In this document: positions 1 through 64,000 of the stretch, one piece after another | How the letters are laid out: each line of letters opens with the position of its first letter | Numbering within the stretch: position 1 is the first letter of the stretch | Source of the DNA: Escherichia coli phage phiS | DNA length: 64,000 bases | Sequence record: PP449093.1 | Strand: one strand, 5' to 3' | Notes under the pieces: generated by a model | Seen by the model: only the letters and a program-made list of their open reading frames with translations | Database searches by the model: none | What the model was told of the DNA's origin: nothing | Translations under genes and position numbers: made by a program

Positions 1-1
1 T

Positions 2-247
2 CCATTTGATCCACTGTTTGGATGCGATCTCAATAAATCACTGTTTGAGAACATGAACCCACTGACAGTGGATACCTTATCAAAAAACATCAATGAGGCG
101 ATCCGAAACTATGAACCACGGGTCCGAAACCTGACAGTAGAAGTAACTCCGCAGTACGACGATAACTCGATCATAGTATCAATCTACTTTTCAGTAATAG
201 ATAACCCAGATGATCTTGAACAACTACGCATAAGACTTGCAAAGTGA
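2..247 (+). CDS. 25: baseplate wedge protein gp25, 3' portion (gene starts upstream of window)
   Basis: Frame is open from the window edge to TGA at 245-247; C-terminal sequence (FDP.FGCDL, RNYEPR, SVIDNPDD) matches the conserved C-terminus of T4-family gp25 as recalled. Confidence 0.8.
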   Translation, partial: PFDPLFGCDLNKSLFENMNPLTVDTLSKNINEAIRNYEPRVRNLTVEVTPQYDDNSIIVSIYFSVIDNPDDLEQLRIRLAK

Positions 248-294
248 TTTTGTGTGTGATATGATATAGGTCTTAGTGTGAATAAGGGGATATT

Positions 295-702
295 ATGGAC
301 CTAAACGATTTGAAAGAACAATTAGAAGCTGACATGAAGATCGATGCGACTAAGTTGCAATGGGAGGCGCTGAATAATCCGGTAGTATACTCAAAGTGGT
401 TAAGGATTTACAGCGAGGCGAAAAGAGAGACGATTGCTCTTGAGGCTAAAAAGAAAAAGGCTATGAAAAATCGTCTTGACTTTTACACTAACCGTAGTGA
501 TGACTGGTGTCGCGCTGAATATGAGAAATCAGAATTGAAAGTTGTCATGGCAGCAGACGACGAGATCTTACCGCTTGATACGAAAATTGCATATTACCAG
601 ATGGTAATGGATTTTGCTGGTCGCGCACTTGATATCGTTAAATCTCGTGGATTTGCGATCAAGAATGCTATAGAATTGCGTATGCTGGAATCTGGACGCT
701 AA
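295..702 (+). CDS. uvsY: UvsY recombination mediator protein
   Basis: 135-aa ORF with AAGGGGA RBS; similar to T4 UvsY (KLQ.EA.NN..YSKWL, KSRGFAIK) and syntenic with 25 and uvsW. Confidence 0.85.
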   Translation: MDLNDLKEQLEADMKIDATKLQWEALNNPVVYSKWLRIYSEAKRETIALEAKKKKAMKNRLDFYTNRSDDWCRAEYEKSELKVVMAADDEILPLDTKIAYYQMVMDFAGRALDIVKSRGFAIKNAIELRMLESGR

Positions 703-723
703 ATACATGCAGGAGGAATTTTT

Positions 724-900
724 ATGAAAATCTGTATTTGTTGTAAACAACCTGTCGAGGATGCGTTAGCCGTCCAGACAGAAAACGGCGTTGTTCACAC
801 TGGCTACTGCTTACAGCTAGTAACAGAACGTTCGATTAGTGAAGATGCGAACGGCGAAGAACAAGAACAACTCGTAGAGCAAACAATGCTGTTAATGTAA
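724..900 (+). CDS. small Cys-rich protein (58 aa), position of T4 uvsY.-1/-2
   Basis: ATG with AGGAGG RBS 8 nt upstream; not in ORF track (<60 aa); followed by terminator. Confidence 0.4.
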   Translation: MKICICCKQPVEDALAVQTENGVVHTGYCLQLVTERSISEDANGEEQEQLVEQTMLLM

Positions 901-933
901 TTTGTTGATAACCGATTTTAATTGGTTTATTTT

Positions 934-958
934 GCCCCATCATTGATGGGGCTTTTTT
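934..958 (+). terminator. rho-independent terminator
   Basis: gccccatcattgatggggc hairpin followed by tttttt; sits at the convergent junction between uvsY unit and uvsW unit. Confidence 0.6.
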
Positions 959-963
959 ATATC

Positions 964-1200
964 TTAAAAATCCTCTTCCGGCTCCTCTTCTGGCTCGTTG
1001 TCCGCTTCCAGTTGCTTACGGCGTCCAGCGATGGCATCACGGATCGAAATATCATCAGCAGGTTTCAATTCTGTTTCTTTCTTGCGCTTCTCATAATATG
1101 CCTCAAGTTCATTTAATCCCTCGATAGTATTACAAGAATAAATCTTACGCATGAAACCGTCAATAGCGGCCTCAACCAAAAAACGTTTAAAGCTAATCAT
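964..1200 (-). CDS. uvsW.1: UvsW.1-like small protein
   Basis: 78-aa ORF immediately downstream of uvsW on same strand, acidic C-terminus; synteny with T4 uvsW.1. Confidence 0.5.
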   Translation of the reverse strand: MISFKRFLVEAAIDGFMRKIYSCNTIEGLNELEAYYEKRKKETELKPADDISIRDAIAGRRKQLEADNEPEEEPEEDF

Positions 1201-1243
1201 TTTTAATCTCCGTAGAATAAAGGGGCATTAAAGCCCCTATTTA

Positions 1244-2746
1244 TTAGATCTCGATTGTTTTCGTGACATATTCGAATCGATCGGTGTTATAAATTTTTAT
1301 TCTTTCAAGCGCATGTTTAAGAGCATAATTAAGGTGGCTAAACTGTTTCTTAGCATTCTTGCTCTTTGTCTTAACCGCCAAATGATCGATAAGATCCCAG
1401 ACCGTTGCAATATCCTTAGAACCATGTTTACGCAATGCACGACCGATACTCTGACGAACGATAGTTGATTCCTTCACTGGATGACCGAAAATAACATGAT
1501 GCAAATTCTTAATTGAAACACCAGTAGAGAATACACCATAAGACGCAACACAAATGATCCCGGTGTCACCCTCCGCCATTTTCTTAAATTCATCACGTTC
1601 TTCTGTCTTAACTCCACCGTCAATATAATAAACCTTGTCGTGTACCTTCTGTAACGCGTCATACATAAGTTTTCCGTGCTTAGTATTGCGGAACATAAGG
1701 AATACGTTTTCGCCCTTCTTAGCGAGTTTTAGCGCCAAATTACAAGCAAACTTATTACGTCGTGGGTTAGACGTAATATACTTGATCTCTTCCGCATATT
1801 CTCTACCCTTAACCGCGCTACATTCCTCATCGGTATAACGAAGGAAAAGACAGTTAATTTTCAGTTTTGTCACCTGGCCTTCTTCCATCAGGCGGTCAAT
1901 ACTCACGATCTTAGAAATATCACCGAAAAGCCCGACATACTGCATCATGTTAGCTTTCCCGTCACGAGGGGAACCAGTCATGCCGATCTTAAATTGGCAA
2001 TGATCCATATCAGTAACGATGTTTAGCAGGTTTTTAGCAGTAGCCTTGTGACATTCATCAACAATTACCATCCCAAATTGTTGGAACCACTCACGAGGCT
2101 GTTTACATGCTGACTGCCACGTACTAACAACGATCAGGCGATCACCTACGTGTTTACTAGTACCGCTCATGATAGTATGAATTGCTTCATACGGAAACTG
2201 GCGATAATCAACAAAGTCATCACGCATTTGCAGCACTAGCGACGTGGTAGGAACGATGATCAGCACTTTCCCTTCGTAGTTCTCTAAGTACCAACGAGAC
2301 AACATACAAGCAATCGCAGATTTACCAGCGGACGTAGGCAAAACTAACATACGGCGTTTATGATGAATACCTTCAAAGACAGCCTTTGACTGATACCAAT
2401 GCGGGGTGATCCTGTTAGCACCGGAATATAATTCTAAGTCATTACACCATTTTGTAATTTCTTCTTCTGTAACTTGTTCTTTTTCGAATAAGCGAGGATC
2501 TACCCATACGCTATAGCCCATATTTTTAGCGAAGATTCCCACGGTTTTAGTTAGGCCGATTGGCAGCTTTCCGTTGTAATCTAAAAGACGAATACGCCCA
2601 TCCCAGCCGCCGTATTTTACTCGTTTTTGAAATCTTGCTCCCTCGACTTCAAAACTAAAATAATCTCGCATTTCTAATAAAATTGAATCGCTACATTCAA
2701 TTTGAACATGGGAATAGTTCAGAAAGTGAATTTTAATATCTTGCAT
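1244..2746 (-). CDS. uvsW: UvsW SF2 DNA helicase
   Basis: ORF track 1244..2761 starts at an upstream GTG; ATG at 2746 aligns with T4 UvsW N-terminus (MQDIKIHF); helicase motifs PTSAGKS and DECH present. Confidence 0.9.
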   Translation of the reverse strand: MQDIKIHFLNYSHVQIECSDSILLEMRDYFSFEVEGARFQKRVKYGGWDGRIRLLDYNGKLPIGLTKTVGIFAKNMGYSVWVDPRLFEKEQVTEEEITKWCNDLELYSGANRITPHWYQSKAVFEGIHHKRRMLVLPTSAGKSAIACMLSRWYLENYEGKVLIIVPTTSLVLQMRDDFVDYRQFPYEAIHTIMSGTSKHVGDRLIVVSTWQSACKQPREWFQQFGMVIVDECHKATAKNLLNIVTDMDHCQFKIGMTGSPRDGKANMMQYVGLFGDISKIVSIDRLMEEGQVTKLKINCLFLRYTDEECSAVKGREYAEEIKYITSNPRRNKFACNLALKLAKKGENVFLMFRNTKHGKLMYDALQKVHDKVYYIDGGVKTEERDEFKKMAEGDTGIICVASYGVFSTGVSIKNLHHVIFGHPVKESTIVRQSIGRALRKHGSKDIATVWDLIDHLAVKTKSKNAKKQFSHLNYALKHALERIKIYNTDRFEYVTKTIEI

Positions 2747-2782
2747 AGCGAATAGCCTCACTCAATAAATACAGTATACAAA

Positions 2783-2790
2783 TATTTATA
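2783..2790 (-). promoter_or_regulatory. T4-type late promoter TATAAATA upstream of uvsW
   Basis: Plus-strand tatttata = TATAAATA on minus strand, about 37 nt upstream of uvsW ATG. Confidence 0.55.
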
Positions 2791-2816
2791 CAAACACCCC
2801 CAATCAGGAGAATAAC

Positions 2817-3542
2817 ATGTTTGATAAAGAATATTTCGAAGAACTCCTCGCTATTGCGGCGTCCGACGACAAAGAAGCACAGAAAACAGCTAAAACAGAA
2901 TTAGCGGACTACGCAAAACAATTTGACATCAAGGCCAAAAAGACTTTATCACTAGAGAACATGATCGAGTTCGTAGAAACCGAATTAACTAAACTGGCTT
3001 CCGAAATGGAAGAAGAAACTCCGGCAGAAGGAACCAGTATTAACGATCTTATTCTGGCAGCAGACACCGCAGAGGATAAAGTGGTATTCGACGAAGTTGA
3101 CCCGTCTCTGGTTGAAGCAATGAAAGAACCTGAGATCGTCATTGAAGAAACAAAAGAAGAATCTCCAGCAGTTGAACCAGTGGTCGAAGAAGTTAAGTCA
3201 GATGTTGAAGAAGCACCGGAAGTTAAAGTGGAATCTCCGGTAGCAAACATTTTCTCTGACGAAGCAGAACATCGTTCCCCCGCACATGACACTGATTCAT
3301 TTTGCGATCTTACTGGCTTCCGTCCGACCATTTGCTTGATCGGTGGCGGTCGTGGTTACTACTCCTGCCCGTGGTGGATTTTCGACTGGATCGTTAATAC
3401 TCCAGATTGGAAGAAGTATCCAGAACGTTTCCCGCACGCGTATGTACACGACACCCTCAAGTCACTGATCTATTATATCAAACGCGATGGGTCTGTCAAG
3501 GTGCGAGAGACTAAACATAGCCAATTCCACACACTCAAGTAA
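2817..3542 (+). CDS. acidic Glu/Val-rich protein (241 aa) at the position of T4 inh
   Basis: ORF with GGAG RBS; assignment by position only (between uvsW and hoc). Confidence 0.4.
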   Translation: MFDKEYFEELLAIAASDDKEAQKTAKTELADYAKQFDIKAKKTLSLENMIEFVETELTKLASEMEEETPAEGTSINDLILAADTAEDKVVFDEVDPSLVEAMKEPEIVIEETKEESPAVEPVVEEVKSDVEEAPEVKVESPVANIFSDEAEHRSPAHDTDSFCDLTGFRPTICLIGGGRGYYSCPWWIFDWIVNTPDWKKYPERFPHAYVHDTLKSLIYYIKRDGSVKVRETKHSQFHTLK

Positions 3543-3807
3543 TTTTTGGGTGATAAAAGTTGTGAAATATTTGTTATAATTTTAATTGTAGTTCCGTTAT
3601 GCAATTAAAAAGAGGATACTACATGTCTAACAAAATCAATGTATTACATCAAACAGAACAAATACCCAGACGAGATCGATACTATTTCGGCCTCGTTGCA
3701 TCACTATTCTAATACTCATGTATTGGAATCTCGCAATGGTTATCTGGTTGATGGCAATCAACTATTTCAATTAATTAAATTCGGATTTTCTATGGGAGTG
3801 GCTTTAT

Positions 3808-5022
3808 ATGGCTTTCACAGTATCAATTAAATCTAACAAAAGATGTTTTCTTGCTGGAGATGGTTTCACCTTAACGGCGACTTTAGCGGGTGACGACCCA
3901 TTACCCAGCAATTTGACATATACATGGACAAAAGACGGCCAACCGCATGAAAATAAAACAGCTACGCTAACTGTAGAAGGCGCAACAAGTGAAAATGCGG
4001 GTAGCTATAAAGTAACGGTACAAGATACCGATACGATGGCATCAGTAGAATCTGAAGTTTTCCTCATGGAAGAAGCGGAATTAATCGTAAATATCACCGA
4101 ACCGCCGCATTTCTACGTATCATCACAAAAAGACGTAGAATTACATGCAACAGTAAATTTTTCGGGTGGGAAGACTCCAGCAGACAACTATGAACTACAT
4201 TATAGTTGGAGTAAGGGCGAAGAAGTTATAGACACAAAACAGAATACTACAATCAAAAAATTTACAGCAGATAAAAACGGCGTGTATACTGTAAAAGTGT
4301 GGGGTGAGTCGGAAAATTCAGCCGATAGCGCATCGACTAAAATCATGCTGGCAACAATGAACGTAGATCAGGATGTGGTGGAATCAAAGACCGTGGCACT
4401 AGGTAATGAGATCTTACTTAATTATGTTGTGTCAGAGGACATTGTAGGCGATTCTAGCGGTATGCCTGAATTGACGATCAAACATAACTGGTATTTGCAG
4501 CGCGAAGGGCAACCGTCACCGACTCTAATCGGTAGTGAGGACGGCGAAGCACTGGAAGGATTTTCTATCACTCCAGACGGTCATCTGTTCAAAGAGAGTG
4601 CTACTTACGATGACACAGCCAAATTCTGGTGTGTTGCTAAACTATATCAACAGATCGAAGATGAAACAGTAGAAGTTGCAGCAAGTACAAGCAGAAAATG
4701 TTCCATTGAAGTTGTTAAAATGTTTCGTTACGTACACCCGATCCCGTGGCGCAAAACTTCATTTATCTACATTGGATGGTGGGTATTTGACGAGATTGTT
4801 AAATTCAATGAGGCTGGGTTAGAGTGGCGTGACCGAGAAGTTTATTCTACCAGCAAGTACGCCAAAGATCTGGAGACAATCGCGGCAGCGGAAGAACAAT
4901 ATAGTGATTGCACTTGCATGGAATCTCGCAATGGTTTCATGTATCATTCCAAAGATTTACATAAACTGGACCGAGATACGTTAGAGCGAGTTCTACGCAT
5001 TCGTGAAACGCATCCTGCTTAA
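3808..5022 (+). CDS. hoc: Hoc outer capsid decoration protein (Ig-like repeats)
   Basis: Ig-like repeats (YTWTKDGQ, SYKVTV) and conserved C-terminal capsid-binding region (YVHP.P.R...GWWV.DEI, ESRNG) as in T4 Hoc. Confidence 0.8.
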   Translation: MAFTVSIKSNKRCFLAGDGFTLTATLAGDDPLPSNLTYTWTKDGQPHENKTATLTVEGATSENAGSYKVTVQDTDTMASVESEVFLMEEAELIVNITEPPHFYVSSQKDVELHATVNFSGGKTPADNYELHYSWSKGEEVIDTKQNTTIKKFTADKNGVYTVKVWGESENSADSASTKIMLATMNVDQDVVESKTVALGNEILLNYVVSEDIVGDSSGMPELTIKHNWYLQREGQPSPTLIGSEDGEALEGFSITPDGHLFKESATYDDTAKFWCVAKLYQQIEDETVEVAASTSRKCSIEVVKMFRYVHPIPWRKTSFIYIGWWVFDEIVKFNEAGLEWRDREVYSTSKYAKDLETIAAAEEQYSDCTCMESRNGFMYHSKDLHKLDRDTLERVLRIRETHPA

Positions 5023-5023
5023 T

Positions 5024-5050
5024 GAAATCTATCAGCCATCCTTCGGGGTG
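5024..5050 (+). terminator. rho-independent terminator after hoc
   Basis: agccatcc-ttcg-gggtggct hairpin followed by tttttt. Confidence 0.7.
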
Positions 5051-5222
5051 GCTTTTTTGTTTTTGTGCTCGACAGAGCGATTTAGAGGCATATAATGGCA
5101 CGCATCGACCTGCTACTGTCATAGTGAGGCGAAGAAAATATTATGAATATGGGGTTGAAAATGGCGTTGATAACTGTTACTGTCCTATTCGTTGTTGTGT
5201 TTATGAATGTATGAGGTGAAGT

Positions 5223-5420
5223 ATGAATGAGATTGTACGATTGATCAAAGAAGCATCAATCGAGATGTATTTTCTGGCTTTGGTTGCAACAATGGTCTAT
5301 CAGCTAGTCGCATGTCATGTGTGGAAGTCAGAAAATGCGTTTATCCGGTTTATTGGTACTGTCATGATCCAGTTTCCGGTACTGATCACTATCCTGTTAA
5401 TCGTCAATGGGGCGAAGTGA
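5223..5420 (+). CDS. small hydrophobic protein (65 aa)
   Basis: ORF with predicted transmembrane stretches; stop overlaps next start (TGATG). Confidence 0.35.
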   Translation: MNEIVRLIKEASIEMYFLALVATMVYQLVACHVWKSENAFIRFIGTVMIQFPVLITILLIVNGAK

Positions 5421-5695
5421 TGGACAAGAAAACAGCGTTAATGGTTTACATGCTACGCGAAGACCACGGTCTTAATTTTGTTGATATTGCTAAGAAGATT
5501 GGCGGGATCAGCGGACAAGATGCGGCTAAGGCATGGTTGATGGTAAAAGATGCACGCGAGGCTTACGCCAGCCGTGAAAAGGTTGTTTATCGTAAACACC
5601 ACATCAACAAAAAATTTAAAAATAAAGTTCAAAAACGTGTTGACATGCCAAATAACACTGTTATAATGGACGCATTCAAACGGGCAATGTCCTGA
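5420..5695 (+). CDS. hypothetical basic protein (91 aa)
   Basis: ATG at 5420 (M37 of track ORF 5312..5695) overlapping upstream stop; coupling typical of T4 early genes. Confidence 0.4.
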   Translation: MDKKTALMVYMLREDHGLNFVDIAKKIGGISGQDAAKAWLMVKDAREAYASREKVVYRKHHINKKFKNKVQKRVDMPNNTVIMDAFKRAMS

Positions 5696-5741
5696 TTTGT
5701 AATTAATATTCTGAATAACTAATCAATAGAGGTGACTAATT

Positions 5742-6179
5742 ATGAAATTCCGTAAAAACCACGTAGCAATGAAAAAGGCAATGTTCGAAGCATTCAAAGC
5801 AGTTGATCAGGGCGGTGTTACTCTGATTGAGCAAATTAATGTTGATGTTTGGCAATCTCCGGCGATCACTTGCTCCCGTCTTGCTACGGCTGGCCTTCTG
5901 AAAGTTCACAGCTCTACCGCATACGACGAAGCATTGCAAGTTATTAAGGCTTTTGCTGGAGACGTTACCAGCAAGTGGGTCTATGAGAATAAAGGTGAAA
6001 TTGCGGTTGCTCACGTAGGCAACAATATCCAGATGGAAATCAAGATTAAGGAAGGGTCTAAACGCAATCAGATGCTTGTTCGCTTCCAGCCATACAAAAC
6101 TAACGTAGTGCCGGATGATCTGATCATCTCTAAGAGTAATGTTACCATTCGCCGAAATCAGATCGTTATCAACAAATAA
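5742..6179 (+). CDS. hypothetical protein (145 aa)
   Basis: ORF with GAGGTGA RBS, followed by strong terminator. Confidence 0.5.
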   Translation: MKFRKNHVAMKKAMFEAFKAVDQGGVTLIEQINVDVWQSPAITCSRLATAGLLKVHSSTAYDEALQVIKAFAGDVTSKWVYENKGEIAVAHVGNNIQMEIKIKEGSKRNQMLVRFQPYKTNVVPDDLIISKSNVTIRRNQIVINK

Positions 6180-6188
6180 TTAACATTA

Positions 6189-6212
6189 GCCGTCCTTCGG
6201 GGCGGCTTTTTT
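6189..6212 (+). terminator. rho-independent terminator
   Basis: gccgtcc-ttcg-gggcggc hairpin followed by tttttt. Confidence 0.7.
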
Positions 6213-6269
6213 GTATCTGTTATTAACATAATTTTAGTTTACATGTGCACAATATTAATACTGTTTGAT

Positions 6270-6330
6270 TAAATTATGATCAAAACGAAGAAAGATCTTT
6301 AGAACATAGAAAATGTATCTTTGGTTAATT
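6270..6330. repeat. intergenic repeat copy R1 (caaaacgaaga..atctt.tagaa family)
   Basis: Shares tgattaaattatgatcaaaacgaag core with 6420-6480; diverged 3' half. Confidence 0.5.
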
Positions 6331-6419
6331 ATTAATCACTACATATTGTAACACAAATGTTATACTCCGTAGGAGTTCGCGAAGCGATATCCTTTTGTGT
6401 AGTTTTTACATGTATGATT

Positions 6420-6480
6420 AAATTATGATCAAAACGAAGACTTATCTTATAGAATAATAAAAATTTGTTTCGAACATTTA
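6420..6480. repeat. intergenic repeat copy R2
   Basis: caaaacgaagacttatcttatagaataataaaaatttgtttcg; near-identical to 43596-43640. Confidence 0.6.
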
Positions 6481-6539
6481 TTAATCAATTACTGGGAGTG
6501 TTTTATTGCTCGCTGTGCTCGCTTCCGCTACGCGGATAC

Positions 6540-6568
6540 TTGTATTTGTTATTAACTTGTAGTATGAT
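6540..6568 (+). promoter_or_regulatory. sigma70-type promoter (TTGTAT-17-TATGAT) upstream of 6593 gene
   Basis: -35 and -10 hexamers with 17-nt spacer, about 25 nt upstream of the GGAGG RBS. Confidence 0.45.
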
Positions 6569-6592
6569 ATTGCTTTCTATGGAGGAAATATT

Positions 6593-7180
6593 ATGTTTGA
6601 CCAGTTACAAGATCTATTTGGAGTAAAACCACTTCGTAGATGTGCTTTAATCGGCTCTAGAAAAGCGCCTAGCGACATTTTGATAATGGCTAGTACCATT
6701 GGGAGGGTATTGTCAGAAAATCGCGTTGTAGCGCATTCTGGAGGGGCTTACGGTATGGACAATGCTTTCATGAAGTATTACGATCCAGATTATAGAAAAA
6801 TTTTCATTCCAAATTGGAAGTTTTATGACCACAAGCATAACGGGCATGATGTGATTGCATGGCAAACCTTAGAACAAAAAAATCTGGCGATGGATGAATT
6901 AGAACATGTTTATGATAATCCTCGTTCTATACCGTTATACATGCAAAATCTGTTTTCTAGAAATGTTGCTCAAGTCTTAGGTGAGACACTTGATGACCCT
7001 GTAGATTGTGTGATATTTTGGGCGAAAGAAGTTAATGGAATCGTTTCGGGAGGAACTAGAATTGCTGTTTATGTTGCCCGTAGACATGGGATACCATGTT
7101 TTAACTTATATCATCAAGAAAATAGATCCGCCGTCGAAAAAATCTTGGGCGGATCTGACTTGTCTTGGTTAGATATTTAG
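6593..7180 (+). CDS. DprA/Smf-like Rossmann-fold (SLOG) nucleotide-binding protein
   Basis: Motifs GSRKAP and HSGGAYGMDNA resemble the DprA/LOG Rossmann core; remote, by eye only. Confidence 0.4.
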   Translation: MFDQLQDLFGVKPLRRCALIGSRKAPSDILIMASTIGRVLSENRVVAHSGGAYGMDNAFMKYYDPDYRKIFIPNWKFYDHKHNGHDVIAWQTLEQKNLAMDELEHVYDNPRSIPLYMQNLFSRNVAQVLGETLDDPVDCVIFWAKEVNGIVSGGTRIAVYVARRHGIPCFNLYHQENRSAVEKILGGSDLSWLDI

Positions 7181-8422
7181 TTAAGCGTTGTCAATCTCAA
7201 GCGGTGGCAGTTCGATTCCTAAAATGTAGGACATTTCTGAACGTCCAGCCATTTTACCCCAATCGTCACCCTTGATGACCTGGTGTTCTTCCTGATCAAC
7301 TTTTGATGTATATGGGTTGACAGAGAGTGAATAACGATTCATAATAGCTACATGATGCTGGAAGCTATTAGGGTCAATTACACTCTTATACGCGCCAGCG
7401 CCGTCGGCTTCTGTATATGGGGAGTAGAACAGAGAACCTACACTCTCCATATCACCGATCATGTGCTTACAACCAACGAGCATATAATCGAAAGGTGTTG
7501 TCGTGTCTGCGTACACTTCCAGACCGCAACGTAGACGACCTTCGCTTAGAGCATTGTCGGTTTCTTCCATCCATCCGGTAGATTGCAGGAGGCCAACCAC
7601 GCGAGAAGACGCCAAAACGTATGTACCAGCAAAGGAGGAAGTCCGCAACATTTGATTGCTCATTTCGCAAGCATAGCGGTAAAGTTCACGCGCTTGTGTT
7701 GGTGCATCCTGAACGCTAACGAGAGAAAGTATGCCATCAGGGGTGATCCCTTTAATTTTATAGCGAGATGATACAGTGATCAACTTCTGAATAATATCTT
7801 TGTTGATCTCTTCGGAAGCAACAGTAGCCAGAAGATCAATTACAGAGTTTTCAGAGTTGATTTGGCTTGCCTCAAGATCCTGCATTAATTCAGTGGTGAA
7901 CGAGGTTTTCAGTTTACGGGAACCTACATTAACCTGCCATTTATCAAACTGCATAGAGGTAGACGAAATTTCGGTGTTTTTATCTTCAAAGTATTCTACC
8001 GATGCACAATCGCTATAGAAACGAATTTTGTTTGTCATTATGCCTTTAAAGATTGCAGCTTCTGGAGTTTCGGCATCTTCACCGACTGTACCAGCGGTTA
8101 CAACTTCGTATACAACATCGTCTGATTTGAATAGTGCGCCTTCGTCATAAGATTTTTCTTTTGAAAACTCTTCAATCTCTGTGCGATCACCAGCCGCGCC
8201 ACCATAGGTTGTAGCAGTTCGGAAAGTCATCTGACCATCACGATTAAGATAACGTAGGCCGTACAATGCAGATACTGGTTGATCCGTTGGCTGGATTGCT
8301 ACCAGGTCAGAGAAAATCAGGTTGTTTACCGCGCGAGTTAATGATAATAGTTGCGGTCGCGCTGTCTGGTTAGCTACTGAGGAAGTAGATTCCCGCAACA
8401 GTTCAGTAAAAATATGAGTCAT
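7181..8422 (-). CDS. 24: head vertex protein gp24
   Basis: Paralog of gp23 fold; ATG at 8422 aligns with T4 gp24 N-terminus (ELLREST); track ORF extends to 8470 via a non-ATG start that would overlap the late promoter. Confidence 0.85.
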   Translation of the reverse strand: MTHIFTELLRESTSSVANQTARPQLLSLTRAVNNLIFSDLVAIQPTDQPVSALYGLRYLNRDGQMTFRTATTYGGAAGDRTEIEEFSKEKSYDEGALFKSDDVVYEVVTAGTVGEDAETPEAAIFKGIMTNKIRFYSDCASVEYFEDKNTEISSTSMQFDKWQVNVGSRKLKTSFTTELMQDLEASQINSENSVIDLLATVASEEINKDIIQKLITVSSRYKIKGITPDGILSLVSVQDAPTQARELYRYACEMSNQMLRTSSFAGTYVLASSRVVGLLQSTGWMEETDNALSEGRLRCGLEVYADTTTPFDYMLVGCKHMIGDMESVGSLFYSPYTEADGAGAYKSVIDPNSFQHHVAIMNRYSLSVNPYTSKVDQEEHQVIKGDDWGKMAGRSEMSYILGIELPPLEIDNA

Positions 8423-8459
8423 GTTTATGAATCCTGTATTTGCCTTAATGGATATATCA

Positions 8460-8467
8460 TATTTATA
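8460..8467 (-). promoter_or_regulatory. late promoter TATAAATA upstream of gene 24
   Basis: tatttata on plus strand, 38 nt upstream of the 8422 ATG. Confidence 0.55.
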
Positions 8468-8470
8468 CAA

Positions 8471-8496
8471 AAAGAAAAAGGAATCCGAAGGATTCC
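8471..8496 (-). terminator. rho-independent terminator (minus strand)
   Basis: ggaatcc-ttc-ggattcc hairpin followed by tttttcttttt on minus strand. Confidence 0.55.
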
Positions 8497-8649
8497 AAAA
8501 ATAAACTTACTTCTTCCTAGAAACATTATCAACGCTACGGTTAACTTTGTTTACCAGATTAATTGCATGATCAGAACGAATAATTGCATAAGCTAATGCT
8601 AACATCAATTCGTTGTATTCCTTACGAGTCATAACATAGCTGTTTTCTT
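8497..8649 (-). CDS. small protein (50 aa) between genes 23 and 24
   Basis: ATG preceded by AAGGAGG RBS; below ORF-track size cutoff; terminator immediately downstream. Confidence 0.35.
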
Positions 8650-8933
8650 TCTTACTCATGCATTTCCTCCTTATGGAGAATTTGTGGTTAATTCAGGGAA
8701 CAGCGTACCAAAACCAAAATTACCGCTAGCGTCACGCTGAAATGTCATAACAAGGTCGGCATACACCAGATCTGTATATCTACCAAATCTATCCGACCTA
8801 ATACTCATTTCATTCATTGGTCCTTTGCCATGTAGTTACTACGAAAATTGGTGGAATTGTTTGTTGTGTATATCTATTTTAGCTCCCAATAGAATATAGG
8901 CTTGCAACCTTATTTATGACGGGTTATAATACG

Positions 8934-8963
8934 CAAAAAGGGAAGACCCTTTCGAGTCTTCCC
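8934..8963 (-). terminator. terminator hairpin downstream of gene 23
   Basis: gggaagac...gtcttccc 8-bp stem followed by ttttt on minus strand. Confidence 0.5.
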
Positions 8964-9048
8964 TTTGGAATTAACACTTTACACTGTCATAAGGTTTATG
9001 ATAGGTCGGGTATTGCACCCGACCGGAGTTTTTCAGGAATGGCTTATA

Positions 9049-10635
9049 TTAGCAACCTTTAACCCATACACGACGGAAGTATGCGTTTTTACCTACGCTG
9101 TCTTTGCTCAACATACCGGAGGTGATGCGAGCGGACGGCGCCTGGGATTTGCTGTCAGCAAACGGGTTGATGCCAATGCCATAGCGAGTCTTGAAGCCCA
9201 GAACCGGGTGGAAAGACTGCGGATCAGTTGCACGCAGCGGAGTCAGAGCAACATACGGAGCATAGTAGATACCAGCATCCATTTCGTTGTCACCTTTGTA
9301 ACCTACGGTGAAGTAGTCCTGACGAGCATACTGGTCGATGAATACTTTGTACTTACCAGCCAGAACACCAGCGAAAACAGCTTTAGTGGTGTCGGTATTC
9401 AGACCTTTTGCAGCACCCTGCATAGCAAGACTGATACCCTGATCAGCAGAAGCCAGAATGTTTACAACGTTACGGGAAGCGATAACAAAGTTACCAGCAC
9501 CGCGACCAGTCTGACGAGCGATTTCAGCAGCTTCTTTGTCGATCTGGTAAATCAGAGACTTGAAGGATTCACCAGCCCAACGAGCACCGCGAGTATCAAT
9601 CGGGTCTTGCAGGTCAAATACACCAGCTTTAGAACCAACGGTCTGAGTCATACCAGTCTTACCAACCTGAGCGGTAAAGTTGATCACATCAACGATTTCA
9701 CGGTTGATTTCCAGCAGAACTTCGTTAGCCAGAATAGCATTCAGTTCAGCGTCAGCGTCCATACCGTGAACAGCACGCAGATCCTGCGCAACTTCGATAG
9801 AGTAACGAGCTTTCAGTTGGCGAGATTTCGCTTCAACAACCTGTTTGTCAATACGCATTGACATTTCAGCCCACGGGTTATTCTGAGAACCGTTAAAGCC
9901 TTCCTGAATTTCGGCAATGGAGGTCGCCATACCGAAAGCGATTTCAGCCAGATCGCCTTTTTCGATCAGTTTCATAACCGTTTCGTCTGGGGTTTCTTGA
10001 CCTGCTTTGGTCGGGGTTACTGCCCCTGCGGTAACGTTTTGCAGATATGCAATGCCAGTTTCTGCGAAGGTGTGGTATACAATATCACCTGCGTCAATCT
10101 GAGTACCGATTGCCAGTTGCTTGAATGCAGTACCAGTTGGAGATTCAGTCGTTGCACCTTTAGCAGCAAGAGAGCTATGGAAAGCATCAGGCGCATACAT
10201 CGGGTGGAATGCTTCTTTAGCCTGAGGCGCCAGCGGGTTAGGACCGTATACAGAACGGATTGCAAAGATCTGGCTAGTCGGAGTGCTCATCGGCTGAACG
10301 CCACAAATATCAAATGCGATCAGGTTAGGAATAGCACGGCGAACCATACCGATAACAGCCGGACCTACGTTGGTGATTGCGCCAGTAGTCTGACCAGCCG
10401 CGATGTGAGATGCGTCATAACCGTGGTCGCCAGCAACTTCGGCTTCTGCGATAAAGCCACCAAATGCTTCAACAACTTTTTCATCCTTATAGATCGGGTC
10501 TACAGCAAAATCCGCTTCCTGAGATTCCAGAATTTTAGCAACCAGTTTCTGCTTAGACGCAGTTGCGATTTCCGGCAGTTTTTCGTTCTCCAGCAGCGGG
10601 GACCATTTTTCCATCAGTTCTTTGGTAGTTTTCAT
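9049..10635 (-). CDS. 23: major capsid protein gp23
   Basis: 528 aa; near full-length similarity to T4 gp23 as recalled (RRAIPNLIAFDICGVQPM, GIYYAPYVALTPLR, FRRV.VKG). Confidence 0.95.
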   Translation of the reverse strand: MKTTKELMEKWSPLLENEKLPEIATASKQKLVAKILESQEADFAVDPIYKDEKVVEAFGGFIAEAEVAGDHGYDASHIAAGQTTGAITNVGPAVIGMVRRAIPNLIAFDICGVQPMSTPTSQIFAIRSVYGPNPLAPQAKEAFHPMYAPDAFHSSLAAKGATTESPTGTAFKQLAIGTQIDAGDIVYHTFAETGIAYLQNVTAGAVTPTKAGQETPDETVMKLIEKGDLAEIAFGMATSIAEIQEGFNGSQNNPWAEMSMRIDKQVVEAKSRQLKARYSIEVAQDLRAVHGMDADAELNAILANEVLLEINREIVDVINFTAQVGKTGMTQTVGSKAGVFDLQDPIDTRGARWAGESFKSLIYQIDKEAAEIARQTGRGAGNFVIASRNVVNILASADQGISLAMQGAAKGLNTDTTKAVFAGVLAGKYKVFIDQYARQDYFTVGYKGDNEMDAGIYYAPYVALTPLRATDPQSFHPVLGFKTRYGIGINPFADSKSQAPSARITSGMLSKDSVGKNAYFRRVWVKGC

Positions 10636-10668
10636 GTTCTTTAAACCTTGTTTGTTGTTAACCTAAAG

Positions 10669-10676
10669 TATTTATA
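10669..10676 (-). promoter_or_regulatory. late promoter TATAAATA upstream of gene 23
   Basis: tatttata on plus strand 34 nt upstream of gp23 ATG. Confidence 0.6.
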
Positions 10677-10694
10677 AAGTAGATTTGAATTACA

Positions 10695-11489
10695 TTAGAT
10701 GAAATTCAGGTAGCGGGATACGCCGGAATCTACAGTTGCCTTTTTCTCTGATTCTTCGACAGCTTCTGCAATAACATTCAGCTTGTCGGCATCAGTATTT
10801 AGTGATTCTTCAATCTTCGCTGGTTTGTCTTCTTTCTTAGCCACCATTTCGACAATTGCAGTTAATTTCTTATCGAAAGTTTCGCTATATTCCAGACCTT
10901 CAATCAGCGCGGTTACTTTTTCTTTCTGAGTATCGGAAAGATCACGAGTGCTTTCATTGATCGCTTGTTCGCGCTTCATGTCACGAATTTCGCTTTCAAG
11001 TTGCAGTTTGGCATCAAAGAGTTCAGAGGTTTTTTCTTTTTCTTCTTTGAGTGCTTCGTCAAGTTCAGCAACAACGTCTACAGATTCTTCCGGTACTACA
11101 ACATTGTGAGTAACGAAAACATCTTTCAGAGAACCAATCAGGGATTCGCACAGATCCGCTTTAATATTACGGGTGACGGCTTCTTTATTTTCTGCCAGCC
11201 ATTTAGCGCCTAAGTGATTCAGGAATTTATCTGCATCTTCGTACAGTTTGGTTTCAATCTCGGTGCGTGCTTCTTCGACCTTTGATTCTACCAGTTCATC
11301 GGCTTTAGCGGCGATTTTTTCAAGGTGGCTTTCTGCCAGTGCAACAGCATTAGCTTTTACCGCCTGAGCGTAGATAGTACCAAAATTTTCTTTTACTTCC
11401 GGCGACAGTTCGACGGATTCAAACAGGTCATCGAGAGCAACGTCTACGGTGATCTGTTTTGCTTCTTCGAGCAGCATTTCTTTAAGCAT
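10695..11489 (-). CDS. 22: prohead scaffold protein gp22
   Basis: 264 aa, highly charged coiled-coil protein between genes 21 and 23. Confidence 0.8.
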   Translation of the reverse strand: MLKEMLLEEAKQITVDVALDDLFESVELSPEVKENFGTIYAQAVKANAVALAESHLEKIAAKADELVESKVEEARTEIETKLYEDADKFLNHLGAKWLAENKEAVTRNIKADLCESLIGSLKDVFVTHNVVVPEESVDVVAELDEALKEEKEKTSELFDAKLQLESEIRDMKREQAINESTRDLSDTQKEKVTALIEGLEYSETFDKKLTAIVEMVAKKEDKPAKIEESLNTDADKLNVIAEAVEESEKKATVDSGVSRYLNFI

Positions 11490-11520
11490 GGTTATAACCT
11501 TCTTGTTGATAACGACGTTA

Positions 11521-12216
11521 TTATTTATAGCGTTTAGATAACGCTTCTGCGAGCGCCATAAACGCGCTATTATTCGATTCTACGATGTTTTGTTGTGAGG
11601 CTGTAGGGTTAGTCACTTTTTCGGTTTTATCGCTTTCTGGTGCGTCTGACGCGCTAGAATCGCTATCCGTTGACTCAACCACCGGAGTTACCCACGCATC
11701 CGGTGCGCTCGGACCCCAAACAACATCAACACCAACCGTCAACACAAAACCTTCCTGTACAATATTGTATCCGCGACCAGAGTCTTTCAACCGACCCAAC
11801 CCACGGGAGGAAACGCCAGGAATCCAGCCAGCGCGAATCAGTGCAGCAAGTTTATCACCTGCGCCTTTATCCCCTTCAATAACACGGGCTTTACCCATCA
11901 CGTTATTACCTTCCCACCATAATTTTTCAATTATGATGCAAGCATTAGATGGATCTGGCATTGCTCTTGCTGGGTGATTAAGTTCGCCTAGAGCTTGATG
12001 TGTCTCAACTTGTTCATGTATGTATTTAGTAACCGCATTTTCTAGAACACTGCGAGGATACCAGCGTTTATTACGGTTTACCGTTTCGGCTTGCAGGAAA
12101 ATCCCTTGAATATAGAGATTTCCTGTAGCCTTATCATCAAATGATTCAAGCAATGACGAACTACCGCGAGCACAAGGAACGCCCCATTGTTCGATCAGTA
12201 ATTCGTTCTTTTCCAT
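11521..12216 (-). CDS. 21: prohead core protease gp21
   Basis: 231 aa; position and size match T4 gp21. Confidence 0.8.
   Translation of the reverse strand: MEKNELLIEQWGVPCARGSSSLLESFDDKATGNLYIQGIFLQAETVNRNKRWYPRSVLENAVTKYIHEQVETHQALGELNHPARAMPDPSNACIIIEKLWWEGNNVMGKARVIEGDKGAGDKLAALIRAGWIPGVSSRGLGRLKDSGRGYNIVQEGFVLTVGVDVVWGPSAPDAWVTPVVESTDSDSSASDAPESDKTEKVTNPTASQQNIVESNNSAFMALAEALSKRYK
11522..11529 (-). promoter_or_regulatory. late promoter TATAAATA upstream of gene 22 (overlaps gene 21 stop)
   Basis: tatttata on plus strand, 33 nt upstream of gp22 ATG. Confidence 0.5.
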
Positions 12217-12227
12217 GTTGTTTCCTG

Positions 12228-12635
12228 TTATAATCCTAACGCCTTACGTTTACGCATTGCTTTTTTGCGCTTACGTTCCGCATGACGTTCGATAGATGGA
12301 TTTGCACGTTTGGTTTTTGCAGCACGACGGGCAATTTGACGGCGTTTAGCTTTGCTTAGGCCAGTAGTCATGTAAGCATTACGCTCACGGGTTTTGCGAT
12401 CTTTCTTACGTTCAACTTCCCCGCGTGCGTTTACATGTTTAACCATTGCTTCATTTACAGTAATTCCGTCGATGATAGACAGCATTGCTACCGCCAGTTC
12501 AGGCTCATCCTCGGAGATACCTTCAACGATTTTCAATAGTTCTTCTGACTCAAACATAGCCAACATGTCCAATTTTTCCTGTGCTTCCGGCAGAAAAGTT
12601 TCTAAGTCAGCTTTAGGAGTAAAATCTTTAATCAT
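12228..12635 (-). CDS. 68: prohead core protein gp68
   Basis: 135 aa with basic C-terminus; synteny. Confidence 0.6.
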   Translation of the reverse strand: MIKDFTPKADLETFLPEAQEKLDMLAMFESEELLKIVEGISEDEPELAVAMLSIIDGITVNEAMVKHVNARGEVERKKDRKTRERNAYMTTGLSKAKRRQIARRAAKTKRANPSIERHAERKRKKAMRKRKALGL

Positions 12636-12647
12636 GTTGGCTTCCTA

Positions 12648-12890
12648 TTATTCGTCGTCTTCTTTGTCTTTTTTATCGTCTTTGCGATCTTCGTCTTCGT
12701 CGTCCTCATCTTCCATATCTTCTTCATCATCGCGGTCTTTTTCTTCTTCACCTTCGATCATGATACTGGATGCGATTTCGACACGCTGGGATTCGATGAT
12801 CTGGGCTTTTTTAGCCTCCATGATCTTATCAAATTCTTTTTCGATCAGCGTTAGATCGCGAGTTTTAATTGCTTCGATAAATTGTTTCAT
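12648..12890 (-). CDS. 67: prohead core protein gp67
   Basis: 80 aa with poly-acidic C-terminal tail as in T4 gp67 (IEAIK, IEGEE). Confidence 0.65.
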   Translation of the reverse strand: MKQFIEAIKTRDLTLIEKEFDKIMEAKKAQIIESQRVEIASSIMIEGEEEKDRDDEEDMEDEDDEDEDRKDDKKDKEDDE

Positions 12891-14456
12891 TTAAAAATCC
12901 TCTATTTCATCGGGAGTTTGTTTAAAGCGCGGATCGTTCGCTTCTTCTTCGATCTGTTTCTTCTCGGTGTCCATCTGGTCATCGGTATATTTCAGAATGT
13001 CACGCATCACTGTCTGGTTAGAGAAATATTTACCAATGTAAGGTGTAATACGTTCGATTAGACCGATTCGACGTTCTAAAATTTCCGCGTCTTTAACTTC
13101 TGTATAGTAAGAGTCCCGATGGAAAACCACCTTGATATTATTTATTTCACGATCCCAATCGTCTTCCGTAATTACATTTTTGAGAATCAGATTATATTTC
13201 AGAGGATCGCGCAATACTTCCGAAAACTGTGATTGCAGAGTTCTAATGAATTTCGAAAATTCCAACTCATCGCGAGTAATTTCTGAACCGTCACCACCGA
13301 TCACCATATTAGCATCGGAGAGATTACTACGTGACAATGGCACACGCAACGCTTCATACAACTTACGGTTAAAGTAGCGAATATCATCGATATCACTCAT
13401 ACCGGATGCACCGGGTAAAGTAGTAACGTCGGTGATTGCTTTACCATCTCGACGCTGTAACCAGTAGTCCTCTGTCATTGATAGATTTGCTTGCTGGTTT
13501 TTAAGTTTACCAGTCGATGCATCATAAACAACGCGGTTTTTAAAAGACTGTGCCACTGAGTTCATGTGCTGTGCAGCCTTGCGGTTGTTCATGTTTCCGG
13601 TATCAATAAAGAACACTCGGCGTTCCGGTGCACGCGTGATACGATAAACGACCATTGCGTCTTCCAACAATTTAAGCTGGTTTGCTGGCTTAACCGCCCG
13701 ATGCAAATAACCAATGATATATTTATCATCGCAATCCATCAAGCCGCTGTGAGCGTATGTAATAGCACTACGCGGGATTTTAACGCGACTATTAGGAGAG
13801 AATACTTGACCACCTGCGCAATAAGAGCTATTACCTACAGTGTAGATGAAATATTCTTTCGTTGCTTTATAAATTTTACCTTCCGGTGTGTCTTCTGTAA
13901 TGATCTCTCGAACGTATTCAAGATTTCGTGGATCAAGCTGGCGTAATTCTACGATACCATCTTTTGGATTTTTGCCGATGATTTTATGGAAGAAAATACG
14001 AGAATCGACATACCAGCGACGGAACATATCCTGACCACGCTTATCAAACTGGATAGTGTTTAAAAGATCTTTAAATTCTTCATGAATGCGCTCTTTTACA
14101 GATTCACTAAAGCCAGTCGCCTCAAGATTTAATGAAACAACGTCATGACCGTCTTCGAATACAATAGCATCGTTAACGATATTTTGTACAGCGTTTTCGA
14201 CTTCATGGTTATTCATCAAACCGCGATATGTGTTAACTAATTGCTTAGTTGTACTGATTTTCTGGTCGGTGCTGTAAAATTGCTGGGTAAGAGAGTTCCA
14301 CGCGCTAGCAGGTGAATTATCATTAATTTCTACTTCCGTAGCACCATCATTGTTTTTAGGTGCGGCGATAGACTCTGCTTTATCTTTAATTTGTTCTTCG
14401 TATTTGTCGTTGTCAAAATCAGCCCAACGCGCAAGCATTTTTAATCTACTAAACAT
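12891..14456 (-). CDS. 20: portal vertex protein gp20
   Basis: 521 aa, ATGA overlap with gene 67; size and synteny match T4 gp20. Confidence 0.9.
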   Translation of the reverse strand: MFSRLKMLARWADFDNDKYEEQIKDKAESIAAPKNNDGATEVEINDNSPASAWNSLTQQFYSTDQKISTTKQLVNTYRGLMNNHEVENAVQNIVNDAIVFEDGHDVVSLNLEATGFSESVKERIHEEFKDLLNTIQFDKRGQDMFRRWYVDSRIFFHKIIGKNPKDGIVELRQLDPRNLEYVREIITEDTPEGKIYKATKEYFIYTVGNSSYCAGGQVFSPNSRVKIPRSAITYAHSGLMDCDDKYIIGYLHRAVKPANQLKLLEDAMVVYRITRAPERRVFFIDTGNMNNRKAAQHMNSVAQSFKNRVVYDASTGKLKNQQANLSMTEDYWLQRRDGKAITDVTTLPGASGMSDIDDIRYFNRKLYEALRVPLSRSNLSDANMVIGGDGSEITRDELEFSKFIRTLQSQFSEVLRDPLKYNLILKNVITEDDWDREINNIKVVFHRDSYYTEVKDAEILERRIGLIERITPYIGKYFSNQTVMRDILKYTDDQMDTEKKQIEEEANDPRFKQTPDEIEDF

Positions 14457-14471
14457 TATTCACCTCGAATT

Positions 14472-14502
14472 GGGAGAAATTAAGCGGGGAACTTCTCCCC
14501 GC
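14472..14502 (-). other. intercistronic G-rich stem-loop (GCGGGGA...TCCCCGC with alternative GGGAGAA pairing)
   Basis: Inverted repeat between genes 19 and 20 with two mutually exclusive pairings. Confidence 0.4.
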
Positions 14503-14514
14503 ATGATAATATAT

Positions 14515-15009
14515 TTATTCTACCCAATCGATAGCAAAAGTAACTTCAAACGTTTCAACTTCGTTGTTTTGTTCCCAATCGAGGGTTACTTCACCAACGT
14601 TGGTCGGGAAAATACCGTACAATGTTTTTTCGCTAGTTGATTCGGTGTTACGGTTAAGTTGACGAACAATAGCTTGTTTCTTATATTGTGCAGGAGTTGC
14701 ACCAGTGATCGCCGAACCTGTGCCATGTGTCTGATCGCTCCATGCAACGATAGCATCACGGATCTTGTGTGCGTCATCGTTGAATACAGTGATGGTCCAG
14801 TCGTCGTATACACGGTCGCCAGCGATGTTAATTTTACGGTTTTGATAGCCTACAGCAATTTTTTCTACGGTTGCGGCCGGGACAGTCGCAGCCTTACACA
14901 TCAGCTTAAAGTTTTGCCCCAGATACGGGATCTCAACTTCAAACAGGTTAGGACGAGCAAAATCGCCAGACTCGAAACCGCGTGTAATATCATTCAAATC
15001 GAGTGCCAT
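14515..15009 (-). CDS. 19: tail tube protein gp19
   Basis: 164 aa; size and synteny with T4 gp19. Confidence 0.85.
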   Translation of the reverse strand: MALDLNDITRGFESGDFARPNLFEVEIPYLGQNFKLMCKAATVPAATVEKIAVGYQNRKINIAGDRVYDDWTITVFNDDAHKIRDAIVAWSDQTHGTGSAITGATPAQYKKQAIVRQLNRNTESTSEKTLYGIFPTNVGEVTLDWEQNNEVETFEVTFAIDWVE

Positions 15010-15028
15010 AATTGATATTCCTTAATAG

Positions 15029-15049
15029 AGCGGGGATTTTCTCCCCGCT
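15029..15049 (-). other. intercistronic G-rich stem-loop (AGCGGGGA...TCCCCGCT)
   Basis: 8-bp inverted repeat between HNH gene stop and gene 19 start. Confidence 0.4.
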
Positions 15050-15052
15050 TGA

Positions 15053-15613
15053 TTAATCTAATAATTCCCAGACGTCAATACTATTTTTAGTGTATTTCTG
15101 TCTATTGTTTTCCCATGTGATTATTTCTAAATTCTTTATGCCGCCTATGATATGCGGCGGGATGTGATTATCAAATCCATAACGTATAGAAACTTTATGG
15201 TCTAGTTGATATGCACCTTTTTTACCACACATTCCTAACTTATCGGCATTTTCCCATTTAGACCATATTGGCTTATGTTTTCGTGTCTCTGAATAAACAC
15301 GGGCTTTATATTCCGCCAATTTATCCTTATCAGTTTTCCATCTTGGGTGATTTTCACCGCTAACGTGAGGGCGATGTGTGTTTTTTGTTTTTAACCCAGA
15401 TTTGCGAGATGCATCTTTCTTTGCACAAGAATAACATAAATGAATATCCCTTTTCATTAAAATTTGAAACTGTCTTTCAAATTTAGACCCGCATTCATCG
15501 CAAATACAATTTACTTTTTTATTACTATTGATCGGTAGATTTTCTACAGGAACTTCAATAATAGAAAATGGTTTAACTTCATATCCTAAATGCTCTGTCC
15601 ATCTTTTAGACAT
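15053..15613 (-). CDS. HNH homing endonuclease inserted between genes 18 and 19
   Basis: Cys-pair zinc motifs (CICDECG, CYSC) and HNH core (QLDHKVSIRYGFDNH, WENN); ATG at 15613 (M49 of track ORF); track start 15757 is TTG overlapping gene 18. Confidence 0.7.
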   Translation of the reverse strand: MSKRWTEHLGYEVKPFSIIEVPVENLPINSNKKVNCICDECGSKFERQFQILMKRDIHLCYSCAKKDASRKSGLKTKNTHRPHVSGENHPRWKTDKDKLAEYKARVYSETRKHKPIWSKWENADKLGMCGKKGAYQLDHKVSIRYGFDNHIPPHIIGGIKNLEIITWENNRQKYTKNSIDVWELLD

Positions 15614-15672
15614 TGCTCTTACATTTATAAAGACCGGTTTAGTAGTAATCACATGGGAATCCTCGCTTGTTA

Positions 15673-15692
15673 ATGGGGGGAGTTGACCTCCC
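15673..15692 (-). other. intercistronic G-rich stem-loop (GGGGGAG...CTCCCCC)
   Basis: 7-bp inverted repeat between gene 18 stop and HNH gene. Confidence 0.4.
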
Positions 15693-15704
15693 CCTTCATT
15701 AATG

Positions 15705-17705
15705 TTATGCTTGGTTGGGTGGACCGATAATTTCGTCAAAATCAGCACCAGTTGCAACAGCCGTGAAGTTCAATAGAATGTAGTTAATCGATTTTGCTGG
15801 TTTGATGAACATACTGGCAACAAATTCGTTACGATCAATTACATCCGGCGTGTTATTCGTGGTGTCGCATTGTACTCGGAAGTCATAAATGCCGCCCAGA
15901 GAGCGAATCGTGCTGAGATATTGCGAAACCTCCATACGGAAGGAAGCGCGAGTAAAGTTATCGTTGTTTTCAAACAGTTTGTATTTGCTTGAATCGCCGA
16001 TATTCTTTTTCAGCATGTTAAACAGACGACGAACGTTAATGCGGTCAAACGGGCTAGGAACAGTCGTAGCGGTTTTATCACCCATCAGGATAAACCCTTC
16101 ACCACCAGCACCGATCACCGGGTTAATTGCGGACTGATACAGACGATCGCGGTGCGCTTTGCGAGGCTCAATTGCCAGTTTAACCACGTTCATGATCTGA
16201 CCACGGTTATAACCTGCCGGACTCATCCACGGCTGGGATACAGCATCAGTACGAGCGCACAGACCAGCAATATCAGCAGCCAACGGAACCCAACGGTTTA
16301 CGTCGTTGTATTTGTCATACTGATATTTGTAGTTACCATCAATAACCGCGTAAGTGGTATTAATGTTCATGTTGTTTTCATTATAGTTTCCTGAACCTTC
16401 GCGCCATGCAATCAGGTTATCAATTGCGGTAGTCACCGGAATATTAACAACAGTGCTACGCGGCGGAGAAACCATTACTAAGCAATCCTGACGCTCATCA
16501 CCGATGGAAACAGCATGTTTCTGTACGGTAGAGAACGCATCGCCTTCGCCAGCACATGCACCAGCGATCAACAGGTTTACGTGAATAGATTCACGTTCAG
16601 CAAACAGATCCCAACCTTGCATCATCGCACCGATGAACGGATCAGCACCAACTCCACCAGTCGTTGCTTCGTTAGCAGAAACACCACCAGCAAGAGAGAT
16701 AATACCACTGAAACCATCTACCCACCCTTGAGCGGTTGCATAGATGTACTGGCTAGAACCACGAGCAAAGAAGTCGTCCATGTAGATAGAATTGCCGTAT
16801 ACGTCTTTATCCCCTTTCAGAGTAGACAGTACATAGGATTCTACCACAACACCATCGCGACGAACAATAAATGCATATTGATTATCATTCTGCGGTGCAT
16901 ATGGAATCAGGTTGCGTGCTGCGGTGCGCTCGCCACCATAAGGATACATGGTCAGATCCGGTGCAGTATTCTTAAACGCACTACGTGCCAGAATTTCAAC
17001 TTCCAGAGAGTTACCAATCTCACCAGCATAGATCGCGCTTACCGCTGGCATGTCATATTTCTTGAGTTTAGTCAAGAAAGTTTGACTTGTGATATTGGCA
17101 CGGGAAGTTTCCAGATCCGTTAAGAGAAGACCGGAATCGGTAACAATTTTAGTTACTGACAGCGCCGCACTACCGTTACCTGACGAAGAAGTGAACTCTG
17201 CCGTCCAACCTCCATCAAGTTCTGGATATACACCGATTGCTTTAGCGTGAGCGATAATTTTACCAGTTGGGATAAATACGCCCTTAACTTTACCATCACC
17301 ATCAACTTTAGTTACTTTACCTGCCGTTTCAATCTCTTGACGGTTATGTTTAATCTTGATGGTATCGCCTACTTTATAGTTTGAACCTTCGTTTGTGATT
17401 TCAAACTCTACGTTACCAGCTAGGGCAGTTGCGTTTTTTGCTTTTTCTTTATTGAGTACACGAACAACACGCAGGTCATTGCCATACTGGAGGAAGTTAG
17501 CCCCGCTCATGAAATAGTCTGCGGTGTTATTATCCGGCTGACCAAATTTATTAACTAATTCAACTTCATTAGTTACTTGAATAATCTGGAAAGCTGGACC
17601 CCATTGGAATTTACCCACCAGTGCCGCGCGACCAGTCGCAGATTGCACAATGGTAGTGGAGAGAGTAGTTTCTTTCGTTTCGAAACCCGGTGATAATAGA
17701 GTCAT
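15705..17705 (-). CDS. 18: tail sheath protein gp18
   Basis: 666 aa; N-terminus MTLLSPG and overall similarity to T4 gp18. Confidence 0.95.
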   Translation of the reverse strand: MTLLSPGFETKETTLSTTIVQSATGRAALVGKFQWGPAFQIIQVTNEVELVNKFGQPDNNTADYFMSGANFLQYGNDLRVVRVLNKEKAKNATALAGNVEFEITNEGSNYKVGDTIKIKHNRQEIETAGKVTKVDGDGKVKGVFIPTGKIIAHAKAIGVYPELDGGWTAEFTSSSGNGSAALSVTKIVTDSGLLLTDLETSRANITSQTFLTKLKKYDMPAVSAIYAGEIGNSLEVEILARSAFKNTAPDLTMYPYGGERTAARNLIPYAPQNDNQYAFIVRRDGVVVESYVLSTLKGDKDVYGNSIYMDDFFARGSSQYIYATAQGWVDGFSGIISLAGGVSANEATTGGVGADPFIGAMMQGWDLFAERESIHVNLLIAGACAGEGDAFSTVQKHAVSIGDERQDCLVMVSPPRSTVVNIPVTTAIDNLIAWREGSGNYNENNMNINTTYAVIDGNYKYQYDKYNDVNRWVPLAADIAGLCARTDAVSQPWMSPAGYNRGQIMNVVKLAIEPRKAHRDRLYQSAINPVIGAGGEGFILMGDKTATTVPSPFDRINVRRLFNMLKKNIGDSSKYKLFENNDNFTRASFRMEVSQYLSTIRSLGGIYDFRVQCDTTNNTPDVIDRNEFVASMFIKPAKSINYILLNFTAVATGADFDEIIGPPNQA

Positions 17706-17736
17706 TAGAATTTCCTCATCTTTTTATGCATTATCG

Positions 17737-21345
<3,609 letters not shown>

Positions 21346-21358
21346 AATAAATTACCTC

Positions 21359-22222
21359 TTAAAATTCTCTTACAATACGTGGACCCGGTGGAGTCGGTGC
21401 AACTGGTATTGGAATATCACTAGAATATGATTCTTTGATAGTTCCGTCCCATTCTTCTTGCTCGACGTCACGTTTAACGACCTCGTGATCCACAGATTCA
21501 AAATTACCGCTAGGATTTAATTCACGAGAATTAGCATGAAAATCAAGATAAATCGTTCTGATTTCCCCCTTAACGTCGGTAGCTGGAGGATAGATAAACC
21601 CGATGAACTCAAACATAATGGTCCACTCAAGACGACGACGAGAAAACTTATCTTCGCCTACCTGTTCATCTGGAGTAATAGAACTAATTGTGACCTGAAT
21701 ATCTCGATCAATCCATACATCATTACCGTGTAGTTCTTTAATCTTACAGTTAAAATGAGGCTGGAAGTAAGGAAGAATCTGTTCAATTATCTGAAACATA
21801 TCATCTTCGTTACGTGTATAAATCCCCAGCTCGAAGGTAAACTTATATGGTACAGGATTATATTGTGTCACACTCCTGATACCATCAGCCGTATATTTTG
21901 GTACTGTCTTATTTGCAATATTTGTTTTAAAGTTCTGGGCGTATGTCATATCAATCAAAGAAAGACACATACGAGGTAAAATAGTTTCTACCTTTGCTAC
22001 GTCTTCCTCGCTTAAGATATTGTTATATTTGTCCAGACTCATCATGAATTTTTCTTTCTTTGCGTAGGTGATAGGAACTTTAATAAAACGCTCACCGTCA
22101 CTACGCACCCTTTTAATTTGTACGCCGGAGAATAAATTACCCAGCAATACAATATATCTTCTAATTGACGAATTATAGTGCCAACCGAACATTTGACCCC
22201 CTTGTTTATGAGTATTTATCAA
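21359..22222 (-). CDS. 15: tail sheath stabilizer / tail completion protein gp15
   Basis: 287 aa; size and synteny. Confidence 0.8.
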
Positions 22223-22959
22223 AAATTAGCAAAAGGTGAACCAGTGCCATTAATAGGATCAAACGGGTCAATAAAATCTTGTCCTTCGCTTCTGAATTGC
22301 TTATCTTCTTTGTACTGATCTAAGTTGATATCTGTTAACCCGTCCAGATTAGTGATCGGTGCAAGGTCCAGATCCGCAAACTCATCAACATTAATTCCCT
22401 CATTGCGTTGTAATTCTGGTCGCAATTCCTCACCGCTATACACGAATTTCTCTGCAATAATTTTACGCATGGCATTTTTGCCAGCCTGAAAAAACGGCTG
22501 ATATGGCTCTACATATGAGATTTCAAATAAATCATTGCTCATAGGAATGTAAAACAAATCACCGGATTTAGGCTCTTGGTTATCTACTTGATGTTTAAAT
22601 AAATTTGGATTTATAGTTATGGTTAACTCATCATTAGCGGTATAACCGAAAGATTGAAAGAAATTGCCAGCACCCTCATACCCATCGAAAGAATTTATGT
22701 ATGCTGCAAACTTCCACGCCTTAGTGAATTTGCTTTGCACGTCCTCCCCAAATATCATATCAGGTTTCACAAATTCTCTCGGTATGTAGTACATCTCGAC
22801 GCCGCGCATTTGTATAGACTCGGCAACCATAATATCGGCTAGAGTTTGTGTATTTGTATGTGAATTGAAATTCACATAAGGATTGAGAATTTCTGTTTGT
22901 CTAGTGTTCTCATAATCCTTCTGTGACTCCAATCTGGCAAATAATGTAGAGTCAAACAT
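22219..22959 (-). CDS. 14: neck protein gp14
   Basis: 246 aa; size and synteny. Confidence 0.8.
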
Positions 22960-23536
22960 AATAAAACTCCTTCCATTTTTCTGCGGTTGACTTTACTCGT
23001 TTCCTCATAGAAGCGGCTGATATCCCATACTTTCTACAACATTCTTGAGTGGTTAAGTATAGAACACCTTCTGCCATAATTTTTCTTGCGCCTTTAAAAT
23101 TTTCCCAATCTCTATTTCTATTTTTTGCCGATTGACTCATTTTATTTTTAGTCTCGTCTGAGTGAGATTCTCTTTTTCGACTGGATGCTTTTTCAGATAT
23201 TTTTCTTCTTGCTTCATTTTTGGTTTCTTCGTCCATGTCATCCCACAAAGAACCTCTATTCACTCCACCCAGAGCAATATTATATGTATCTTCTCTTTCT
23301 ACAAATTCCTTAGTCACTATCTTTTTTTCTGCTAAAGCTAGTTCTTCTAACGTGTTGTGTGTGGAAAGAATAGTTTTTGTGAAGTTCTCTATTCCATACT
23401 TTTTTATTGCTCTTTTAATTCGTTTTCCGCTCCCCCAATAAGAATCCTTTTCTATTGGTTTTCTGGACGTTCTCATACCAACATAGACCATCCCATTTAA
23501 ATTATTTGTTATTTGATATAGATAATAATATGCCAT
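22952..23536 (-). CDS. GIY-YIG homing endonuclease (Seg-like) inserted between genes 13 and 14
   Basis: N-terminal [18 protein letters not shown] core, C-terminal HTH-like region; own promoter. Confidence 0.7.
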
Positions 23537-23564
23537 ATGATTCTCCTTTTTATGTTCTCGTCAG

Positions 23565-23594
23565 ATCATACACTAACGAGAACATATTAGTCAA
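23565..23594 (-). promoter_or_regulatory. early-type promoter TTGACT-18-TATGAT with stem-loop over the -10, driving the GIY-YIG gene
   Basis: Hexamers plus inverted repeat GTTCTCGT/ACGAGAAC; AAAGGAG RBS before ATG. Confidence 0.5.
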
Positions 23595-23603
23595 CACATT
23601 TAA

Positions 23604-24536
23604 TCAAATCATGAGGATGCCGAACGGAGGATCTAATAATTCTAGTTCTTGTCGCAATTTCTCAATGTCGGCTCGTGCTTCTTCAATGATTCGGATACCA
23701 TCAACAGTGACACCACCGGGTAATTGCAGACCTTGATGTTTAGCCATGATGGACCCCCAAACCTCCTTAGTGAAGGCGGTGGCCATATCTTTCACCCAAC
23801 GGTTATTATATGCGCCCTGCTTGTTCTCACTGATCGGTCCCATGCCAGCAACAATCCCGCTTAAACCAGCAGTTGGGTTATCATAAACGGCGCTAATCCC
23901 GCCAGCGGTAGAACATCCTCCCGCATGAGCATAACCAGCAACCGCACCGATCATATCAGGAACGTCTATATAGCTTTTAACATATAATTCAACAACAATG
24001 AGATCACCTTCTCGGAAGTTTCCTGTAATCTTAAGTTGTCCGTTTGCGCTATTATACCAATAATCTGGAAGCGGATTGAGCATATTTTGCATAGTTGCGC
24101 GATAGCTCATAAGCTGTTCGAAATATCCCAGATCACCGCCCATTGCATTTGGACCATAAAATTTACTACAGCCAGATCCTAAACCGCCATTTACACCCGC
24201 TAAACCCAACAGAAAGTCAGTAAACCACGGATAAACGGCAGTGCCATCCATCGTAGCCGCGCTACCTACGTTTGTTCGAATTATTTTAGTTACTGCGAAT
24301 ACTCCAGAATCGCTTAAATCAAATACCCCGTGTTGCGCTTGCTCTGCACTAACACGAAATACTTTATATCCTTTATTCACACCATCGAAATGATATTCCC
24401 CATAGAGTTCTAGTGCTCTCTGAATACAATCGTAAATCTGGTCTTCTGTGACTTCTACGTTAATTACTGGTGCGCCTAAACGACGCAGAATAGCGTCTTT
24501 TAATTCTCTTGGGTTATTGGTTACATATCCTGACAT
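23604..24536 (-). CDS. 13: neck protein gp13
   Basis: 310 aa; size and synteny. Confidence 0.8.
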
Positions 24537-24582
24537 AATATCACCTATAAACGGAAAAGGGGCTTAACGCCCCTTTAATTTC

Positions 24583-26352
24583 TTATACCGGAGAAATTCC
24601 AAAGAGGAACTCTTTAATTTGTAGCTGTTGCGCTAATGCTTCTTCGGATACGCCCTTAATGCGAATATCGATCCGGTCGCCCTTTTCAATATTTAGGAAA
24701 GCACTGGTAGAATAGCTAATTAAATCATCAGGTCCATAATGACCATTTCGTACCTCATGTACAATCAGACCATTTTTAGCAATACCGACTACGAAAGTAG
24801 CGTTATGTGCCGCATTTACAGAACAACGGAAATCACAACGGAATAAGCCTTTGTCGTTAACCGTAACAAGAGATTCGCTCTTAACCATTCCACGCGCAGG
24901 AACTTCTTCGGTCATATCGTTTAGCGGGATTCCTTTGTATTGATCTTGTCCGTCGAGAGTAATATCAATCTGAGCGGTGTTTTTAAATGCACCAGCCGCC
25001 CATGCGACCTGAACCCATTCCCCGTGCTTACGTAGATAATGGAAACCATCATCAGGAACGTCTGTTACCTTGCTTGCATTTGATGTGCTCAATTCCTTAA
25101 CAGTTTTCACGATCCCATCTTGTTCAAGCTGCGTGCTTCCTTCTGGATTGCCGTACATGTCGCTTGACAGCTTAATAACCCCGGCGGTTAGACCGGAATC
25201 TCGATCTCCGATCATTTGCTCGATATCCTGTACGCTAGCTTCTAGTCGTCCCTGTGTATTTTCTACAATTTTTAGACGACCTGCGATAGTATGACGCTCA
25301 CTATCAGTACCAACTGTGTTAGAGATTCGTGCAACCTCACCACGTAGACCATCAGCACCACTAACACCGACAATAGATTTAAGATCTACAAATTCCCGTT
25401 CTTGATTAGTCAATCGATAATCAATACTTCCAGCGGCTTGAGGACTGCCAATCGTATTTTCCAGAAGAGTTAAACGAGGACGGATACCAGCGTCAACCCC
25501 GTTGACTTCATCATTAAGCTGTGTATAATCAGATTGTAGCTTAGTTACTTTAGTACCGATATCAGGAATTGATTCAAATAGAATCGCTTTCTTTACTTCC
25601 TGAACTTCGTTTGATATACTAGCGATATTGCGAGTATTTGTGCGAAGACGAAGATAAACATTGTCCTGTGTTGCTAGTGATGTGTCGCCTAGCTCGCTTC
25701 GCATTTTGTTAACTTGTTCTGTTAGCTCTCCAACGTCAGAATCTTGCCAGTCGTTTTCTAGTTGGCGGATTCGCTGACCGTGGTTGTTTAATGCTTCCGT
25801 ATTCTGGATAACTCGATATTTGATACCGGAACCGGAACTACCCGGATCTGGAGAGCCGTTGATATTGAAGTTAGGGAAAGCGCCCAATTCTTGTTTGATG
25901 AAAGAAATATCATCATATATTGTTCGTGTACTCGGATCTGCTGCCGGACGAACACCAATTTTCTTTCCTGTCTCTGCCAGTTCATCTACTGTGGTTTGTA
26001 ATGTCCTTGAAGTTTCTCCTAAATTTTCTTCTACAGACTCAACCTTTGAAATAGTTTGATTGACAATATCAATAATACTACCATCAGCAACCGCGCCTAA
26101 AGTAGTTTTAATATCATTAACTGCTGTAACAACTTCGTTAACTTTTGTTACCGTTGTCTTAGAATTTTCATCCAGACGAACAATATTTTCTTGAATAGCA
26201 TAAGGGGCGCGGTTAAGCGTCCCCTCATGTCCTGTTTCTGTGGTTGCTGCGCTTAGACATTCACCATTTTTAATCCAGCTAATAGAATGCTGTCCCTCTC
26301 CAGGGACACCATCGACGTTAGGGATCTTTCGAATGTTTAACTGTTCGATCAT
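24583..26352 (-). CDS. wac: fibritin (whisker) with extended C-terminal domain
   Basis: N-terminus similar to T4 Wac (DG.P.EGQ..ISWIKNGE); coiled-coil body; foldon-like motif (DGFHYLRKHGEWV) followed by an extra 140 aa. Confidence 0.8.
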   Translation of the reverse strand: MIEQLNIRKIPNVDGVPGEGQHSISWIKNGECLSAATTETGHEGTLNRAPYAIQENIVRLDENSKTTVTKVNEVVTAVNDIKTTLGAVADGSIIDIVNQTISKVESVEENLGETSRTLQTTVDELAETGKKIGVRPAADPSTRTIYDDISFIKQELGAFPNFNINGSPDPGSSGSGIKYRVIQNTEALNNHGQRIRQLENDWQDSDVGELTEQVNKMRSELGDTSLATQDNVYLRLRTNTRNIASISNEVQEVKKAILFESIPDIGTKVTKLQSDYTQLNDEVNGVDAGIRPRLTLLENTIGSPQAAGSIDYRLTNQEREFVDLKSIVGVSGADGLRGEVARISNTVGTDSERHTIAGRLKIVENTQGRLEASVQDIEQMIGDRDSGLTAGVIKLSSDMYGNPEGSTQLEQDGIVKTVKELSTSNASKVTDVPDDGFHYLRKHGEWVQVAWAAGAFKNTAQIDITLDGQDQYKGIPLNDMTEEVPARGMVKSESLVTVNDKGLFRCDFRCSVNAAHNATFVVGIAKNGLIVHEVRNGHYGPDDLISYSTSAFLNIEKGDRIDIRIKGVSEEALAQQLQIKEFLFGISPV

Positions 26353-27755
26353 TATTGTACCCTTATCATGTAGTTTAATGCAAGGCTTTTAACGCGAGTT
26401 TCGCCAGACGTTCTAACCTGTCTTGCGCTGTCAAAGTTAACAATACTACCCCAATCATCACCACCACCGTTTTTATAGTTCGTGCTCCATTGACCACCTG
26501 TGATGGAAAATGCACCACCAGTCCAACCGCGCCAACGGTTAGCTACAGGGAAGTTACCTGTCATATGTTGCATGGTGTCGTCTTGATAAGTACCAAATCC
26601 ACGACCTGGGTCTAGTCCTCGACCGTGGTCGCATCCTCTAGCAACAAGCCCTCGCATATCGGGTAGAGCAAAGTTGTCTCCGCCATCTCCGCCGTAAGTG
26701 AAACCGATTCGTGAAAATAATACTGGATATTGGTGTTTATTTAACCATTGACCGTTACAGATTTTGAATTGTGCGTGGTCGAAACTGTTAAATGCTGTAA
26801 GAATGATGCCACCAATAGGCATACAAAGACCATCCAGTTCATTTTTAATGATAAACTGGTTTCCGTCGCCTCCGCTATGACGATACACATCACCAGTAAC
26901 GACACCACCACTTAGAGGCAATACACGAGCATTTGCCGACAGTGCTGTGTTTGCCTCGCCTGATCCTGGGTTATCTGTTAGCTTAACAACACCGAATTGT
27001 CCAGTGGTTGCTTTAGTGTTCGCAAATTTTTGTGCTGATACTACTACTGTGTTGTCATTGCCGTCAATCATTTGTTGGGATGAGGCAATTTTAACAGTAC
27101 CCGCCTGATTTTCATTGGCTCTTGCGTTGGAAAATGCATATGGACTAACGGCAAATCCTTCTCTGATAGTACCAGCAAGCGTTTGTTGGCTTGTCGCCAG
27201 TCTAACTAAACCCTCACGGGACTCGGTCGCCGTGTTTTGTTCTGGAATCAACCCAGGAACAATCTGAGCAATAGCAGCGTGCATCTTTTTAGGCGTTACT
27301 GCCATAGTGTCATCGCTACCTATTTTTGCCGCATCCATAGAACAGATTTTAATTGTACCCTGTACGGTTTCCGTTGCTTTCTTGTTCTCGAATACATGGG
27401 TTAATGTATCAGGACCAATTGCAATATTTGGAGTATCGCCCATAGCTTCATCGTTATTAGCATAGCGAGTGATCCCTTTGACAAGTTTTGTTGCGTCCGG
27501 TCTTGACAGCTTAACAGCCAATGTTTTTGGGGTAACAATTTTAGTTCCATCCAACCCATCATCTACTTCTTGTTGAGTAGCAATTTCAGCAATACCCGCT
27601 GTTTCTTCGGTTGCCGTTGGAAGACCTGCAATCGCAAATCCCTGAATAGCGGCTAATGCCGCTTGTACGTTTTTTATATTGCTAGGCCAATTTCCGGTAG
27701 GGTCAAACTTAACATACTGTGCATCGTCTTTTACGTGATTAATAGTGTTATTCAT
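26352..27755 (-). CDS. 12: short tail fiber gp12
   Basis: Similar to T4 gp12 (YVKFDP, ATESE.G..LAT, ALPDMRGL). Confidence 0.85.
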   Translation of the reverse strand: MNNTINHVKDDAQYVKFDPTGNWPSNIKNVQAALAAIQGFAIAGLPTATEETAGIAEIATQQEVDDGLDGTKIVTPKTLAVKLSRPDATKLVKGITRYANNDEAMGDTPNIAIGPDTLTHVFENKKATETVQGTIKICSMDAAKIGSDDTMAVTPKKMHAAIAQIVPGLIPEQNTATESREGLVRLATSQQTLAGTIREGFAVSPYAFSNARANENQAGTVKIASSQQMIDGNDNTVVVSAQKFANTKATTGQFGVVKLTDNPGSGEANTALSANARVLPLSGGVVTGDVYRHSGGDGNQFIIKNELDGLCMPIGGIILTAFNSFDHAQFKICNGQWLNKHQYPVLFSRIGFTYGGDGGDNFALPDMRGLVARGCDHGRGLDPGRGFGTYQDDTMQHMTGNFPVANRWRGWTGGAFSITGGQWSTNYKNGGGDDWGSIVNFDSARQVRTSGETRVKSLALNYMIRVQ

Positions 27756-27766
27756 AATTTTACACC

Positions 27767-28411
27767 TTACGCAATACGCTTAAAATAAAATAGTGTTGAA
27801 TCAAATTTTTCTTCCGTTCCCAATCTGGACCATGCACCATAACCATAACGAGCAGGGGAATTTATTTCCCCACGAACGCTAATACCATATTTTTCTACGA
27901 CCGTTGCTTCGTGTGCGTTTGAATCAATATACTGAATCTCTATTTTATCATTACCAGTGCCTTTCCGCTCAACTTTAGAGAATAAGATACTTTTGTCTTT
28001 CAATTCAGTAAATTTTGTTGTGACCATTTCGCATAATGCAACATTCGATGTTCCAACATTAACAACAAATGGATAACCCAAAACTTCAATTACAACTTTT
28101 GTCGCGGCTGGATCGTGTTTATTTGTTACCGTTCCAGTGAAAGAAAGAGTTTCTATTTGTCCCGCCGCTTCCGGTGGAGTTGAATTTGTAGTTACCAATA
28201 CATCACCGACATTAAGCATAGAAATGCTATACAAATCATCAATGGCTGATTGTACGTTGTTAATAAAAGAACCTTTGCGAGATTGGTCTACGTTTAATCC
28301 ACCAATTGGGCGAATGTCACCAATAATGGGGTCTTTCGACCCCGGATCGTATGAAATGAATGCTGCGTCGCTAGAAAATACGCTTGCTTTAGAACGTGTT
28401 TTAGAAATCAT
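27767..28411 (-). CDS. 11: baseplate wedge protein gp11
   Basis: 214 aa; size and synteny. Confidence 0.75.
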   Translation of the reverse strand: MISKTRSKASVFSSDAAFISYDPGSKDPIIGDIRPIGGLNVDQSRKGSFINNVQSAIDDLYSISMLNVGDVLVTTNSTPPEAAGQIETLSFTGTVTNKHDPAATKVVIEVLGYPFVVNVGTSNVALCEMVTTKFTELKDKSILFSKVERKGTGNDKIEIQYIDSNAHEATVVEKYGISVRGEINSPARYGYGAWSRLGTEEKFDSTLFYFKRIA

Positions 28412-28412
28412 A

Positions 28413-30215
28413 TTAACCTACCCTTAACCAGCGATGAACGGTACGATATGGAGGAAGAATACCCATCATTGATGGATCAGCATTTCCAGAATTAACTTTT
28501 ACGATATCCTCTCTATATTTCGTAAACGCTGGACCTGCCGCATCAGGATCAACTTGACAACCACCAATGATAATTGACCCTGTATCGTCTTTCACCAAAA
28601 CACGATCGCTGGATTGTAATTCAGGAATCATATCTTTCTTGATTTGATAGGCAACTTCACCACCAGTACCACCAGCGGTGTGTGTAGGTTGTCCATGAAT
28701 ATCAAGATCGTTATTGTTTAATGCAAAATTCTGGTCGCTGGCATCAGAAGACCAACCAGCAAGAAATTCTCCTTCCGCATACCGAACCCAGATACCAATA
28801 CCCATATATGTCGCTGGGTTAGCTGGGTTATGTGCGTTTTCGTATATCGTGCCGATCGGATGGAAAATATCAAACAGTGCATATATATCCATAATTCGAC
28901 CTGAATACTCTTCTGCCGGACGAGTGTTTTTCTGGCTAGGATTCTGGAAGTCGGTATATTCAATTTGTTTTGTTAAATTAACTTCGTCTTCGTTATTGAG
29001 ATAAATCTTGTCTGCTTTTTCTTTAATTCCGCCGACACCATCCCATTCTAATAGAGTTCCGATATCGTTATTAAACCAACGAATTGTTATAGTATCTCTA
29101 TTGTCCAACGCTTTAGCTAATTTAATCCCTGTTACAATGCTATTCTCATCAAATACCAGTGAATAATCTTCTCCAGACTGTACCCACTGACCGCCAGCAA
29201 GTGCGCAACTCTCTTCGGTTTCTCCGTCAGCACCTTCACAAACAAACGAAGGAAGATCAGCATCACCAGCTTTAATCATTTGAGTACCATTTATTAATAA
29301 CTCAAATGAATTTGGGTTAATTATATCACGTTTACTAACTCCCAAATCAGCATTGGTAAATTCTTTTTTCGTCGATAAATCACCTACCCACACTTCACCC
29401 GGAATAGTTTCTAGTGCTGTCATTCCGGTATCATACACTCTAATTGTGTGTGTGATATAACTAGATCGGAATGATGCAATTCCGTCCATATATGTAATAA
29501 TTTGAACGGTGTCCCCAGCCGAACAAGGAAAACGAAGTTTTATGCTTTTGCCATCAAGTTCAACAAGTGATCCATCCTCACCAATTGAACCGTAGTTAGA
29601 GTCATTACTAAAAGACTTGCCATAATATAAAAGGTTTCCTCGATAATATACTTCAACATTTCGAGTGTTATATGTGTTAGAACCAAATACATTAGGGAAA
29701 TCTGTTTGCCCTTCTGTGGCAATATAAACTTCCTTAGCTACTGTGCTTAGGTCAGACGTGGTGATCGTGTCAACTCGCTTGTTTTCGATATATTCCCAGC
29801 GTCCAGGCGCACAATAAACCAGTTCAACATCCATAAAATCTTTATACAACTCACGGTCGATTGGAGATCCCTTAATGGTATCACCTTGTGCTGGCTTCAA
29901 TGTTACGTTATGTGCAGCCCATGAGCGCCAAACATCACGAAGTTTAATTGTTTTATTGTAATCACTCGCGCTTCCTTTAGGCAATTCAACAGAAACAGCG
30001 TTGTTCGTTGTATTAATTGCCCATGCATCACCAAAATTTGGTTTTAATACTGGTTGTGTGTGAGTTTTCCACGCGCCGGATGCATGGGGGATATCACCGT
30101 CCCCCAGCTTAGTATAAAGTTCAGAAAAGTTGTCATTAATCTTTTGACCGCCTTTTCTTAGATAATCACCTGTACCGTCATCAACAACGTTACCGATATT
30201 AATTAATTGTTTCAT
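28413..30215 (-). CDS. 10: baseplate wedge protein gp10
   Basis: N-terminus INIGNVVDDGTGDYLRKGG as in T4 gp10. Confidence 0.9.
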   Translation of the reverse strand: MKQLINIGNVVDDGTGDYLRKGGQKINDNFSELYTKLGDGDIPHASGAWKTHTQPVLKPNFGDAWAINTTNNAVSVELPKGSASDYNKTIKLRDVWRSWAAHNVTLKPAQGDTIKGSPIDRELYKDFMDVELVYCAPGRWEYIENKRVDTITTSDLSTVAKEVYIATEGQTDFPNVFGSNTYNTRNVEVYYRGNLLYYGKSFSNDSNYGSIGEDGSLVELDGKSIKLRFPCSAGDTVQIITYMDGIASFRSSYITHTIRVYDTGMTALETIPGEVWVGDLSTKKEFTNADLGVSKRDIINPNSFELLINGTQMIKAGDADLPSFVCEGADGETEESCALAGGQWVQSGEDYSLVFDENSIVTGIKLAKALDNRDTITIRWFNNDIGTLLEWDGVGGIKEKADKIYLNNEDEVNLTKQIEYTDFQNPSQKNTRPAEEYSGRIMDIYALFDIFHPIGTIYENAHNPANPATYMGIGIWVRYAEGEFLAGWSSDASDQNFALNNNDLDIHGQPTHTAGGTGGEVAYQIKKDMIPELQSSDRVLVKDDTGSIIIGGCQVDPDAAGPAFTKYREDIVKVNSGNADPSMMGILPPYRTVHRWLRVG

Positions 30216-31066
30216 GTAGCAACCCCGATTTTAATAGTGTCTACGGCTTTAACTGCTAAACGAATATTTTCGCCAGTAGCCTTATACTCTGCATATACTT
30301 TATCGCCGGAACCGATGAAATAACGAACTTTGTATAGCTCATCTTCTGTCTTCTGCAAAACTGCATATTCCGTCGCATAAACTTTTCCGGCTTTAGAATC
30401 AATCATCAGTAGCGTTTCACTTGAACGCATTTTTGAACCGGATGTATTGCTAGCGGTAGTTAATAATTTGATGGAAACGTATTCTGTTTTTGCGGCAATA
30501 GCAACGTTTGTTGCTACTCCAGTTACGTTAACTGTTTTATCTAATGGCATTGTTGTATCGGTAAACATACTTTCGATACCCAATCGCCATGTTACGCGAC
30601 TACCTTCAACGGCAGTACACCAAACAGTGACTTTTGAGAAAGGTTGAGTTATTACCGCGTCACCTGAATACCCGCTAATAGAATCACCTGCTTGAGTTCG
30701 AATATTGAGCGGTGTCGTCGTTGAAAAGCTACCGTTACTATTTATGAATACAACACCCTCACCAACCTTTGCTTTAGGTAGAATAGCAATAAGTGCGCCT
30801 TGAGTTGTATCGATATCGTGTAGACTCCCAATCTCAACAGCGGAACCAGCGTAGCTTTGACGTGGATGTTTCTGATAGTATCCGGTTGCATGAATAACCA
30901 TTCTTCCCACGCCGTGGTCTATGTCTTTAAACCGTTGATCAGCGAATGCGTCATAGATTGAATCAAAGTTATCGTTAATTTTATTACCGCCATCATATAA
31001 GATATCGCCAGTCGATGGATTGCCGACAGTACCTGTGTCTATTCTTTTCTTTGGAACTTGTGCCAT
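30212..31066 (-). CDS. 9: baseplate wedge protein gp9 (long tail fiber socket)
   Basis: Similar to T4 gp9 (PKK.IDTG..GN.STGDIL.DGGNKIN, HATGYYQKH). Confidence 0.85.
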   Translation of the reverse strand: MAQVPKKRIDTGTVGNPSTGDILYDGGNKINDNFDSIYDAFADQRFKDIDHGVGRMVIHATGYYQKHPRQSYAGSAVEIGSLHDIDTTQGALIAILPKAKVGEGVVFINSNGSFSTTTPLNIRTQAGDSISGYSGDAVITQPFSKVTVWCTAVEGSRVTWRLGIESMFTDTTMPLDKTVNVTGVATNVAIAAKTEYVSIKLLTTASNTSGSKMRSSETLLMIDSKAGKVYATEYAVLQKTEDELYKVRYFIGSGDKVYAEYKATGENIRLAVKAVDTIKIGVAT

Positions 31067-31093
31067 TGTTTAATTCCTCATGTTATGATGTAT

Positions 31094-31101
31094 TATTTAT
31101 A
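31094..31101 (-). promoter_or_regulatory. late promoter TATAAATA upstream of gene 9
   Basis: tatttata on plus strand 28 nt upstream of gp9 ATG, just downstream of the MTase cassette terminator. Confidence 0.55.
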
Positions 31102-31111
31102 AAATACATAC

Positions 31112-31137
31112 AAAAAAGCCGCCCACAAGGACGGCTT
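31112..31137 (-). terminator. rho-independent terminator after methyltransferase gene
   Basis: agccgtcc-ttgt-gggcggct hairpin followed by tttttt on minus strand. Confidence 0.65.
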
Positions 31138-31141
31138 ATAA

Positions 31142-31981
31142 TTAAATGTCAAACAAATCTGAGAGCGTCCCAGACTCGCTTTCCTGTTTCGGTAAGGTAA
31201 TATCCTTACTTTCTTCTATTTGTTCGTTAGGACGTGATTTAGGCGCTTCTACGGCTTCTTTCTCGTAATACCGAACCTCAACCACTTCTGTTAAAACGTT
31301 GGTACTATGCCATTCATCGCGATAGATTGATGTATCGATCCCGCATCCGGCGTAAGTCACCAAACCAGTTTGTTTGCTCCATTTTAGATATTTATTAGAC
31401 TTCACTGATTCATCATAATAAGGTCTGCCGGAATAAGCAAACCCAGCGGAACTAGCAGGAACAATAAAATAACCTACATCGGCAAACTTCTGGCCTAACG
31501 TCATAACCTTAAATTCAAACTCACCGCCAGTATATTCAAATACATCCTTTGTGTCTGTAGTATTGATTTTACCGAAAGGTGGATTGCTGATCACCACATC
31601 GAATTTTTCGTTTGACTCAAATTCGAATACATCGCTGGTGATCCATTCTGCCTCCGGTAATAGTCGCTTGCCAATCAGCGCAAATTCTGGATTGAGTTCG
31701 ACGCATACGATCTTTTCTGGCTTACAACGATGTAACATACAAAAAGATAAGCGACCGATCCCCGCACAAAGATCTAATACTTTTCCGGTGCAATATGCAT
31801 CAATGGTAAAATCCCAGGCAAGCCATTCTGGGGTAAAGAATGCACCGGAACCACCTAGTCCATCGCCATGATAGTTGTTATAGCAAAATTCTTTTTCTTC
31901 AAATGTCAATGGACGATCTGAATTAATCAACTCCATCACCCGATCGTGTAATTTTTGTTCTTGTTTAGAAAGTCGTGCCAT
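31142..31981 (-). CDS. gamma-class N6-adenine DNA methyltransferase (NPPF)
   Basis: FFTPEW then motif I VLDLCAGIG then motif IV NPPFG (order I before IV); DNA versus RNA target not provable from sequence. Confidence 0.65.
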   Translation of the reverse strand: MARLSKQEQKLHDRVMELINSDRPLTFEEKEFCYNNYHGDGLGGSGAFFTPEWLAWDFTIDAYCTGKVLDLCAGIGRLSFCMLHRCKPEKIVCVELNPEFALIGKRLLPEAEWITSDVFEFESNEKFDVVISNPPFGKINTTDTKDVFEYTGGEFEFKVMTLGQKFADVGYFIVPASSAGFAYSGRPYYDESVKSNKYLKWSKQTGLVTYAGCGIDTSIYRDEWHSTNVLTEVVEVRYYEKEAVEAPKSRPNEQIEESKDITLPKQESESGTLSDLFDI

Positions 31982-32313
31982 TATTTAACCTTTGCTGTGA
32001 CGGTAACGCTATGTCCCAAATAAACATGAGACATAAAGAACACAAAGTTTTTAAATTGCGGATTCTTACGAATCCATCGTTTCAATTTTCGAATGCAAGT
32101 TATACGATGGTCATAATTAGAATAACTAAATTCAATACCCTGTTTCATCATCTCGTGCATTTCTTCGTATGTGTGCCATTGGTTATCATGTTTACAAAAC
32201 CAATGAGTACCATAGAGTTTAGGATCTTGTGCACGTAGACCATAGTAATGCTTTTGCATTGGGAACTTAGCTTTATTCATTGTGTAGTGCAATTTAATAT
32301 TTACGCGTGCCAT
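31981..32313 (-). CDS. hypothetical protein (110 aa) co-transcribed with methyltransferase
   Basis: ATGA-type overlap with downstream MTase ORF. Confidence 0.45.
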   Translation of the reverse strand: MARVNIKLHYTMNKAKFPMQKHYYGLRAQDPKLYGTHWFCKHDNQWHTYEEMHEMMKQGIEFSYSNYDHRITCIRKLKRWIRKNPQFKNFVFFMSHVYLGHSVTVTAKVK

Positions 32314-32558
32314 TTTCTATTACTCCACATACCGAAAGTTGGATTATACACAAAATAGATAGCTTCGTCGATAGTCTTGAATCGTTTAGTGTCATTCATG
32401 AAGTTGATACCCTCCCATAGTTCATCGGTGTAATCGGCTAATGATGAATGAGTATGATCGATGATCTCTCCGATCTTTTCACCGTTCGCGATCACATCCC
32501 AACCGCAAGGGGATACCTGAATTGCTTCACAATTATCTGTAAATTTACGACGTGCCAT
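32301..32558 (-). CDS. hypothetical protein (85 aa), first gene of methyltransferase cassette
   Basis: ATG preceded by GGAGGA RBS and early-type promoter. Confidence 0.45.
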   Translation of the reverse strand: MARRKFTDNCEAIQVSPCGWDVIANGEKIGEIIDHTHSSLADYTDELWEGINFMNDTKRFKTIDEAIYFVYNPTFGMWSNRKWHA

Positions 32559-32587
32559 AATTTATCCTCCGTTGTTTAGATGTGTGT

Positions 32588-32615
32588 ATTATACCTTACC
32601 AAATAAGATTGTCAA
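32588..32615 (-). promoter_or_regulatory. early-type promoter TTGACA-16-TATAAT with conserved acacacatc leader, driving the methyltransferase cassette
   Basis: Same architecture as the early-region promoter cassettes; lies between the gene 8 terminator and ORF 32301..32558. Confidence 0.55.
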
Positions 32616-32625
32616 CACCAAAAAT

Positions 32626-32653
32626 GGAAAAAGCCAACTCTCTCGAATTGGCT
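32626..32653 (-). terminator. terminator after gene 8
   Basis: agccaa...ttggct hairpin followed by ttttt on minus strand. Confidence 0.5.
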
Positions 32654-32668
32654 TTTAAAATCATACAC

Positions 32669-33664
32669 TTAGAACTCAAACAATACAGAAACAAGTTCTG
32701 TTTGATCTAATGACCGAACGATAGGTTGTCGGTTTTCCATGTAGACCATTTCGCCTGAGTGTGGCTCTAAGTCTTGCGGACGATACTTATCTTTAACCGC
32801 TTTAACGTCTGGATCGCTAGGACGTGCTTTCTTTTCCAATGGGTTAAGGATAATGCTTAACTGACGGAAACCAGTATTACCCACTAACGCGGTAGTTGGG
32901 AATTGTGCAGAGTCCATATAAGCCTGAAAACGCAAAGTTACTACTTTCAGCCGATAAAGCAGATTATAGTCATTATACCAGGTGATCACATTGTCATAGC
33001 CCCAACGCGCCGGATCTTGTCGCAGTTCATCGGGGAACGGTACAACAATATGTTCATTGGTGCAACGGTTGATCGCCGCATCAGGTGGAATTGTGTACAG
33101 ATATTCCCAACGATACCCATCACCCATATCAATAGAATCGCCCTTTCCTACAGGTGGCGCAATTGATTCATGAGTGGGGGTCCACTTTCCGCCCAACTTC
33201 AAACACTCTACTTTATCGTCAATGCTTGAAATCGAGCAGTAACCGCGATCAGGAACATCGGTTACGCGATACACCATCCAGCCGCTACCAACATCAGTTC
33301 GGTTATATGGTGCTGAGTTGACAACAACAATGTCATTGATAAAGAATGTGCGCGGGTTATCCTGTCCGGTATCACCCCAATCTTTACGAGGTATAACCGC
33401 ATCAAGAAGTGATTTGTTAATCTTAACCGCCCCCAACATATGGGTCCACATATCAACAACGCCAGCCGTTGAATCGGTCGGATAAGGTGGGGCAAAGCCC
33501 ACCTCTTTTTCGTTTTCTGACCACGGCTCCGAACGTCCAAACGTTCCATAAATTGTAATTTGATTTGCTCCATCGCCTACAGAATTATAGAAGTTCAGAA
33601 GTTTTTCTGTTCTGAATTTGCTAGTAATGATTGAGCGATAGATCACACTATTTTCATTAGCCAT
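32669..33664 (-). CDS. 8: baseplate wedge protein gp8
   Basis: Strong similarity to T4 gp8 (SVIYR.I.TSKFRTEK.LNFYNS, GDGY.WEYL, INRCTNE). Confidence 0.9.
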   Translation of the reverse strand: MANENSVIYRSIITSKFRTEKLLNFYNSVGDGANQITIYGTFGRSEPWSENEKEVGFAPPYPTDSTAGVVDMWTHMLGAVKINKSLLDAVIPRKDWGDTGQDNPRTFFINDIVVVNSAPYNRTDVGSGWMVYRVTDVPDRGYCSISSIDDKVECLKLGGKWTPTHESIAPPVGKGDSIDMGDGYRWEYLYTIPPDAAINRCTNEHIVVPFPDELRQDPARWGYDNVITWYNDYNLLYRLKVVTLRFQAYMDSAQFPTTALVGNTGFRQLSIILNPLEKKARPSDPDVKAVKDKYRPQDLEPHSGEMVYMENRQPIVRSLDQTELVSVLFEF

Positions 33665-36600
33665 TAATTTTCCTCTGTGTCGGATTCTTCGGATCGCGTG
33701 GATTCCCTATATTATCCTTCAACCGTTTATCTACAAGTTCACGGAACATAGAGAATGTTACCGCCGACTGGTCAAACAGTGGACTCATTGCAAATCTTCG
33801 TTCGCTTGCTTTAAGTCCGTGGAACAATTCGCTGTTCTCCTGATCATATTCAGGAGGAACGGGGAACTCTTCGCCCATTGTCGGTGACGTTAAGTATAAT
33901 GCTTTCCCTGTTAGTGGGTCAATCTTAATGTTTCCGTCAACGTCAAGGTCTGCCACCCGATCAGGATACACGCTAGGCAATCCGCTGTCAAACTTATAAT
34001 TTTTCAGAGATTGAATTATAGTCTCGGTGTGCTTCATGCTCAACCCGCTGTTAATGAACATCGTAAGCAGGGTAACACCGATAAACCCAAAGCCGACAGG
34101 ATGAACGAATCGCATTACATCATTTGCATAGCGCGAAACTGGCAATGCACTTTTAATCTTCATGGTGTATTGGCTTCGTGAGCGGTTGATATAGTCGATT
34201 GAACTACTCAACAACTCTTTACCACGTACACCAACAAGGATCATCCCCTCAAACGCTGTTTTCTCTGATTTGATCACTTGACCTTCTTCGAACCGTCCGA
34301 TCAGGTTATGAATGGTTACTCGCCAGCGTAGGCGACCACCTTCATATTCCCTTTCAAGATACGTCACGTTAGCCCGTCCGGTTGGAGTATAGATCGTGCG
34401 ACCTACGATATCCTCGTCAATGTTCGTTGAACTAACAACAATATCATACTCTAGTCCGGCTTGTGATTCAACCTCAATTTCCACATCTTCATTATAAAGT
34501 AACTTAAACAAGAACTTGTAAGAAGCCTCCACGCCCTTAGTGGAATAAAAATCTGATTTGCGGGATTCAAAGAATCTTACGACCGCATCTCGCTTGTTTT
34601 TATCTGCATAGATGTTTCGTTTGTTCATCTCTGACCAAAGATACTCATATGCATCTTGCTCGCGTGGATATTTGTTTTTAATCAGATTTTTTAGTTTATT
34701 ATAATATGTTCCTGAACCATCACTTAAGAATTGCAGATAATATTCAGAGAATTTTCTGAAATTTTCGTTCTCAAGTAAAAAGCTATCAGGTGTCATCTTA
34801 TTCAGTAAAGGTCGCAAATCTGGGTCTTGCTCTCTGTCATAATGAACAGGAACCCAGGGAACCTCTCGGACCTGATTTTGCAGTTCAGCAACAAATGCTA
34901 CATTTGTAGGTTTCCAATATACACCAACCAGATCGCGAACACGATAGTTAAATTGATAGAATCCAATGATCTCTCCCGTGTTTTTATGGAACATTACACC
35001 GGATGCATATTGTTTGAACCCTTCAAATTTAACATTGTTAAGATAACAGGTCACGGTCCCTTTATCATAAACTTCACGGTTAATTCTGTTTTTATCAAGA
35101 ATGCCGGAAGTATCAACGTCTTGAGTATAGATAACCTCTGGATAAACAACCAACGGGCGATTATCATTTGTGATCCACACACGAACACCATTTCGACGCA
35201 TCCATGTATAATCAGCCTCATTATAATACGCTTGCGGTCCTAATTCCCAAATACGCAAATCATCATAACTTGCTCTGAAAGTAGTTTGATGTATTTTCTT
35301 ATCAGTTAGATAAGTTGGCTCCTGAGAATATTTTACAGCTTCGCTTAATTCATATTTCGCGGCAGTTTCTGGATCAGGTAAAATGCTTTCGAAATGATGA
35401 TTATAATGGCTTATGAACACCTCATCACCATTGGTTGACATATTACTGAACCCATGCTGAATATATTCCCTTTCCTGCGGAGTGTTGCCAAATACTCTCT
35501 GAAAAGACAGACCATCACTCCCAATTAAGTATACACCCGCATCGTCTGACGGAACAACGTTTTCTGGTTTAGTTGGATCTTGATAACGCTGTTTAACTTC
35601 ACCCGTAACAAATACAAGCAATTTACCGTCGATCACATCCATTTTCTGAATGACAGCTTTATCATTTCCTGTTACTCGGATAACATCAGGATCGAATATT
35701 TTTTCTCCAAACGTAGGCGAACCCTGTACGGTATCGACCGGAGTATTCTTAAGGCGAATCCTGCGAATAACATCCTTAGCACCAACCCACAAATAATCGT
35801 CACTACACGCCATCGCTTCGGCGTATTTTGTGGTGTCGCCTGTTAATCGGGAAAATACGCCAAATACCTCAACGTCAAACCCTAAATCGTTCTCGTCACC
35901 AACCTTTGCAAAAGTGATCGTATCATCACTAAATCGAACATCGTCCGCGCTCCATCGAGTATCGCTCGCTTGTCGTCCGTAAAAGATTCGGTCATAACCT
36001 AAAACGTAAGTAGTTGTTTTAGACTGATAAACGCATGTACGGGAAACCGGATTGCCTACACGGTCATTAAAAGCCTTGTATGCTTTCCATGATTGACCTT
36101 TATCATTTGACACTTTCACGATCGGCTGGAACCGTTCGAAAAGGTACAAAACACCGTTCATTTCCGCTAACATAGTGCGGTTTATATCAATACAAACTTT
36201 TTCTATGTGATCCTGTATTTCATGAAAGTTCTCATCAACTACAATGTAGTTTGAGATATTTGTCATGTTTGCATATTCAGGACTAAAGACAAAATCTTCC
36301 TTCATCAATGATGCTTGAATCAGGTCAGTATTAAACTTGACATACTCTCGATTATCGTATGTAAATTTTTCCTTTATAAACTCATTTGCAAGGTTGAACT
36401 CTCGCATCATAGAAAAATTATATGCGTTTGTTTTAAATGTCTGAAACTCTTCTGTTTCAACCCATTTACTTTGTTCAAATCCTTCTGCGGCTACTGCTAC
36501 ACGAAACTTGTAATAATATTCTGGAAAAAGGTTTTTATCCTCAAACCAGTTTTGTTCGGCAGTATATCCCAGGTTTACCCAGCTTAACTCATCGACGGGG

Positions 36601-36743
36601 ATGATCTCCCCGTCTCGTGTTCTGGTTTCGGCTAACTCCACAAAATAAAAGAAGTTTTCGCCTACGTCATCCCATGTGATATACGCCTGATTAGCAGACA
36701 ATTTTTCTATTGTCAAGCTAGTTACACTAGGCGCTTTAATCAT
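33657..36743 (-). CDS. 7: baseplate wedge initiator gp7
   Basis: 1028 aa; size and synteny with T4 gp7. Confidence 0.85.
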   Translation of the reverse strand: MIKAPSVTSLTIEKLSANQAYITWDDVGENFFYFVELAETRTRDGEIIPVDELSWVNLGYTAEQNWFEDKNLFPEYYYKFRVAVAAEGFEQSKWVETEEFQTFKTNAYNFSMMREFNLANEFIKEKFTYDNREYVKFNTDLIQASLMKEDFVFSPEYANMTNISNYIVVDENFHEIQDHIEKVCIDINRTMLAEMNGVLYLFERFQPIVKVSNDKGQSWKAYKAFNDRVGNPVSRTCVYQSKTTTYVLGYDRIFYGRQASDTRWSADDVRFSDDTITFAKVGDENDLGFDVEVFGVFSRLTGDTTKYAEAMACSDDYLWVGAKDVIRRIRLKNTPVDTVQGSPTFGEKIFDPDVIRVTGNDKAVIQKMDVIDGKLLVFVTGEVKQRYQDPTKPENVVPSDDAGVYLIGSDGLSFQRVFGNTPQEREYIQHGFSNMSTNGDEVFISHYNHHFESILPDPETAAKYELSEAVKYSQEPTYLTDKKIHQTTFRASYDDLRIWELGPQAYYNEADYTWMRRNGVRVWITNDNRPLVVYPEVIYTQDVDTSGILDKNRINREVYDKGTVTCYLNNVKFEGFKQYASGVMFHKNTGEIIGFYQFNYRVRDLVGVYWKPTNVAFVAELQNQVREVPWVPVHYDREQDPDLRPLLNKMTPDSFLLENENFRKFSEYYLQFLSDGSGTYYNKLKNLIKNKYPREQDAYEYLWSEMNKRNIYADKNKRDAVVRFFESRKSDFYSTKGVEASYKFLFKLLYNEDVEIEVESQAGLEYDIVVSSTNIDEDIVGRTIYTPTGRANVTYLEREYEGGRLRWRVTIHNLIGRFEEGQVIKSEKTAFEGMILVGVRGKELLSSSIDYINRSRSQYTMKIKSALPVSRYANDVMRFVHPVGFGFIGVTLLTMFINSGLSMKHTETIIQSLKNYKFDSGLPSVYPDRVADLDVDGNIKIDPLTGKALYLTSPTMGEEFPVPPEYDQENSELFHGLKASERRFAMSPLFDQSAVTFSMFRELVDKRLKDNIGNPRDPKNPTQRKING

Positions 36744-38644
36744 TGAGCAATTGCCTCCAGACTAATAGTTGTGTACTGAGGACGGAGATCGTTTTCAAAC
36801 ACGATCAAAGAACCGTCTTTAGTAAAGATGTTATCAGCAATCGGTTTAGCTGTCAACTCAATATATGAACCAGTAAAGCGATCGCTATTGATATTCAGTT
36901 TACCCAGATCCCATGAAATAAGGTCGTCATAATGCTTAACCTCTCCAACCTCAAAGTATAGGTCCGCACCGTCGATAACCTCTTTATCAAAATCAGTGCC
37001 GGAATAGTGCGGTAAAGCGATTGTAGAATCAACAGGGAAAGGTCCAACCAGCAATTTAGCTAAACCGGATTCTTTGTTCATTTCTGTACTTACATAATGG
37101 ATCGGATATTGCTTGTCGTCCTTTTCGAAGTTGAATGAACTAGACTTGATTCCGCTCTTATACTGGTTTAAAAACTTGATTCCAGCCATCGGTGCTTTAT
37201 AGAAGTTGTCGATCTCTCGCACCATCTCGATTTCTGCACTAGAACCTATCACAGATACATCAGCTTTGTCAATACGCGCAAGCATTTTAGACTTACTAAA
37301 GGTCTGGTTAAAAATTTCCACTTCGTCGTTATAATATGCATCAATCTGATCAATAACCGCACCGCGCAGCCACTGTTCTGATTCAGACAAGTCATTTATT
37401 GAATATGAAACTTTAATATTCTGTTTAATATACAGATAGTTAGGGTCAATGATGCTCGGTGTGATAGGGGCAAGATTATATTTTGCCAGATAATCCCGCA
37501 TATCTTCTTTTTGAACAGTTGTCAAGCGCAAGCCAGATTTCGGCTTAACAGCAACAAAAGCATAACCTGGCTTTTCTCGGTCGGTGAAACATTGTACCGC
37601 CTGAACAATACTACCAAAACGGCTAGATACAAAAGCCTCATAGTCGGAAGCAGTAACACAACGACGCTGAGATTCACGCATTACCGGAGCAAGTTCACGA
37701 ATACGTTCGATTGATTCAGGATCACCACCACCATCTGCGCCGACATAATCACGATCATTTGTCGGATTCTCAATAATTTTAACAATAGAGATAGATGCAA
37801 GGGTATCCGCATATGTAAAATTAACTGAACCGTTTGCTTCCGCTCCCTTAGTGCTGATATATTCGATAACAATATTAGCACCAGTTGACGGCTTAAGGCC
37901 ACCAATATAATTTGCTTCCAGCGCCCCGCCAGCCGCAGATAAGGTTGATTCACCTTCACCAAAGAAGATTTCTGTATGTCCGTCTACGGTTTCGCGCATA
38001 TAGAAAATATTGCTTGCACCAGTTGCATTAACAATACTTTCGCGCGTCCAGTCTTTCCATTCAGCACCGTCTACCCACAACTTAACCTGAGCGCGGTCAA
38101 TATCAGGATCGCGGATCAGAATTTGTTTCTTCGGATCAAATAACATCTCTGTACGAACGATACGACCTTGTGCGACTTTAAGCATAGGCGTATATAAACC
38201 ATTTGAACCTAAAACGCTCACAACGTCTTCTGTAGTAACAAATGGGTAAGAAGTCTGGCGATCCACACTTGCAATAAATTTAGTTCCTCGTGGGATTCGA
38301 ATACTTGCCGGATTTCGCGGATGTGTTACGTGCAACATAATTGTAGTCGATGCACTAGTTTTACTTGCTGGCAAATATCCTAAATCTTGCGCGGCTTGAA
38401 CAACTGAACTACGCTTAATTGCAGTTCTGATAAAAGATTCATATAGCGCGGCGTTAGCGAATTGCTGAATATACAGAGTGTTATATGCGAGCAAGTCCAT
38501 CAATACGTTAATACCAGCACCATTAAAATCAAAATCTTTAAATTCTTCCTGGTTTCTCATCCAGTCTGTTAATGCGCTTTTAATTTCATCGAATGTGGCA
38601 GCATTAAAAATGTCAGGGATTTGTGTAATCTTTTGCTTTGTCAT
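36740..38644 (-). CDS. 6: baseplate wedge protein gp6
   Basis: 634 aa; size and synteny. Confidence 0.85.
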
Positions 38645-38934
38645 TTTATAAACACCTTCGGTGATGCCATAGCGACGGTATCGCCACAGCTAATACGGTC
38701 TGCCATTTGAATTGCTTTCTTTCCGGTAACAAATACTTTCGGGGTACTGGCGACCGTAGTTCCCCCGTGTGTATCATAAGGTTTTGTTGTTCTTGTATGT
38801 GGGATTATAGAATCACCTTCCACCAATACCGGAATACCTTCAACGAATACTTTAGATTGAGATGCATTAATCATTGTAGGCGGAAAATTTGAATGCCCTG
38901 TTGTTTTTGCTTTATCATAAGATAATCCAGCCAT
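38641..38934 (-). CDS. 5.4: PAAR-repeat spike tip protein gp5.4
   Basis: 97 aa beta-rich protein; same size and position as T4 gp5.4. Confidence 0.75.
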
Positions 38935-39500
38935 TAAACACCCCTATGTACATAATCTCTTAATTGCTCTGCCCAGATATCCCAATTACCGAAAACTGTT
39001 TGAGTATAAACTTTCTCTATTGTGTGCTCGGTTACTACCGGAGGCGGATTAGTTTCACCAGCACCCTCTCGGCTATTGGAACCACCACTATTTCCTTCAC
39101 CGGAACCACCAGAAGACTCCGAAACAGATTGGATATAGGTTAGGGTTACTTTATAAGTATAAACCTCCTGTAGACGTGTAGGAGCGTTAAAATAATATAG
39201 ATCTGCGGTAGTTGGATCTGGTAAATCATCAAAACTTCCGGCAGATTTTTTAATTCGATCTTTCGTTATATATTTAAGAGAATCCTCGCCAAGCGAAAAA
39301 CTATCCCGATACTCACCAGATATTTTAGTTTCTTCAACGGTAACGCCCTTATTAGGGCGATACTCGATGATCTTAAACTCTTTAATCGTGTATGTGGTAT
39401 TTGCATCAGGTGGCGTTGCTTTATAAGAGAACACCACCTCAAAGATTTCTCGCTCGCTGATATCCTCCAATTTTGAACTCATCGGAAGAATTTCAACCAT
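38934..39500 (-). CDS. 5.1: gp5.1-like protein
   Basis: 188 aa with Gly/Ser-rich segment; position between genes 5 and 5.4. Confidence 0.5.
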
Positions 39501-39508
39501 TAGTTACC

Positions 39509-41308
39509 TCACCCAAGATCAATACGGCTACCATCAATTTTAACTGTACCCGATGCAATATCTTTAACGTTTGCACCACAATTACGGGACCAGTCACCAT
39601 TAACCTGATCTGATTTAGTGCCATTGACGGTCATATTAAAATTACCTTCAACGGTTAAATCATAGTTACCTTTAATTGTCTCGGTAGTATTACCCTCGAT
39701 CATTAATTCAGCATTACCCTTGACGTTAGCCGTCAAATTAGCGTCAAGCTGTGCGGTAACATCACCTACAACATGCATATTCGCAGTACCCTCAACGGTC
39801 TGATTAACATTGCCACGAATAAATTCAGTGACGTTACCATCAACGGTTTGCATCACATTACCCATATAATAAACTTGCGCGTCACCTTCAACAACAACTT
39901 GCAGATTGCCTTTAACGTTGACTTTGCGACCTTGCTTAACGATCAAATAATCATCACCTTCAATCTTTTCTACCCTCGTTCCGTCCGGTCTGGTTTCTTC
40001 AAATGTACCAGAAGGATGTTTACGATGATATCGCTCGTGAGAAGGAGTATCATCAATCTCTATAATATGACCGCTCTCTGACTCGTATACATGGTTATAA
40101 GGATACCTTGCAGAATACGAACTCTTAGGCTCTTTAAACATGATTCGTGTGTCTTGTGGGGTAAACGGTGCTTCTGGGTCTTCTTCTGCTCTCTGTGTCT
40201 TATAGGCAGCAATACGGGCTTTTCTTAAACGCTCTCTAGGATCATCAGAAATTGATTCCTCTTTCTTTGTAGCAATTACGCCATATGATTCTAAGTTACC
40301 AGTAAGAATAATTTTAGAAACACGGTTGGAGCGTCCTGGAGTTTGACTAGCCCATACAGATTGACGTAATCCATCATAGGCTTGTTTCCATTCTTCCGCC
40401 AGCATTGCAGCAAGACTATTCTTAAATTTACCCAATCCACCAACGCCCATTTGAAACGCCATATTTTCTAATGCCATACGACGAGAAGCATTACATTTAT
40501 TATAGACAGGTGCAATACGTGGATGTTTGCGCATATCACGACGGGTCTTTTCTATATCGTCAGCAAATACTTTACTAACTTCTTCGGCGGTAAGTCTTCC
40601 GTTTGTAACTTCACGCCCTACCAGCTTAGAAAGTTCATTATTGATAATACCCAGATCACTGGTTTTCTTATAAATGATCAAATGCCCGATCCCTATTGTC
40701 GGATATCCTTCTGAATCAAGATACCATTTCTCGCGATATCCCTCATCGCCCCGCAGCATTTTTTCTATTGTAAAATCAGGATTATCATCAACCGGAATTT
40801 GGTCTAATGGCTCGTCGTCTGGATTTACTGCAACTCCAGTGTTTTCATCTCGAATATAGACACTATCAGGTTTTGTTGTTTGTCCGGTTTCTGGGTTAAT
40901 ACCGCCACGGGCAAGAATATTAACATCATTACCAATATAACGAGGATATGCACCAGAAGGGTCACAAAAACCTTCTGTAGTGAGTGGTTTCTCTGTATAT
41001 TGTCCGGCAATAGTACCCAGAATAACGCAGTTTAAATAACGTTCATCTAAAGCCAAACCAAATACCATTGAACCTTCAACAATACCAGTAGGACTTTGAC
41101 CTATACCGGAGATCGCCGCGCTTGTAATATCTTGTACTGGAGTAATCCATAATAGATCTTCGGTTGGGAGACCTTGAATGTCACCGTGTGCGGATAGCGA
41201 AGGATGTATACCATGAATCCTAACCTGAACACGCCCCAGCATTAATGGGTCTTCCCTGTTTTCTACAATTCCGGTAAACCATTTAACGGAGTTATTAAAC
41301 ATTAGCAT
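39509..41308 (-). CDS. 5: baseplate hub and tail lysozyme gp5
   Basis: OB-fold N-terminus, T4-lysozyme-like domain (DSEGYPTIGIGHLI), C-terminal VxGxxxxxG beta-helix repeats. Confidence 0.85.
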   Translation of the reverse strand: MLMFNNSVKWFTGIVENREDPLMLGRVQVRIHGIHPSLSAHGDIQGLPTEDLLWITPVQDITSAAISGIGQSPTGIVEGSMVFGLALDERYLNCVILGTIAGQYTEKPLTTEGFCDPSGAYPRYIGNDVNILARGGINPETGQTTKPDSVYIRDENTGVAVNPDDEPLDQIPVDDNPDFTIEKMLRGDEGYREKWYLDSEGYPTIGIGHLIIYKKTSDLGIINNELSKLVGREVTNGRLTAEEVSKVFADDIEKTRRDMRKHPRIAPVYNKCNASRRMALENMAFQMGVGGLGKFKNSLAAMLAEEWKQAYDGLRQSVWASQTPGRSNRVSKIILTGNLESYGVIATKKEESISDDPRERLRKARIAAYKTQRAEEDPEAPFTPQDTRIMFKEPKSSYSARYPYNHVYESESGHIIEIDDTPSHERYHRKHPSGTFEETRPDGTRVEKIEGDDYLIVKQGRKVNVKGNLQVVVEGDAQVYYMGNVMQTVDGNVTEFIRGNVNQTVEGTANMHVVGDVTAQLDANLTANVKGNAELMIEGNTTETIKGNYDLTVEGNFNMTVNGTKSDQVNGDWSRNCGANVKDIASGTVKIDGSRIDLG

Positions 41309-41319
41309 AATTAATCACC

Positions 41320-41874
41320 TTACACATCAGCCTTTTCCATTTCTCGAATGAATGCGTTAATAAATTGTTTAATTTGTGTAGGATCTATGATCTTGATCTT
41401 GCGTCGTTCCTCGTTGCGGAGGATCGCATCTTCCAGTGTATCTACTGCCGATAATGCACCATGAAACTGCAAATGACGGTGATGAATATCACCTTTATCA
41501 TACCAATTGCTTGATCCTTTCGGATATTCGGTAAGATTCCAATACTTGTTTCCGTCAATATCAACGTGGTATAATACTTGATTTCCTCCTACATTTGCAT
41601 ATCGTTGTTCGGCTGATTCATATGCTGTCTCTTGATCGGTGATCCAGTCATGAAACGGATCGTATACGTCATTAAGCATCAGCAAGATCCAATAAAGTTG
41701 CTGGTTTCCGTATACTTCATATGCAACCTGTTCCGGTCGTGGGCTACCTTGAATGTAATATGTTTGTATGTTATAATCAGAAATTATTGCATTGAAATAT
41801 GCGCGGTAATTGCGCACAATGTCAGTAATCATCTTGCCGTTGTATTCAATGGCAGGGAAGAAAGAAAAGAGCAT
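41320..41874 (-). CDS. 53: baseplate wedge protein gp53
   Basis: 184 aa; size and synteny. Confidence 0.7.
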   Translation of the reverse strand: MLFSFFPAIEYNGKMITDIVRNYRAYFNAIISDYNIQTYYIQGSPRPEQVAYEVYGNQQLYWILLMLNDVYDPFHDWITDQETAYESAEQRYANVGGNQVLYHVDIDGNKYWNLTEYPKGSSNWYDKGDIHHRHLQFHGALSAVDTLEDAILRNEERRKIKIIDPTQIKQFINAFIREMEKADV

Positions 41875-41906
41875 TTTAGCACCCTCAATTGATAAATAGT
41901 ATTATG

Positions 41907-41914
41907 TATTTATA
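41907..41914 (-). promoter_or_regulatory. late promoter TATAAATA upstream of gene 53 (divergent region with gene 4)
   Basis: tatttata on plus strand 33 nt upstream of gp53 ATG; plus strand carries near-consensus GATAAATA 24 nt before the gene 4 ATG. Confidence 0.5.
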
Positions 41915-41921
41915 ATAAAGG

Positions 41922-42407
41922 GTGCTAAAAATGGGAGGATCTAACACTTATAAGGGCAAGTATAAGCCAGAAAATCCTGAGAAGTATAAAGGGAATAACT
42001 TACACAAGATCACGTATCGGTCAAGCTGGGAGTTGCACATTTTTAAGTGGCTAGACCGTAACCCTAGAGTCGCTAAATGGGGGTCGGAGACCGTAGTGAT
42101 TCCATACTGGTCCAGCGCCGATAACAAAAAAAGGCGCTACTACATGGATATATACGTTAAGTTTGATGATGGTAAAGAGCATTTATGGGAAATAAAACCA
42201 GCAAAAGAGACAAGGCCACCAGAAAGGCCAAAAAGAATAACCACTAAGACTAAGCAAAGATATATGCAAGAGTGTTACACATACACAGTGAACACAGAAA
42301 AATGGAAAGCTGCGGTTGATTTATGCCAAAAGCATAACATGGAGTTTAAGATCATAACTGAACACGCATTAAAGAAAGTATTTGGCTTTAAAGGGCTTAA
42401 CAAATAG
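41922..42407 (+). CDS. 4: head completion protein gp4-like, PD-(D/E)xK fold
   Basis: 161 aa at the gene 4 position; motifs SSWEL, D, WEIKP; paralog of the C-terminal domain of the gene 17 N-fragment ORF. Confidence 0.65.
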   Translation: MLKMGGSNTYKGKYKPENPEKYKGNNLHKITYRSSWELHIFKWLDRNPRVAKWGSETVVIPYWSSADNKKRRYYMDIYVKFDDGKEHLWEIKPAKETRPPERPKRITTKTKQRYMQECYTYTVNTEKWKAAVDLCQKHNMEFKIITEHALKKVFGFKGLNK

Positions 42408-42418
42408 AGGATAATATT

Positions 42419-43240
42419 ATGAGCGTATTTGAAATAATCACAGAAGACGAAAAGCCGTCTCCCCAAAAGCGAAAGTCTAAACAGTGGGTCGAATTGGGCG
42501 TAGAATTTGCGAAAGCAAAAGCCAAAGGCATGACAGCTAAAGCATTCGCAGATTCTAAGGGAATAGCCTATGCGACTTTCACTAAAAGTATGTCTCGTTA
42601 TGCCAGCGAAATTAAAACAGCAATAGAAGTTGAAAAACTAAAAGGGAAAGGTGCAAAGGGTCTCAATAAGCAGCAACGCGCAATGATGATGATTAATGAT
42701 TTTCGTGCGTCTATGCGTGCTGTATCAAAGAGTCGTCCTAAAGAAAAATCACAAGAGTGGTTTACTAAAACAATAAAATCGGGAATAAAGGGACACCAGA
42801 TTGTAAAACCGCAAGTAGGGAGAATCTATACCTTTATGTATGATGCGAAGTATAAAGACACTTTGCCATATTGGGATGTTTTCCCGCTGATCATTTGTCT
42901 GGGTGATTCTAAGACAAAGGCGGGTAATACTGTAATGCTGGGTCTTAACTTACACTATGTAACGCCTAAAGCCCGTCAGCAGTTTTTAGAGGCACTTTTA
43001 AAGCAATATGCATCTACTCCTACCTTGAGTAATAAAACACGCTTAAAAATCAAATGGAGCGATGTAAAAGGTATGCGTGGAAGTGATCACATGATCAAAG
43101 CATATCTACCGGGACACATTAAAACAAAACTTGTTGAGATTAGCCCGAAAGACTGGAGCAATATCATCTATATGCCAACATATCAGTTTATGTCAAAAGG
43201 CAAGAAATACGACGCAAGGAAAGTCTGGAAGGATGCATAA
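42419..43240 (+). CDS. 2: gp2-like DNA end-protector protein (by position)
   Basis: 273 aa basic protein between genes 4 and 3; assignment mainly by synteny and size. Confidence 0.5.
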   Translation: MSVFEIITEDEKPSPQKRKSKQWVELGVEFAKAKAKGMTAKAFADSKGIAYATFTKSMSRYASEIKTAIEVEKLKGKGAKGLNKQQRAMMMINDFRASMRAVSKSRPKEKSQEWFTKTIKSGIKGHQIVKPQVGRIYTFMYDAKYKDTLPYWDVFPLIICLGDSKTKAGNTVMLGLNLHYVTPKARQQFLEALLKQYASTPTLSNKTRLKIKWSDVKGMRGSDHMIKAYLPGHIKTKLVEISPKDWSNIIYMPTYQFMSKGKKYDARKVWKDA

Positions 43241-43245
43241 GATTA

Positions 43246-43269
43246 AGCCCGTCAATGACGGGCTTTTTT
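43246..43269 (+). terminator. rho-independent terminator after gene 2
   Basis: agcccgtc-aat-gacgggct hairpin followed by tttttt. Confidence 0.7.
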
Positions 43270-43270
43270 A

Positions 43271-43525
43271 TTATAGATCGATAGCATGAGCATAACCATG
43301 TAAGAAGTCTTTTAATTCTTCCTTATTGGTAACACGCTGTAAAATCTCTAATGCCTTGTCGCGATCACGTAATGCACCTGAAAGGGATTTTATTTGTTCA
43401 TCCCTTTCTGCAATCTGCTTAAGCAGATCTGTATTGCATTTAGACAAATAGAGAACTTCACCCCGCAATGTTGCTAATTCGTTATCCAAACGATCATAGA
43501 GTTTTAACAAAATGTCTTCTGTCAT
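43271..43525 (-). CDS. coiled-coil protein (84 aa), inserted between genes 2 and 3
   Basis: ATG with GAGG RBS; heptad-like Leu spacing. Confidence 0.4.
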   Translation of the reverse strand: MTEDILLKLYDRLDNELATLRGEVLYLSKCNTDLLKQIAERDEQIKSLSGALRDRDKALEILQRVTNKEELKDFLHGYAHAIDL

Positions 43526-43589
43526 AAGAAGTCCTCGTATAGTACCCGTTTTATTTATTACTGTATAAAAATATAGTTATTGGTTAAAA

Positions 43590-43640
43590 CATAACCAAAA
43601 CGAAGAAAGATCTTATAGAATAATAAAAATTTGTTTCGGT
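43590..43640. repeat. intergenic repeat copy R3
   Basis: caaaacgaagaaagatcttatagaataataaaaatttgtttcg; near-identical to 6432-6478. Confidence 0.6.
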
Positions 43641-43681
43641 TAAAAAGTAGTCAGTGCCTCCGGCACGTCGCAAAGCGACAA

Positions 43682-43710
43682 TTGACATTATATACTAGAT
43701 ATGTTAGATT
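43682..43710 (+). promoter_or_regulatory. sigma70-type promoter TTGACA-17-TAGATT upstream of HNH-AP2 gene
   Basis: Hexamers 35 nt upstream of AGGAG RBS. Confidence 0.4.
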
Positions 43711-43743
43711 GATGTTGTTATTAATATTATCAGGAGAAAATGT

Positions 43744-44277
43744 ATGTCTGGTTTTAAGATGTGGGATGATTTTACACAAAAAGAAATTAGAGATAAGTAT
43801 AAACACGTTAATGGTATATTGTACCATTTGAAAGACAGTGGAAAGAATGGTCGATGGTATAAGGCAGGAGACCCGGTTAAAGTTTATAAAAATAGTCGAG
43901 GTTATCTATGTTTTAAGTTTTGGCGCAGTGATGGCTATTCTTTGGTCATTAAAGTTCATAGGGTTGTTTGGTATCTTGAACATGGTACGCAAGTTAAAAT
44001 GATCGACCATGTAGATAGAAACCGAGAAAATAATGCACCGGATAACTTGAGAGAATCCACTTCTCAGGAAAATGCATTCAATCGCGGAAAACTTGATGGT
44101 TGTAAGAGCAAGTATAAAGGAGTGATTAGAACACAGAATAACAAATGGTGTGCTCAGATATCAATCAATCGTAGAAAGGTCCATTTGGGCGTCTTTCTTG
44201 ACGAAGTTGATGCTGCAAAGGCTTATGACGAAGCAGCAAAGGAACATTTTGGAGATTATGCTAGTTTAAATTTTTAG
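43744..44277 (+). CDS. HNH-AP2 homing endonuclease (copy 1)
   Basis: HNH core (HRVVWYLEHG, IDHVDRNRENN) followed by AP2-like DNA-binding domain (YKGV, KW.A.I, LG.F, EAA.AYD); paralog of 52200..52775. Confidence 0.75.
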   Translation: MSGFKMWDDFTQKEIRDKYKHVNGILYHLKDSGKNGRWYKAGDPVKVYKNSRGYLCFKFWRSDGYSLVIKVHRVVWYLEHGTQVKMIDHVDRNRENNAPDNLRESTSQENAFNRGKLDGCKSKYKGVIRTQNNKWCAQISINRRKVHLGVFLDEVDAAKAYDEAAKEHFGDYASLNF

Positions 44278-44308
44278 TTGATAAATATTTTCATTTAAGG
44301 AATCGTAA

Positions 44309-44899
44309 ATGTCCAATCTCTTTAACTATGCTAACCCTAGCAACTGGCAGATTGCCATTCCAGATGGTCAACTAACAAAAGGCTTTACTTTAAACTGTCA
44401 AGGTGTTACACTTCCGGCTATAACCATTCCACCGACTAAACAAGTTGCTGGTCAATATGGTTTGGCGGTTGCTGATTATCCGTCTAGTCATGTAGAGTTT
44501 GACCCGCTGGTAGTCCGGTTTATTGTCGATGAGCATTTGGAAAGTTATCTAAACCTTTACACATGGATGCTTTCTATAGTAGACTACAATAACGGTAACT
44601 CCACAGCGTGGAAGGATTCAATGCCGGAAGCCGTTCAAGTTCACATGATGGACAACGAACGCCGTAACATTGTGTGCACTTTTAACTTTTATGGTTGTTG
44701 GTGTTCACAATTGGGGGAACTTGAGTTAACATACACCGATGATATGCATGAATCTCTGGTGTGTACTGCAATTCTTCCCTTTAAAACAATGAGCATTGAA
44801 CGTGATGGTCAACTGATCGTTCCTCGCCCAGCAATTCAGGCGGCGGATCGTCAGAGGGTGGAAGGTATTAAAGCTATGCACCCTGCTTTTAGAAAGTAA
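44309..44899 (+). CDS. 3: gp3-like tail completion protein (by position)
   Basis: 196 aa between genes 2 and 1. Confidence 0.45.
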   Translation: MSNLFNYANPSNWQIAIPDGQLTKGFTLNCQGVTLPAITIPPTKQVAGQYGLAVADYPSSHVEFDPLVVRFIVDEHLESYLNLYTWMLSIVDYNNGNSTAWKDSMPEAVQVHMMDNERRNIVCTFNFYGCWCSQLGELELTYTDDMHESLVCTAILPFKTMSIERDGQLIVPRPAIQAADRQRVEGIKAMHPAFRK

Positions 44900-44914
44900 T
44901 AAGAGGCTTATATA

Positions 44915-45571
44915 ATGAAATTGATTGCACTTTGTGGTAAAAAGCGAGTAGGAAAAGACACTGCCGCGTTAATCATTGATGGACATAGTTATCAACTGGC
45001 AGCACCGATCAAAGAAATATTGTGCGAATGTCAACCAGACTTAGGTCTGACTTATCTTGACTTTGACGGGTTAGGGCGTGACAGAGAATCCGATCTAGGT
45101 ATTGATACCTATACCGCGCATAAGTGGTTTATTCAGTGTCTTCTTATGCTAGATTCGAAGTATGGTGGTAGTTCCTTTACTTGTGATCGTCTGGCTGAGA
45201 TTTACAAGGTCGTTAATGAGATTGGCGAAAAACATAATAACGTCTGGTCTATTCGTCTCATGTTAACCACTCTCGGTACTGATATAATGGTTAACTTGAT
45301 CAATCCGCTTTATTGGTGTAATCTCTTCGTGGATGAGTTTATGAAGCGCAAAAATGAAGAAGGTTATTTTGTAGTGGTTGATGTGCGTCAGCCTATTGAA
45401 ATTGCTCTCGTGCGTGCTATGGGTGCTAAGGTGTTGCATATTCAGCGTGATACTGGTATTGTATCGACTCACTCCACCGAAAAAGGAATTTTGCCTATTG
45501 ACGGTGAAACCATTATCATAAATAATGGTACATTAGAAGAATTTGAAAGCGCGATTCTCGCGAACATTTAA
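44915..45571 (+). CDS. 1: deoxynucleoside monophosphate kinase gp1
   Basis: P-loop GKKRVGKDT and similarity to T4 gp1 (LGTD..VN, YW). Confidence 0.85.
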   Translation: MKLIALCGKKRVGKDTAALIIDGHSYQLAAPIKEILCECQPDLGLTYLDFDGLGRDRESDLGIDTYTAHKWFIQCLLMLDSKYGGSSFTCDRLAEIYKVVNEIGEKHNNVWSIRLMLTTLGTDIMVNLINPLYWCNLFVDEFMKRKNEEGYFVVVDVRQPIEIALVRAMGAKVLHIQRDTGIVSTHSTEKGILPIDGETIIINNGTLEEFESAILANI

Positions 45572-45603
45572 TAAAAAGTTATCAACAAGTAGGAGATGTG
45601 AAT

Positions 45604-45864
45604 ATGTCCAATCAGCATGAACAAATGATTAATGTCCTGAAAGTACGTCTGTTTGACACTCAAGAAAAGGCCGCATTCTTAGAAGGCCAACTGAAAGATC
45701 GTGAGCGTGTATTGATGGAACTGGTACGCATTCTGGGTATTCAGCCAGACGAAAACGGCACTGTTTCCCTTGATGCTATTGTCGAAGAAGTGAAAGCACT
45801 TCTCCCTAAAGACGAAGCCGCAGAAGAAGCAGAAGAGGAAGTAGAACTGATCAAGGAGGCTTGA
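45604..45864 (+). CDS. 57A: gp57A-like coiled-coil chaperone
   Basis: ATG with AGGAG RBS (track start 45598 is GTG); acidic C-terminal tail; position. Confidence 0.5.
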   Translation: MSNQHEQMINVLKVRLFDTQEKAAFLEGQLKDRERVLMELVRILGIQPDENGTVSLDAIVEEVKALLPKDEAAEEAEEEVELIKEA

Positions 45865-45866
45865 TT

Positions 45867-46331
45867 ATGACCCCGTTTAGAGAATCCGTTAAAGGTACAT
45901 ATGCGGCGGTTAAATTCACTGAGGATACACTAGACCGCATTGAAAAATTGCAGGAGTTCTACGATCTGCCTAATGCCGTTCCTCGTGATAAACTGCATAG
46001 CACTATCTTATATTCTCGTGTCTATGTTCCGTTTATCCCAGAAGAAGGGGAGAAGTTCTTAGGCTCTCTATGCCATCTGAAAGTGTTTGAAACTCAATCC
46101 GGTACTAATGCGCTTGTGCTGGCATTTGAAAGCGACTACATGCAATTCAGACACGATATCGGCACTGCTTTAGGTGCGACGTGGGATTATCCTGAATATG
46201 TACCGCATATCACGCTTTCTTATGATGTTGGTGCGCGTAAATTTGGCACTGACCTAGAGTTTGATTTAGAGATTGTCCGATCTCATGAGTATGTCGAAGA
46301 TCTAGACCTGGAGTGGACGACCAAACTGTAA
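45867..46331 (+). CDS. 2H phosphoesterase superfamily protein (position of T4 57B)
   Basis: Two H-x-T/S-x motifs (LHSTIL and PHITLS) with appropriate spacing; AAGGAGG RBS before ATG at 45867. Confidence 0.55.
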   Translation: MTPFRESVKGTYAAVKFTEDTLDRIEKLQEFYDLPNAVPRDKLHSTILYSRVYVPFIPEEGEKFLGSLCHLKVFETQSGTNALVLAFESDYMQFRHDIGTALGATWDYPEYVPHITLSYDVGARKFGTDLEFDLEIVRSHEYVEDLDLEWTTKL

Positions 46332-46338
46332 TTTTATA

Positions 46339-46363
46339 CCCCGAAAATTTTTCGGGGTTTTTT
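46339..46363 (+). terminator. rho-independent terminator
   Basis: ccccgaaaa...ttttcgggg hairpin followed by tttttt. Confidence 0.7.
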
Positions 46364-46374
46364 GTTTTTAGGTG

Positions 46375-46403
46375 TTGACAACCATAAACGACTATAGCAT
46401 AAT
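46375..46403 (+). promoter_or_regulatory. early promoter cassette P1 (TTGACA-17-CATAAT + conserved leader)
   Basis: Followed by atcgaaacgaaacac leader and ggagaatcaaaATG. Confidence 0.6.
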
Positions 46404-46440
46404 GCACATATCGAAACGAAACACATTTAGGAGAATCAAA

Positions 46441-46818
46441 ATGATGATGATGTTTAAAGATAAGTTCGAATGTCACTACACCCGTAACTTTTACTTAGTA
46501 TCCCGCTACTACATTCATAAAGAAACTGGTACGCAAGTAGTTCTTGAATCTCACAGCGAAGTAGGATTCGATTCAACAAAAGTAGCAATTAGTGCTCGCT
46601 TCTGGGATAACGGCAAATTTGCTTATATCGCTTGGAACGACGACGAAAATGTAATTACAGTAGCTTTCGGTGATGACTACTACACTAAAAAGACTTTCGA
46701 TAGCAAGCCATCAAATGAATACCTGAAAGCGTATGTGCAGCACATGTTCCAACGTGTTCTGACCGGAATGGAAATCAATGTCATGAAAGACATTGTAGAC
46801 GAAGTAAAATTTTCTTAA
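46441..46818 (+). CDS. hypothetical early protein (125 aa)
   Basis: ATG at 46441 with conserved RBS (track ORF begins upstream inside the promoter). Confidence 0.5.
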   Translation: MMMMFKDKFECHYTRNFYLVSRYYIHKETGTQVVLESHSEVGFDSTKVAISARFWDNGKFAYIAWNDDENVITVAFGDDYYTKKTFDSKPSNEYLKAYVQHMFQRVLTGMEINVMKDIVDEVKFS

Positions 46819-46824
46819 AAACAG

Positions 46825-46853
46825 TTGACAACATGAAACGGGGGTAGTAAGAT
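46825..46853 (+). promoter_or_regulatory. early promoter cassette P2 (TTGACA-17-TAAGAT)
   Basis: Conserved leader and aggagaatcaaaATG. Confidence 0.55.
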
Positions 46854-46884
46854 ACACCCACAAACAAACGAAAGGAGAATCAAA

Positions 46885-47043
46885 ATGAAATTTATCGGTA
46901 AAACTTTTATGTTCGTAGCTGGTACTCTGTTTACTGCAACTCTGTTAGCTGGTGGCTTAGATATCTTTACTGCATTTGAAACTTTCGGGTATACTGTAGC
47001 ATCGGGTGCTCTCTTCGGATTGGGTTTAGCGATTAGCAAATAA
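46885..47043 (+). CDS. small membrane peptide (52 aa)
   Basis: Hydrophobic, Gly-rich; conserved RBS; below ORF-track cutoff. Confidence 0.45.
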   Translation: MKFIGKTFMFVAGTLFTATLLAGGLDIFTAFETFGYTVASGALFGLGLAISK

Positions 47044-47052
47044 GGTGATAAT

Positions 47053-47256
47053 ATGGAATTTGATATGGTTAAAGCAAAATTTATGGGTAAGGATAAGAGC
47101 GGTAAAACATTTGTTATTAATAGAACATTGTTTCGCTCTGACCTTAAGTGGGTAACACAACAATTTGCGGAAGTCAACGAGGCAGTTGTGACATGCTTCG
47201 TTGATGGTAAAAAAGTTTTTGAAATTGATCGTCGTGGGATGTCTAATGATCACTAA
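47053..47256 (+). CDS. hypothetical early protein (67 aa)
   Basis: ORF in tight array. Confidence 0.4.
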   Translation: MEFDMVKAKFMGKDKSGKTFVINRTLFRSDLKWVTQQFAEVNEAVVTCFVDGKKVFEIDRRGMSNDH

Positions 47257-47443
47257 ACTGTTTAGCAATACTTTGTTTCTGATTGTATTTGTTTTCTTTC
47301 TGTGTCTGATGACCGGTGTTGTTACAGTAGGTAGCTATTCCGGTATTACCTTAGATGATTTTTGTGATCTTGTTTTAGTGTCGTTTATTCCTAGTCTACT
47401 GGTCGCTTTATGTAGTGCTTTAATGTGGGTTTGTAAGCTATGA
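47246..47443 (+). CDS. small membrane protein (65 aa)
   Basis: Internal ATG (M16 of track ORF) overlapping upstream stop; two hydrophobic segments. Confidence 0.35.
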   Translation: MITKLFSNTLFLIVFVFFLCLMTGVVTVGSYSGITLDDFCDLVLVSFIPSLLVALCSALMWVCKL

Positions 47444-47531
47444 ACGAAATAGACCGAATGATGTTGATAGGTGGACCGGAGTCCACTAAATTTGATGCAA
47501 TTCTTATTGCGTTGGGTTTTCTTATGATCTT

Positions 47532-47771
47532 TTGTATGGTTGCGCTATGAGTAGTATAAAATATTTCGCTTTCTTGTGCTTTATGATGTTCTTTACATTC
47601 TTAGCATGTGTTTTCTTTACCTGGCTTGCTCATGTTGATAATGCAACCGGACCGTTTTACTTCTTCTGTGTATTGTCTGTGTTGACTGGTGCTCTTGTTA
47701 CGTGGATGATTCGAGATTGTTATGGAATGTATAAGTTTGAAAAGACTCGACCGAAATTGGGCAAACGATGA
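47532..47771 (+). CDS. small membrane protein (79 aa)
   Basis: Two hydrophobic helices. Confidence 0.4.
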   Translation: MYGCAMSSIKYFAFLCFMMFFTFLACVFFTWLAHVDNATGPFYFFCVLSVLTGALVTWMIRDCYGMYKFEKTRPKLGKR

Positions 47772-47950
47772 AATTATTTGCGTGGCTAATTATTTTAAAT
47801 GTAATTGTTAAGACCGTTCTCGCTGGTCTGATGATGGCGCATAGCACCGAACCAGAAGAAGCATTAACGTATTTTGTTGCTTATGTGTTGGGATTCTTGC
47901 TTACTGCGTGGATGTGTGATGAATATCGAAGAATTGAGGTAAAACCATGA
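47768..47950 (+). CDS. small membrane protein (60 aa)
   Basis: ATGA overlap; hydrophobic. Confidence 0.4.
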   Translation: MKLFAWLIILNVIVKTVLAGLMMAHSTEPEEALTYFVAYVLGFLLTAWMCDEYRRIEVKP

Positions 47951-48165
47951 AAATGACTTTTTATATCTTAGCAAGTATCATGCTTGTGATCTCTTCTGCA
48001 CTATTTGCATTTCTTACCGTTTGGGGGATCTGTACTGATGCGAAGCCGTGGGATATCGTAGAAAATACGGTTATGTTTATTATTAGTGTCATGTGTCTTT
48101 TTGATGCATTTAACTCTATCAAGGAAGAAGATCAAAAACGTCGCGAGAGAAAGCGATATAAATAA
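47947..48165 (+). CDS. small membrane protein (72 aa)
   Basis: ATGA overlap; hydrophobic with basic C-terminus. Confidence 0.4.
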   Translation: MKMTFYILASIMLVISSALFAFLTVWGICTDAKPWDIVENTVMFIISVMCLFDAFNSIKEEDQKRRERKRYK

Positions 48166-48316
48166 TAGTGAACTAAAGACAGCGCGGTTAGAATGATTTG
48201 GACGTCACCTAGCCGCATTTATTACAGCGTATGTTGGCGATCCGGTACGCTAAAGCATTCACTTGCTAGGCCGCTAGCAGGTTGGAGACAAGGAAGATTC
48301 GCTACCTTCCCTATAA

Positions 48317-48340
48317 GCCACTCTTCGGAGTGGCTTTTTT
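48317..48340 (+). terminator. rho-independent terminator
   Basis: gccactc-ttcg-gagtggc hairpin followed by tttttt. Confidence 0.7.
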
Positions 48341-48367
48341 ATTGCCTAAAATTTTTTAAAAAAGTTG

Positions 48368-48396
48368 TTGACACCAGATCCGGCCTATAGCATAAT
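48368..48396 (+). promoter_or_regulatory. early promoter cassette P3 (TTGACA-17-CATAAT)
   Basis: Conserved leader acacccatcgaaacgaaacac. Confidence 0.6.
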
Positions 48397-48442
48397 ACAC
48401 CCATCGAAACGAAACACACTTTCTTAAACGGAGAATCAAATT

Positions 48443-48628
48443 ATGGCACGTCGCATCACTAAAGCACTGAAAGCAGTAAGCAAAGAAAACGTAGTAGCTA
48501 TTCTGGTAATCTGGGGTTATAACGAAGAATCCGCTAAACAGAAAGTTGAAGCAGGGTTTGAACTGGCAGTAAAAGCAATGCCGAATGATGACTCTGTAGG
48601 ACTGGCAAACTATATTGCATATTTCTGA
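48443..48628 (+). CDS. hypothetical early protein (61 aa)
   Basis: Conserved RBS. Confidence 0.45.
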   Translation: MARRITKALKAVSKENVVAILVIWGYNEESAKQKVEAGFELAVKAMPNDDSVGLANYIAYF

Positions 48629-48636
48629 TAAAAGTG

Positions 48637-48665
48637 TTGACAGGGGAGGATAACTCCCCTACAAT
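48637..48665 (+). promoter_or_regulatory. early promoter cassette P4 (TTGACA-17-TACAAT, palindromic spacer GGGGAG..CTCCCC)
   Basis: Spacer is a perfect inverted repeat. Confidence 0.55.
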
Positions 48666-48694
48666 ACAAACATCAACGAAACGGGAGAATCAAA

Positions 48695-48916
48695 ATGATT
48701 AACTTTAAAGACGCAGCAAAAGAAATTATCGACTTTGAGCGTGAACTGTTTGAGATGGAACCAAATATGAGTAAACTGGAATTGGCTAACCAGATCTGGT
48801 GCTCTAAGATGAATCCATCCGACCGCTTAGAAGTTATGAACATCGTAGGCGAAGTGAAAGGTAGTGCATTAATGAAACTCCGCGCTTGTCACGCTTACAT
48901 CGCTGATCAACTATAA
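48695..48916 (+). CDS. hypothetical early protein (73 aa)
   Basis: Conserved RBS. Confidence 0.45.
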   Translation: MINFKDAAKEIIDFERELFEMEPNMSKLELANQIWCSKMNPSDRLEVMNIVGEVKGSALMKLRACHAYIADQL

Positions 48917-48925
48917 GGGGGTAAT

Positions 48926-49120
48926 ATGGGGGATAAACCATTAGTACAACTAAGAGTACGCTATAACCAGATTTTAGCATTACTTAAAGCTGAGGGTGTA
49001 GACCCATCGGACCGCGAGGCTGTAAAAGCGTGTCTATCTGATACGGTACAGCCAAAACATAATTTTGCTTGTTATATGTACTTTTACAATAGGTTGAATA
49101 GACCGTTTGAGTTTGAATAA
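48926..49120 (+). CDS. hypothetical early protein (64 aa)
   Basis: ORF with GGGGG RBS. Confidence 0.4.
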   Translation: MGDKPLVQLRVRYNQILALLKAEGVDPSDREAVKACLSDTVQPKHNFACYMYFYNRLNRPFEFE

Positions 49121-49142
49121 CGTTAAGTGTTGAGGTGATACT

Positions 49143-49331
49143 ATGGAAGACCAAATTGAACAATTACGCGAATCCGCTAAAGAGCATGGTATGAGCGAAG
49201 CGTTTGTAGAATGGTTTATCTCTAAAAAGGTTGATTCCTGCGGGTGCTTTAACTTCCTTACTATGTCCATTATGTGGGAAGGTTGGAAAGGTGCTGTAGA
49301 AACTGCTCTAGAAATTATGAAAAAAGACTAA
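49143..49331 (+). CDS. hypothetical early protein (62 aa)
   Basis: ORF with GAGGTGA RBS. Confidence 0.4.
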   Translation: MEDQIEQLRESAKEHGMSEAFVEWFISKKVDSCGCFNFLTMSIMWEGWKGAVETALEIMKKD

Positions 49332-49339
49332 AAAAGTTG

Positions 49340-49368
49340 TTGACACGCGAGAGGGTGTATAGCATAAT
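49340..49368 (+). promoter_or_regulatory. early promoter cassette P5 (TTGACA-17-CATAAT, inverted repeat GGGTGTA/TACACCC around -10)
   Basis: Conserved leader. Confidence 0.6.
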
Positions 49369-49410
49369 ACACCCATCGAAACGAAACACGAACTACTAAG
49401 GAGTATCAAA

Positions 49411-49737
49411 ATGAAACCAGTATCTGTTAAAGTTATCTTCTCTGAATCTTCTGTATTCGCTAACGCAAACGAAGTATTCCACTTCGAAGACTTCGAGCGT
49501 AAAGCACAGGACGCGGCAGCAAAAGCCTATGAAAGCGAATATGACAAAACTCAAATCGAGGTTACTTTCGAAAACGGCACTACTTACGCTTGCCGCCTTG
49601 ACCTGGGTGATCGTCTGTCTGGCTTCCGTCACCATGTAGAGAAGACAATCGCTTTCTCTAAAACCGAAAAAGGAAAACACTACTTTTCTGTTTTCGGTAC
49701 TAAAAATCTGGATTTCTTGAAAACTGTTTCTTTCTAA
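49411..49737 (+). CDS. hypothetical early protein (108 aa)
   Basis: Conserved RBS. Confidence 0.5.
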   Translation: MKPVSVKVIFSESSVFANANEVFHFEDFERKAQDAAAKAYESEYDKTQIEVTFENGTTYACRLDLGDRLSGFRHHVEKTIAFSKTEKGKHYFSVFGTKNLDFLKTVSF

Positions 49738-49745
49738 GGTATATT

Positions 49746-49928
49746 ATGAAAAAGATTAATTGGTTAGCGAACATAGGCGCGGTCTGCGCCTTTAACATCC
49801 TCGGATGGATAATGTTACATTTTGATGAGCGAGTTTCAAAATGTGAGGGTGCATTGATTCTCGGATCTGCTAGCATATTCATTATGCTGTATGTAATTGC
49901 TGTTGACTTAAGCCGCGAGGATTGTTAA
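49746..49928 (+). CDS. small membrane protein (60 aa)
   Basis: Hydrophobic. Confidence 0.4.
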   Translation: MKKINWLANIGAVCAFNILGWIMLHFDERVSKCEGALILGSASIFIMLYVIAVDLSREDC

Positions 49929-49929
49929 T

Positions 49930-50124
49930 ATGAATATTACTAATACGGCTATCGGATTTTCTAGCGCCTTTGCTAGTTTCTTTGCGCTGGTCTGTATGTT
50001 TGTTTTTATTCCTGTTGTATATCTTGGATATTGTGATATTGAAATTGCATTGATTGCTGGGATCTATATGTGGGTTGCGGTCTTTGTTCTTTCTGTTATA
50101 ATGTGCAAGATTATTGACCATTGA
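49930..50124 (+). CDS. small membrane protein (64 aa)
   Basis: Hydrophobic. Confidence 0.4.
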   Translation: MNITNTAIGFSSAFASFFALVCMFVFIPVVYLGYCDIEIALIAGIYMWVAVFVLSVIMCKIIDH

Positions 50125-50146
50125 TTAACTATGTGAGGATTATACT

Positions 50147-50467
50147 ATGAGCAAACTGTTTGAAACTCCGCGTGAAATTCTAATTGATAAGCTGAAACAA
50201 CGTGGTTTTAAAATCAAAGATGCAACCAAATACAGCCGAATTGATGAAATTAAGTTGCATTCTCTTGATGAACTGGTAGAATATGTTGCGGCAGTGGCTG
50301 ATCCGCAGTTTGATGTGATTGTAGGTGACGTTGAATATCTCGATAATGTATATTCATTCTTCACTTATGGTAAAATTGTGTCTGTGAAAATATCATTCTG
50401 TGAAAATGTGGAGGTGCTTGCTAGTGAACCAGAAAAACCAACTGACAACGGTCCTACGGCAGCGTAA
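50147..50467 (+). CDS. hypothetical protein (106 aa)
   Basis: GAGG RBS. Confidence 0.45.
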   Translation: MSKLFETPREILIDKLKQRGFKIKDATKYSRIDEIKLHSLDELVEYVAAVADPQFDVIVGDVEYLDNVYSFFTYGKIVSVKISFCENVEVLASEPEKPTDNGPTAA

Positions 50468-50738
50468 CAAGGAAGACCGTCTGATTTATGCGCTGGCGGT
50501 TATCCTTGAAAAAGAATTACCGGATCTTGATGTAGTTTTTACTGACCGACCAGTAGGCCAACGTTACGGAGGATATGACAGCCTAGTTTATCCATCATAT
50601 AGCATTGAAATGTGGGTAGAAGATTTTAAAAACTTGGCTGATACATCTAAACCGCTTTATTTGTGGGATGTTGAGTATAATTGCGATCCTAACTGGCCTG
50701 GCATTAATGTTTATGCGTCTATGACTTTAAAGGTGTGA
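50400..50738 (+). CDS. hypothetical protein, 5' end overlapping previous ORF by 68 nt (true start uncertain)
   Basis: No in-frame Met downstream of the overlap; possible frameshift or long overlap. Confidence 0.3.
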   Translation: MKMWRCLLVNQKNQLTTVLRQRNKEDRLIYALAVILEKELPDLDVVFTDRPVGQRYGGYDSLVYPSYSIEMWVEDFKNLADTSKPLYLWDVEYNCDPNWPGINVYASMTLKV

Positions 50739-50960
50739 TAATGGTTGAACAAATGTTAACTTCAATGGTAATGGCTTTCTGTGTGGGTGTTGTTCTGTTT
50801 GCGATGATTCCAAAAGACCGAATGAATCTGCTTGTTGCTGTGTGTTTGGGTGTGGTTAGCGGTTGGTGTGGAATCGTTCTAGAACACGCTCTGCGATGAT
50901 TAACAATGCGGGTAGGGTAATGTACTACCCGCACTAAATTAGCTCACTGGAGGGCTTTCT

Positions 50961-51149
50961 ATGGCGTTTTGTCTATGGTTGCTTATAGTATGCTTTGTAA
51001 TTGGTTTATGCTTCTATACTGGCGTATTCTGTTTTGTCGCCTGGATAGACGGCGGATTCTCTAATATCATTTTGCTTGCAGGATCAATTGCCTCGTTTCT
51101 GTTTATTTGGCTATTTTCATATTTGATTGGTGAATGGGATTTATTATGA
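50961..51149 (+). CDS. small membrane protein (62 aa)
   Basis: Hydrophobic. Confidence 0.4.
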   Translation: MAFCLWLLIVCFVIGLCFYTGVFCFVAWIDGGFSNIILLAGSIASFLFIWLFSYLIGEWDLL

Positions 51150-51325
51150 ACAAATATATGTTTTGGGCGACCATTGCCTATGTTGTGATTGCGGTAGTAT
51201 GGGGATTCTGTGTTATTGTCGCTTCTCTGATCTGGTGGGAATCACTTGGTGCGGGTTGTCTGATTAGCGGCGCATCATGTCTTATCACTGGCGTGATTGT
51301 TGGTTTTCTTGTGTCGGAGGCTTGA
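51134..51325 (+). CDS. small membrane protein (63 aa)
   Basis: Hydrophobic. Confidence 0.4.
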   Translation: MGFIMNKYMFWATIAYVVIAVVWGFCVIVASLIWWESLGAGCLISGASCLITGVIVGFLVSEA

Positions 51326-51327
51326 CA

Positions 51328-51543
51328 ATGGTTTTCTTCGGTCTTATTATAATGGTGCTTAATGTCATTTGTGGCGTTGCTATGTTAGCTATGGCCTTTA
51401 CTGTTCCTATGTCTGTTGATAGCGCCGCATCCGTAGGTGTGTTGGGAATTGTAAACCTGTTTACCGCCCTAGCATGTTGGATCACCGGACGCGATGAGGT
51501 AATGTATTACTTTTATAAACGTAAACAGAGAAAAGGAAAATAA
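51328..51543 (+). CDS. small membrane protein (71 aa)
   Basis: ATG at 51328 with GGAGG RBS (track ORF starts upstream). Confidence 0.4.
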   Translation: MVFFGLIIMVLNVICGVAMLAMAFTVPMSVDSAASVGVLGIVNLFTALACWITGRDEVMYYFYKRKQRKGK

Positions 51544-51544
51544 T

Positions 51545-51736
51545 ATGAAATTTGCATTTGGTTTTACCGTGATGTTGATTATTGCTCTGAGTATGTGTAC
51601 CGGAATGCTTGTATTTGGTCTTGCAAACGGGTTTAGCATTTATAATAATCAGTGGGTTGATTGGGGAATGGTTGTCGTTAATGCGATCCTGATTGGTGCT
51701 AATACAAGAAATCTATGCAGGATCGCCGGAATCTAA
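51545..51736 (+). CDS. small membrane protein (63 aa)
   Basis: Hydrophobic. Confidence 0.4.
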   Translation: MKFAFGFTVMLIIALSMCTGMLVFGLANGFSIYNNQWVDWGMVVVNAILIGANTRNLCRIAGI

Positions 51737-51764
51737 ATATTATCACTCACAAAGGGGGTGAATA

Positions 51765-52154
51765 ATGTTTAAATTATCTCAAAGAAGCAAAGATCGGCTT
51801 GTTGGTGTACATCCTGATCTGGTAAAAGTCGTTCATCGTGCGTTAGAACTGACTCCGGTCGATTTTGGTATTACGGAAGGTGTGCGTAGTCTAGAAACGC
51901 AAAAGAAATATGTTGCGGAAGGTAAATCTAAGACTATGAAATCTCGTCATCTTCACGGTTTCGCGGTTGACGTTGTAGCGTATCCGAAAGATAAGGATAC
52001 ATGGAACATGAAATACTACCACATGATCGCGGATGCATTTAAACAAGCTGGTCGAGAATTGGGTGTTCCTGTTATCTGCGGTGTTGATTGGGTTACTTTT
52101 AAAGACGGACCGCATATGGAACTCGATAAAAAGGTATATCCAGACCCGGTATAA
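51765..52154 (+). CDS. M15-family L-alanyl-D-glutamate peptidase (T5-type endolysin-like)
   Basis: Motifs SRHLHGFAVD and DGPHMEL; overall similarity to T5 endolysin as recalled. Confidence 0.75.
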   Translation: MFKLSQRSKDRLVGVHPDLVKVVHRALELTPVDFGITEGVRSLETQKKYVAEGKSKTMKSRHLHGFAVDVVAYPKDKDTWNMKYYHMIADAFKQAGRELGVPVICGVDWVTFKDGPHMELDKKVYPDPV

Positions 52155-52199
52155 CTAAAATCAAGCCAGCTTAATCGCTGGCTTTGTGAGGATTATAAA

Positions 52200-52775
52200 A
52201 TGGCTTTTAAATATTGGGATGAATCCCTACAAAACGAGATAAAACTTAGATATGCTCATATAGAGGGTATCTTATATTATAGAGTCGATAGTAAAGCTAT
52301 CAAAGGACGACCATTAGGGAGTAGATATAAACACGGCGATTTAGTTAAAGTCAGAACAAATAAAGATGGTCATCTTAGATTTTGGCATAGTAGAGATGAC
52401 GGTCTTCCTAGAGTTCATCTATTCGTGCATAGGGTTGTTTGGTTTCTGGAACATGGGACGCAAGTTAGATTAATTGATCATATTGACGGGAATCCTGCTA
52501 ATAACAATCCTCCAAATCTTAGGGAGGCAACCGACGCGCAAAATCAACACAATAGAAAGAAGAAGTCTAAAAAGTTTTCTAGTGTGTATAAGGGTGTTAG
52601 TAAGTGTAACAGGAAGGATTTGCGTAAGAAATGGAGAGCTAGTATAATGGTCAACCTAAAAAGACATGTTCTTGGACAATATGACACAGAAATCGAAGCT
52701 GCAATCGCTTATGATAATGCAGCTAGGAAATTTTATGGAGAATATGCTCTATTGAATTTCCCAGATCCAAAATAA
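52200..52775 (+). CDS. HNH-AP2 homing endonuclease (copy 2)
   Basis: HRVVWFLEHG, IDHIDGN..NN HNH core plus AP2-like C-terminal domain; paralog of 43744..44277. Confidence 0.75.
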   Translation: MAFKYWDESLQNEIKLRYAHIEGILYYRVDSKAIKGRPLGSRYKHGDLVKVRTNKDGHLRFWHSRDDGLPRVHLFVHRVVWFLEHGTQVRLIDHIDGNPANNNPPNLREATDAQNQHNRKKKSKKFSSVYKGVSKCNRKDLRKKWRASIMVNLKRHVLGQYDTEIEAAIAYDNAARKFYGEYALLNFPDPK

Positions 52776-52837
52776 AATATTAACCATCAACGGGGAGACA
52801 ATCTAAGGATCTCTCCCCGTTCACTGGAGACTTTACC

Positions 52838-53323
52838 ATGAATATTGATGTAAAATTAGAAAGTAAAGATTTGATTTATGCTGCGTGTGTATCTGCCGTA
52901 AATGGCATCATAGAACGCCGTAAGCGACGAAATTTTGCTGATGACCTAGATTCCATCGTCTCAATCAATTTAGGCCGTCAAACAGGGCATACAGACGCTA
53001 CAATCAAGCTATATGACCATTATACGCGAAAAGGATATAGTGTCTTTATCGTTTCAACGACGCGGGAACATGCCAAAACGATCCGAGATCGCGGTCGCGG
53101 TGAAAATGTAAATATTTCAAATGTAGATTGTACGTCGATCCGAACTTTCCTGAATCCGATCACATGGCGAGGGCGTAGTCTTGACAAAACAATTTTTATC
53201 CTAGATACTACCATGCGCGGATTTACTGACAGCGTATTGCAGTTTTTAGAAGTAAATCGACTTAGTGTTGGGATGGGTAATGTAGAAGACCAACCTATTT
53301 TCATTGGCTTAGGTATCAACTAA
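52838..53323 (+). CDS. hypothetical protein (161 aa)
   Basis: ORF with GGAGA RBS. Confidence 0.45.
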   Translation: MNIDVKLESKDLIYAACVSAVNGIIERRKRRNFADDLDSIVSINLGRQTGHTDATIKLYDHYTRKGYSVFIVSTTREHAKTIRDRGRGENVNISNVDCTSIRTFLNPITWRGRSLDKTIFILDTTMRGFTDSVLQFLEVNRLSVGMGNVEDQPIFIGLGIN

Positions 53324-53458
53324 TGAAAAATAAAGATAGCGTAGCTCGTCGATTCCGTGCTACAATCAATAAGAATCGTAAAGTCCAACCTGATAAACTC
53401 TATGGTGTTTTGGTTGGTAAAATTAATGACGAACGTCCTGATCTATAAGAGGTGAATT

Positions 53459-53875
53459 ATGGAATTTAAAGCAATTCAAATCATGAAAGGTGAGCATAAA
53501 GGTACTATTATTGGTGGACACTTCGCGCCTATGATTCTGGTATCCGAACCGAAAGCACTGATCGGCGCTAAAGTAATTGTTAGTAAAACTTTCGCAGAAG
53601 ACCATGTGATCACCGCAGAAGACGTCGATTCTCTGGCACTGCACACAACTAGCTTCCGTCCTGTTTATATCGAAGATAGTATTGGTATGAAGCGAGGATC
53701 TCAACATCTCAACGTCAATGTAATGAATCGCGACCTTCTTCTGGATGCGGTAGAGAATCCGGATAAATATCCATCACTAACTGTACGAATTTCAGGCTAT
53801 GCGGTCAGATTTAATGCACTTACGCCGGAACAACAACGAGATATCATTACCCGAACCTTCACGGAAGCAATGTAA
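53459..53875 (+). CDS. autonomous glycyl-radical cofactor (GrcA/YfiD-like; T4 Y06I-type)
   Basis: C-terminal glycyl-radical motif (HLNVNV, TVRISGYAVRFN, LTPEQQRD) near-identical to GrcA. Confidence 0.85.
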   Translation: MEFKAIQIMKGEHKGTIIGGHFAPMILVSEPKALIGAKVIVSKTFAEDHVITAEDVDSLALHTTSFRPVYIEDSIGMKRGSQHLNVNVMNRDLLLDAVENPDKYPSLTVRISGYAVRFNALTPEQQRDIITRTFTEAM

Positions 53876-53882
53876 TTTTTTA

Positions 53883-53915
53883 AGCCAATCCTAAAGGGTT
53901 GGCTTTTTCTTTTTA
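53883..53915 (+). terminator. rho-independent terminator
   Basis: agccaa...ttggct hairpin followed by ttttt c ttttt. Confidence 0.6.
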
Positions 53916-53958
53916 TTGTGATATGATGACAAAACTTAACAACATGGAGATTGACATT

Positions 53959-54486
53959 ATGATTAAAAGATATTGTGACGACCATCCGGTGGAAGAGTGG
54001 AAAGTGATTGAGGATCTTTATCCGTTAACTCATTTTGAGATTAGCTCTCATGGTCGAGTTAGAAATTCTATTACCGGAAAATATTTGTCTATTGTTGAAA
54101 CGAAAGATTATACTAAAGTTTCTTTTAAGCATCGTCCTAGTAAAACGCATAAAACTTTAAACATGCATAGGATGATGGCTGTTGCGTTTATTCCTAATCC
54201 TAATAATTATCGTGTAGTTAACCATAAGGATGGAAACAAGAGAAATTTTGACCTGTACAATCTTGAATGGACTACAGACACGCGAAATCTTGCTCATGCA
54301 AAGGAAGAAGGGTTAAACAAAAATTGGGGAGAGAACCACGGAAACGCAAAACTAACAGATAAGCAAGTGAAAGAGATTTTAGCTTCTCCACATATGAAAG
54401 GTGTAGAGCTTGCAAGAAAATATAATGTTACCCCTGCCACAATTAGCCGTGTCCGAAATGGTAAAGTCCGTAACGTCAAATACTAA
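53959..54486 (+). CDS. HNH homing endonuclease with NUMOD4-like N-terminus and C-terminal HTH
   Basis: HFEISSHGRVRN, NHKDGNKRNF..NLEW HNH core, C-terminal helix-turn-helix; ATG at 53959 follows the terminator (track start lies inside it). Confidence 0.7.
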   Translation: MIKRYCDDHPVEEWKVIEDLYPLTHFEISSHGRVRNSITGKYLSIVETKDYTKVSFKHRPSKTHKTLNMHRMMAVAFIPNPNNYRVVNHKDGNKRNFDLYNLEWTTDTRNLAHAKEEGLNKNWGENHGNAKLTDKQVKEILASPHMKGVELARKYNVTPATISRVRNGKVRNVKY

Positions 54487-54499
54487 TGAGGGTTTAATT

Positions 54500-55198
54500 A
54501 TGCATACAATGGTTAAAATGGTTTTCGGATCTCACTTATACGGCCTTGATACTGAAAATTCCGATAAAGATTATCGTGGTATCTTTGTTCCGACTGCGAA
54601 AGAAATTATCTTAGGATCGATGAAAGAACACTATGACCAAAGCACTAGCGGTCAAGGTATCAAGAACACCAAAGACGATATTGATGTTAATATGTTCAGT
54701 CTAAAACGGTTTATCAATCTGGCATGTAAAGGCGATATCGGCGCTATTGACATGGTGCACGCTCCTAGTAACATGTTGATCGAATCCTCCAGAGAATGGG
54801 AATACATCCGAACACATCGAGATAAATTCTATCATGTTGGTATGTGGGGTTTGTCTGGCTATCTCAAAAAGCAGGTAGCCAAATCTGAAAAGTATTTCAG
54901 TAACTGGAAAGATCTTTCTCATGCTCTGCGTGTTGGTTATCAGCTACTTGAAATCTATCAAACTGGTGATCTACAATTCCCGCTCGCGCGACGTTCTTCT
55001 ATTTTAGCGTGTAAGTTAGGAGAAAGAACCTTTGATAATGTGCGGGAAGAATTGAAAGATCTCTACGAGCGTGTTAAACTCGCGCGTGAAGAGGCAAAGA
55101 AAAACGGTATGCCGGAAGAACCAGATATTGACTTTTGGAAAGATCTATTAGAATATATTCATCTGACAGTTGTTCTGGAACACTATACCCGTGGTTAG
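54500..55198 (+). CDS. nucleotidyltransferase-fold protein (Pol-beta superfamily GS..DxD motif)
   Basis: FGSHLYGLDTENSDKDYRG matches the minimal NTase signature; ATG at 54500 with GAGGG RBS. Confidence 0.45.
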   Translation: MHTMVKMVFGSHLYGLDTENSDKDYRGIFVPTAKEIILGSMKEHYDQSTSGQGIKNTKDDIDVNMFSLKRFINLACKGDIGAIDMVHAPSNMLIESSREWEYIRTHRDKFYHVGMWGLSGYLKKQVAKSEKYFSNWKDLSHALRVGYQLLEIYQTGDLQFPLARRSSILACKLGERTFDNVREELKDLYERVKLAREEAKKNGMPEEPDIDFWKDLLEYIHLTVVLEHYTRG

Positions 55199-55219
55199 TT
55201 AATATAGGAGATTAAGAAA

Positions 55220-55414
55220 ATGCAAGTTTATACCAATAGCAATAAAGGACAAGATATTACGCCCGGAAAGATGTATGATTTTACCCCGGCACGAGACGAC
55301 GAAAATCCACCGACAATCGGGTATATTGAAGATGATGCGGGGTTTCGTATTACAATACTTCTTAAGGATGGATGTTTTCATCTTCGCGGTGATCGTTGGG
55401 AGTTAGTACCATGA
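55220..55414 (+). CDS. small protein, tandem paralog family member A
   Basis: Shares motif with 55411..55656 and 55716..56051. Confidence 0.45.
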   Translation: MQVYTNSNKGQDITPGKMYDFTPARDDENPPTIGYIEDDAGFRITILLKDGCFHLRGDRWELVP

Positions 55415-55656
55415 TGTATGTGATGACACCTTATAGTAACCGCAAGTATATTACACCTAATACACTGTATGAATATACACCACATGAAAGATTTTCGAAT
55501 AGTGGTTATATCCGTGATGATAAGGGACACCAGATTTTTATTTGTCTTAAAAATTGTGCACACTTAGACGGTCGAACCTGGACACTGGTCGAAGAACCAA
55601 AACAACATGAGAATAAAGGTCTTTGGAATGTGCTAAAAAAATTCTTGAAAAAGTAG
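55411..55656 (+). CDS. small protein, tandem paralog family member B
   Basis: ATGA overlap with A. Confidence 0.45.
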   Translation: MMYVMTPYSNRKYITPNTLYEYTPHERFSNSGYIRDDKGHQIFICLKNCAHLDGRTWTLVEEPKQHENKGLWNVLKKFLKK

Positions 55657-55687
55657 TTGACAGCATGAAACGGGGGGGTAGTAATAT
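55657..55687 (+). promoter_or_regulatory. early promoter cassette P6 (TTGACA-19-TAATAT)
   Basis: Same cassette as P2 with two extra G in spacer; conserved leader. Confidence 0.45.
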
Positions 55688-55715
55688 ACCCCCATCGAAA
55701 CAAAGGAGTATTAAA

Positions 55716-56051
55716 ATGAGTGTTAAAGAAGTGTTTGTTTATACCGACTATGACGGGTGCGCCTATCTCACTGCTGGAAAACTTTACCGTTGTGAGATTA
55801 TTCATGGTACGCTAGGTCGAATTATGTGCGATCCGATTACAAAATTGTGGAAAAATAATCCTAGTGAGCGAGAAACTCTTATTAACCTAGATCCAGACGG
55901 TTGTTCACATTTGGACTATAGAAAATGGCATATAGTTACACATGATGCTTATGGTATTCATCTTGCTACTAAAGAATTAACTATTGACAAGTTCAAGTTT
56001 AAAGAAATCCCGTTTGTATACTGGCTTCGCAATTTGTTTAAGAAAGGATAA
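55716..56051 (+). CDS. small protein, tandem paralog family member C (111 aa)
   Basis: Weaker similarity to A and B (LT.GKLY, HLD.R.W). Confidence 0.45.
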   Translation: MSVKEVFVYTDYDGCAYLTAGKLYRCEIIHGTLGRIMCDPITKLWKNNPSERETLINLDPDGCSHLDYRKWHIVTHDAYGIHLATKELTIDKFKFKEIPFVYWLRNLFKKG

Positions 56052-56055
56052 TAAA

Positions 56056-56478
56056 ATGGAAACAATTAACGTACATGTTCGCCGTAGTAAGCTGCGTAGA
56101 TTCTTCGAAACCGAAATGCGCAAAACCAATGCGCAGATCAAAGAAAAGTGCTTGAATGATGGTTACGGTGAGTATATTTTCATTCGCTTTAGTCCGCATA
56201 TGATCGACCGTCTAACCGATCGTCATATCGATGAACATAAGACAATGGAACTATTCAATAAGATAGAAACTCGTTTGCCGGAGATCTTCGACTTCCTGAA
56301 AATGGAAGACCGTCCGAATCGATTAGAAATTACTGACGGTAACATGTGGATCGGGATGACAGTAGATCTAATCGAAGACGGCAAGCCATATCACGGTCTA
56401 TGCTGCCGAATGATTATAGAGAATCCAAAACGACTGGCGGGTAAAATGTCGGCGGTTGTTTTGAAGGTAGACCAATAA
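56056..56478 (+). CDS. hypothetical protein (140 aa)
   Basis: ATG at 56056 with AAAGGA RBS. Confidence 0.45.
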   Translation: METINVHVRRSKLRRFFETEMRKTNAQIKEKCLNDGYGEYIFIRFSPHMIDRLTDRHIDEHKTMELFNKIETRLPEIFDFLKMEDRPNRLEITDGNMWIGMTVDLIEDGKPYHGLCCRMIIENPKRLAGKMSAVVLKVDQ

Positions 56479-56501
56479 TGGAAATTGGTTAAAAATAATG
56501 C

Positions 56502-56530
56502 TTGACTTTCTGGTGATAGGGCTATATTAT
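56502..56530 (+). promoter_or_regulatory. sigma70-type promoter (TTGACT-17-TATTAT)
   Basis: Hexamers 35 nt upstream of the 56565 ATG. Confidence 0.4.
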
Positions 56531-56564
56531 GGAATCAGAAAGTTAAGCCAAACAGGAGAAATTA

Positions 56565-57155
56565 ATGTTAAAAGTTCTAAAAGCGATAGTATTGAGTCTG
56601 TCACTAGCCGTTGGTGCTACACACGCATCGACTAGCGCACCGATCAAAAAAGCGCCGATAGACAACTTTACAGCACACCAACTAGATAATTTACATTTCG
56701 CCTATCAATACGGCGAGCAATTCGAGAAAAGCGGTAAGTTGAAAAAGTACCATCCGAATATTCGCTATAACGGAAAGGGTTTAGGTCACATCCTGGCGGG
56801 TATCGCATGGCAAGAATCAAGCGCGGGTGCAAACTTAGCACCAAAGAAAAATCATCATGCTTATGGATTATTTCAAAATTACCTTAAAACGGTGAAAGCG
56901 AAAAATGCAAAGCGCGGTGTTAAAATGAGTGATCGCCAGACTATCAACTTTATCATGAATCGCGAGGTTTCTGCATTCTACGCGATGGATGAGTTAGCAT
57001 ACTGGCTGGATGTTCGAAACGGTAATATCCGACTCGCGCTAGCTTCTTACAATGCAGGGTGGAACTATAAAGCCGGGTTAGGTTATGCTGATGACGTACT
57101 AAAAAAGGCTAACCATCTAAAGAGTAAAGGCATTCTTAAGACTAAACGCTATTGA
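56565..57155 (+). CDS. secreted lytic transglycosylase (SLT domain) with signal peptide
   Basis: N-terminal signal peptide; SLT motifs AWQESS, YGLFQ, ASYNAG. Confidence 0.7.
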   Translation: MLKVLKAIVLSLSLAVGATHASTSAPIKKAPIDNFTAHQLDNLHFAYQYGEQFEKSGKLKKYHPNIRYNGKGLGHILAGIAWQESSAGANLAPKKNHHAYGLFQNYLKTVKAKNAKRGVKMSDRQTINFIMNREVSAFYAMDELAYWLDVRNGNIRLALASYNAGWNYKAGLGYADDVLKKANHLKSKGILKTKRY

Positions 57156-57162
57156 GGAATAT

Positions 57163-57522
57163 ATGAAAAAGTTGACAATAATTGCTATGATTGCTATGAT
57201 GTTCTCGGCTGGTGCGCTTGCTAGTAATGAGCGCCCTTATCCAAAGTTTGAATACAAAGGATTTGAGATCAACAAAAAGATCATTAAAACTTTCTGTGAT
57301 GATGATAACATGTGTAGTGATTTTATCGCGCTCGAACTTGATGAAGCATACAAACAAGGTAGAGACGAAAAACGAAAAAATCGAGCATGGGATCTGAGTA
57401 TTGCCAGCTTTGCTAAAACAAAACGCAACCTGTGTGATACTGCCCCTGATAAGCAATTATGCTTTGCTTATCGCGACACACTGTTAAGCCGTTTTATGGC
57501 TGGGTTGTCGTCCCGTGACTAA
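57163..57522 (+). CDS. periplasmic protein with signal peptide and 4 Cys (119 aa)
   Basis: Signal peptide MKKLTIIAMIAMMFSAGALA; adjacent to SLT gene. Confidence 0.5.
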   Translation: MKKLTIIAMIAMMFSAGALASNERPYPKFEYKGFEINKKIIKTFCDDDNMCSDFIALELDEAYKQGRDEKRKNRAWDLSIASFAKTKRNLCDTAPDKQLCFAYRDTLLSRFMAGLSSRD

Positions 57523-57537
57523 TGAGAGGTTTATATT

Positions 57538-57993
57538 ATGATTATTGATACTGTAAAGGGCGATCTCATCGCCCTGTTTAAACAAGGAAACGGTCATTTA
57601 ATTCATGGTTGTAATTGTTTTCATACTATGGGCGCTGGTATTGCTGCAAAGATCGCGAAAGAGTTACCGCAAGCGTTAGAGATTGACAAGCAAACTTCTC
57701 GCGGTAAGGTAGAAAAGCTGGGTGGGTTTAGTGTCTGGACGCATCAAGTTAATGGTTATAACTGGTGCGGGGTGAATCTCTATACCCAATTCCGACCGGG
57801 TCCAAATGCTGAATATGGTGCTATCCTGAAAGGATTTGAGACTATCAATGATGTTTTTGAAGGTGCTATACAGCCTTTCTATATTCCTAAAATCGGTTGC
57901 GGTATCGGTGGCCTTGAGTGGGAATGTGTAGAAGAGATCATTAATATTGCTACTCCAGACATTAACATTGTGGTGGTTGAATATGACAAATAA
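57538..57993 (+). CDS. macro-domain protein (ADP-ribose binding/hydrolase fold)
   Basis: N-terminal pattern GDL...LIHGCNCF..MGAGIA and later IGCGIGG resemble the macro-domain Gly-rich loops. Confidence 0.5.
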   Translation: MIIDTVKGDLIALFKQGNGHLIHGCNCFHTMGAGIAAKIAKELPQALEIDKQTSRGKVEKLGGFSVWTHQVNGYNWCGVNLYTQFRPGPNAEYGAILKGFETINDVFEGAIQPFYIPKIGCGIGGLEWECVEEIINIATPDINIVVVEYDK

Positions 57994-58177
57994 AAATGAT
58001 CTATATTCCGGTGATTGGGTGAAACGTCAGTCTGTAGAAAACGTAACTTGTTTTCGTTGTTTCACTGAATACAATATAAAAACCGCTCCTGTTAGTGTTC
58101 CAAAGACAGACGGGTATTATATTAAAGAACCGCATTGCCCTAAATGTAAATGTCGATTATATTGGAGTCATCTATGA
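57983..58177 (+). CDS. zinc-ribbon small protein (CxxC...CxxC)
   Basis: CFRC and CPKCKC pairs; ATG at 57983 overlapping previous gene. Confidence 0.4.
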   Translation: MTNKNDLYSGDWVKRQSVENVTCFRCFTEYNIKTAPVSVPKTDGYYIKEPHCPKCKCRLYWSHL

Positions 58178-58392
58178 AGAAGCCTAATACCGCTCACATG
58201 AAAGAAAACTGCCGATGTGTTAGATGTGGTTGGCCTATTATATTCACTTGCTGTAACGACGATATGCAGCGTTTACCGTGGGGAATGTGGGATTGGTGGA
58301 TGTATTGCAGCAATAAAGGTTGCGACCATCATGAAGGTGAAGGAGTCTTTCAGGAAACACCTGATTGGGTGGAGGTGATAGAAAATGCTTGA
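58174..58392 (+). CDS. Cys/Trp-rich small protein
   Basis: CRCVRCGW, CC, C..GC; ATG at 58174 with GGAG RBS. Confidence 0.4.
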   Translation: MKKPNTAHMKENCRCVRCGWPIIFTCCNDDMQRLPWGMWDWWMYCSNKGCDHHEGEGVFQETPDWVEVIENA

Positions 58393-58678
58393 GACTATCA
58401 TTAATCTTGTTGTGTGGACTTTTATTTTCGTTATTGTTATTATGGCGGGTGTAGAGATTGTAAAACAATATCTATTGCAATCTCGAAATAAACATGTTGT
58501 CGTTGATATGGACTCGCAAGGCAATAAGTTGATCCGGTTAGAAGATGGTCGGGAATATTGGGTCGGGTATCCCAAAACTCTGAAAGGGTTTATCCTTGCC
58601 ATGAGCATTAACATCTTTTTCATTGGTATCTGGACTTATATCGGTTTAGGTCTTGTTGGATTTTTGGAGATTAATTAA
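58385..58678 (+). CDS. membrane protein (97 aa)
   Basis: Two hydrophobic helices. Confidence 0.45.
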   Translation: MLETIINLVVWTFIFVIVIMAGVEIVKQYLLQSRNKHVVVDMDSQGNKLIRLEDGREYWVGYPKTLKGFILAMSINIFFIGIWTYIGLGLVGFLEIN

Positions 58679-59274
58679 TGGCGCAATTATATTTCTACTA
58701 TGCATCTATGAACGCTGGCAAATCAACTTCTCTGTTACAAAGTGCTTATAACTATACCGAACGTGATATGCGAGTATTAATTCTTAAGCCAGCGATTGAT
58801 AATCGAGATTCAGAAAGTGAAGTCGTTTCCCGAATTGGCCTAAGTGCCCCAGCGATCACCTTCACTAAATCGGATGATCTTTTCGATTTGGTTTATCGTG
58901 AATCGTTAGGTAAGCGTAGACCGGATCGATGGCGTCCAGATGCAGTTTTTGTAGACGAAGCCCAATTTATGACTAAAGAGCATGTTTTAGGCTTGTGTGC
59001 GCTTGTTGATGATGCTAATATCCCTGTACTGTGCTATGGCCTTCGCACTGACTTTCAGGGCAATCTATTTGAAGGATCTGCGGCATTAATGGCATTTGCT
59101 GATAAACTGGTCGAAATGAAGGGTATTTGTCATTGTGGCAAGAAAGCGACTATGGTCCTTCGCGTAGATAAAGATGGTAATGTTATTCGCGATGGTGCTC
59201 AAATAGAAGTTGGTGCAGAGGATAAATATGTTTCGGTGTGCCGTAAACATTTTATTGACGGTACTACCAAATAA
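58678..59274 (+). CDS. tk: thymidine kinase
   Basis: P-loop MNAGKST, VDEAQF, GLRTDF, zinc ribbon CHCGKKA...CRKH; similar to T4 Tk. Confidence 0.9.
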   Translation: MAQLYFYYASMNAGKSTSLLQSAYNYTERDMRVLILKPAIDNRDSESEVVSRIGLSAPAITFTKSDDLFDLVYRESLGKRRPDRWRPDAVFVDEAQFMTKEHVLGLCALVDDANIPVLCYGLRTDFQGNLFEGSAALMAFADKLVEMKGICHCGKKATMVLRVDKDGNVIRDGAQIEVGAEDKYVSVCRKHFIDGTTK

Positions 59275-59342
59275 GAGTTAATCATAAATAAAGCCCCGGA
59301 TTATAAATATAACTGAATATTTTCAATCTGGGGGAATGACTT

Positions 59343-59645
59343 ATGTCATTTATTCGTAAAACTCTAACAGCGGCAATATGCTTGACTGCGGTCGGAAGTG
59401 TCAGTGCTGACCAATATGATCCAACTGGTGATTTTACTGATTATTTCGACGGCGCAATGATAGTATATGTAAACAAAATATCTCCTTCCATTGAAACCAG
59501 CCAGAAATTTCATGCCCATATTATGAAGATGTATGCTCGTAGTAAATGTATGGATTCTAGGCAGTGTTTTATTATGGGGGGATATGCCGCACAACAATTT
59601 GTTCTGTTGCATAATATGGAGAATCGAGAACATGAAATTCAGTGA
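59343..59645 (+). CDS. secreted small protein with signal peptide (100 aa)
   Basis: N-terminal signal peptide. Confidence 0.45.
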   Translation: MSFIRKTLTAAICLTAVGSVSADQYDPTGDFTDYFDGAMIVYVNKISPSIETSQKFHAHIMKMYARSKCMDSRQCFIMGGYAAQQFVLLHNMENREHEIQ

Positions 59646-60030
59646 TTTTCTAAAGACTTCCGAAGAGGGAAAGGCTAATAAAGTTGACCGCTTTATCGGT
59701 GAATGTCTGATGAGTGTTACTTATATGCATTCTGCGCATTTTGGGGTAACTGGTCCTGGATCTTATGCAAAACATAAGGCTCTAGAAGAGTTCTATCTTG
59801 AAATGCAAGAATTGGTTGATAATTTCACTGAAACCAATATTGGGATCACTGGTCGTTATCAGCCAAAGTTGGTCGTCCGCAAGGAGATTAGCGAAATTGC
59901 CTATTTGCAAGAGTTAACGCAAATGGCTAGTGAGATTTATAATGATGTTGATAGCTCGTTACAGAGCGTTTTAGACGATATCAAAGCTCTATGCTTTAAA
60001 ACAATTTATAAACTCACTCGACTGGCTTAA
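59632..60030 (+). CDS. hypothetical protein (132 aa)
   Basis: ATG at 59632 overlapping upstream stop. Confidence 0.45.
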   Translation: MKFSDFLKTSEEGKANKVDRFIGECLMSVTYMHSAHFGVTGPGSYAKHKALEEFYLEMQELVDNFTETNIGITGRYQPKLVVRKEISEIAYLQELTQMASEIYNDVDSSLQSVLDDIKALCFKTIYKLTRLA

Positions 60031-60263
60031 TGTTAGCCACTGTGGGATGCATACCAGAAGTAAAAGAATACTAGCATTAACACAACTATTTGGCTTCCTC
60101 ATACTTTCTCGTGTTCAATTACTACCGAATCGGAAGACCCGTCTAAGACGAGGAAGGGTTATCATTGGAAAGGGATGGTGAATTGGTTACTATGTTTAAC
60201 TAGTTTAGCAAAGGTCGATTCAAACACTACTATACAAATGGACGTGAATAAAATATAATCAAA

Positions 60264-60294
60264 AGCCATCCGAAAGGGTGGCTTTTTCGTTTTT
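60264..60294 (+). terminator. rho-independent terminator
   Basis: agccatcc-gaaa-gggtggct hairpin followed by ttttt. Confidence 0.7.
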
Positions 60295-60299
60295 AGGTG

Positions 60300-60328
60300 T
60301 TGACAACCGGAATAGGGTATAGCATAAT
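60300..60328 (+). promoter_or_regulatory. early promoter cassette P7 (TTGACA-17-CATAAT)
   Basis: Conserved leader and ggagaatcaaaATG. Confidence 0.6.
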
Positions 60329-60357
60329 GCACACATCGACAACAAAGGAGAATCAAA

Positions 60358-60567
60358 ATGATTAATCCAGTAGCCGCAGCACTTGCCCCCGAAGAAACTT
60401 TGAAGTATATGGTAGAACATGCAGCAAAGAAAGGAGAAATTGTTACTGCCGATGAGATCGTAGAAACCATGCTCCGCGATCCGAAGGGTAACACTGCAAA
60501 GTTTTTTGGTGATCATCTTAAACTGGCTTACAAAACAATTATGGAGACCGTGAAGAATGCAAAATGA
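60358..60567 (+). CDS. hypothetical early protein (69 aa)
   Basis: Conserved RBS. Confidence 0.45.
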   Translation: MINPVAAALAPEETLKYMVEHAAKKGEIVTADEIVETMLRDPKGNTAKFFGDHLKLAYKTIMETVKNAK

Positions 60568-60895
60568 TGTGATTGAAATTATTATGAATCAATACCGAAA
60601 CCGGATTTGGTCTGGACGTATCAAAGAAGAAAAGGCAAAACGGATCATCGAAAAATATGCTGAAAAGACTAAGCAAGCGCCAACGGCTAACAGAGTTATG
60701 ATTCTTAAATGTCTGGTGCTTTCAGGTGACGATATGCCGATTGATGCAGAGACAGCTACCGATTTTCATAAGACCTATCGTCAGTGTGATGTAATTTTTA
60801 CTTCTGGCTTCGGTAGTTATGACTCTATTATGTGGAATTTAATGCACCTTGACGCAACGATCTGGGATGTACTTTCAGAGGAGGGTTACAATTGA
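60557..60895 (+). CDS. hypothetical early protein (112 aa)
   Basis: Overlapping start. Confidence 0.45.
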   Translation: MQNDVIEIIMNQYRNRIWSGRIKEEKAKRIIEKYAEKTKQAPTANRVMILKCLVLSGDDMPIDAETATDFHKTYRQCDVIFTSGFGSYDSIMWNLMHLDATIWDVLSEEGYN

Positions 60896-61242
60896 ACATT
60901 GATATTCAGCGATTAATTGATCATATTCACGCGGGAATACCTTATCATGGCGACGTTACCCGCGATATTCTTGATGTGTTGGAATATACCCAGCAAGTGA
61001 TCAACGAAAAGCAAGCATTAGAATCACGGATCGACGAGGCAATAGGAAACATTGCAACCGAAGATGAATTAGATAATCACTTTGGACCTGTTCTTGATGC
61101 TCTTATGGCTGCGCGTGATACCAAACTGAAACAGGATAAACAAGAATTTATCCTTGATGGTTTAGCTCGCTATCACAACGCAATTGATATTATGAATAAC
61201 CAGCATGATTATGCTATTAGTGTTTTGCGAGGTCTGGCATGA
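60892..61242 (+). CDS. hypothetical early protein (116 aa)
   Basis: Overlapping start. Confidence 0.45.
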   Translation: MNIDIQRLIDHIHAGIPYHGDVTRDILDVLEYTQQVINEKQALESRIDEAIGNIATEDELDNHFGPVLDALMAARDTKLKQDKQEFILDGLARYHNAIDIMNNQHDYAISVLRGLA

Positions 61243-61523
61243 AAGACACAAACGGATTTAACAGCATTCAGGTAAGCCCGAATTTTATTGTTCCATCACT
61301 GGTGACTAAGCTGAATGGTCATATGGTCGCTTTGTCTTCCACACCGCCAGAATCAGGAAAGTTTATCACTATCGTAGTTTATGCGGGGCAAATTTTCTCT
61401 CATGATTGCTGCATGAAAAATGATCAGTTGATGGTTGCAAATTATGACTACGGCGACCTTGAATGGGAAGTTTTAGACCTGGCTAAAAGTGCTGAAATTC
61501 TGGGCTATATTCGATTAATTTAA
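61239..61523 (+). CDS. hypothetical early protein (94 aa)
   Basis: ATGA overlap. Confidence 0.45.
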   Translation: MKDTNGFNSIQVSPNFIVPSLVTKLNGHMVALSSTPPESGKFITIVVYAGQIFSHDCCMKNDQLMVANYDYGDLEWEVLDLAKSAEILGYIRLI

Positions 61524-61541
61524 AATTTTTCTTAGAAAGTG

Positions 61542-61570
61542 TTGACAGCGATCCGGTGTTATTGCACAAT
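61542..61570 (+). promoter_or_regulatory. early promoter cassette P8 (TTGACA-17-CACAAT)
   Basis: Near-palindrome GTGTTATTG/CAATACAC around -10; conserved RBS. Confidence 0.5.
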
Positions 61571-61609
61571 ACACACATCGAAGCACGACACTTTCTAGGA
61601 GAATCAACA

Positions 61610-61900
61610 ATGACCACTGAACAATTAATCAAACATATCCGCAGTATTATCTGGGATCTGTCTGGCGATAAAGAGGAACAAGCCGAACGCATTTTAGCTA
61701 AACTGTATAAACGCCGCGATCGTGGAGTATCAGCAAAGAAAGTAGAAACTTTCAAAGAATTGTCTTTCATCGAAGCTAAAAAGGATGGATTAATTTATCA
61801 GTTGACAGATGGTTACTGGTGCTATGATAATACTCGCTATGACACCTCGACTGATGCATTAAAAGCATGTAATGACCATCTTCGCAAAACTACCATTTGA
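61610..61900 (+). CDS. hypothetical early protein (96 aa)
   Basis: ATG at 61610 with conserved RBS. Confidence 0.45.
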   Translation: MTTEQLIKHIRSIIWDLSGDKEEQAERILAKLYKRRDRGVSAKKVETFKELSFIEAKKDGLIYQLTDGYWCYDNTRYDTSTDALKACNDHLRKTTI

Positions 61901-61910
61901 GGATTATATT

Positions 61911-62108
61911 ATGAAGGTTAAAACATTAGCTGATATGGATGAGATCGAGACTCAAGTACATGCGGCGTTAGTCGGTTATGAGTTTGGTCGATTCCTTAAT
62001 AAGTTCCATGATTATAAATGTTTAAATTGTGGTGCTCATAACGTAATTGGTGCTTGCTGTATTAATCCTGTTATAGTACCATATAAAAGAAATGAAACAG
62101 AAGAGTGA
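61911..62108 (+). CDS. Cys-rich small protein (65 aa)
   Basis: CLNCG...GACC; GAGGA RBS. Confidence 0.4.
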   Translation: MKVKTLADMDEIETQVHAALVGYEFGRFLNKFHDYKCLNCGAHNVIGACCINPVIVPYKRNETEE

Positions 62109-62118
62109 GGAATATAGA

Positions 62119-62337
62119 ATGAAGACCAACGAATCAGTAATACCGCCAGCTTTCGGATATACTCCGGTCGAGATCACAAAATCTAATACTTCTTTCGTGA
62201 AAGTGGGAGAGAAAACGCATATTTCAACTATGCAGGACGGCACACAATATCTATGGTCCGATTTCTGCCAGCGTTACGAGCGTTTATCATGGGCTACCCG
62301 CTTATGGTGTGTTGAGTATAAGGAGATCACAAAATGA
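62119..62337 (+). CDS. hypothetical protein (72 aa)
   Basis: GAGGA RBS. Confidence 0.4.
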   Translation: MKTNESVIPPAFGYTPVEITKSNTSFVKVGEKTHISTMQDGTQYLWSDFCQRYERLSWATRLWCVEYKEITK

Positions 62338-62582
62338 TCGTCGGATACATCCCATATTCAACAACAAAACATATTGTCGGATTCGAAGACATAGAAAAGT
62401 CTTGCTTTCCTCTTAAGGTTGAAGTAGACTTTATTACAGCGAACGGATGGGCTTACGTTACCGTAGAAGAAATGAAGCGCGTAGGATGGGAAAACTGCAT
62501 TCACCTACCGCATCTTATCCTAGATGTTCGCGCTGGTGAAATTGATATTGATGGAAAGATCTATGGAGATAATGTAAAATGA
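62334..62582 (+). CDS. hypothetical protein (82 aa)
   Basis: ATGA overlap. Confidence 0.4.
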   Translation: MIVGYIPYSTTKHIVGFEDIEKSCFPLKVEVDFITANGWAYVTVEEMKRVGWENCIHLPHLILDVRAGEIDIDGKIYGDNVK

Positions 62583-62782
62583 AAATTAAAATTGAAATTT
62601 TTGACAATGGCGGATATTCTTTCATGAAAGGCGTTGAACTTCCTATCATCGTGGAAGGTCGACCGTATGGGCATGATTATCTTGTTGAAACGCAGGAATT
62701 ACGCAAAGCTGGCGTACCGATTAAAGGTTATTCTCCTGAGTATAAATGGTGTTTTCTTAGCAAAGAAGCCTGGGAAGTGTAA
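62579..62782 (+). CDS. small protein, tandem paralog 1 (GGYSFMKGV family)
   Basis: MKIKIEIFDNGGYSFMKGVELPIIV. Confidence 0.45.
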   Translation: MKIKIEIFDNGGYSFMKGVELPIIVEGRPYGHDYLVETQELRKAGVPIKGYSPEYKWCFLSKEAWEV

Positions 62783-62839
62783 TTAATTGAGGATTATATT
62801 ATAAAGATTGAAATTTTTGGTGATGGCGGATATTCTTTC

Positions 62840-63058
62840 ATGAAAGGTGTTAAACTTCCGATTATTGTTAGAGGAACTCCCTTCTATGATAGTTTCTTGA
62901 TACCAACAAGAGAACTACGCAAAGCTGGCGCTTCCTTTGAGGGAATTTATAATGATGATTATGAATGGTGTTTCTTGGATAGGTTTGCCCGTAAAGCAGA
63001 AGAAGCACGAAAAGCATCATTGTTTGCTCGTTTTAATAACTGGTTGAGGAAGCTGTAA
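62840..63058 (+). CDS. small protein, tandem paralog 2 (first ATG; homologous region begins 13 codons upstream at an ATA codon, 62801)
   Basis: IKIEIFGDGGYSF precedes the first ATG in frame. Confidence 0.4.
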   Translation: MKGVKLPIIVRGTPFYDSFLIPTRELRKAGASFEGIYNDDYEWCFLDRFARKAEEARKASLFARFNNWLRKL

Positions 63059-63396
63059 TGAACGAACTGAAAATGTATTTGTTGCTGAATGATTCAGGGT
63101 ATACCTTCTTACAAGGTGTCGAACGTGATTCGCGTCCTATTGTATATGGCAAGGGACATCCGACCATTCCTGGGATCATTGTTGTTACGACAACATCACT
63201 TCGTCGTGTGTCGGAAAGCCCATACCTACAAAACGTAAAGCAGGACCGAGAATGGGCTTTCGAGTTAGGTAAAGATCTTGTTGAATGGGTAAACTGTGAA
63301 GACAAGAACCAACGAAATCATGAAAAGAAGATTGCACGACTTGAACATAGAAGAAAACTTGATGAAATCAAAAACAGGATTCTACAATCAATGTAA
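63058..63396 (+). CDS. small protein, tandem paralog 3 (112 aa)
   Basis: LNDSGYTFLQGVE motif related to the two upstream copies. Confidence 0.4.
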   Translation: MNELKMYLLLNDSGYTFLQGVERDSRPIVYGKGHPTIPGIIVVTTTSLRRVSESPYLQNVKQDREWAFELGKDLVEWVNCEDKNQRNHEKKIARLEHRRKLDEIKNRILQSM

Positions 63397-63633
63397 CAGA
63401 GTATTCATTGTCCTGATGGAGTCCGAAAACTATCCCGAACTCGCTAAAACGCGTTTTCCGTGCGTTGTTGAAGCATATAAGACAGATGCGCCAGATAAAC
63501 AGTTTATCGTGTTAGCGAGCGAAATAGAGCGGTTGGGCGTGATTCCTAAACATGATGAATACGTGTTTCGTAATGTGTACTCTGTACATCATTTTGATGT
63601 AGTAGTTAATTCACTAATATCATAAAAAAGTTG

Positions 63634-63662
63634 TTGACAGGGGATCGCGTATCCCCTATACT
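63634..63662 (+). promoter_or_regulatory. early promoter cassette P9 (TTGACA-17-TATACT, palindromic spacer GGGGAT..ATCCCC)
   Basis: Conserved leader and aaggagaatcaaaATG. Confidence 0.55.
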
Positions 63663-63704
63663 ACACACATCAAAACGAAACACACTTTCTTAAGGAGAAT
63701 CAAA

Positions 63705-63983
63705 ATGAGCAACCTTTCTTTCGCTAAAGTAGAAATTTCCAAAACTCGTGGTGGTATCAAAATCAAAACTTCCAATATCACGTCCTGCCGTGGTTGCGAC
63801 CAGTTTGCTCGTGACCTGGCTGTTAAGCTGGGTATTAAAACCTTTACCGTTGAGAGCGGATCTAACTGGACCACTCTGATTGTTACTGCCGCTTGGATCA
63901 ATGGCGAGTATGTGGAAAAAGCATACTTTGACATTTTCTATGACTACGAAGAAAAATGCTTTTATGCACTGCAAGACATGTAA
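63705..63983 (+). CDS. hypothetical early protein (92 aa)
   Basis: Conserved RBS. Confidence 0.45.
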   Translation: MSNLSFAKVEISKTRGGIKIKTSNITSCRGCDQFARDLAVKLGIKTFTVESGSNWTTLIVTAAWINGEYVEKAYFDIFYDYEEKCFYALQDM

Positions 63984-64000
63984 GGAGGTATTATGGATTT

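What the first reader, a model, noticed from the sequence alone, without database searches (positions are those of the whole stretch)
8422..8470. Late-promoter positions indicate that several ORF-track starts are over-extended
The ORF track opens genes 24, uvsW and the 18/19 HNH gene at non-ATG codons (codon arithmetic from the translations plus direct reading). For gene 24 the TATAAATA late promoter (8460-8467) lies inside the proposed 5' extension, and the ATG at 8422 aligns with the T4 gp24 N-terminus; the same logic gives uvsW start 2746 and HNH start 15613. This affects overlap and coupling interpretations.
Basis: partly seen in the sequence, partly recalled or inferred. Interest (0 to 1): 0.2.

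Follow-up and report, generated by a model that had tools for sequence, protein, structure and literature searches.

The report
Gene-start corrections: two right, one wrong
In this RB49-like, T4-type phage, three long reading frames in a mechanical ORF list do start too far upstream; the proposed new starts for the capsid-vertex gene 24 and the helicase uvsW are correct and already in public annotation, but the small nuclease-like gene between the tail sheath and tail tube genes starts at a conserved GTG, not at the ATG proposed.

Summary
The window is a Krischvirus (RB49/JSE group), and its proteins match E. coli phage phiS exactly.

**Gene 24.** TATAAATA (8467-8460, minus strand) lies inside the TTG-8470 extension. 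ATG 8422 matches the T4 gp24 N-terminus and the 413-aa public annotation. The box follows an intrinsic terminator, and RB49's equivalent was already predicted as a late promoter.

**uvsW.** ATG 2746 is right: it fits T4 UvsW, a strong Shine-Dalgarno (SD) site and the 500-aa annotation. The box (2790-2783) lies upstream of both candidate starts.

**The 18/19 gene.** TTG 15757 is over-extended, but ATG 15613 is not the start. GTG 15652 is, on five grounds:
- It has a GAGGA SD 7 nt upstream.
- 33 homologues share the MII(S/T)K N-terminus, and the nearest two have His where the window has Met14.
- PHROG 5104 aligns from residue 1.
- phiS annotates 199 aa.
- The structure model places a confident beta-strand in residues 6-10.

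"TATAAATG" at 15629-15622 is coding sequence.

This is an ORF-listing artefact plus known T4-type late promoters. It is ordinary and low interest. The rule "non-ATG means over-extended" fails in one of three cases.

The parts
7181..8422 (-). Gene 24 (capsid vertex protein), true CDS from ATG 8422, 413 aa
   Evidence: T4 gp24 (1yue) E 3.6e-108, with T4 residue 5 aligned to residue 22 of the long form. Same 1242-nt length as in JSE, MIZ4 and RB49. Exact 413-aa protein is phiS WWV92345.1.
8423..8470 (-). Spurious 16-codon 5' extension of the mechanical gene 24 ORF (TTG 8470)
   Evidence: Contains the late-promoter box. The TTG is the last part of the terminator T-run. SD is no better than background. 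The equivalent frame in T4 and in CfP1 has in-frame stops. The 429-aa form is not in the public collection.
8460..8467 (-). T4-type late promoter box TATAAATA for gene 24; predicted transcription start about 8454, 32-nt leader
   Evidence: Exact match. Lies 37 nt before the ATG, within the 27-37 nt range of all nine boxes. The RB49 equivalent (95560-95567) lies inside late promoter Pl:95534-95576 predicted by Nolan 2006. T4 gene 24 has TATAAATA 27 nt before its ATG. The transcription start is inferred from the -13 to -6 rule, not mapped.
8471..8496 (-). Intrinsic terminator (GGAATCC-TTC-GGATTCC plus T-run) ending the upstream small-ORF unit, directly abutting the gene 24 promoter
   Evidence: Terminator scan: 1 found against 0.1 expected. 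Phage G2248 has a T-to-G and T-to-C double change that adds a G-C pair to the stem, and its record annotates a terminator there.
1244..2746 (-). uvsW helicase, true CDS from ATG 2746, 500 aa
   Evidence: T4 UvsW (2oca) E 1.5e-195, with T4 residue 2 aligned to residue 8 of the long form. SD -8.4 kcal/mol at 8 nt, in the top 0.8% of random sites. 1503 nt in JSE and MIZ4. phiS WWV92337.1 is 500 aa.
2747..2761 (-). Spurious 5-codon extension of uvsW (GTG 2761); the GTG overlaps the SD (GAGG 2759-2756) of the real start
   Evidence: No SD for the GTG (+0.9 kcal/mol). The 505-aa form is not in the collection.
2783..2790 (-). Late promoter box TATAAATA for uvsW, upstream of both candidate starts (36 nt before ATG 2746, 21 nt before GTG 2761)
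   Evidence: Invariant in JSE and MIZ4.
15053..15652 (-). Gene between 18 and 19 (zinc-ribbon plus HNH-like protein, VR7 gp19.1 / PHROG 5104 family), true CDS from GTG 15652, 199 aa
   Evidence: Homologue N-termini. GTG ATT ATT starts in VR7 and MLF4. Start position conserved in 23 of 23 loci. PHROG 5104 profile position 1 aligns to residue 1. phiS WWV92354.1 is 199 aa. AlphaFold pLDDT is about 90 for residues 1-10, with a strand at 6-10.
15660..15664 (-). Shine-Dalgarno GAGGA, 7 nt before GTG 15652
   Evidence: -7.6 kcal/mol, in the top 1.4% of random sites. Unpaired in the predicted RNA fold.
15670..15702 (-). Stable hairpin (UUAAUG-AA-GGGGGAG-loop-CUCCCCC-CAUUAA) at the 5' edge of the inserted cassette, just after the gene 18 stop; no T-run follows
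   Evidence: Fold -32 kcal/mol, z -2.8. Part of the DNA absent from JSE and MIZ4.
15611..15613 (-).
   Evidence: The two nearest homologues have His here and no other homologue has Met. SD -1.7 kcal/mol at 2 nt.
15622..15629 (-). TATAAATG, a chance near-match to the late box lying inside the coding sequence (codons F-I-N-V)
   Evidence: Ends 8 nt before ATG 15613, against 27-37 nt for real boxes. No such motif at this place in VR7 or MLF4.
15653..15757 (-). Spurious extension of the mechanical 18/19 ORF, running through the hairpin into the 3' end of gene 18
   Evidence: The 234-aa form is not in the collection.

Best explanation
The three long ORFs are by-products of a rule that opens an ORF at the first ATG, GTG or TTG after a stop codon. 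There is nothing biological in the extensions.

**Gene 24 and uvsW.** Both are ordinary T4-type late genes. A TATAAATA box should set a transcription start about 6 nt downstream of itself, near 8454 and 2777. A leader of about 30 nt carries the SD, and translation begins at ATG 8422 and ATG 2746. At gene 24 the box follows an intrinsic terminator directly, and the TTG that opens the mechanical ORF is the tail of the terminator's T-run. The frame stays open only because this phage reads the box as TAT-AAA-TA(T); T4 reads its own box as T-TAT-AAA-TAG, with a stop.

**The 18/19 gene.** This is a cassette inserted between genes 18 and 19. It has no late-promoter box of its own and brings a hairpin and a GAGGA SD. 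It is presumably transcribed from the gene 18 late promoter at 17744-17737, and it is translated from GTG 15652.

**Shown:** coordinates, homology, conserved N-termini, SD strengths, box placement, the insertion boundaries and the public annotation.

**Inferred:** the transcription starts, actual promoter use, and read-through into the cassette.
For: **Gene 24.**

**uvsW.**

**Box placement.** 9 of 9 boxes lie 27-37 nt upstream of an ATG of a real ORF.

**The 18/19 gene.**
- The insertion is absent from JSE and MIZ4 and from all 58 Krischvirus records.
- VR7 gp19.1 and the MLF4 homologue lie between genes 18 and 19 and start with GTG at the aligned codon.
- 33 homologues share MII(S/T)K, and Ile2 is invariant.
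- In 23 loci whose match reaches residue 1, the aligned codon is always a start codon: ATG in 19 and GTG in 4.
- PHROG 5104 matches from residue 1.
- SD is -7.6 against -1.7 kcal/mol.
- The structure model has residues 1-10 at pLDDT about 90, with a strand at 6-10.
- The deposited phiS protein is 199 aa, and the 186-aa form was called only on contigs of 1,199 nt or less.
Against: - No transcript or N-terminal data exist for this phage. Public annotations come from gene callers, so they are not independent experimental evidence.
- The leaders are identical in JSE, MIZ4 and RB49, so close relatives give no substitution test of the extensions.
- The gene 24 SD is weak (-4.1 kcal/mol) and barely better than that of TTG 8470 (-3.3 kcal/mol). 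That case therefore rests on the promoter and on homology.
- Read-through from upstream would put TTG 8470 and GTG 2761 on some transcripts.
Confidence: 0.9

Rival explanations
1. One reading: all three genes start at the first ATG after a TATAAAT-like string, so the 18/19 gene starts at ATG 15613 (186 aa), driven by a late promoter at 15629-15622.
For: ATG is the commoner start codon. A TATAAAT string precedes it. A 186-aa form was called by gene finders on six short contigs.
Against: - The box is TATAAATG, not the consensus. It ends 8 nt before the ATG, so the -13 to -6 rule gives a leader of about 3 nt with no SD. Real boxes lie 27-37 nt upstream.
- SD is -1.7 kcal/mol at 2 nt.
- The nearest homologues have His at this position, and the 13 residues upstream are conserved.
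- A start here would remove a confidently modelled beta-strand.
Confidence: 0.05
2. Dual initiation in the 18/19 gene: GTG 15652 gives the full protein and ATG 15613 a minor, N-terminally shortened isoform. T4 annotates such internal starts for 17', 21' and 26'.
For: Internal in-frame starts are annotated in T4. An in-frame ATG exists, and close relatives of the cassette keep Met14.
Against: There is no usable SD. Met14 is not conserved outside the closest cluster. The shortened product would lack strand 1 of the N-terminal domain.
Confidence: 0.08
3. The long forms are real: read-through transcripts from upstream late units are translated from TTG 8470, GTG 2761 or TTG 15757, giving N-terminally extended proteins.
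For: The frames are open. Terminators are rarely complete, so read-through RNA carrying TTG 8470 probably exists. GTG 2761 lies on the predicted uvsW transcript.
Against: - None of the three has an SD.
- The extensions have no counterpart in T4 gp24 or UvsW.
- The equivalent frames in T4 and CfP1 are closed by stops.
- TTG 15757 lies inside gene 18, and the frame runs through a -32 kcal/mol hairpin region.
- None of the long forms is in a collection of 15 billion proteins.
Confidence: 0.02

Closest known systems
T4 late promoters (TATAAATA, gp55/gp33/gp45-dependent), in particular the one before T4 gene 24 and the late promoter predicted at RB49 95534-95576
   Same: Exact 8-bp box, upstream of the orthologous late gene and a short leader away from the ATG: 37 nt here and in RB49, 27 nt in T4. 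The RB49 site was already listed by Nolan et al. 2006.
   Different: Nothing of substance. The reading frame of the box relative to gene 24 differs, which is why an open extension exists here and not in T4.
T4 gp24 and T4 UvsW (PDB 1yue, 2oca)
   Same: Full-length homologues. The N-termini coincide to within one residue when the ATG starts are used. The LLRE|S site, which corresponds to the start of mature T4 gp24 (5vf3 chain a begins at residue 28 of the long form), is conserved.
   Different: One extra residue at each N-terminus. In T4, uvsW directly follows segE and has no box within 88 nt upstream.
VR7 gp19.1 / T6 gp19.1 family (PHROG 5104, function unknown)
   Same: Same position between the tail sheath and tail tube genes. 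About 50% identity over the whole length. Same GTG ATT start preceded by an A/GAGGA SD, with an upstream hairpin.
   Different: VR7 has an exact TATAAATA in the loop of its upstream hairpin; the window has none. The window carries an ATG-TGA mini-frame overlapping the GTG.
Free-standing HNH homing endonucleases of T-even phages (mobA-E), and the seg43(25) arrangement of a strong hairpin just upstream of a free ribosome-binding site
   Different: No Pfam or NCBIfam HNH hit. The domain order is zinc ribbon first and nuclease last, whereas the T4 mob proteins are described as an HNH domain fused to a C-terminal region. No activity data exist.

Membership tests
T4-type late promoter | 8-bp box TATAAATA (T at -13 may vary) | tested here: met
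   Exact matches at 8467-8460 and 2790-2783. The site at 15629-15622 is TATAAATG, with a mismatch at -6.
T4-type late promoter | Lies 5' of an orthologue of a T4 late gene, a short leader away from its start | tested here: met
   9 of 9 boxes lie 27-37 nt before an ATG of an ORF; the chance per site is 0.041. Not met for the site at 15629-15622, which ends 8 nt before the ATG and lies inside a CDS.
T4-type late promoter | Transcription starts about 6 nt downstream of the box, late in infection, dependent on gp55, gp33 and gp45 | not testable with these tools
   Needs primer extension, 5' RACE or RNA-seq of infected cells. Positions 8454 and 2777 are inferred from the -13 to -6 rule.
gp24 capsid vertex protein | Full-length homology to T4 gp24, including the N-terminal propeptide and its cleavage site | tested here: met
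   E 3.6e-108 over residues 22-427 of the long form. Mature T4 gp24 chains begin at residue 28 of the long form, after the conserved LLRE.
UvsW helicase | Full-length homology to T4 UvsW | tested here: met
   E 1.5e-195, with T4 residues 2-501 aligned to residues 8-504 of the long form.
HNH (beta-beta-alpha-metal) nuclease | Match to a curated HNH sequence model | tested here: not met
   Pfam gives only weak zinc-ribbon hits below cut-off. NCBIfam gives nothing. PHROG HNH and homing-endonuclease families hit only at E 0.0015-0.003, in the zinc-ribbon part.
HNH (beta-beta-alpha-metal) nuclease | Conserved His...Asn...Asn catalytic motif | tested here: met
   D151, H152, N174 and N183 are invariant in 33 homologues, as are C51, C54 and C73; C76 is nearly invariant.
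HNH (beta-beta-alpha-metal) nuclease | Fold similarity to solved HNH nucleases | tested here: inconclusive
Free-standing homing endonuclease gene | Intergenic cassette present or absent among close relatives at one fixed site | tested here: met
   Absent from all 58 Krischvirus records and precisely replaced by about 25 nt in JSE and MIZ4. In all 25 loci whose match reaches residue 1 the homologue lies next to a gp18 homologue, with gp19 on the other side in 24, even where gp18 is only 33-50% identical.
Free-standing homing endonuclease gene | Cleaves the cassette-less allele and is over-inherited in mixed infection | not testable with these tools
   Needs enzyme assays and phage crosses. The only hint is in the second-to-last 100-nt block of gene 18, just upstream of the insertion: 87-88% identity to JSE and MIZ4, which are 99% identical to each other there.

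The most novel reading that the evidence does not exclude
The reading frame between genes 18 and 19 may belong to an uncharacterised family of zinc-ribbon plus HNH-like proteins (PHROG 5104, no Pfam model). The family is found almost only in the gap between the tail sheath and tail tube genes, across very distant T4-like phages. It could be a site-specific homing endonuclease lineage tied to that junction. In its enterobacterial branch, expression may be throttled by a conserved GTG start and an upstream hairpin. The start-site question raised by the finding is then the first clue to how the cassette is kept at low expression inside a very highly expressed late operon.
Probability: 0.45. Interest if true: 0.3.

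Novelty: already known. Interest (0 to 1): 0.08.

Why it matters
It matters only for annotation hygiene. Taking mechanical ORFs at face value would invent a 53-nt overlap between gene 18 and its neighbour, and would add N-terminal tails to a capsid protein and a helicase.

The useful lesson is the counter-example. Moving every non-ATG start to the next ATG would remove 13 conserved residues, including a modelled beta-strand, from the 18/19 protein. Promoter position, SD strength and homologue N-termini have to be used together.

For gene 24 there is a further point. Prohead maturation removes the N-terminus of T4 gp24, and the cleavage site is conserved here. Virion proteomics therefore cannot settle the start.

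Tried and rejected
- **Raw enrichment of TATAAATA.** Not significant. I replaced it with a placement test.
- **Substitution pattern in the extensions among close relatives.** Uninformative, because the leaders of JSE, MIZ4 and RB49 are identical to the window. The distant DNA search reaches other genera only inside the CDS. I therefore used the frames of T4 and CfP1.
- **SD strength for gene 24.** Does not discriminate: -4.1 against -3.3 kcal/mol.
- **An RNA hairpin hiding the ribosome-binding site of the 18/19 gene, as for mobE or I-TevI.** Rejected for this phage, because the predicted fold leaves the SD and GTG unpaired.
- **Desplats et al. 2002 on RB49 late promoters (PMC135041).** Not held, so experimental mapping in RB49 could not be checked.
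- **Literature search for gp19.1.** Found nothing specific.

Full report
**What the window is.** The region is a T4-type phage of the genus Krischvirus (RB49/JSE group). A 2-kb query around the finding matches 58 phage records, 53 of them at 95-99% identity. The three proteins discussed are exact matches to deposited proteins of Escherichia coli phage phiS. On the minus strand lie uvsW, gene 24, genes 23 to 19, an extra gene, and genes 18 and 17.

**Checking the observation.** The mechanical ORF list opens three real genes at non-ATG codons: 7181..8470 at TTG, 1244..2761 at GTG, and 15053..15757 at TTG.
- TATAAATA lies at 8467-8460 on the minus strand.
- ATG 8422 is 16 codons inside TTG 8470.
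- ATG 2746 is 5 codons inside GTG 2761.
- ATG 15613 is 48 codons inside TTG 15757.

**Are the boxes more than chance?**
- The count alone is not significant: 9 exact copies against 5.9 +/- 2.4 in shuffles, with 12 of 100 shuffles reaching 9.
- The placement is. Every one of the nine copies lies 27-37 nt upstream of an ATG that opens an ORF of at least 65 aa on the same strand. These ORFs include genes 23, 22, 18, 24 and uvsW. Only 4.1% of all positions in the window meet that criterion for ORFs of at least 60 aa, which gives about 3e-13 for nine of nine.
- T4 late promoters are this 8-bp box at -13 to -6 from the transcription start, and the same motif was found before late-gene orthologues in RB49 (Nolan et al. 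2006, PMC1524935).

**Gene 24.**
- The box at 8467-8460 predicts a start near 8454. TTG 8470 is therefore upstream of the late transcript, and ATG 8422 has a 32-nt leader.
- T4 gp24 residue 5 aligns with residue 22 of the long form, so the ATG form (413 aa) matches T4 to within one residue.
- JSE, MIZ4 and RB49 annotate the same 1242-nt gene.
- The 413-aa protein is in the public collection and the 429-aa form is not.
- RB49's equivalent box (95560-95567) lies inside a late promoter already predicted by Nolan et al. (Pl:95534-95576).
- T4 gene 24 has TATAAATA 27 nt before its ATG.
- Directly upstream of the box is an intrinsic terminator, GGAATCC-TTC-GGATTCC plus a T-run. Phage G2248 carries a double change that adds a G-C pair to its stem. 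The TTG that opens the mechanical ORF is the end of that T-run.
- The extension is a frame accident. In T4 and in Citrobacter phage CfP1 the frame upstream of the ATG is closed by stops in or next to the box.
- SD strength does not discriminate here, at -4.1 against -3.3 kcal/mol.

**uvsW.**
- ATG 2746 is right. T4 UvsW residue 2 aligns with residue 8 of the long form.
- The SD is strong, -8.4 kcal/mol at 8 nt, in the top 0.8% of random sites. GTG 2761 has none, at +0.9 kcal/mol.
- All relatives annotate 1503 nt, or 500 aa.
The box at 2790-2783 lies upstream of both candidates, and the predicted start near 2777 leaves GTG 2761 on the transcript. The conclusion is right for other reasons.

**The gene between 18 and 19.**
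- *An insertion.* The gene sits on DNA that begins right after the gene 18 stop (15707-15705). It replaces about 25 nt found in JSE and MIZ4. None of the 58 Krischvirus records has it.
- *The mechanical start is spurious.* TTG 15757 lies inside gene 18.
VR7 gp19.1 and the MLF4 homologue also lie between genes 18 and 19. Their annotated starts are GTG ATT ATT, aligned exactly to the window's GTG 15652. They have His where the window has Met14.
- *Conserved N-terminus.* An alignment of 33 homologues shows MII(S/T)K.V at the N-terminus, with Ile2 invariant. Several over-called metagenomic proteins show Val at that position, which means a GTG codon.
- *Start codon across loci.* In 23 loci whose match reaches residue 1, the aligned codon is always a start codon: ATG in 19 and GTG in 4.
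- *Other support for GTG 15652.* PHROG 5104 aligns from residue 1. The SD (GAGGA, 7 nt) scores -7.6 kcal/mol, against -1.7 kcal/mol at 2 nt for ATG 15613. An AlphaFold model (mean pLDDT 88.9) puts residues 1-10 at about 90, with a strand at 6-10 that the shorter form would lose. The phiS record has the 199-aa form, and the 186-aa form was called only on contigs of 1,199 nt or less.
- *The near-box.* TATAAATG at 15629-15622 encodes F-I-N-V and ends 8 nt before ATG 15613, far outside the 27-37 nt range.
- *Upstream hairpin.* A stable hairpin (15702-15670) precedes the SD but leaves it unpaired in the predicted fold.
- *Likely transcription.* The cassette has no box of its own, so it is probably read from the gene 18 late promoter (17744-17737). 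Several T4 free-standing endonuclease genes are likewise promoter-less cassettes (Edgell et al. 2010, PMC2988022). This step is inferred.

**What the 18/19 protein is.**
Curated sequence models do not support that.
- The motif D151-H152...N174...N183 is invariant, and so is the C51/C54/C73 part of a four-cysteine cluster; C76 is nearly invariant.
- "HNH-like" is therefore a reasonable but unproven label.

**Comparison with what is known.** The promoters, the two ATG starts and the GTG start are all already in the literature or in public records. The finding is an artefact of ORF listing, and its correction is right in two cases and wrong in one. The overlap point stands. The apparent 53-nt overlap with gene 18 is not real, and the true arrangement is a 52-nt spacer with a hairpin.

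The start of mature T4 gp24 (5vf3 chain a) corresponds to residue 28 of the long form, just after a conserved LLRE. RB49's record also notes cleavage by gp21. N-terminal peptides from virions therefore cannot distinguish the two gene 24 starts.

**Verdict.** This is ordinary, and novelty is "already known". The one side observation worth keeping is the strict placement of the PHROG 5104 family between tail sheath and tail tube genes across very distant T4-like phages.

Noticed in passing
window 15053-15704; loci L003, L004, L009-L036: The 18/19 gene family (PHROG 5104, no Pfam model) keeps one genomic position. In all 25 loci whose match reaches residue 1 the homologue lies next to a tail sheath (gp18) homologue, and in 24 of them the tail tube (gp19) homologue is on the other side. 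This holds even where gp18 is only 33-50% identical to the window's. One locus (L016) has it inverted. It is absent from T4 and from all 58 Krischvirus records. This looks like a homing endonuclease lineage tied to that junction.
   Followed up: partly
window 15805-15904 (second-to-last 100-nt block of gene 18, upstream of the insertion): Identity to JSE and MIZ4 drops to 87-88% in this 100-nt block of gene 18, about 100-200 nt upstream of the cassette. JSE and MIZ4 are 99% identical to each other there, and gene 19 is 98-100% identical throughout. The two amino-acid differences in the last 60 residues (L/M, P/A) lie in the final ~75 nt, whose DNA identity was not measured separately because the last bin holds only a few bases. 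This may be a co-conversion or target-immunity tract. However, gene 18 has other mosaic patches (68-74%), so it is not conclusive.
   Followed up: partly
window 15649-15654 (-): An ATG-TGA mini-frame (ATG 15654, TGA 15651-15649) overlaps the GTG 15652 start and shares its SD at 5-nt spacing. VR7 and MLF4 have no such ATG. It might compete with initiation at the GTG.
   Followed up: no
L003 1468-1500 (phage VR7, upstream of gp19.1): In VR7 the homologous gene is preceded by a hairpin (GCGCGTAT...ATACGCGC) with an exact TATAAATA in its loop, 17 nt before the GTG. This resembles the promoter-in-hairpin arrangement described for mobE and I-TevI. The window's cassette lacks the box.
   Followed up: no
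window 22190-22222 (-): A fourth case of the same artefact. ORF 21359..22222 opens at TTG 22222, which overlaps the TGA stop of the upstream gene. A variant box GATAAATA (22220-22213) lies inside the extension. An in-frame ATG at 22192 follows a strong AAGGGGG SD. Several other plus-strand ORFs between 41.9 and 63.6 kb also open at GTG or TTG and were not checked.
   Followed up: partly
window 2764-2790, both strands: The uvsW box (2790-2783, minus strand) overlaps by 2 nt a one-mismatch box TACAAATA (2777-2784, plus strand). That box lies 32 nt before the ATG of the divergent inh gene (2817). A second variant, AATAAATA, lies at 2764-2771. These look like back-to-back divergent late promoters, like the paired sites listed for RB49 and RB69 by Nolan et al..
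   Followed up: no
window 8480-8496 (-); L005 403-421: The terminator hairpin before the gene 24 promoter shows a two-sided change in phage G2248 (T to G and T to C) that adds a G-C pair. This supports a real structure.
   Followed up: partly

Follow-up and report, generated by a model that had tools for sequence, protein, structure and literature searches.

A Free-Standing Seg-Like GIY-YIG Gene, Probably a Homing Endonuclease, Between Neck Genes 13 and 14 of an RB49-Like Coliphage

We analyzed a stretch of 64,000 nucleotides from Escherichia coli phage phiS (PP449093.1; hereafter "the window" denotes this whole stretch). The host phage is a Krischvirus, i.e., an RB49-like T4-type coliphage. 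Our main finding is that a free-standing, Seg-like GIY-YIG homing endonuclease gene has probably colonized the junction between genes 13 and 14 of some RB49-like phages, a reading to which we assign a probability of about 0.75. It builds on five features that were directly observed: the family and fold of the protein, its aligned catalytic residues, the anatomy of the cassette upstream of the gene, the sporadic distribution of the gene among relatives, and the divergence of one flank. The coordinates of all features are given in Table 1.

A preliminary description of this DNA, made from the sequence alone, had noted that genes 13 and 14 are adjacent in T4, and that here an open reading frame (ORF) for a 194-aa GIY-YIG protein lies between them. 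Both points were correct: in T4 itself 1 nt separates the two genes, and the ORF is present between them on the minus strand. The gene is intergenic, with genes 13 and 14 both complete on either side; gene 13, which is annotated as gp13 in Phi1 and RB49, is its upstream neighbor. The total insert measures 644 bp. At its downstream end, the final 8 nt of the endonuclease ORF (ATGTTTGA, 22952–22959) coincide with the beginning of gene 14, the gene 14 ATG overlapping the ORF stop codon, and the gene 14 Shine-Dalgarno (SD) sequence AAGGAG sits within the 3′ end of the ORF. Because this 3′ end doubles as the start and the SD of gene 14, the endonuclease unit is not fully self-contained. The earlier suggestion of a self-contained mobile unit thus holds on the upstream side, where the gene has a predicted promoter, a hairpin, and an SD of its own, but not on the downstream side, where it is fused to the gene 14 translation start.

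Table 1. Positions of the endonuclease gene, its upstream cassette, and its flanking genes in the window
Feature	Position	Strand	Details or basis
Gene 13, neck protein / head-tail adaptor Ad2	23604-24536	minus	PHROG 211, E 4.9e-40
Intergenic PeSL-type cassette (putative)	23537-23603	minus	Alignment with Phi1 and RB49
-35 hexamer TTGACT (predicted)	23589-23594	minus
Hairpin, 14-bp stem (one G-U), 8-nt loop	23551-23586	minus	Arms 23551-23564 / 23573-23586
-10 hexamer TATGAT (predicted), in hairpin loop	23565-23570	minus	18-nt spacer after -35
Shine-Dalgarno AAAGGAG	23543-23549	minus	Six nt upstream of ATG
Seg-like GIY-YIG homing endonuclease gene (predicted), free-standing	22952-23536	minus	194 aa (ATG side 23536)
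GIY-YIG catalytic domain, aa 1-95	23252-23536	minus	AF2 pLDDT 96-98
DNA-binding half (predicted), aa ~100-194	22955-23239	minus	Two NUMOD3-like helices, then helix-turn-helix ending KWKEFYYV
Gene 14, neck protein / head closure Hc2	22219-22959	minus	Pfam T4_neck-protein, E 7e-101
Divergent tract tied to insert, gene 14 nt 1-450	22510-22959	minus	Comparison with RB49
Minimal carrier-specific block, gene 14 nt 1-135	22825-22959	minus	pEJ01 comparison

A homolog in G37-3 is labeled as a group I intron-encoded endonuclease. This assignment was rejected for the present gene, since genes 13 and 14 are uninterrupted and an Rfam search of positions 22000–24700 returned zero families at E ≤ 1, with neither an RNA element nor a group I intron among them. 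The late promoter sequence TATAAATA was absent from the minus strand between positions 31094 and 17744, in a search limited to this one sequence. Because none occurs in this interval, genes 14–17 probably rely on read-through over the insert. On the opposite strand, ORFs of 42–93 aa overlap the endonuclease ORF; judged by eye, they are AT-rich and of low complexity.

The protein matched the Pfam family SegE_GIY-YIG (E = 7.9e-7; 29.8 bits against a cut-off of 25) and PHROG 314, "homing endonuclease" (E = 4.7e-45). The top Foldseek matches for its catalytic domain were the I-TevI catalytic domain structures 1mk0 and 1ln0 (probability 1.00; TM 0.62–0.64), and hhalign gave a probability of 94%. 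Residues Y7, Y18, E70, and N86 pair with I-TevI residues Y6, Y17, E75, and N90. In homolog alignments of 55 and 61 sequences, E70 and N86 are invariant, Y7 is invariant or nearly so, and Y18 is nearly invariant (≥90%). The catalytic Arg27 of I-TevI lies in an alignment gap, the corresponding helix being deleted in the Seg family, and Arg22 of the present protein, a possible counterpart, occupies a Seg-family position that is usually His in the T4 Seg proteins. These comparisons support membership in the GIY-YIG nuclease family with a layout of the I-TevI type, from which nuclease activity is predicted.

In the C-terminal half, phmmer matched residues 110–192 to the I-TevI DNA-binding domain 1i3j (E = 4.4e-4), and the match to Pfam I-TevI_DNA-bd (E = 6e-4; 20 bits) fell under the gathering cut-off of 27. 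Helices were modeled by AF2 at residues 103–119, 127–155, 163–170, and 174–192, with a pLDDT of just 44–76 over the helix-turn-helix (HTH). NUMOD3 (PF07460) is present in many of the homologs. Together, homology and model give moderate support to a separate C-terminal DNA-binding module composed of NUMOD3 helices and an HTH. For the C-terminal HTH-like region of the preliminary description, homology to 1i3j speaks in favor; the HTH itself is a weakly supported assignment, given the sub-cut-off Pfam score and the low pLDDT.

Two T4 systems resemble this gene. Like I-TevI, which is encoded in the T4 td intron, the protein has an N-terminal GIY-YIG domain, a linker, a NUMOD3-type helix, and a putative C-terminal HTH ending in a KW..FY motif. 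Unlike I-TevI, it is not intron-encoded, its linker has no evident zinc finger, and it lacks the helix that bears Arg27. Like the T4 genes segA–segG, the gene is free-standing, intergenic, and oriented as its neighbors, and it overlaps or embeds neighboring expression signals; its GIY-YIG domain is 34–42% identical to those of T4 SegC, SegD, and SegE. The records of Phi1 and ECD7 name the gene segC. Orthology to T4 segC was nevertheless rejected, as position, length, and score ranking all differ. T4 segC lies at 80196–80618 between genes 5.1 and 5.3 and encodes 140 aa without a counterpart of the C-terminal HTH; the present protein is 42% identical to T4 SegC over 137 aa (80.9 bits) and scores higher against SegD (94.7 bits). 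By these comparisons, the "segC" label in Phi1 is misleading.

Upstream of the ORF, a cassette stands in place of the 36-bp intergenic region of RB49 with its GGGGGAGTATTCCCCC hairpin. The promoter hexamers with their 18-nt spacing and the AAAGGAG ribosome-binding site (RBS) ahead of the ATG were found as previously described. The 8-bp inverted repeat said to overlap the promoter is real and longer than claimed: GTTCTCGT/ACGAGAAC form 10 perfect bp, or 14 bp as RNA when one G-U pair is counted. The 5′ arm of the hairpin lies within the promoter spacer, and the 3′ arm lies over the likely transcription start. A 51-nt RNA fold had a dG of −19.9 kcal/mol (z = −6.3), and 0/200 shuffled sequences were equally stable. 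A hairpin directly follows gene 13 in every version of the locus, empty or filled (RB49, −13; the window, −20; E26, −21; Makalu002, −14 kcal/mol), and in the E26 homolog of the present hairpin the stem is kept, by inspection, through compensatory changes of both bases in two of the outer pairs. The possibility that the hairpin is a canonical intrinsic terminator was rejected: it was not in the list of a terminator scan, and an A run instead of a T/U run lies 3′ of the stem.

The putative promoter matches 10 of 12 consensus bases. Such a match by itself is at chance level, as a scan of 5.2 kb returned 16 promoter-like sites where 15.7 were expected. The promoter is credible because of its position, its conservation in four phages, the homologous cassette in E26, and its likeness to other cassettes of the window, and on this context we predict a sigma-70-type early promoter. 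The cassette aligns with that of E26 and with five others in the window, among them those at 48637, 49340, 60300, and 63634; the string GGAGAATCA at the SD is also found in the cassettes at 48637 and 60300. The claim that the cassette shares the style of those in the early region was therefore borne out in style and partly in sequence.

This cassette appears to belong to the PeSL family, the promoter-early stem-loop cassettes of Arbiol et al. 2010 (PMC2839356). Like the PeSLs of RB49 and Phi1, it consists of a predicted sigma-70-type promoter and a stem-loop overlapping the −10 hexamer, followed by an SD and a start codon; a stem-loop overlapping the −10 hexamer defines one of the five PeSL subclasses described (PMC2839356). 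In Phi1/RB49, one PeSL was found experimentally to be a strong promoter and the stem-loop of another to be a strong terminator, the published reporter assays having dealt with PeSLs other than the 13/14 cassette (PMC2839356). Unlike the other RB49/Phi1 PeSLs, the 13/14 cassette is situated in a conserved block of virion genes, on the late-gene strand and not in a hyperplastic region, and its stem is AT-rich and not polyG/polyC. It also differs from T4, where no endonuclease gene has an early promoter: promoters specific to endonucleases are of the middle or late kind there, and several of the genes lack one (PMC2988022). The present gene has a single recognizable promoter, which is of the early sigma-70 type.

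An inverted repeat that overlaps the gene's own promoter, in a gene whose product has a C-terminal half homologous to the I-TevI DNA-binding domain, might point to a protein that is mainly a DNA-binding regulator, e.g., an autorepressor like I-TevI; alternatively, the protein might be a general anti-competitor nuclease. In either case it would not be a site-specific homing enzyme. We consider this highly improbable. A search for an I-TevI-style operator, made by aligning the cassette with the RB49 sequence from −250 to +500 at the empty site, found no similarity: the top local score, 16, was below the mean of 19.1 for shuffled sequences. In addition, inverted repeats of this style are common to dozens of unrelated PeSLs.

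The distribution of the gene among relatives is sporadic. An empty, contiguous 13/14 junction was found in 41 of the 57 Krischvirus records, and apart from the window the same gene is carried only by Phi1, ECD7, and kvi, at about 99–99.5% identity. The preliminary description had called for a comparison with relatives lacking the insert, and had raised the objection that the gene might be present universally at this position; the objection fails because of these 41 empty junctions. The copies in Phi1 ("SegC homing endonuclease", phi1p149.1, ABR24660.1), ECD7, and kvi represent the same gene in the same position with the same promoter and hairpin. They show 2–5 differences from the present copy over the 644-bp insert; that of Phi1 shows three, one of which is a 1-nt indel in the A run between hairpin and SD. 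The ORF is uninterrupted, with 194 aa, in all four carriers. Apart from the A-run indel, the variants among the copies are R25K, D127E, N141K, and two silent changes, i.e., five substitutions in the ORF, of which three are nonsynonymous and two synonymous; with just five substitutions, selection on the protein cannot be judged.

The carriers span three named species, and kvi is placed in the same species as RB49 and kaaroe, both of which are without the gene; the Phi1 copy had already been listed as a Phi1-unique gene missing in RB49 (PMC2839356). The genome around the insert in the window is a mosaic different from those of the other carriers. The gene 17 arrangement is as in kaaroe, SAP, and TB34, all with an empty 13/14 site, and gene 17, near the insert, contains an apparent split intein. 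Among the four carriers, the insert and its immediate flanks differ by 0.1–0.6%, versus 1.7–2.9% for the surrounding genes 13–16 (p from 0.008 to 1e-7). Such near-identity across differing backbones speaks for a recent horizontal spread of the gene and against its long vertical inheritance.

These data also bear on whether the gene is a stranded, immobile remnant, kept since its deletion would remove the RBS and start context of gene 14 together with the hairpin after gene 13. The gene 14 SD and ATG are indeed embedded in the ORF, the presence of a hairpin after gene 13 in every version of the locus suggests that it serves a host gene and has to be provided by any insert, and embedded host expression signals favor the retention of endonuclease genes (PMC2988022). 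A remnant would not be expected, however, to be full length with Y7, Y18, E70, and N86 intact in four phages, nor to differ so little across backbones 2–3% apart in three named species. We consider this explanation improbable.

If the gene spreads by homing, its flanks may record the repair. In comparison with RB49, 109 of the first 450 nt of gene 14 differ (24%), versus 7 of the remaining 291 nt (about 2%; Fisher p = 2e-18), and the divergence falls sharply at nt 450. The differing codons of gene 14 comprise 75 synonymous and 15 nonsynonymous ones. The gene 13 side is unchanged, with 0 mismatches in its last 50 nt relative to RB49, pEJ01, and KMB43. This pattern is consistent with intronless homing in which co-conversion extended to one side only. 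The phage pEJ01, whose site is empty, narrows the tract: it is RB49-like over nt 1–135 of gene 14, with 34 differences from the window, and window-like from nt 136. The first 150 nt of gene 14 are identical in all four carriers. Nucleotides 1–135 are thus the best candidate for the changes that would give a carrier resistance to its own nuclease. Since the empty-site phage pEJ01 has part of the divergent block, the block could also be an old allele that was recombined in independently of any nuclease.

The same gap is used by other endonuclease genes. At least three other GIY-YIG genes fill it in other Krischvirus, namely the E26 type (298–311 aa), the Makalu002/KFS-EC type (271 aa), and the G37-3 type (214 aa); these are modular Seg/I-TevI-like proteins, just 33–49% identical to the 194-aa protein. 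Outside Krischvirus, the slot holds an HNH gene in Pu-Krd-SF6 and, in Gaprivervirus RZ, a 211-aa gene annotated "homing endonuclease" without a Pfam match. In Makalu002 the insert lies between gene 13 and the RB49 hairpin, and it is gene 13 whose end is recoded, whereas beside the present insert it is gene 14 that is recoded. The recoded gene 13 flank covers the last 50 nt in Makalu002 and KFS-EC and the last ~400 nt in E26.

The occupant of E26, a different endonuclease (39% amino acid identity) behind a homologous promoter and hairpin, raises the question of whether the gene is moved by PeSL-mediated modular shuffling, i.e., by homologous recombination at conserved cassettes (Arbiol et al. 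2010), with its own nuclease possibly irrelevant or inactive. The end of the E26 insert resembles an exchange at conserved ends, as ~37 of 39 final nt match by inspection. In addition, GTGTTGAC and GGAGAATCA are common to the present cassette and the other PeSLs of the phage, and most genes that differ between Phi1 and RB49 are associated with a nearby PeSL (PMC2839356). Four observations weigh against shuffling. No second PeSL was found downstream of the endonuclease gene, the ORF going straight into gene 14; with a single flanking PeSL and a 3′ end fused to gene 14, the gene cannot take the mini-circle route, which needs two PeSLs. The empty site of RB49 would offer a hairpin but no promoter as a recombination partner. 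Break repair, but not cassette recombination, predicts a divergent tract of 450 nt on one side only, within an essential gene. Finally, the aligned catalytic residues are intact. Shuffling is in our view unlikely, though marginally less so than a stranded remnant.

Herein, we describe how homing by the gene's own nuclease could have produced the locus. The five steps all draw on the known biology of the Seg enzymes and I-TevI, from which the cleavage, the position of the target, the timing of the promoter, and the role of the hairpin are inferred; intronless homing, distant cleavage sites, and co-conversion are established for the T4 Seg enzymes (PMC2988022). In the first step, the host RNA polymerase would make an early transcript from the gene's own sigma-70-type PeSL promoter. 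This transcript would begin within the 3′ arm of the hairpin, leaving the leader unstructured and the strong SD free. In the second step, the NUMOD3 helices and the HTH would anchor the protein at a specific sequence of a co-infecting relative without the gene, and the tethered GIY-YIG domain would cut both strands in the 13/14 intergenic region, in the 5′ end of gene 14, or close to either. In the third step, phage recombination would repair the break off the carrier genome, copying the 644-bp insert together with a one-sided stretch of gene 14. In the fourth, the carrier would itself be immune, as it lacks the intergenic sequence of the empty site and has a gene 14 whose first ~135–450 nt show dense, mostly synonymous recoding. 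In the last step, late in infection, the gene would be read through in the long late mRNA needed to reach genes 14–17; in this mRNA the 14-bp hairpin just 5′ of the SD may damp translation of the endonuclease or stabilize the gene 13 message.

A broader proposal can be made only tentatively, and we rate it well below the homing of the present gene. The 13/14 junction of T4-type phages might be a docking site of several competing endonuclease genes, unrelated or only distantly related, that replace one another by recombination at conserved ends (the promoter/hairpin and the start of gene 14), each protecting itself by recoding a different flank. In RB49-like phages, an early PeSL would drive expression and the hairpin would switch it from early expression to late silencing. 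T4 has 15 homing endonuclease genes, and an early PeSL promoter is found at none of them (PMC2988022).

Earlier work had already described the gene and its family, the type of cassette, and the mechanism of homing, so current understanding is unchanged; on the 13/14 locus in Krischvirus, our literature search returned nothing specific apart from Arbiol 2010. The misleading name "segC" is corrected. The locus offers a clear-cut natural case of probable intronless homing among RB49-like phages, readable from public genomes as a presence/absence polymorphism, a bounded one-sided tract in an essential neck gene, and rival endonucleases in a 36-bp gap.

The window was assigned by megablast to Krischvirus, the genus of RB49-like coliphages; Phi1, ECD7 and kvi matched at 97.5-97.9% over the full 2.6-kb query. 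The region is part of the T4-type late-gene block on the minus strand. In T4, a single nt separates genes 13 and 14, in line with the adjacency given in the preliminary description, and the 194-aa ORF that it placed between them is present here. To survey the relatives, we used as a probe 241 nt spanning the empty 13/14 junction of RB49, which matched 57 Krischvirus records. The empty site was contiguous in 41 of these and interrupted in 16; universal presence of the gene among relatives was thus clearly not found. At an identity of at least 95%, the protein was confined to kvi, Phi1 and ECD7 (five records), all others being below 60%. The carrier kvi has the same species classification as RB49 and kaaroe, both of which lack the gene.

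Features of the 13/14 region and of gene 17 in the window, and occupants of the same junction in other phages (L003 to L013, junction loci of those phages)
Feature	Location	Strand	Description
wac	24583-26352	minus	Pfam Fibritin_C
gene 13	23604-24536	minus	PHROG 211 head-tail adaptor
-35 TTGACT	23594-23589	minus	18-nt spacer to -10
-10 TATGAT	23570-23565	minus	inside 8-nt hairpin loop
hairpin stem	23551-23564 paired with 23573-23586	minus	14 pairs, one G-U; 8-nt loop
SD AAAGGAG	23549-23543	minus	six nt before ATG at 23536
endonuclease ORF	22952-23536	minus	194 aa, between genes 13 and 14
gene 14	22219-22959	minus	Pfam T4_neck-protein, E 7e-101
gene 15	21359-22222	minus	Pfam T4-gp15_tss
gene 16	20848-21345	minus	between gene 15 and gene 17
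gene 17 ORF1	19100-20851	minus	N-terminal ATPase up to ...IDE
gene 17 ORF2	17740-19119	minus	first ~106 residues end ...VESHN/C
E26 occupant	L003 2453-3388		298-311-aa GIY-YIG/NUMOD3 protein
Makalu002 and KFS-EC occupant	L004 2497-3312 (Makalu002); L010 (KFS-EC)		271-aa GIY-YIG/NUMOD3/I-TevI-DBD protein
G37-3 and G5211 occupant	L005 2453-3097 (G37-3)		214-aa protein
Pu-Krd-SF6 occupant	L012 877-1689		HNH gene; Straboviridae outside Krischvirus
Gaprivervirus RZ occupant	L013 875-1510		211-aa gene annotated homing endonuclease, no Pfam match; Straboviridae outside Krischvirus

In the empty-site phages RB49, pEJ01 and KMB43, the gene 13 stop and the gene 14 ATG are separated by 36 bp holding the hairpin GGGGGAGTATTCCCCC. 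In the window, this sequence is replaced by 644 bp, starting 2 nt past the gene 13 stop. On the gene 13 side, divergence is not elevated, at 0 mismatches over the final 50 nt and ~2.7% overall. Gene 14, compared with RB49, differs at 109 of its first 450 nt and at 7 of the remaining 291 (p 2e-18), with a sharp change at nt 450; 75 of the differing codons are synonymous and 15 non-synonymous. Gene 14 of pEJ01 (L006) is RB49-type over nt 1-135 and window-type over nt 136-450, and strict linkage to the insert is therefore limited to gene 14 nt 1-135 (22825-22959). This mosaic could stem either from insert loss or from an ordinary crossover within the divergent tract. Among the four carriers (the window, Phi1, ECD7 and kvi), the insert together with the adjoining 50 nt of gene 13 and 150 nt of gene 14 differs by 0.1-0.6%, against 1.7-2.9% for the rest of genes 13-16 (p 0.008 to 1e-7), which indicates an element younger than the backbones carrying it. 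The stop codon of the endonuclease gene and the start of gene 14 overlap (ATGTTTGA), and the gene 14 SD lies within the endonuclease ORF. The gene could be a stranded, immobile remnant kept for these translation signals; however, near-identity of the element across diverged backbones argues against this.

The interrupted Krischvirus sites hold at least three other endonuclease genes, all modular and Seg/I-TevI-like. The junction-probe pattern suggests that Makalu001, PHB13, MIZ4 and MIZ5 hold the Makalu002-type occupant. In Makalu002 and KFS-EC, gene 13 departs from the RB49-like sequence of the window at 14 of its final 50 nt, and in E26 the last ~400 nt of gene 13 are diverged; gene 14 is RB49-like in all three, the mirror image of the window's flank pattern. 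The 13/14 junction has repeatedly served as a landing site, each Krischvirus occupant having its own recoded flank. The annotated 311-aa CDS of E26 begins upstream of its own promoter and hairpin (L003 3340-3415), and the ATG following the SD (MNHYVYKITN...), giving 298 aa, is the more likely start.

The junction, flank and distribution data are consistent with intronless homing, established for T4 SegA, B, C, E, F and G (PMC2988022). A Seg nuclease cuts the allele lacking its gene, often away from the insertion point; repair then copies the gene with adjoining markers, and differences in the target sequence protect the donor (PMC2988022). We infer that the cleavage target would lie between genes 13 and 14 or within the 5' part of gene 14, since this is the sole region removed or recoded in carriers yet conserved among empty-site phages. 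The gene may also have been moved, without nuclease action, by shuffling mediated by PeSLs, the promoter-early stem-loop cassettes of RB49 and Phi1 (Arbiol et al. 2010, PMC2839356). E26 and the window do have homologous cassette ends around ORFs only 39% identical (by eye, the final 39 nt of the E26 insert agree with those of the window's insert at ~37 positions), but a single PeSL is present, and the one-sided gene 14 tract is better explained by break repair.

The protein is a GIY-YIG family member as first described, scoring above the cut-off of Pfam SegE_GIY-YIG and matching PHROG 314 "homing endonuclease" (E 4.7e-45). An AlphaFold2 model from an alignment of 55 sequences had a pLDDT of 96-98 over residues 1-95, dropping to ~86-90 in a pair of long helices (103-155) and to 44-76 in the final 40 residues. 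The sole meaningful Foldseek matches in the PDB were to the I-TevI catalytic domain (1mk0, 1ln0; prob 1.00, TM 0.62-0.64). In a profile alignment, Y7, Y18, E70 and N86 fall on I-TevI Y6, Y17, E75 and N90; E70 and N86 do not vary among homologues, and Y7 and Y18 are fully or almost fully conserved (>=90%). The helix bearing I-TevI Arg27 is absent from the Seg family, and the position after YVG is Arg22 here and His in T4 SegC, SegD and SegE; the arginine part of the active site is therefore tentative. The proposed C-terminal HTH-like region was moderately supported by alignment of residues 110-192 to the I-TevI DNA-binding domain (1i3j, E 4.4e-4), covering an HSDxTKxK NUMOD3-type helix and a C-terminal KW..FY motif, with the HTH modelled at low confidence and the Pfam I-TevI_DNA-bd match below its cut-off. 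The domain matches thus point to an I-TevI-like architecture of nuclease domain, helical DNA-binding repeats and helix-turn-helix.

The Phi1 and ECD7 records name the gene segC. T4 segC lies between 5.1 and 5.3 and encodes 140 aa without an HTH, whereas the present gene encodes 194 aa at 13/14. T4 SegC matches the window protein at 42% over 137 residues (80.9 bits), SegD scoring 94.7 bits and SegE 76.3 bits. We rejected orthology to T4 segC on position, length, absence of the HTH and the higher score of SegD; the name reflects a BLAST best hit, and "Seg-like" is the accurate label.

The promoter and RBS elements claimed upstream of the ORF are all present. The inverted repeat described as 8 bp long is there too, but comprises ten perfect bp, or 14 pairs in RNA with one G-U. 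The predicted folding energy of the 51-nt hairpin segment is -19.9 kcal/mol (z -6.3), a stability that none of the shuffles reached. The promoter match alone is not above chance (16 sites against 15.7 expected in the same 5.2-kb scan); it is made credible by its position, its conservation in 4/4 carriers, the homologous E26 cassette (TTTACA-17-TATAAT) and its resemblance to the window's other cassettes. A whole-window scan located promoter-plus-hairpin units on the plus strand of the early region at 48637, 49340, 56502, 60300 and 63634. The 13/14 cassette can be aligned to these units and has GTGTTGAC around the -35 and GGAGAATCA at the SD in common with them, in agreement with the similarity of style noted earlier. 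These early-region units are the PeSLs described for Phi1 and RB49, for which Arbiol et al. (2010, PMC2839356) reported strong promoter activity of one PeSL, terminator activity of another's stem-loop, and a subclass with the stem overlapping the -10. An autorepressor role of the protein gained no support from comparing promoter and empty-site similarity.

Expression of the endonuclease gene is probably early, as no promoter other than one of the sigma-70 PeSL type is recognisable. T4, in contrast, has only middle or late endonuclease-specific promoters and no early one (PMC2988022), a real difference. Transcripts starting ~7 nt after the -10 would begin within the 3' arm of the stem, leaving the SD unstructured. 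No TATAAATA late promoter was found on the minus strand from 31094 to 17744, and therefore late transcripts of genes 14-17 probably read through the insert; in these, the full hairpin would form 5 nt upstream of the SD. A hairpin directly follows gene 13 in each version of the locus folded (RB49 -13.3, Makalu002 -14.1, window -19.9, E26 -21.1 kcal/mol), and by eye two outer pairs of the E26 and window stems differ by double, compensatory changes. The hairpin is therefore probably functional, and may either gate translation of the endonuclease or serve host-gene message stability or 13/14 stoichiometry.

No phage of the collection matched 17700-24600 over its full stretch. Gene 17 is uninterrupted in Phi1 and annotated as one 2817-nt ORF in ECD7 and kvi, while kaaroe, SAP and TB34, which have an empty 13/14 site, share the two-ORF gene 17 of the window. 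As the insert is shared with one set of phages and the gene 17 layout with another, the window's phage is a new mosaic of known modules. In wac (24583-26100), ~24% of aligned columns differ from Phi1 or kvi, against 2-3% in neighbouring genes, and Phi1, ECD7 and kvi are far closer to one another, suggesting that the window carries a different wac allele. At 31142-32620 (minus), three ORFs (85, 110 and 279 aa) lie downstream of a second early-type promoter of consensus sequence on the late-gene strand (TTGACA-16-TATAAT at 32615, followed by an SD and start). The 279-aa ORF has an NPPFGK motif typical of N6-adenine methyltransferases; the whole looks like another cassette inserted within the virion-gene block.

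Gene 17 (large terminase; 17740-20851, minus) consists of two overlapping ORFs split at an intein-like site. After ...IDE, ORF1 continues with Cys1 and a short intein-N-like stretch, then in frame with a zinc-ribbon-like region and a PD-(D/E)XK/TnsA-N-like endonuclease domain. ORF2 resumes the Terminase_6N profile at position 107, exactly where ORF1 stopped. The layout recurs at 95-97% identity in kaaroe, vB_Eco_SAP, TB34, G2494 and JK32 and is therefore not a sequencing error. Its geometry (short N-fragment, ~105-aa C-fragment, Cys1/Cys+1, TerL host gene) resembles that of the atypical split inteins AceL-TerL and GOS-TerL, known from metagenomes (PMC11766414). This split may be of more interest than the 13/14 endonuclease.

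The endonuclease gene is already known: its Phi1 copy has carried a homing endonuclease annotation since deposition and is one of seven Phi1-specific genes of Arbiol et al. (2010, PMC2839356). The cassette type has likewise been described in print, and for T4-type phages both family and mechanism are textbook matter. In conclusion, an orthology correction, a survey of junction occupancy, flank-divergence evidence and a target prediction are added here, which are useful, not surprising.

Follow-up and report, generated by a model that had tools for sequence, protein, structure and literature searches.

What does a neck whisker gain from a further domain beyond its foldon? The question is raised by wac, the fibritin gene in the 64,000-nucleotide stretch of phage DNA analysed here (the window). 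The gene is 1770 nt long, its ATG shares one nucleotide with the stop codon of the upstream gp12, and it lies between gene 12 and gene 13, where a fibritin gene is expected; beyond gp13 come an ORF for a GIY-YIG endonuclease and then gp14 and gp15, and the order gp12-wac-gp13 is likewise annotated in JSE, RB49, ECD7 and Phi1 (Table 1). The palindrome that separates wac from gene 13 is terminator-like. At the DNA level, 57 records of the phage collection match wac, all of them Krischvirus (the RB49/Phi1/JSE group), and the gene is 99.0% identical in nucleotides to wac of JSE. Judged by sequence, its product is the RB49-type fibritin of a JSE-like Krischvirus, the window being 99% identical to JSE at this locus. 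In addition, phrog_1056 ("fibritin neck whisker") covers aa 1-581 of the product (E 6.6e-181), so this PHROG family profile already takes in the C-terminal extension.

Table 1. Features of the wac region, in window coordinates.
Feature	Coordinates	Strand	Basis or remark
wac (fibritin / neck whisker), 589 aa + stop	24583..26352	-	ORF list, translation
N-terminal neck-attachment domain, ~aa 7-84	26100..26334	-	phmmer vs 1ox3_A, 2ibl_A
Segmented coiled-coil shaft, ~aa 85-430	25063..26099	-	collinear with T4 fibritin shaft
Pfam Fibritin_C region, aa 368-450: last coiled-coil segments and foldon	25003..25251	-	PF07921
Foldon-like beta-hairpin motif DGFHYLRKHGEWVQV, aa 435-449	25006..25050	-	
140-aa C-terminal domain, aa 450-589, "RB49-type" fibritin head, predicted C1q/TNF-like jelly roll	24586..25005	-	
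Approximate ECD7 recombination breakpoint, wac aa ~474	24920..24945	.	sliding identities
gp12 (467 aa, phage Collar domain; short tail fibre)	26352..27755		upstream of wac
gp13 (neck)	23604..24536		downstream of wac
Palindromic GC-rich hairpin AAAGGGGC-TTAAC-GCCCCTTT, wac stop to gene 13 start	24556..24576		sequence scan; read on minus strand
segC-type GIY-YIG endonuclease gene, between genes 13 and 14, ~1 kb downstream of breakpoint	22952..23536		

Up to the foldon, Wac is collinear with T4 fibritin. Searches with phmmer against PDB sequences matched aa 7-84 to the T4 N-terminal fragments 1ox3_A and 2ibl_A (E ~2e-14) and aligned aa 7-430 without a break to aa 6-435 of T4 fibritin (2bsg_A, E 1.8e-52), which bears out the likeness to T4 at the N-terminus that an initial annotation, made from the sequence alone, had claimed. 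The virion-attachment domain of fibritin is its N-terminal ~50 aa (Letarov & Krisch 2013, PMC3797505). The foldon-like motif named in the same annotation is also real: it lies at aa 435-449 inside a Fibritin_C match over aa 368-450 with E 1.5e-24 (86.4 bits, where 21 is the cut-off), which takes in positions 2-91 of the 93 in the profile, and aa 425-449 (DVPDDGFHYLRKHGEWVQV) align in phmmer with aa 456-480 of T4, the foldon segment (EAPRDGQAYVRKDGEWVFL). The hairpin core P-DG-Y-RK-GEWV is common to both proteins, and the N-terminal GYIP and C-terminal STFL of the T4 foldon are not conserved in Wac. AlphaFold2 (AF2) models place a hairpin at the motif (with strands at construct positions 6-11 and 14-20 and low-to-moderate pLDDT), with the first predicted head strand starting 3-4 residues past it. 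A degenerate foldon in which GYIP and STFL are not conserved fits the reported inability of the RB49 type to use its foldon alone.

The initial annotation had placed its feature at 24586-25059, which corresponds to Wac aa 432-589, and held that the chain runs on for 140 residues after the foldon-like motif; it does so for exactly 140 (aa 450-589). When these residues were used as a tblastn query against 50,697 phage records, 57 Krischvirus records were matched with 100% query coverage and 74-100% identity, and nothing was found among the others. None of the 57 has a disrupted wac ORF or an indel in it, and the genes extracted from the window, JSE, ECD7, KFS-EC, RB49 and JK32 are each 1770 nt long with no internal stop and no indel. 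A stop codon after the foldon, the outcome that had been set against the claim from the start, is absent from the wac of every isolate, and a comparison with the fibritins of related phages finds the extension kept in 57/57 Krischvirus records and in an uncultured sister lineage. The domain is 100% identical in amino acids to that of JSE and 76.4% identical to that of RB49 over 140 residues, and by region, the window Wac is 76-80% identical to that of RB49 (72% in the Fibritin_C region). Nei-Gojobori dN/dS ratios for the domain are 0.18 between the window and RB49, 0.15 between the window and JK32, and 0.07 between RB49 and JK32, at synonymous divergences of 0.8-1.6; the domain is therefore under purifying selection. 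Variable sites take up 20 of the 76 strand positions and 22 of the 64 non-strand positions, so that variation is not concentrated in loops, and the domain ranks among the less variable parts of wac. The extension is thus genuine, intact in all 57 Krischvirus records and kept by purifying selection.

Beyond the genus, an exhaustive HMMER scan of 1.84 billion representative proteins gave three matches: an RB49-like fibritin, P0005 and P0006. The last is spurious as a homologue, being a DUF7507/DUF11 repeat protein whose score is summed across six repeats. P0005 is a 591-aa fibritin of the uncultured sister lineage, with the same architecture and 29-32% identity, the scan giving 29% over the domain. 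An 11-kb metagenome contig carries its gene, with homologues of gp12 and gp13 on either side. Between the shaft of P0005 and those of Krischvirus fibritins the identity is 44-45%, and the large terminase of the contig is matched best in the phage collection by Krischvirus terminases, at 74% identity. The plan of shaft, degenerate foldon and head thus predates the genus Krischvirus.

Within the genus, wac alleles fall into three deep types (JSE, RB49 and JK32) and a chimera, found in ECD7. The ECD7 gene is 98-100% identical to that of RB49 until ~aa 465 and 99% identical to that of the window from ~aa 480 through to its end; five aligned genomes put the change from RB49/Phi1-type sequence upstream to window/JSE-type sequence downstream at window position ~24932. 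The core of the ECD7 domain thus appears to have been swapped in from a JSE/window-type donor. Metagenome assemblies break at or just upstream of the same place, with N-gaps in contigs L001 and L003 and a chimera junction in L002, and mixed populations carrying both head types would cause such breaks. Apparent cases of a split gene or of a fibritin ending at the foldon, retrieved by word-indexed protein searches, are assembly artefacts: P0001 and P0002 are 110-aa gene calls made by scaffold N-gaps inside wac just past the foldon, and P0003 lacks what follows the foldon only because an inverted chimera interrupts its contig at that place. The surroundings of the gene are mosaic as well, with a ~5-kb block from the C-terminus of gp10 through gp11 and gp12 to wac showing 61-84% identity between the JSE and RB49 types, and flanks showing 94-100%. 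Outside the window, the segC gene is confined in the phage collection to Phi1, kvi and ECD7 (99.3-99.7% identity) and is absent from JSE and RB49; the 5' part of gene 14 beside it is 98-100% identical among phages that carry segC and 72-82% identical to those that do not. One hypothesis for the origin of the ECD7 head is segC-driven co-conversion, in which a window-like donor with a JSE-type wac and segC would have homed into an RB49-type genome and conversion would have reached wac codon ~474. Such homing would give exactly the structure seen in ECD7.

What the head looks like was addressed by structure prediction and fold search. An AF2 monomer model of aa 432-589 of the window protein, built from a 3-sequence alignment, is all-beta with a mean pLDDT of 68 and a pTM of 0.66; its core strands reach pLDDT 76-88, and confidence is low in the foldon hairpin and in the loop at aa 478-495. 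A second monomer model, of P0005, has the same strand order (mean pLDDT 79.3, pTM 0.73). The structures closest to the head are the CBDs of cyanophage A4 gp24 (9k09) and A-1(L) gp33 (8ke9), followed by the C1q domain of Caprin-2 (score 12.5), F-BclA (12.1), cerebellin (11.9), EDA (11.8) and BclA (11.6), by further members of the C1q/TNF superfamily (TWEAK at 11.2, C1q and others), and by phage receptor-binding heads, namely TM4 gp23 (9.5), the receptor-binding protein (RBP) of lactococcal phage 1358 (9.3) and PRD1 P5 (9.2). Similarly, Foldseek searches of the PDB with the P0005 model returned ExsFA/BxpB, 4-1BBL, TWEAK, EDA, PRD1 P5, the HS1 needle knob, BclA, C1QL and collagen X NC1 (all at E 7e-7 to 7e-5), and a search of BFVD with the window model returned numerous proteins of phages and giant viruses that carry C1q-domain or collagen-triple-helix-repeat labels. 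The predicted head is a beta-sandwich of the ~130-150 aa expected of jelly rolls with C1q/TNF topology. At the sequence level, no family profile matches the domain above its curated threshold (BclA_C scores 16.8 bits with E 0.0064, its cut-off being 38); sub-threshold Pfam matches occur to BclA_C in two Krischvirus variants (E 0.0064 and 0.00025) and to C1q in one (E 0.011), and sequence and profile searches of the PDB gave no match for the 140-aa domain. Hence, the models support a C1q/TNF-like jelly roll, a membership by fold and not by significant sequence similarity. The jelly-roll or beta-sandwich guess made from the alternating hydrophobic pattern is therefore supported by the all-beta models and by their C1q/TNF-type neighbours, and the C-terminus is predicted to be folded, not disordered.

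An expanded C-terminus of RB49-type fibritin was reportedly described by Letarov and co-workers in 2005. The "RB49 type" is one of eight types of fibritin C-terminus (Letarov & Krisch 2013, PMC3797505), and the extra domain is thus already known, having been published under that name (2005, 2013). According to the same review, which relays the biochemistry, only the T4 and JS98 fibritins, among those of T4, JS98, RB49, RB43 and Aeh1, trimerise with their foldon motifs alone; RB49 fibritin is trimeric, and its folding and trimerisation need sequences in the expanded C-terminal domain (PMC3797505). By analogy, the same need is to be expected of the window protein, whose domain is 76% identical to that of RB49. 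Morphological and genetic evidence indicates that the fibritin C-terminus touches the long tail fibre (LTF) close to the knee, and in T4 it is the functional contact site (PMC3797505). A 2022 paper adds that in RB49-like phages the C-terminal moiety of Wac is unrelated to that of T4 and that, until they adsorb, their LTFs may have another conformation than those of T4 (PMC9569957). A fold assignment for the RB49-type C-terminus was not found in the searchable literature. Added here are the C1q/TNF-like fold assignment, the observation that the foldon hairpin is retained and not replaced, and evidence for an exchange of the head core between lineages.

C1q/TNF-type heads are obligate trimers and autonomous trimerisation units, and the C-terminal heads of C1q, collagen VIII/X NC1 and BclA nucleate the assembly of their trimeric stalks. 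Given this, and since A4 gp24 and A-1(L) gp33 share the design, we propose that the Wac head trimerises and sets the register of the chains. Our preferred reading, to which we assign a probability of about one half, is that the C1q/TNF-like head trimerises, nucleates the coiled coil and forms a whisker knob that contacts the LTF knee. Three C-terminal domains would associate about a three-fold axis, as in the heads of C1q, TNF and BclA, and the resulting trimer would fix the chain register and start the zippering of the coiled coil from C- to N-terminus, a task that the 27-aa foldon performs alone in T4 and that the degenerate foldon of Wac probably cannot. In the virion, the trimeric head would then be the distal knob on each of the six whiskers and therefore the surface that touches the partner of the whisker. 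In T4, fibritin governs how LTFs are attached and switches adsorption on or off according to the environment. If T4 is a guide, the likeliest partner of the head is the knee region of the LTF with its enlarged gp36 (496 aa), and such a contact would aid fibre attachment and hold the fibres retracted. The geometry of the head, its distal position and its partner are all inferred in this way from known systems. The C-termini of Wac and gp36 are said to co-vary among T4-type phages, a novel Wac end accompanying a novel gp36 end. The gp36 of JSE fits this pairing in size and divergence, being 496 aa long with similarity to T4 gp36 confined to aa 57-153. Moreover, a head that is conserved, indel-free and under purifying selection suits a conserved partner better than variable host glycans.

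Within the genus, head variants do not co-segregate with variants of gp35 or gp36: between JSE, ECD7 and RB49, identity is 92-98% in gp34, gp35 and gp36, compared with ~76% in wac; the JSE-type head of ECD7 occurs together with a gp36 of RB49 type (98.7% identical to RB49 and 92.5% to JSE); and in MIZ4 and MIZ5 a window-like wac goes with a gp35-36 that ranks second in divergence among the matches listed. Going by these sequence combinations, a tightly co-adapted pair of head and LTF within the genus seems doubtful. The many host-binding heads among the structural neighbours also count against an LTF partner. They favour instead an accessory adhesin, in which the head at the whisker tip would bind a glycan or protein of the host surface or the environment; we regard this as a tentative possibility, and so too the role such an adhesin might have in reversible pre-adsorption or in retention near hosts, as proposed for the Ig-like domains of RB43-type fibritins. 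The top neighbours are cell-wall- or receptor-binding heads (the A4 gp24 and A-1(L) gp33 CBDs and the TM4 gp23 RBD), and others include the 1358 RBP bound to GlcNAc, PRD1 P5 and a Photorhabdus TNF-like lectin. The stem-CBD of A-1(L) gp33 is reported to bind host cells in vitro, but the CBD by itself did not. Letarov and Krisch propose that non-T4 fibritin types may act like adhesins (PMC3797505). Furthermore, the deeply divergent 5-kb block that holds wac also includes gp10, gp11 and the LPS-binding short-fibre module, gp12, and a 2026 preprint finds k-mers predictive of LPS-sugar specificity in gp12 and the adjacent fibritin gene, although linkage to gp12 could explain that signal. Set against these points, the head is less variable than much of wac, with changes in strand and non-strand positions alike, and it lacks indels in 57 phages from diverse E. 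coli and Shigella hosts, in contrast to gp37, which falls to 40-50% identity in segments. Such low and evenly spread variation is not typical of receptor-binding tips, yet it would be compatible with a conserved ligand. A broader version, in which the whisker tip is a C1q/TNF-like lectin or adhesin head that provides a second, low-affinity system for binding host or mucus beside or instead of LTF holding, and is moved as a cassette by co-conversion at the segC site, we consider unlikely.

The remaining explanations dispense with a binding partner altogether. The head could be purely a folding and trimerisation module that replaces registration by the foldon, and the reported need of RB49 fibritin for its expanded C-terminus (PMC3797505), the autonomy of C1q-type heads as trimerisation units in general, and the lack of covariation with LTF hinge proteins within the genus all agree with this. 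We nevertheless consider it distinctly improbable that folding is its sole task: T4 manages with a 27-aa foldon whose hairpin is kept here, so that 140 extra residues seem excessive, the C-terminus of T4 fibritin is a functional contact site (PMC3797505), and the C1q/TNF-like fold serves binding in nearly all known contexts. Its C-terminal position and its requirement for folding (PMC3797505) would also be expected of an intramolecular chaperone cleaved after assembly, like the Peptidase_S74 domain of endosialidases and T5 L-shaped fibres, but the domain matches neither Peptidase_S74 nor any other chaperone family and is predicted to be an all-beta C1q/TNF jelly roll, not an S74 fold, and no conserved Ser-Lys cleavage motif stood out in it; with the wrong fold and no family match, this reading is very hard to credit and was dropped. 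As for an annotation or sequence artefact, in which a stop codon was lost or a functionless tail is read through, only the unusual length of the protein (589 aa compared with 487 aa in T4) would suggest it. Its chance is negligible, and the conservation data refute it: 57 independent genomes and the uncultured sister lineage all keep an intact ORF, dN/dS lies at 0.07-0.18, and a folded domain is predicted with confidence.

Overall, the observation of an extra C-terminal domain is confirmed, and structure prediction supports its jelly-roll nature. In itself, the domain is an annotated and published feature of a well-sampled phage genus; the fold assignment gives it a structural hypothesis, that of a trimeric knob which would both register the coiled coil and present a binding surface. 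Ligand binding by the head, as the initial annotation envisaged, is a putative function. There is also a mild practical side: the foldon is widely used as a tag in protein engineering, and nature here offers a variant of it that is retained but insufficient and has a second trimerisation domain next to it.

Set among known systems, the window Wac does not differ substantively from the other RB49-type proteins (RB49, Phi1 and JSE), with which it shares family, architecture, the length of 589 aa and gene position; it is closest to JSE, at 99% nucleotide identity with an identical C-terminal domain. With T4 fibritin (2bsg, 1aa0, 1rfo) it has in common the N-terminal domain, a collinear shaft and the foldon hairpin core, but T4 fibritin stops 7 residues past the hairpin, whereas the window Wac runs on for 140, and the foldon motif alone is, according to the literature, insufficient for folding of the RB49 type. 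C1q/TNF-like heads are also carried on trimeric stalks by BclA, gC1q, collagen VIII/X NC1, the TNF ligands and ExsFA/BxpB; unlike a collagen stalk, the Wac stalk is an alpha-helical coiled coil, and the sequence similarity of the Wac head to these families lies under every family threshold. Nearest in plan are A4 gp24 and A-1(L) gp33, which likewise are anchored to the virion by the N-terminus and carry a head on a trimeric stem of alpha-helices; in A4 gp24, an N-terminal virion-binding domain and a stem of three alpha-helices precede the head. Their CBDs are 9-10% identical in sequence to the Wac head, and both proteins are tail or baseplate fibres with a proposed receptor-binding role, whereas Wac is a neck whisker.

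The block running from the C-terminus of gp10 to the fibritin gene wac has only 61-84% nucleotide identity between JSE/window-type and RB49/Phi1-type phages, with flanks at 94-100%. These are deep alleles of a short-tail-fibre and whisker module inside a single genus. The wac gene of ECD7 is a clean chimera of the two types, switching at window position ~24932, which corresponds to wac residue ~474: upstream of this point it is of RB49/Phi1-type, and the core of the C-terminal domain is of window/JSE-type. The right end of the window/JSE-type tract is lost within the conserved gene 13.

The ECD7 chimera may have originated by co-conversion during homing of the segC-type gene, whose product carries the Pfam SegE_GIY-YIG domain and an I-TevI DNA-binding domain and whose GC content is 0.32-0.36. 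Within the phage collection, this gene was found only in Phi1, kvi and ECD7, at 99.3-99.7% identity, and not in JSE or RB49; in JSE, another endonuclease gene separates genes 14 and 15. Next to segC, the 5' part of gene 14 is 98-100% identical between phages with the gene, versus 72-82% against phages lacking it, a pattern of sequence identity that looks like a co-conversion tract.

Coordinates of the features discussed
Feature	Sequence	Position	Strand	Remark
gp10 C-terminus, gp11, gp12, wac	window	~24600..29800		deep-allele block, ~5.2 kb
Palindromic hairpin	window	24556..24576		AAAGGGGC-TTAAC-GCCCCTTT; perfect, GC-rich
segC-type GIY-YIG homing-endonuclease gene	window	22952..23536	(-)	inserted between genes 13 and 14
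segC / gene 14, second range	window	22462..23061		
gp17, large terminase, interrupted	window	17740..20851	(-)	
gp36	JSE (L009)	34548..36038		496 aa
Assembly break	metagenome contig L001	3788..3928		N-gaps		
Assembly break	metagenome contig L003	~450..480		N-gaps
Assembly break	metagenome contig L002	1623..1766		inverted chimera

The sequence is broken at the ECD7 junction, or slightly upstream of it, in three independent metagenome assemblies (residues ~457-474). From these broken assemblies, gene callers made a spurious "protein" of 110 aa whose first residue is Met480, and we reject such fragments as separate genes because they result from N-gaps or an inverted chimera within wac in the source assemblies. 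Their entries in protein databases should not be taken to represent genes of their own. The hairpin, which lies in the spacer of 46 nt that separates wac from gene 13, is terminator-like whichever strand is read.

In gp36 of JSE-like phages, the Pfam T4 gp36 model matches residues 57-153 only, and the ~340 C-terminal residues lying beyond this match, which are unassigned, are proposed as the partner region of the fibritin head. A free-standing 159-aa protein of Klebsiella phage KPV15 has the same predicted C1q/TNF-like fold as the head, at 23% identity (BFVD).

A mobile insertion interrupts gp17, and the arrangement is either intein-like or that of a split gene. The first ORF (583 aa) covers Terminase_6N profile positions 5-106, followed by a TnsA-like/endonuclease I-like nuclease domain at residues 484-574; the overlapping second ORF (459 aa) takes up Terminase_6N again from position 107 of the profile and adds Terminase_6C. 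The gp17 gene of Phi1 is uninterrupted (1824 nt), while that of ECD7 is annotated as 2817 nt.

Follow-up and report, generated by a model that had tools for sequence, protein, structure and literature searches.

Gene layout between gene 8 and gene 9

The window analysed here is a stretch of 64,000 nucleotides from Escherichia coli phage phiS (PP449093.1), whose DNA belongs to the Krischvirus group (RB49/Phi1/JSE-like). On its minus strand, gene 8 (baseplate wedge subunit, 331 aa; 32669–33664) and gene 9 (baseplate wedge / tail-fibre connector, 284 aa; 30212–31066) flank a small cassette, and both names were taken from annotated near-identical genomes and from Pfam Phage-Gp8 and T4_gp9_10_N matches in relatives. 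Gene 8 closes the late transcription unit on the upstream side (genes 53-8), and gene 9 opens the one downstream.

The ORF list places three minus-strand ORFs between them, encoding 85 aa (32301–32558; Phi1 ORF140, phrog_16603), 110 aa (31981–32313; Phi1 ORF142, phrog_12630) and a 279-aa methyltransferase (31142–31981; Phi1 ORF143). The first two overlap by 13 nt and the last two by 1 nt, so the three should form one translationally coupled unit. From gene 8 to gene 9, the minus strand carries a terminator, a promoter, the 85-aa, 110-aa and methyltransferase ORFs, a second terminator and the late promoter TATAAATA. A preliminary description of this DNA had listed these cassette elements, with three ORFs, a terminator on each side, a sigma70-type promoter of its own and a separate late promoter for gene 9; all of them are present, at the same positions or a few bases away, and its remark that genes 8 and 9 are adjacent in T4 is borne out by a T4 spacer of 63 nt.

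Most of this anatomy is already known. RB49ORF143w / Phi1 ORF143, together with ORF140-142, represent the same gene set at 95–99% identity and in the same gene 8/9 position (RB49ORF140-143w; Phi1 ORF140, 142 and 143), and the terminator with its promoter is a published PeSL. New points are the position at a terminator/late-promoter junction, the conserved methyltransferase payload and the clamp hook at the end of the enzyme.

Predicted transcription signals of the cassette

The predicted sigma70-type (phage early) promoter TTGACA-16-TATAAT (32588–32615, minus strand) matches the consensus at 12 of 12 positions with a 16-nt spacer, and it is the sole 12/12 match in a 4-kb scan, in which promoter-like sites overall are as many as in shuffled sequence. 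It is followed by the leader ACACACATC (32579–32587, minus strand) and by the ribosome-binding site GGAGGA (32565–32570, minus strand) ahead of the first ATG. The full pattern of promoter plus leader occurs once in the window, with 0 occurrences expected from shuffles. Leader and ribosome-binding site had been described as the same as in the early-region cassettes; this stands for the leader, which is also found directly 3' of sigma70-like promoters at 61571 and 63663, and only approximately for the ribosome-binding site, which is GGAGAA there. The leader is present in the relative L020 too. The promoter is the same in G2494 and RB49, Phi1 has TTTACA as its -35 element, and among divergent relatives it is perfect with an unrelated spacer in L018 and reads TTGACA-17-GATACT in L020.

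A terminator-like hairpin with a 12-pair stem and a T run (32629–32656, minus strand) lies just 3' of the stop codon of gene 8. This hairpin makes up the stem-loop half of the PeSL-type element and is annotated as a terminator in G2494; relatives keep a hairpin at this site with another stem sequence, and T4 has one at the equivalent place. The cassette is closed by a second terminator-like hairpin of 9 pairs (6 of them G-C) followed by a T run (31116–31137, minus strand), which is likewise annotated in G2494 and is found with different stems in L018 and L020. The T4-type late promoter TATAAATA for gene 9 (31094–31101, minus strand) is one of just two on the minus strand between 26 and 42 kb, and it also stands upstream of gene 9 in L018, L020 and T4.

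If these signals work as their sequences suggest, host sigma70 RNA polymerase would start early at the consensus promoter and transcribe all three coupled ORFs, the upstream hairpin would stop late transcripts arriving from genes 53-8, and the downstream hairpin would end cassette transcripts before gene 9, which would restart from its own late promoter. As the cassette lies on the late strand, read-through would also allow late expression. Read-through from the gene 53-8 unit might even account for most of the expression, which would then be late, with little contribution from the sigma70-like site: strand and orientation are those of late genes, and a consensus match is no proof of function when promoter-like sites are as frequent in shuffles. 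However, we regard this as unlikely, given the unique 12/12 match, the preservation of the promoter in divergent relatives with different spacers and the strong hairpin with its T run ahead of the promoter. Moreover, the promoters and stem-loops of other PeSLs were active in reporter assays, with promoter activities of about 13,000 Miller units (PMC2839356), and the methyltransferase homologues of RB43 and Slopekvirus lie among replication genes, between those of the replicative helicase and the primase.

Insertion site and content of the cassette

In T4, the 63-nt spacer consists of a terminator hairpin and then directly TATAAATA. The cassette is inserted between these two signals, where one late transcription unit ends and the next begins, and not inside a late operon as first described; the bare form of the junction is that of T4. 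The order of terminator, sigma70 promoter, methyltransferase, terminator, TATAAATA and gene 9 recurs in divergent relatives, in which the methyltransferase is about 64% identical and stems and spacers differ in sequence.

The layout is that of the PeSL cassettes of RB49 and Phi1, as defined by Arbiol et al. 2010 (PMC2839356) and Comeau et al. 2014 (PMC4122927): a stem-loop terminator, an AT-rich stretch, a sigma70 promoter of consensus type, a Shine-Dalgarno sequence and non-core ORFs. According to the same studies, PeSLs cluster in hyperplastic regions and are infrequent among virion genes; unlike typical PeSLs, the element described here lies in the baseplate block. Neither ORF140-143 nor the gene 8/9 site is mentioned in these papers (main text for the 2010 paper).

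The two small ORFs are variable. Outside Krischvirus, the 85-aa protein has homologues solely in Vequintavirus (about 70% identity), where a protein about 59% identical to the 110-aa protein is encoded beside it; no methyltransferase gene is next to this Vequintavirus pair. Within Krischvirus, the 110-aa protein has two alleles (100% and about 72% identity), and positions 32100–32300 of its ORF are a recombinant patch, in which DNA identity to RB49 falls to 63–76%, compared with 93–100% in the immediately adjoining windows. Neither small protein has a Pfam or NCBIfam match, both belong only to unnamed PHROGs, and a large protein search returned just 5 clusters for them; the AlphaFold model of the 110-aa protein is poor (pLDDT 62). 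Such variable, mosaic ORF content fits PeSL-mediated shuffling.

A conserved module of three genes was considered and ruled out. The 85-aa and 110-aa proteins are not beside the methyltransferase in RB43, Matisse or Citrobacter, divergent relatives carry at the gene 8/9 site a methyltransferase without a small ORF or with a different ORF of 154 aa, and the Vequintavirus pair stands by itself. The conserved payload at this site is the methyltransferase, and the small ORFs are swappable.

Catalytic domain of the methyltransferase

Residues 1–240 (31262–31981, minus strand) form the catalytic domain, with N-terminal helices, motif X (GAFFTPEW, residues 46–53), motif I (DLCAGIG, 70–76) and motif IV (NPPFG, 133–137). 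All 33 homologues compared share G46, A47, F48, F49, P51, C72–G76, N133, P134, F136 and G137, and at least 90% of them also have P135. The linear order X, I, IV is that of gamma-class amino-methyltransferases, in agreement with the class first assigned from the FFTPEW, DLCAGIG and NPPFG motifs. The enzyme is not of the T4 Dam type, as had been noted: T4 Dam is also a phage-encoded orphan adenine methyltransferase, but of another class (DPPY), and Phi1 has a separate dam gene at another locus (ORF063).

The predicted structure of the catalytic part is a confident model, and its similarity to gamma-class N6-adenine DNA amino-methyltransferases includes the N-terminal helical part; the fold by itself does not separate DNA from RNA N6-adenine enzymes. 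At 240 residues, the domain is much smaller than HsdM, M.TaqI, M.BseCI, MmeI and METTL5-type enzymes. Unlike these enzymes it has no separate target-recognition domain or specificity subunit, and its score for N6_Mtase (PF02384) is below the cut-off (15.8 vs 20.4), while that for Eco57I (PF07669) is just above (26.2 vs 25.3). No C-terminal target-recognition domain or specificity partner was found, only a conserved insertion of about 55 residues (176–230) after the core.

Could the substrate be RNA or protein? An amino-methyltransferase of RsmC-, METTL5-, TrmN6- or PrmC-like type would modify the host translation apparatus, and the tail described below would be irrelevant to its substrate. The best Pfam match is the generic "methyltransferase small domain" (MTS; 36.4 vs cut-off 23), which alone is not specific and was already listed for RB49ORF143w in 2006 (PMC1524935). 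NCBIfam gives partial matches to PrmC, PrmB and RsmC, covering only residues ~60–145, the closest PDB sequence matches are METTL5-like archaeal proteins, and a large DNA-recognition domain is absent. GenBank annotations of RB49/Phi1-type genomes conflict, from hypothetical protein and DNA methyltransferase to prmC (several records) and rRNA guanine-N2 methyltransferase (RB49), and none of those for RB49ORF143w / Phi1 ORF143 mentions the C-terminal tail. The profile search had been named beforehand as a check, with placement in an rRNA or protein methyltransferase family as the refuting result, and its outcome is ambiguous: the generic domain and the prmC records leave room for another substrate, but all equivalogs fail by a wide margin, with 35.3 bits against a cut-off of 199.1 for PrmC/HemK (TIGR03534; residues 66–137 only) and 25.9 against 295 for RsmC (NF007023). 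Moreover, the family was met here on mobile elements only, a DNA-methylase-like domain is joined to one of its copies, and the tail equals the clamp hook of the polymerase; clamp motifs in a third of the family would be hard to explain for an enzyme acting off DNA. An RNA or protein substrate is therefore improbable in our estimate. A role on DNA is likely, on the basis of the clamp-binding tail and no longer of the catalytic motifs, and the target is probably adenine N6.

C-terminal linker and clamp-like tail

The catalytic domain is followed by a predicted disordered acidic linker (residues 241–271; 31169–31261, minus strand), with pLDDT below 50 at residues 252–269, and by the C-terminal octapeptide TLSDLFDI (31145–31168, minus strand), a predicted binding motif for the gp45 sliding clamp. 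The DNA polymerase of Phi1, gp43, ends in SLTDLFDI. When 690 ORF C-termini were compared, the gp43 tail was the best match to the methyltransferase tail (1st of 689 non-self), and its score of 32 is 5.7 standard deviations above the background (-7.5 ± 6.9); DNA ligase and gp33 come next. No such clamp-like end is seen in the Dam protein of Phi1.

The C-termini of gp43, gp55 and gp33 are documented as clamp ligands and are interchangeable. Their gp45-binding peptides are likewise hydrophobic and acidic extreme C-termini on variable unstructured linkers, and the clamp-binding end of gp55 follows a disordered linker in the same way (PMC2988020). Among homologues of the methyltransferase, too, the linker varies in length and sequence and the end motif is kept. 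The gp45 ligands given in reviews include no methyltransferase; here the peptide is attached to one. Because the last eight residues copy the clamp hook of the polymerase, the enzyme probably methylates phage DNA during replication. Among the papers covered, which included few subscription journals, none ties a methyltransferase from phages or bacteria to a clamp motif.

The resemblance to gp43 might be chance, or a remnant without clamp function, on an orphan DNA methyltransferase that diffuses freely. The motif is just 8 residues long, homologues without it are presumably active, and at the DNA level the match between gene 43 and the methyltransferase gene is limited to the last 14 nt, which speaks neither for nor against a recent copying of the gene 43 end. 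However, neither chance nor a remnant agrees well with the distance of the tail from the 690-ORF background, with its conservation in a 67%-identical homologue that has an unrelated linker, or with independent clamp-type motifs at the same position in RB43-like phages and plasmids. We consider free diffusion about as improbable as a substrate other than DNA.

Tails and genomic contexts in the family

Among 143 family representatives, 30 have QxxLF in the last 12 residues, compared with 0.0 in interior-window controls and 0.4% of 742 unrelated ORFs, and LF occurs there in 49 of 143 (4.6% of controls). QL(S/D)LF is a beta-clamp motif (PMC9690074), and motifs of the QLSLF type stand at the ends of plasmid and metagenomic homologues. 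In each of the five plasmid copies examined, the C-terminus reads QLSLFDAA, QLSFF, GLFDI, QFALL or QLALL. The RB43 and Slopekvirus homologues end in (S/N)(D)LFTFTIE, and in RB43 itself gp43 ends in SLNTLFGDDW, gp55 in TLEMFL and gp33 in TLDDFM. The tail is absent from most enterobacterial chromosomal copies and from some phage copies (Aeromonas CC2, Sinorhizobium phiM7), and the existence of such homologues indicates that tethering is not obligatory.

In this analysis the family was found solely on phages, plasmids and one chromosomal island. The copy fused to another domain comes from a Dickeya phage, and its DNA-methylase domain is degenerate. No conserved neighbouring gene of the methyltransferase was seen across the contexts compared; on the Citrobacter island, a Pseudomonas megaplasmid and in phages the neighbours are mostly hypothetical genes. 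An Agrobacterium plasmid copy has ParB, DUF932 and ligD nearby, which is suggestive at most.

Proposed role of the enzyme

The reading we favour, and hold to be moderately probable, is that a PeSL-type cassette at a natural terminator/late-promoter junction encodes an early-made, clamp-tethered DNA methyltransferase, probably specific for N6-adenine. Its build, a 240-residue catalytic domain, a disordered acidic linker of about 30 residues and a C-terminal peptide mimicking the clamp-binding end of the polymerase, would let the peptide attach the enzyme to gp45 clamps loaded onto phage DNA during its replication; the enzyme would then methylate new duplex DNA, most likely on adenine N6, at the fork or just behind it. 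An alternative, a clamp competitor or regulator that titrates gp45 from the polymerase or from gp33/gp55 with catalysis secondary, is very improbable: it could use the same, interchangeable hook as gp43, but the catalytic and SAM-binding motifs are invariant family-wide, tail-less members included, which points to selection on enzyme activity.

A benefit can be proposed for clamp-tethered methylation. Homologues of the hydroxymethylcytosine-synthesizing enzymes are missing from Krischvirus genomes (PMC13390438), and nucleoside analysis of TB34 gave ordinary cytosine, which raises the question of how these phages cope with host restriction. Methylation would probably benefit such a phage, whose cytosine is ordinary, by shielding its DNA from host restriction; the anti-restriction or self-marking role and the early expression suggested in the preliminary description are likewise inferences. 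As evidence against methylation, the TB34 study, which does not mention methyladenine, speaks only against abundant (bulk) modification.

If methylation is coupled to the clamp, the marking of new DNA would be fast and restricted to the replicon, a prokaryotic parallel to DNMT1-PCNA (PMC9690074), in which a DNA methyltransferase with a clamp motif also favours newly replicated DNA. DNMT1 differs in its C5-cytosine class, internal PIP box and CpG maintenance role, and the likeness is analogy, not homology. Methyltransferases would also join the list of clamp clients. On a bolder and less certain reading, tethering would leave the host chromosome unmarked and provide a T4 relative that has unmodified cytosine with a replication-coupled self mark, which could serve against restriction and perhaps in distinguishing phage from host DNA.

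In the same vein it is conceivable, with rather less confidence, that the members of this family, orphan DNA methyltransferases of mobile elements, ride the sliding clamp, each hook being matched to the clamp that replicates the element (a gp43-like tail with the phage's own gp45, a QLSLF-type tail with the host beta clamp in plasmids and other elements), and that tethering confines methylation to phage DNA. The beta-clamp-type tails of plasmid copies suggest that the same trick may serve when mobile elements establish in new hosts. For the methyltransferase gene itself, the labels "prmC" and "rRNA methyltransferase" should be used with caution.

A methyltransferase cassette between two late units

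Sequence search with the 2-kb cassette region matched 58 phage records at 90–99% identity, and every match listed belongs to Krischvirus or the RB49/Phi1/JSE-like coliphages, T4 relatives known as "pseudo-T-even". In annotated near-identical genomes, this region is flanked by baseplate genes 8 and 9. Between gp8 (32669–33664) and gp9 (30212–31066), the ORF scan located minus-strand ORFs of 85 aa (32301–32558), 110 aa (31981–32313) and 279 aa (31142–31981; the methyltransferase), which form one translationally coupled unit because they overlap by 13 nt and 1 nt. The start of all three genes (32558, 32313, 31981) is identical, ATGGCACG (Met-Ala-Arg); gene 9 starts with ATGGCACA.

The sigma70-type promoter TTGACA-16-TATAAT (32615–32588, minus strand; 12 of 12 consensus matches) is the sole perfect site in a 4-kb scan, and the hairpin scan detected terminator-like hairpins at 32656–32629 and 31137–31116, both on the minus strand. 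The promoter-plus-leader pattern occurs once in the window (chance expectation 0), and in the early region the leader ACACACATC is likewise found 3' of two sigma70-like promoters, at 61571 and 63663. Upstream of gene 9 lies the T4-type late promoter element TATAAATA (31101–31094, minus strand), with one other copy on the cassette strand between 26 and 42 kb, at 41914, upstream of an ORF (41320–41874) that is gp53 by synteny with the metagenomic relative L018. Elsewhere in the window, the hoc/inh/uvsW segment has two further perfect TTGACA-16-TATAAT sites (5640–5667, plus strand; 3499–3472, minus strand).

The anatomy in the preliminary description is real, as ORFs, consensus promoter, two hairpins, leader and gene 9 late promoter were all located, but its placement of the cassette inside a late operon has to be dropped, since no operon is interrupted. 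In T4, genes 8 and 9 are adjacent, separated by 63 nt in which TATAAATA comes immediately after a G+C hairpin and its T run. The Krischvirus insert is thus placed between two signals, a terminator and a late promoter, at a pre-existing border of two late units; what it brings beyond the T4 junction is a predicted early promoter, the genes and another terminator.

These genes correspond to RB49ORF140w-143w and to Phi1 ORF140, 142 and 143, and a weak "methyltransferase small domain" match of RB49ORF143w was already tabulated in 2006 (PMC1524935). The combination of stem-loop and consensus early promoter (PeSL, promoter-early stem-loop) was described for RB49 and Phi1, with termination and strong promotion in reporter assays (PMC2839356). 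PeSLs are reportedly uncommon in virion-gene blocks (PMC4122927); ORF140-143 are unmentioned in the main text of the 2010 PeSL paper (PMC2839356), and we found no discussion of the gene 8/9 site in either PeSL paper (PMC2839356, PMC4122927). The cassette is largely an already annotated gene within a published type of regulatory element. What is added here is the predicted clamp-binding tail and its clamp-matched distribution across the family, by which a vague "putative methyltransferase" becomes a specific, testable mechanism.

Stable methyltransferase and variable upstream ORFs

In metagenomic relatives the methyltransferase is only about 64% identical, and hairpins and promoters are kept while stem and spacer sequences diverge. 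Two of them (L018, L019) have the order gp8, hairpin, TTGACA-16-TATAAT, methyltransferase, hairpin, TATAAATA, gp9, without the small ORFs; a third (L020) carries a different ORF of 154 aa ahead of the methyltransferase, with the ACACACATC leader present. The pair of 85 and 110 aa recurs in Vequintavirus, adjacent and in the same order, at about 60–70% identity, and no methyltransferase was annotated or detected beside it. Such homologues are seen in the rV5-like Escherichia phage FV3 (3106–3926 of L009), a member of an unrelated myovirus group, which indicates transfer of this two-gene module from one phage family to another.

Two alleles of the 110-aa gene exist in Krischvirus: only at 32100–32300, within this gene, does identity to RB49 fall to 63–76%, against 93–100% in the immediately adjoining windows, and judged by this profile the stretch is a sharp recombinant patch. 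The pattern of conservation indicates that the methyltransferase is a stable payload and the slot upstream is shuffled, as the PeSL model predicts. In the RB49 record AY343333 (1403–1649 of L010), the 85-aa ORF is split into ORF140w/141w by an 11-nt gap, and it is intact in the newer RB49 record OZ035808.1; the split probably reflects a difference in sequencing or between strains.

Enzyme family and distribution

Profile matches of the 279-aa protein are weak and mixed. Pfam gave MTS (36.4 bits), Eco57I (26.2 bits; cut-off 25.3) and N6_Mtase (15.8 bits; cut-off 20.4), and the NCBIfam equivalogs PrmC, PrmB and RsmC cover only residues ~60–145, far under their cut-offs (e.g. 35 vs 199 bits). The full-length match is to PHROG 3820, "DNA methyltransferase" (E = 3e-115).

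Exhaustive search collected 174 clusters at E < 1e-30, and every copy with examined context lies in a mobile element or chromosomal island. Enterobacterial chromosomes carry homologues at 50–62% identity, with the Citrobacter copy at the edge of an island that also contains an HNH gene and insertion sequences. At about 48% identity, homologues are found in RB43-like, Slopekvirus and related T4-type phages, where they are flanked by the genes for the replicative helicase (41) and the primase (61); others come from Aeromonas, Dickeya, Yersinia, Sinorhizobium and Vibrio phages, from Pseudomonas megaplasmids and from Agrobacterium, Sinorhizobium, Roseibium and Streptomyces plasmids. The homologue in Dickeya phage JA33 (2501–3670 of L016) is a fusion with a domain resembling beta-class N6/N4 DNA methylases, in which the SAM-binding end is retained and FSTV takes the place of DPPY; this domain looks catalytically dead and may serve in DNA binding. 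Immediately downstream is a separate gene for a "DNA adenine methylase".

A predicted clamp-binding C-terminus

An alignment of 33 homologues shows that chromosomal copies mostly end at about residue 240, and that T4-type phage copies are extended by a linker rich in proline and acidic residues, followed by a short end of hydrophobic and acidic character. The methyltransferase of the window ends in ...ESGTLSDLFDI and the Phi1 DNA polymerase gp43 in ...VASLTDLFDI. When all 690 ORF C-termini of the Krischvirus genome were scored against the gp43 octapeptide, the best non-self match was the methyltransferase (score 32; background -7.5 +/- 6.9), followed by DNA ligase (19) and gp33 (12), a known clamp ligand (PMC2988020). 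The tail region is disordered in the structure model. In a homologue of 67% identity the linker is unrelated but the end is GTLTDLFDI, and other relatives end in TLDFVDFSEI or SLSMFDI; the clamp-binding C-termini of gp43, gp55 and gp33 are interchangeable, and the unstructured linkers that carry them vary (PMC2988020). The ends are NLFTFTIE or SDLFTFTIE in the methyltransferases of RB43 and Slopekvirus, and SLNTLFGDDW, TLEMFL and TLDDFM in RB43 gp43, gp55 and gp33, with a common L-x-x-F core.

The final 14 nt of the methyltransferase gene (31142–31155) and of gene 43 (15971–15984 of the Phi1 piece L011) are identical, TGTTTGACATTTAA, and nucleotide similarity ends upstream of them, so the tail may either have been copied from gene 43 or have converged on its end. 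In the literature searched, largely outside subscription journals, no phage or bacterial methyltransferase was reported to carry a clamp motif. The Phi1 gene 30 DNA ligase (24133–25629 of the Phi1 piece L012) ends in ...TVKEVFDV, the third-best gp43-peptide match of 690 and above gp33, and this C-terminus may be an unrecognised clamp hook.

We also surveyed the last 12 residues of 143 near-full-length cluster representatives. QxxLF is present in 30 of 143 (e.g. QLSLFDAA, EQLTLF, SQLALF), at 0.0 in interior windows and in 0.4% of 742 unrelated ORFs, and LF in 49 of 143, compared with 4.6% of unrelated ORFs. The bacterial beta-clamp-binding motif is a C-terminal QL(S/D)LF (PMC9690074). Tail-less family members exist; clamp-type ends were found in all five plasmid copies examined, from Pseudomonas (QLSLFDAA, after a 75-residue Pro/Ala linker), Agrobacterium (QLSFF), Sinorhizobium (QLALL), Roseibium (QFALL) and Streptomyces (GLFDI). 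The tail pattern in phages, family and plasmids thus indicates that the hook tracks the clamp of the replicon: the predicted hook resembles that of the polymerase where the phage supplies the sliding clamp gp45, and is of beta type in replicons that use the host clamp. Such matching is strong indirect evidence that the enzyme would work on DNA at loaded clamps.

DNA modification and proposed mechanism

Krischvirus isolates SAP and TB34 are 99.96% identical, yet SAP is reportedly glucosylated and TB34 has canonical cytosine, and no responsible genes were found (PMC13390438). The cassette does not explain this difference because both isolates carry it. TB34, which has the methyltransferase gene, showed "no detectable modified DNA" by HPLC/MS (PMC13390438), a result that excludes only abundant modification, since that paper is silent on methyladenine.

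Hydroxymethyl-dCMP synthase homologues are absent from Krischvirus genomes, and TB34 DNA has ordinary cytosine (PMC13390438). Phi1 has two more annotated DNA methyltransferase genes outside the window, dam (ORF063; 270 aa; 39544–40356 in both L011 and Phi1) and ORF189 (238 aa, with an FPPC sequence; 17297–18013 of L012, Phi1 117297–118013), whose proteins lack a clamp-like C-terminus. Taken together, these points make methylation a plausible protection strategy.

In the proposed mechanism, early transcription from the PeSL promoter would supply the enzyme before or as replication starts, and the hairpins would separate early from late transcription, as the PeSL data suggest (PMC2839356). The C-terminal peptide, from its sequence and the literature, is predicted to dock on gp45, and the catalytic domain, attached through a flexible linker of some 30 residues, would methylate newly made duplex DNA; the NPPF motif points to adenine N6 as the most likely target. 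More speculatively, since gp45 loading depends on phage machinery alone, tethering could keep the mark on phage DNA.
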